NCBI RefSeq assembly: GCF_006345805.1
Contig: NW_021828662.1
Coordinates: forward strand, 1-7,901
Direction of reading: 5' to 3'
DNA length: 7,901 nt
Source: Octopus sinensis
Lineage: Eukaryota
Shown here: one piece after another, positions 1-7,901 of the stretch
Layout: each line of letters begins with the position of its first letter
Position numbering within the stretch: the first letter of the stretch is position 1
Notes under the pieces: generated by a model
The model's input: only the letters and a program-made list of their open reading frames with translations
Told to the model about the DNA's origin: nothing
Databases searched by the model: none
Program-made: the position numbers and the translations under genes

Positions 1-149
1 TTGCATGTATTTGGTGTTACTAACACTGCAACCGCCTCTTATATATATATATAAATGCATTAAATACATCAAAACGTAAGAATTGGGGTCCTTCGCCTGT
101 TCTACGTGTACATTTTGTACTGTTTAATGCATTATATATATATATATCA

Positions 150-177
150 AGAGAGAGAGAGAGAGAGAGAGAGAGAA
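150..177 (+). repeat. (GA)n microsatellite
   Basis: Directly visible. Confidence 0.98.
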
Positions 178-214
178 GAACTGAATAACCACAGAAGCAC
201 AATCTTAGTGAGCG

Positions 215-276
215 GACAAGGGAGACAATCCCCTTACGCTCTATCTGCGAACGTACGGGGGATTGTCTACCTTGTC
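215..276. other. GC-rich 62-nt stem-loop
   Basis: GACAAGG (215-221)/CCTTGTC (270-276), then a G-A mismatch, AGACAATCCCC (223-233)/GGGGATTGTCT (258-268), a T-G wobble, and TACG/CGTA with one bulge. Loop is 13 nt. Confidence 0.8.
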
Positions 277-615
277 AGTAATTAAAACAGTGCTTTTGTG
301 GCTATTGATATGTTTTGACTCTTATTTCTAGCAATACTGGCGCTGATTAGTGCCCTTGTTCATTTTCGTGACGTATATATTTCTACCTTTAGGTTATAAG
401 ATTGCGAATTATCCACCCATATGATGTATCTATATATATATATAGTAATTACAGTAATTGTGTCGTTTAACTGATTGTGTATATATGTATATATATGTAT
501 GTATGTATGTATATATGTATCTTCTCTATATATATATAATTATATATATATCTGTGGCGTGTAGTGGTTGTTGTATTGGGTCTGTATGTACACACACACA
601 CGTATAGAAACACAA

Positions 616-649
<34 letters not shown>

Positions 650-879
650 TATATATATATATATATATCATACATATATACTACTCTCAAAGCATTGACC
701 AAATGGCAAGGTAAATCTAGAATCACAAATGCACGGACAACCGACTGGACGTGTGCGGAAACAGGCCATGAAACCGAACAACCATTAGATTGCTTTCCTA
801 GTAAAACATCTTACCCAGGCAGCCATGAAACCTAAGCGCGGTTTTCGAGAACTTTCTACGGAATGTCTTCAGCACACAC

Positions 880-918
880 AATAATAATAATAACAATAAC
901 AATAATAATAACAACAAT

Positions 919-951
<33 letters not shown>

Positions 952-977
952 TAATAATAATGATAATAATAATAATG

Positions 978-1035
<58 letters not shown>
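880..1035 (+). repeat. (AAT)n microsatellite with AAC/GAT variants
   Basis: Directly visible; it produces the poly-I/poly-N ORF 863..1138. Confidence 0.98.
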
Positions 1036-1037
<2 letters not shown>

Positions 1038-1200
1038 GCCTAGCCTACCATCTCCTCCATTCAACCACTATTTTTTTTTTTTTATTTGTTCAATGCAAAT
1101 CCTATTTCAATGTTGCAACTCCTGTTGTATCGATTTAAATGTCCGCACTCGGTCTATTTTTTGCGCGATTTTGTTTAAATTTTTATCTACTTATTTGTTT

Positions 1201-1304
1201 GTTTTTCGTAATTGTGCTGTCTGTGTGTCTGCGATTGTGTAAGCGAGTGTACGCTTGTGAACTACGCGTATGCCTCTGTGTGTGCGTATATACATACATA
1301 CATA
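1201..1304 (+). repeat. Direct repeat copy 1 (~104 bp; copy 2 at 2409-2512)
   Basis: gtttttcgtaattgtgctgtctg...aagcgagtgtacgctt...actacgcgtatgcctctgtgtgtgcgtatatacatacatacata recurs at 2409-2512 with about two single-base indels. Confidence 0.95.
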
Positions 1305-1305
1305 T

Positions 1306-1337
<32 letters not shown>

Positions 1338-1925
1338 GTATGGTAATATATATATATATGTATGTGTGCATATATATATATGATGTATGTGTGTGTAAAT
1401 GTAAAGTATGTGGTGTGTTGTCATTTTTTTTAGGTTTTTTAGGTTTTTAAACATGGTTTTGTTTATTTTTTGCTTTTTTTTTTAGTCTTTCATTTGATTG
1501 GTCCATGTACGCTACTGTCTGGTGGTTCGCCGTTGTACACGCACACATATACACATACACGCATACACACACACCTTGTAACAATGTGTGTGTGTGTGTG
1601 TGTGCGTATGTAAATTTTCCGTGTGTCTGTGTATATTCGTGTCTATATGGGATATAAATACATGTCAGTATGTGATGTGTGTATATATAATATATATATA
1701 TATGGGTGTGGGTGGTGTGTATACATGAATGTTCCTCTGTGTCTGTGTGGTGTGTGTATATATATATATATATGAGTCTGTGTGTGTATGTGGTATATAT
1801 ATATATGCGGCTGTGTGTATGAATATATTACATTGTGTGTGTGGTGCGTATACACATGTATGTGTCTTTCCGTATGTGGTGTATGCAGTTAATATATATA
1901 TAGATTGCGTGTCTGTGAATGTATG

Positions 1926-1983
<58 letters not shown>
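1280..1983 (+). repeat. Mixed (TA)n/(TG)n low-complexity tract ending in a long pure (TA)n (~1930-1983)
   Basis: Directly visible. Confidence 0.9.
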
Positions 1984-1985
<2 letters not shown>

Positions 1986-2123
1986 AAGAGCAATAAAGAT
2001 CAAGTTAATTTAAAAAATTTACTGAATATGGTACCTAACTTAGATGCACAAAAAAAACTATACTATTTAACAATACAGTAATGTGGGGTGATTATAAGCG
2101 AGAAAGAGCAACAAGATGGATAG

Positions 2124-2216
2124 GTTTTTAGTACGATCGTTTCATACAAGGACAGGTTTTATTAAAAGTTGCAAAGATTACAGCTAAACGAGTCCCGTAC
2201 TCATCAGCTAAAATAC
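2124..2216 (-). ncRNA. Type I hammerhead ribozyme, second copy on the minus strand
   Basis: The reverse complement reads gtaTTTTAG-CTGATGA-GTACGGGAC-...-GTCCTTGTAT-GAAA-C-GATC-G-TA-CTAAAA. Core is at plus-strand 2201-2207 (tcatcag), GAAA at 2140-2143 and H17 at 2132. Core and helices are identical to the 2703-2798 copy; the only difference is a 3-nt indel in the helix II insert. Confidence 0.85.
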
Positions 2217-2408
2217 ATGTAGTTCTCTAGACATCCTATGTGTTTTGAGGCTATACTCATGAAGTAATGTAGATAATAAACAGATTTCTAAAGTTCATTA
2301 AGTTCTTTAAAGATGATGCATAGTCTTATCACCAGAATTTTAAAAAAGTTTTGGTAGCATCACAGAGAAGGTGACCTAATCCATATGAATTTCCATAGAT
2401 ATGATGTG

Positions 2409-2512
2409 GTTTTTCGTAATTGTGCTGTCTGTTGTGTCTGCGATTGTGTAAGCGAGTGTACGCTTGGAACTACGCGTATGCCTCTGTGTGTGCGTATATA
2501 CATACATACATA
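2409..2512 (+). repeat. Direct repeat copy 2, filling the spacer of the inverted repeat
   Basis: Near-identical to 1201-1304. Confidence 0.95.
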
Positions 2513-2702
2513 TATATATATATCTATGGAAATTCATATGGATTAGGTCACCTTCTCTGTGATGCTACCAAAACTTTTTAAAATTCGTGATAAGACTATG
2601 CATCATCTTTAAAGAAACTTTAATGAACTTTAGAAATCTGTTTAATTATCTACATTACTTCATGAGTATAGCCTCAACACTGGATGTCTAGAGAACTTAC
2701 AT

Positions 2703-2798
2703 GTATTTTAGCTGATGAGTACGGGACTCGTTTATATGCTGTAATCTTTGCAACTTTTAATAAAACCTGTCCTTGTATGAAACGATCGTACTAAAAAC
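2703..2798 (+). ncRNA. Type I hammerhead ribozyme (minimal helix III with palindromic loop, extended helix II)
   Basis: Helix I TTTTAG (2706-2711) pairs with CTAAAA (2791-2796). Core CTGATGA at 2712-2718. Helix II GTACGGGAC (2719-2727) pairs with GTCCTTGTAT (2769-2778), with one bulge and G-U at 10.1-11.1. GAAA at 2779-2782. Helix III AC/GT is closed by palindromic loop GATC (2784-2787). Triplet GTA at 2788-2790 predicts cleavage after 2790. All core elements lie in type I order. Identified by eye; activity is untested. Confidence 0.85.
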
Positions 2799-2825
2799 CA
2801 TCCATTCTTGTTGCTTCTTTCTCGC

Positions 2826-3012
2826 GTATATATATATATATATATTATATATAATATACACGTATATATATCCGTGTGTGTGTTTGGTCTTATAGACGCG
2901 TTCCTGCGGTTTGTGAAACAGGTTTTTCTTTAATTCCTGCAACTCTGCCTCGATTATGTAAAAACACATACACACACACACGCGCGCATACACACACACA
3001 CACACCACACAT

Positions 3013-3044
<32 letters not shown>

Positions 3045-3432
3045 GTATCATGCATACATACACTGTCACATATATACATTATTCACACATGTGATTGTAT
3101 GTTTCTGAGAGCTACGTACGTGTGTGTGTGTGTATATATATAGATATATACATACATACGTGTGTATGTATAGATGTATATACATATATGTGTGTGTGGG
3201 GGTACTTGTACGTTTATTTCCATTTCAATCTCGAGATCACTATGACACATGAGTGTGCAAGTGTGCATACACACACACACACATACATACATATATACAT
3301 ACATGTATATATAATATATATATATATATTTATAATATATATATATACACACACTCGACGACGCGTTTGTGTCCTGTATGTCTGTCTTCAACTTTATTTT
3401 TCTCTAAACGTATATATACCAGACCACTTAGC

Positions 3433-3470
<38 letters not shown>
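2826..3470 (+). repeat. Mixed (TA)n/(CA)n/(TG)n microsatellite field
   Basis: Directly visible; short unique islands are interspersed. Confidence 0.9.
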
Positions 3471-3472
<2 letters not shown>

Positions 3473-3564
3473 GTGTATTGGCTTTAGTAGTACTGATATT
3501 TCTGTCACTAGTTATGTCTCTCTTCTCTATAACTCGTATCACTTTAATGGCGGATACTCACGGA

Positions 3565-3578
3565 TAATAATAATAATC

Positions 3579-3614
<36 letters not shown>
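3565..3614 (+). repeat. (AAT)n microsatellite
   Basis: Directly visible. Confidence 0.97.
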
Positions 3615-3618
<4 letters not shown>

Positions 3619-3911
3619 GAATGAACACAAAATATTGAACAAACGAAGAAAGAAAAAGAAAAACAAACAAAATAACAGTAAAAATGGATTTAGAATAAAA
3701 AGTTTAAATTAAAACCACAAAAACAACAGGTTTATTAACATTAAATCACCAGATGAGAGCGAGAGAGAGAGGGAAAGAAAATAAATATTGGGAGCAATCA
3801 AACTTGAAGACGTTTCTTCAAAGACAATCTCTCTTGTTTACAGCAAACAGCAGAAGAAAAATTTTGGAATCAAATTTAAGGCTGTAAGCGCAAAAATATA
3901 TTTCTATTCAG

Positions 3912-3990
3912 TTTAGTTCTGACGGAGCTACGAGAATATACAATGAAATGTATGAGTGTGTGACGTCTTGTTCTGTTAGCGGAAACAACT
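3912..3990 (+). CDS. Candidate internal coding exon, product unknown (FSSDGATRIYNEMYECVTSCSVSGNN)
   Basis: Acceptor tttctattcAG (to 3911) and a consensus donor GTAAGT (3991). The 79 nt are open in only one frame (phase 0 in, phase 1 out) and are non-repetitive with balanced composition amid AT-rich DNA. No homology recognised. Confidence 0.45.
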
Positions 3991-4075
3991 GTAAGTCAAT
4001 GAATATATTCGTAAATATATTCATTACCTTCCAGGCTCTCATTACCACACAGACACTCCTGTGCCTATATATATA

Positions 4076-4291
4076 ACTAATGTAGGATAAATTAATTTTC
4101 GAGAAAAACAATTTTATCAATGGCCAGCATATCAAAAAATACCTTTAACGGTTAAATTTATAAATAACTTACAAAATAAGGGCAAAAGAAAAATTCTAAT
4201 GCCAAATATGCTGAAAAAAAGACAAAATTGTCAATAACCATTATAAGTGATAACATTTTTTTTTCGAAAAAAAATTTTATCCTACATTAGT
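4076..4291. mobile_element. MITE-like unit with ~30-bp imperfect terminal inverted repeats
   Basis: actaatgtaggataaa (4076-4091) is the perfect reverse complement of tttatcctacattagt (4276-4291) and extends imperfectly inward (ttttcga...). No convincing target-site duplication, so the MITE call is tentative. Confidence 0.35.
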
Positions 4292-4627
4292 GAAAGTTTC
4301 TAGTTCGAATCACACGTGTCCCGAGATGTGCCGAAGATTTTCTATTTTGAAAATATTTGGGGTATTTAGGTCTGCTCAGGACTTAGGGCTTGCTTTTTCC
4401 GTGGGTATGAGTAAGTATTTCATTTATGTCTTATGTATTTATCGCTGAGGAGGGGAAAATTCTTATGAATTAACCCCGAAATTGGGACCAATATGGTAAT
4501 AACGGATTTTTTTAGAAATTTCTATTGGCTTCTTTTGAGACACATAAATTATAATGGTTATGACAATTTTGTGTTTTTTTCGGCATATTTGGCATTAGAA
4601 TTTTTCTTTTGCCCTTATTTTGTAAGT

Positions 4628-4630
<3 letters not shown>
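4164..4630. repeat. Inverted repeat B/B' (~83-bp arms at 4164-4246 and 4549-4630)
   Basis: ataacttacaaaataagggcaaaagaaaaattctaatgccaaatatg...taaccattataa matches the reverse complement of 4549-4630 with 2 substitutions and 1 indel. Confidence 0.9.
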
Positions 4631-4665
<35 letters not shown>

Positions 4666-4764
4666 AATAATAATAATAATAATAAATATTAGGAATAAAT
4701 CCAAATTTACAGGGAAAAATCAGATTTAGGATTGAATCCAATTTTATAGTAAAATATAATATAA

Positions 4765-4983
4765 TATTAATTAGAGACAAACCACTATTATGCAATCAAA
4801 CAAAGAAAGACTTAATCCAATACATAAAAATTTTATATAAATTAAATATAATAAGATATCCACTACGATGAAACGATCGTAGTGGATATCTTAATTATAT
4901 TTATTTATATAAAATGTTTTATGTATTGGACTAAGTCTTTCTTTGTTTGATTTGCATAATAGTGGTTTTGTCTCTAATTAATA
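4765..4983. repeat. Long fold-back inverted repeat (~105-bp arms, 6-nt loop)
   Basis: 4765-4869 is the reverse complement of 4876-4983, with a few 1-nt indels and one substitution. Apex: gatatccactacgat-GAAACG-atcgtagtggatatc. Confidence 0.95.
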
Positions 4984-5237
4984 ATCTATATATATATATA
5001 TATATATAATATATATATATATTCTCCAAAACAACGAACAAAGAAAAAAACACGGAAACGAGCGAAAGACAGAACCTGAATTATCCTGTACGACATCTCC
5101 CTCAAAATAACGCAAAAAATTCTTCATCGCCATTCTTTGGCGTTTCGGCATAGAATCGTTTGAGATGGGATTTCAAGACCGTCAGCCATATTTACGTGTT
5201 AAAAATAACCATTGTTGTTGATAGTGGTGTTTTGTAG

Positions 5238-5335
5238 GTGGCGTTGTTGTCGATGGTATTGGCGTTGACGTTTTAGAAAGCGGTGGAAGCGGTGGCCACG
5301 GTGGGCAACACGCACCGTTATCAAGCGGGCATTAG
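5238..5335 (+). CDS. Weak candidate terminal exon (xGVVVDGIGVDVLESGGSGGHGGQHAPLSSGH*)
   Basis: Acceptor gtgttttgtAG. The phase is compatible with the 3912-3990 exon (T+GT=Cys). The sequence is GGT/GTT-rich and may be a decayed microsatellite. Confidence 0.15.
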
Positions 5336-5539
5336 CAATGATGCGTTTTTGGGGTTCTTTTTTTATATTTTTAGCATTTTTCGGTTTCTGTGGTAGTATT
5401 TATTGTTATTGATGTTGTATTGTTTGTATTTTCTTGTTGTTCATTGTTTTTTGTTTTGTTGTTGTTATATATAATTTTTAGTATTGTTTGTACACACACA
5501 TACCTTCCTAAGGAACAAATTTCGTCCATACATCAACAC

Positions 5540-5620
5540 ACAAATACACACTCACATGAACATATATGTGTGTATATACGAATGTTAATAGATGTATTCA
5601 CACGCACACACACATACATG

Positions 5621-5681
<61 letters not shown>

Positions 5682-5880
5682 ATATATATACACATATATA
5701 TGTATACATCTATATACATATATATGTATATATCTATATACATATAGATGTATATATTTATATACATCTATATATACATACATATTTATAAACACACATG
5801 TATAAACAAACAAATATACACACACTCATGTATGTTTACACCACGCACCTACATCTTCACATACAGCTTTATATATATAT

Positions 5881-5917
<37 letters not shown>

Positions 5918-5960
5918 CGTATATATATGTATGTATGTATGTATGTATCTATGTATGTAT
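5540..5960 (+). repeat. (CA)n/(TA)n/(TG)n/(TATG)n microsatellite field
   Basis: Directly visible, including a pure (TG)n at ~5636-5679. Confidence 0.93.
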
Positions 5961-6012
5961 ACTCACTAACACACTGCTACACCAATACGGCCAACGCAGA
6001 CACATACCCATA

Positions 6013-6048
6013 GACACACACACACACACATATATATATAGTATGAAT

Positions 6049-6080
<32 letters not shown>

Positions 6081-6564
6081 TATGAATACACACACACACA
6101 CACACATATATATATAGTATGAATACACACACACACACATATATATATAGTATGAATACACACACACACACATATATATATATATAGTATGAATACACAC
6201 ACCACACACACTATATATATAGTATGAATACCACACACACACACATATATATATATATGAATACACAACACACACACATATATTATAGTATGATACACAC
6301 CACACACAATATTTATATATAGTATGAATACACACACACACACACACATATATATAGTATGAATACACACACACACACACACATATATATATAGTATGAA
6401 TAAACACACACACACACATATATATATAGTATGAATACACACACACACACACACATATATATAGTATGAATACACACACACACACACACACATATATATA
6501 GTATGAATATACACACACACATATATAGTATGTATATATACACACACATATACACACACACACA
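6013..6564 (+). repeat. Compound minisatellite, ~15 units of (CA)n(TA)nGTATGAATA, ~35-bp period
   Basis: The anchor TAGTATGAATA recurs near 6039, 6078, 6115, 6148, 6185, 6220, (6256), (6286), 6320, 6355, 6392, 6427, 6462, 6499 and (6526), separated by variable CA and TA runs. Confidence 0.95.
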
Positions 6565-6676
6565 GAGCTTAAGCAGCATCAAATTGATACGGCTGTCAAG
6601 AATGTTACAACAGTTAGACAGTTTGAAGTTGATGAGGAACGGTTCGATCCGGCACAAAACATGCAACTTTTCAGGG
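6565..6676 (+). CDS. Candidate coding exon, product unknown (ELKQHQIDTAVKNVTTVRQFEVDEERFDPAQNMQLFR)
   Basis: Complex-sequence island between repeats with protein-like codon pattern (many G-starting codons). The frame is open 6529-6747. Possible AG acceptors at 6565/6567 and GT donor at 6677, but the polypyrimidine tract is poor and the boundaries are uncertain. Confidence 0.35.
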
Positions 6677-6804
6677 GTGGGAGGCACGGAAAGGGGGCTT
6701 CACGAGGCGGGGGTGGGTGCGTTGATAGTTTTGTCGATGTTATTTAGATGTGGTTTCAATGCTTGATTGTGTTTGTTTGTTTTTTTGTTGTTGATGATTT
6801 TTTT

Positions 6805-6890
6805 GTGGTTGGTTGGTGTTGGTGGTGGTGGTGGTGGTGGTAGTGGTGGTAGTGGTGGCGGTGGTAGTGGTGGTGGTGGTGGTGGCGGAA
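6805..6890 (+). repeat. (GGT)n trinucleotide repeat
   Basis: Directly visible; it produces poly-His on the minus-strand ORF. Confidence 0.95.
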
Positions 6891-6959
6891 TTGGGGGTAG
6901 AATGTTTGGTCCGTGTTGGGTTTGTTTTTAATTGTGTTTAGGGATGAAAATTTTCTGCT

Positions 6960-7545
6960 TATGTGTCTGTGTGTGTGTGGGTGGGAGGTATACATGTGTG
7001 TGTGTGTGTGTGTGTGTTTGTGTGTGTGTTTGTACGTATATATATGTGTGTGTGTTTGTGTCTGTGTGCAGTTGTGTGAGTATTTCTGTATGTATGTCAA
7101 TGTGCATATAATTGTATGTGTTGTATTATATATATATAGTGTTTATATATATTATATAATGTATATATATATATAGTGTATATACATAAGATATATTATA
7201 TATATATATTATATATAGTGTTGTATAGACATATATTATATATATATATATATATACAGAGTGTATATACATATATATATTAATATATAGAGAGAGGAGA
7301 GAGTGTATATACATCTATATACAGATATATTATATACCTCTGTGCGTATACACATTTTATACATATGTCAGTATATATCTATATGTGTGTATATATATAT
7401 ACATATGTATGTGTGTGTAAATGCTTTTATAGTTACGAATGCTAATGTATATTTATGCATATATACATGTCCGTGCGTATGCATGTGTGTGTATATATAT
7501 ATATATATTTATATATATACACACACACATATATGTGTGTGTGTG
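6960..7545 (+). repeat. (TG)n/(TA)n low-complexity field
   Basis: Directly visible. Confidence 0.9.
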
Positions 7546-7577
7546 GGCGTCTACACATCTGTCTGTTTGTCTTTTAG

Positions 7578-7633
7578 CCCGTACGGCTACGAAAATTCCG
7601 TCTATAAACTTTATTTTATTTTTGATTCGTATA
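7578..7633 (+). CDS. Candidate micro-exon (PYGYENSVYKLYFIFDSY)
   Basis: Good acceptor tctgtctgtttgtcttttAG and donor GTAAGA at 7634. It is very short and could be chance. Confidence 0.25.
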
Positions 7634-7714
7634 GTAAGAAAATGGCGGTTGGAATATTTTTCTTTCTTTGTTATTTTCGCAACGGAATTAGTGAAGAATA
7701 TTTCAATGAGTCTG

Positions 7715-7901
7715 TGAGAGAGAGGGAGAGAGAGAGAGGAGGGGGAAAGAGAGAGACTGATATAAGAGGTTGAAAGAGAGAAGAGAGAGAGAGAGAGAGA
7801 GAGACGTACAAACATCCAGAGTGAGAGAGGAGGGAATAGAGAGACAGACAGACAGACGCACAAACATCCAGAGAGAGAGAGAGAGAGGAGGAAATAGAGA
7901 G
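7715..7901 (+). repeat. (GA)n purine-rich tract running off the window end
   Basis: Directly visible; contains a repeated (c)aaacatccaga motif at ~7809 and ~7861. Confidence 0.95.

What the first reader, a model, noticed from the sequence alone, without database searches (positions are those of the whole stretch)
2703..2798. Complete type I hammerhead ribozyme with an atypically long helix II
Seen in sequence: the full core (CUGAUGA, GAAA, GUA) in type I order, a 6-bp helix I (8 bp with one bulge) and a 2-bp helix III capped by palindromic GAUC. Helix II has 9 bp followed by a 41-nt insert that can fold further (gttta/taaaac, tgtaa/ttgca). Established knowledge: minimal type I hammerheads with a very short helix III and a palindromic loop are typical of Penelope-like elements and metazoan non-LTR retrozymes, and are proposed to cleave as dimers. 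Inference: the ~60-nt helix II arm, the G-U at 10.1-11.1 and the GUA site make this a non-standard variant that short-helix-II motif scans could miss. ACGAUCGU is an 8-nt palindrome that would allow an intermolecular helix III.
Basis: partly seen in the sequence, partly recalled or inferred. Interest (0 to 1): 0.85.

Follow-up and report, generated by a model that had tools for sequence, protein, structure and literature searches.

The report
Hammerhead ribozyme motif in a repeat
The described hammerhead self-cleaving RNA motif is really there, and twice, inside a ~300-base non-coding repeat of the kind left by Penelope-like retroelements in invertebrate genomes. It is an ordinary, probably weak, dimer-dependent member of a known class, and its activity and conservation could not be tested here.

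Summary
These are CUGAUGA, GAAA, the GUA site, a 6/8-bp helix I, a 9-bp helix II with a 41-nt insert, and the palindrome ACGAUCGU.

Rfam's type I hammerhead model aligns end to end but scores only 22 bits against a gathering score of 34. That is very unlikely for one 7.9-kb window, but only borderline at the scale of a whole genome.

- The motif has a second, near-identical copy on the minus strand (2126-2213).
- Both copies sit in ~301-nt non-coding, AT-rich units (2100-2399 minus; 2526-2826 plus), arranged head to head beside (TA)n arrays.
- A third exact GAAACGATCGTA lies at the centre of a 215-bp palindrome (4770-4985).

This layout matches published insertion signatures of Penelope-like elements (PLEs) and their non-autonomous derivatives. 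Their hammerheads have long helix II stems and small palindromic helix III stems.

The hammerhead fold is not the predicted ground state, helix III cannot form in cis, and no sense-strand tandem partner exists at this locus. No relatives were found in any searchable collection, so covariation could not be tested.

Verdict: probably a genuine hammerhead motif of the PLE/retrozyme lineage, and a new member of a known kind. Interest is modest.

The parts
2703..2798 (+). Hammerhead motif, copy B. Helix I 2706-2711/2791-2796; CUGAUGA 2712-2718; helix II 2719-2727/2769-2778; 41-nt insert 2728-2768; GAAA 2779-2782; palindrome ACGAUCGU 2782-2789; predicted cut after A2790.
   Evidence: Sequence. Rfam RF00163 at 2706-2796, 22.0 bits, below the gathering score of 34. 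Arm fold.
2126..2213 (-). Hammerhead motif, copy A. It is identical to copy B except for a 3-nt deletion (TAT) in the helix II insert. CTGATGA at 2207-2201; GAAACGATCGTA at 2143-2132; predicted cut after 2132.
   Evidence: Rfam RF00163, 22.2 bits.
2526..2826 (+). Repeat unit B. About 301 nt, 33.6% GC, no ORF. The hammerhead lies at unit positions ~181-271, and 36 nt follow the cut site. The 3' end abuts a (TA)n array at 2827-2871.
   Evidence: Alignment A1, blastn, six-frame translation, TRF, GC content.
2100..2399 (-). Repeat unit A, head to head with unit B. About 93% identical, with 13 difference events, mostly small indels.
   Evidence: (I5, I7).
2408..2516 (+). Spacer X2 between the 5' ends of units A and B. 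It is a direct duplicate of X1 (1201-1306).
   Evidence: Alignment A2; D18.
1201..1306 (+). X1, the upstream copy of the spacer sequence. It is followed by microsatellites and has no repeat unit next to it.
4770..4985 (.). A ~215-bp palindrome with two ~100-nt arms, head to head. Its 6-nt centre GAAACG lies inside a third exact GAAACGATCGTA (4870-4881), which matches the 3' half of the hammerhead (14-mer ATGAAACGATCGTA shared with unit B). There is no CUGAUGA. The right arm ends at a (TA)n array (4987-5022).
   Evidence: 3 matches found, 0.02 expected; arm alignment; 14-mer E = 0.025.

Best explanation
The motif is most likely a genuine hammerhead of the Penelope-like-element / non-LTR-retrozyme lineage. 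It is carried near the 3' end of a ~301-nt non-coding, non-autonomous repeat unit, present here as two head-to-head copies inserted in microsatellite-rich DNA.

Inferred mechanism:
- In a sense transcript, helix I (6-8 bp) and the long helix II arm position the CUGAUGA/GAAA core.
- Cis helix III is only 2 bp, so the active fold needs a second sense copy.
- The second copy's ACGAUCGU pairs with the first to give an 8-bp intermolecular helix III (a double hammerhead).
- Cleavage would then occur after GUA (2790/2791), leaving 5'-OH and 2',3'-cyclic phosphate ends.
- In such families this trims multimeric transcripts to unit length.

At this locus the partner copy is antisense. The motif here is therefore probably an idle solo copy, and at best a slow cleaver.

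What is shown: the sequence anatomy, the second copy, the repeat unit and its arrangement, and the sub-threshold model match. What is inferred: the lineage, the need for a dimer, and any cleavage.
For: - The consensus is complete and Rfam type I aligns end to end on both copies.
- Chance expectation for one window is 1e-6 to 1e-4. Published hammerhead densities in PLE-bearing animals are thousands to about 126,000 per genome (PMC4209133, PMC7229834), so a real motif is a priori far more likely than a chance one.
- The motif shows traits not demanded by the consensus but typical of PLE hammerheads (PMC4209133). These are a long helix II with a bulged base and a small palindromic helix III; shrimp, fly, rotifer and mosquito PLEs are cited as having this form.
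- It lies in a ~301-nt, 33% GC, ORF-free repeat unit, the size and composition reported for metazoan retrozyme monomers.
- The copies are head to head, the plus-strand unit (B) ends at a (TA)n array, and 36 nt follow the cut site. PLE insertions are described with an adjacent inverted copy, a 30-40 bp tail and a microsatellite/(TA)n bias.
- A third exact GAAACGATCGTA sits at the junction of another head-to-head pair.
- The intermolecular ACGAUCGU duplex is predicted at -10 to -12 kcal/mol.
Against: - The Rfam score is 12 bits below gathering. The same E-value implies about 4 chance hits per Gb.
- 10.1-11.1 is G-U, whereas G-C is the most conserved stem pair (PMC3088659, PMC4209133).
- The unpaired base between A9 and 10.1 that is typical of PLE hammerheads is absent.
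- The hammerhead fold is -9.8 vs an MFE of -16.3 kcal/mol. Helix I and the base of helix II have about 17% probability, and cis helix III about 0%.
- Competing hairpins sequester CUGAUGA and GAAA/GUA.
- There is no RT/GIY-YIG ORF, no tandem array and no pLTR structure in the window.
- The unit is not unusually self-paired (z +0.49 and -0.61).
- The two copies show no significant excess conservation of the motif (P = 0.06).
- No relatives were found anywhere, so there is no covariation evidence.
Confidence: 0.65

Rival explanations
1. Chance look-alike. An AT-rich dispersed repeat (SINE- or MITE-like) happens to contain CUGAUGA, GAAA and complementary flanks. It has no hammerhead ancestry and no cleavage.
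For: - The match is below the Rfam threshold, which converts to about 4 chance hits per Gb.
- A loose descriptor gives about 20 chance hits per Gb.
- One scan of JGI metagenome contigs with the core, helix III and the innermost helix I pair returned an unrelated contig that even had a 5-bp helix I by chance (L001).
- The MFE is not the hammerhead fold.
- 10.1-11.1 is G-U.
- There is no significant excess conservation between the two copies.
Against: - Per-window chance is 1e-6 to 1e-4.
- The L001 chance hit lacks any helix II, whereas this motif has 9 bp.
- The palindromic helix III, the long bulged helix II, the repeat-unit context, the head-to-head arrangement and the (TA)n flank of unit B all match the PLE literature, and none was required by the search.
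- The same 12-mer recurs at a second head-to-head junction.
Confidence: 0.2
2. The relevant feature is the inverted repeat, not the ribozyme. Units A and B (300-nt arms, 126-nt spacer) act as a fold-back element or hairpin-RNA (small-RNA) precursor, or are an inverted-duplication or assembly artefact. The hammerhead motif is a passenger.
For: - The arms are ~93% identical and would give a ~300-bp dsRNA if transcribed through.
- The window holds two more inverted pairs.
- The spacer is itself a duplicate of sequence 1.2 kb upstream.
- Differences between copies are mostly 1-4-nt indels, as in error-prone long reads.
- PLE-type structures are noted to confuse assemblies.
Against: - This does not explain why a full hammerhead consensus sits in the arm.
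- Inverted copies are themselves a described outcome of PLE integration, so this reading is compatible with the main explanation rather than opposed to it.
Confidence: 0.1
3. The motif is an efficient monomeric ribozyme in which the ~60-nt helix II arm provides a new stabilising contact, making it a distinct structural subclass.
For: - The arm folds somewhat better than shuffles (z = -1.75, 4.8% of shuffles).
- Its distal stem has 98% probability.
- The fold survives the 3-nt indel in copy A.
Against: - Cis helix III is only 2 bp over a 4-nt loop and has about 0% ensemble probability.
- Published minimal and PLE hammerheads of this form cleave poorly or not at all as monomers, and amphibian ones need dimers.
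- There is no conservation evidence for the insert.
Confidence: 0.05

Closest known systems
Hammerhead motifs in the pseudo-LTRs of Penelope-like elements, especially the arthropod form (Drosophila virilis Penelope; shrimp, mosquito and rotifer PLEs). Cervera & de la Pena 2014, PMC4209133.
   Same: - Type I topology.
- Helix II longer than canonical, with a bulged nucleotide.
- A very small, palindromic helix III that implies a dimeric active form.
- Position near the 3' end of the repeat.
- Head-to-head copies and a short stretch after the motif; unit B ends at a (TA)n array.
   Different: - Helix II here continues into a 41-nt branched insert (a ~60-nt arm), against 6-8 bp.
- 10.1-11.1 is G-U, not G-C.
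- There is no unpaired base between A9 and 10.1.
- Helix I is 6-8 bp, against 2-5 bp.
- No RT/GIY-YIG ORF is within reach, so a link to an autonomous PLE is not shown.
Metazoan non-LTR retrozymes and the newt/axolotl satellite hammerheads. Cervera & de la Pena 2020, PMC7229834; Forster et al. 1988 double hammerhead.
   Same: - A ~300-nt, low-GC, non-coding unit carrying one type I hammerhead.
- A 1-2-bp helix III with a palindromic tetraloop, with cleavage expected only as a dimer.
- Solo monomers are known to be scattered through genomes (bioRxiv 10.64898/2026.07.22.740005).
   Different: - The units are not in tandem: there are two inverted solo units.
- Helix II is not the canonical 4 bp, and there is no recognisable loop1-loop2 contact.
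- The unit is not predicted to be highly self-paired (z about 0).
Rfam Hammerhead_1 (RF00163).
   Same: All 45 consensus positions align, with the core and helix III matching nearly letter for letter (GAAACG..CGU).
   Different: - The score is 22 bits against a gathering score of 34.
- There is a 51-54-nt insertion where the model expects about 8 nt.
- The site has A17 instead of C17, and helix I is A-U rich.

Membership tests
Hammerhead ribozyme, type I | Core C3-U4-G5-A6-N7-G8-A9 and G12-A13-A14 intact | tested here: met
   CUGAUGA 2712-2718 and GAAA 2779-2782. The same holds in copy A.
Hammerhead ribozyme, type I | A15.1-U16.1 pair and an NUH cleavage triplet | tested here: met
   A2782-U2789; the triplet is G-U-A, with the cut after 2790.
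Hammerhead ribozyme, type I | Three helices around the core, with helix I open-ended | tested here: met
   Helix I has 6 bp (8 with a bulge), helix II 9 bp, and cis helix III 2 bp. Cis helix III has about zero ensemble probability.
Hammerhead ribozyme, type I | G10.1-C11.1 closing pair of helix II | tested here: not met
   The pair is G2719-U2778, a wobble. G10.1 itself is kept. Natural active variants with a non-G-C pair here exist (PMC3088659).
Hammerhead ribozyme, type I | Score at or above the Rfam RF00163 gathering threshold | tested here: not met
   22.0 and 22.2 bits against 34.
Hammerhead ribozyme, type I | Covariation in the helices and preferential core conservation across relatives | tested here: inconclusive
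   Only two local copies exist, and they differ in the motif by one 3-nt indel (P = 0.06). No relatives were found in any collection.
Hammerhead ribozyme, type I | Site-specific self-cleavage | not testable with these tools
   This needs in vitro transcription of monomer and dimer constructs.
PLE pseudo-LTR hammerhead | Located in the terminal repeat of an element encoding RT and GIY-YIG endonuclease | tested here: not met
   The window has only low-complexity ORFs, and none in the unit. Only 7.9 kb is visible, so a non-autonomous derivative is not excluded.
PLE pseudo-LTR hammerhead | Long helix II (6-8 bp) and palindromic 15.2-16.2 / loop 3 | tested here: met
   A 9-bp helix II with a bulged U, and the palindrome ACGAUCGU.
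PLE pseudo-LTR hammerhead | Unpaired nucleotide between A9 and 10.1 | tested here: not met
   G2719 directly follows A9 and can pair with U2778.
PLE pseudo-LTR hammerhead | Insertion signature: adjacent inverted copy, 30-40-bp tail, microsatellite target | tested here: inconclusive
   Units A and B are head to head but separated by 126 nt. There are 36 nt after the cut site. Only unit B's 3' end abuts (TA)n; unit A's does not.
Metazoan non-LTR retrozyme | Tandem array (at least a dimer) of 150-450-bp units, each with a type I hammerhead | tested here: not met
   There are only two units, on opposite strands, and no tandem period of ~300 nt.
Metazoan non-LTR retrozyme | Unit of ~300 nt, low GC, non-coding | tested here: met
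   301 nt, 33.6% GC, stops in all frames.
Metazoan non-LTR retrozyme | Highly self-paired unit RNA | tested here: not met
   z-scores are +0.49 and -0.61 against dinucleotide shuffles.

The most novel reading that the evidence does not exclude
[quoted passage not shown] In addition, the palindromic helix III (ACGAUCGU) doubles as the point where reverse transcription snaps back or switches template. That would create the head-to-head copy junctions, as the palindrome centred on GAAACG at 4870-4875 would suggest.
Probability: 0.1. Interest if true: 0.55.

Novelty: new member of a known kind. Interest (0 to 1): 0.3.

Why it matters
If genuine, this adds a hammerhead with an unusually long, branched helix II to the Penelope/retrozyme repertoire. 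It also shows concretely that curated models (12 bits short) and short-stem descriptors under-count such motifs in microsatellite-rich invertebrate genomes.

The recurrence of the helix III palindrome exactly at a head-to-head junction hints that this palindrome may play a part in forming the inverted copies typical of Penelope-like insertions. That mechanism is still unexplained.

Otherwise this is one more solo copy of a class known to occur thousands of times per genome.

Tried and rejected
1. Rfam at gathering score over the whole window found nothing. The E-value mode is swamped by microsatellite-driven miRNA look-alikes, which I dismissed as low-complexity artefacts.
2. I looked for relatives in several ways, and all failed.
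   - The pattern GCTGATGAGN{40,70}TGAAACGATCGTAC gave 0 hits in viral contigs and 0 in bacterial/archaeal genomes.
   - In JGI metagenomes it gave one hit, L001. L001 has no blastn similarity to the window and has no helix II, so it is a chance match.
   - A 411-aa query concatenating all stop-free six-frame peptides of the unit gave no hit at E <= 10.
   - Exact look-ups of 11 window ORFs found none on record.
   - Full-text search for the sequence strings found nothing.
   - Supplementary files of PMC4209133 are not held.
3. I considered a tRNA-derived SINE head, but there is no tRNA-like sequence.
4. I considered a rod-like retrozyme circRNA, but the unit is not unusually structured.
5. I tested for excess conservation of the motif between copies A and B. 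It is not significant (P = 0.06 for the whole motif, 0.09 for core plus stems).
6. Cofolding two monomers cannot represent the double hammerhead, because the pairs cross. Only the helix III duplex energy was usable.
7. I could not identify the organism. A penaeid-shrimp-like microsatellite load is only my impression.

Full report
**What the window is.** The 7.9-kb window is AT-rich (31% GC) and packed with microsatellites: (TA)n, (AC)n/(GT)n, (AAT)n, (AG)n and (TGG)n. It also holds a 35-37-nt minisatellite. It has no credible ORF and no tRNA. It reads like intergenic DNA of an invertebrate animal. None of the collections I could search contains it or anything related, so the organism stays unknown.

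**Checking the observation.**
- Helix I is UUUUAG (2706-2711) paired with CUAAAA (2791-2796). It extends to 8 bp with A2705 bulged.
- The core is CUGAUGA (2712-2718) and GAAA (2779-2782).
- Helix II has 9 bp (2719-2727 with 2769-2778). It begins with a G-U wobble at 10.1-11.1 and has U2773 bulged.
- A 41-nt insert (2728-2768) forms two further small stems.
- A15.1-U16.1 plus one C-G pair close the tetraloop GAUC.
- ACGAUCGU (2782-2789) is a perfect 8-nt palindrome.
- The cleavage triplet is GUA, with the cut after 2790.

**The Rfam test.** Hammerhead_1 (RF00163) aligns across all 45 model positions but scores only 22.0 bits against a gathering score of 34. Its E-value is 0.0025 when just 156 nt are searched. 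Nothing passes the curated threshold in the window.

**How likely is chance?**
- I simulated sequence with the window's dinucleotide statistics. A descriptor requiring CUGAUGA, at least 6 bp in helix I, at least 4 bp in helix II and a short helix III is expected about 0.8 times per Gb.
- If helix III must be palindromic, the expectation falls below 0.3 per Gb. That is about 1e-6 to 1e-5 per window.
- A much looser descriptor gives about 20 per Gb.
- The Rfam E-value converts to about 4 chance hits per Gb at 22 bits or more.
- One scan of the JGI metagenome contigs for the core, helix III and the innermost helix I pair returned one unrelated, GC-richer contig. It even had a 5-bp helix I by chance, but no helix II.
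- The motif is therefore far beyond chance for a single window but only borderline at genome scale. Context has to decide.

- CTGATGA occurs a second time, on the minus strand. The whole motif is repeated at 2126-2213(-) and scores 22.2 bits.
- The two motifs belong to two ~301-nt units, B at 2526-2826(+) and A at 2100-2399(-). The units are about 93% identical, 33% GC, and closed in all six frames.
- The hammerhead occupies unit positions ~181-271, and 36 nt follow the cut site.
- The units lie head to head with their 5' ends facing. They are separated by 126 nt, most of which (X2, 2408-2516) is a direct duplicate of X1 at 1201-1306.
- Unit B ends exactly at a (TA)n array.
- Within the motif the two copies differ only by a 3-nt indel in the helix II insert, and the arm still folds.
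- With 13 difference events in the unit, one falling in the motif is not significantly few (P = 0.06). Most differences are small indels, which could be long-read error.

**A third half-site.**
- The 12-mer GAAACGATCGTA occurs a third time, at 4870-4881(+). This compares with 0.02 expected matches at up to one mismatch.
- It sits at the exact centre of a ~215-bp palindrome, 4770-4985. The two ~100-nt arms are joined by the 6 nt GAAACG, and the right arm again ends at a (TA)n array.
- There is no CUGAUGA there, so it is not a ribozyme.
- It looks like two 5'-truncated copies of a related element joined head to head inside the helix III palindrome.

**A second hammerhead-like motif.**
- My relaxed descriptor, run on the real window, returned the two known copies and one further hit at 4439-4499(+).
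- That hit has CUGAGGA, a GGGG/CCCC helix II starting with G10.1-C11.1, and an 18-nt loop that folds (AAUUC/GAAUU).
- It also has GAAA, helix III UUGGGACCAA, the site UA, and a 6-bp helix I with two wobbles.
- The chance expectation is about 1.6e-4 per window.
- Rfam does not report it at E <= 10, so I treat it only as a lead.

**Comparison with published descriptions.**
- Cervera and de la Pena (PMC4209133) describe metazoan type I hammerheads with a 1-2-bp helix III capped by a small palindromic loop, which act as dimers.
- The same paper describes Penelope-like-element (PLE) hammerheads with a larger helix II of 6-8 bp. The D. virilis variant has a bulged base in the middle of helix II and a short palindromic insertion in helix III; similar motifs with a small palindromic helix III are reported in other flies, rotifers, shrimps and mosquitoes.
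- Craig et al. (PMC8557442) describe PLE insertions as heavily 5'-truncated and often with an inverted copy adjacent at the 5' end. They also note a 30-40-bp tail and a bias for microsatellites such as (TA)n.
- Non-LTR retrozymes are ~300-bp, low-GC tandem units with one type I hammerhead (PMC7229834). They are now argued to derive from PLE pseudo-LTRs and also occur as scattered monomers (bioRxiv 10.64898/2026.07.22.740005).
- The present units match in size, composition, hammerhead style, head-to-head layout and, for unit B, the (TA)n flank.
- They do not match in being tandem or in lying next to an RT/GIY-YIG ORF. They lack the extra base after A9 and the G10.1-C11.1 pair. They are not unusually self-paired (z = +0.49 and -0.61).

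**How it would work.**
- Thermodynamic prediction does not favour the hammerhead fold in a monomer: -9.8 against -16.3 kcal/mol for the ground state. The ground state locks CUGAUGA and GAAA/GUA into two alternative hairpins.
- In the ensemble, helix I and the base of helix II reach about 17%, the distal helix II stem 98%, and cis helix III about 0%.
- The helix II arm alone folds slightly better than shuffles (z = -1.75).
- The ACGAUCGU self-duplex is worth about -10 to -12 kcal/mol.
- The most likely mechanism is therefore the classical double hammerhead. Two sense copies, in a tandem transcript or in trans, pair their helix III strands, and each core then cuts after GUA.
- Published PLE and minimal hammerheads of this style cleave weakly even as dimers. 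In the one PLE reconstituted in vitro, the hammerhead is dispensable for insertion (PMC11167929).
- At this locus the partner is antisense. A read-through transcript would make a ~300-bp hairpin, not a ribozyme dimer.

**Verdict.**
- Weighing a per-window chance of 1e-6 to 1e-4 against the high density of such motifs in PLE-bearing genomes, plus the independent contextual matches, I put 0.65 on a genuine PLE/retrozyme-lineage hammerhead motif in a non-autonomous repeat.
- I put 0.2 on a pure chance look-alike. The remainder goes to readings in which the inverted repeat, or an artefact, is the real feature, or in which the long arm makes it a novel efficient monomer.
- The long, branched helix II is the only unusual trait, and it explains the Rfam miss. 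Without relatives I cannot say whether it is conserved.
- This is a new member of a known kind and is of modest interest.

Noticed in passing
window 4439-4499 (+): A second, unrelated hammerhead-like type I motif. It has CUGAGGA, helix II GGGG/CCCC (G10.1-C11.1) with an 18-nt loop that folds (AAUUC/GAAUU), GAAA, helix III UUGGGACCAA, the site UA (cut after 4493), and a 6-bp helix I with two G-U pairs. The chance expectation is about 1.6e-4 per window, but no Rfam hammerhead model reports it at E <= 10.
   Followed up: partly
window 4770-4985: A ~215-bp palindrome whose 6-nt centre (GAAACG, 4870-4875) lies inside an exact copy of the hammerhead's 3' half (ATGAAACGATCGTA). The right arm ends at (TA)n. 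It looks like two truncated element copies joined head to head within the helix III palindrome.
   Followed up: partly
window 1201-1306 and 2408-2516: A ~110-nt direct duplication (X1/X2). X2 forms the spacer between the two inverted repeat units, while X1 is followed only by microsatellites. The origin is unexplained: a long target duplication, a segmental duplication or a misassembly.
   Followed up: partly
window 4077-4292 and 4549-4627: A MITE-like ~216-bp element with ~45-nt terminal inverted repeats starting CTAATGTAGGATAAA. A 79-nt inverted partial copy of its interior lies 300 nt downstream and ends at (TA)n (I2, 51). The second hammerhead-like motif lies between them.
   Followed up: partly
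window 215-276: An imperfect ~24-bp hairpin (GACAAGGGAGACAATCCCCTTACG / CGTACGGGGGATTGTCTACCTTGTC). It gives weak, sub-threshold miRNA-model hits (mir-368, 27 bits against 58).
   Followed up: no
window 6010-6564: A minisatellite of ~15.5 copies of a 35-37-nt unit, (AC)n(AT)nAGTATGAAT.
   Followed up: no
whole window: Extreme microsatellite load produces more than 200 sub-threshold Rfam miRNA look-alikes (mir-297, mir-3149, mir-466 and others). These are low-complexity artefacts.
   Followed up: no
units A/B, X1/X2 and the arms of the 4770-4985 palindrome: Differences between repeat copies are dominated by 1-4-nt indels. This pattern is typical of error-prone long reads, so apparent divergence between copies may be partly sequencing error.
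   Followed up: no
L001 1976-2068 (metagenome contig Ga0134121_10008229): A chance match to the core plus helix III pattern in an unrelated GC-richer contig. It even has a 5-bp helix I (GUUAG/CUAAC) but no helix II. It is a useful negative control for how far chance can mimic parts of the motif.
   Followed up: yes
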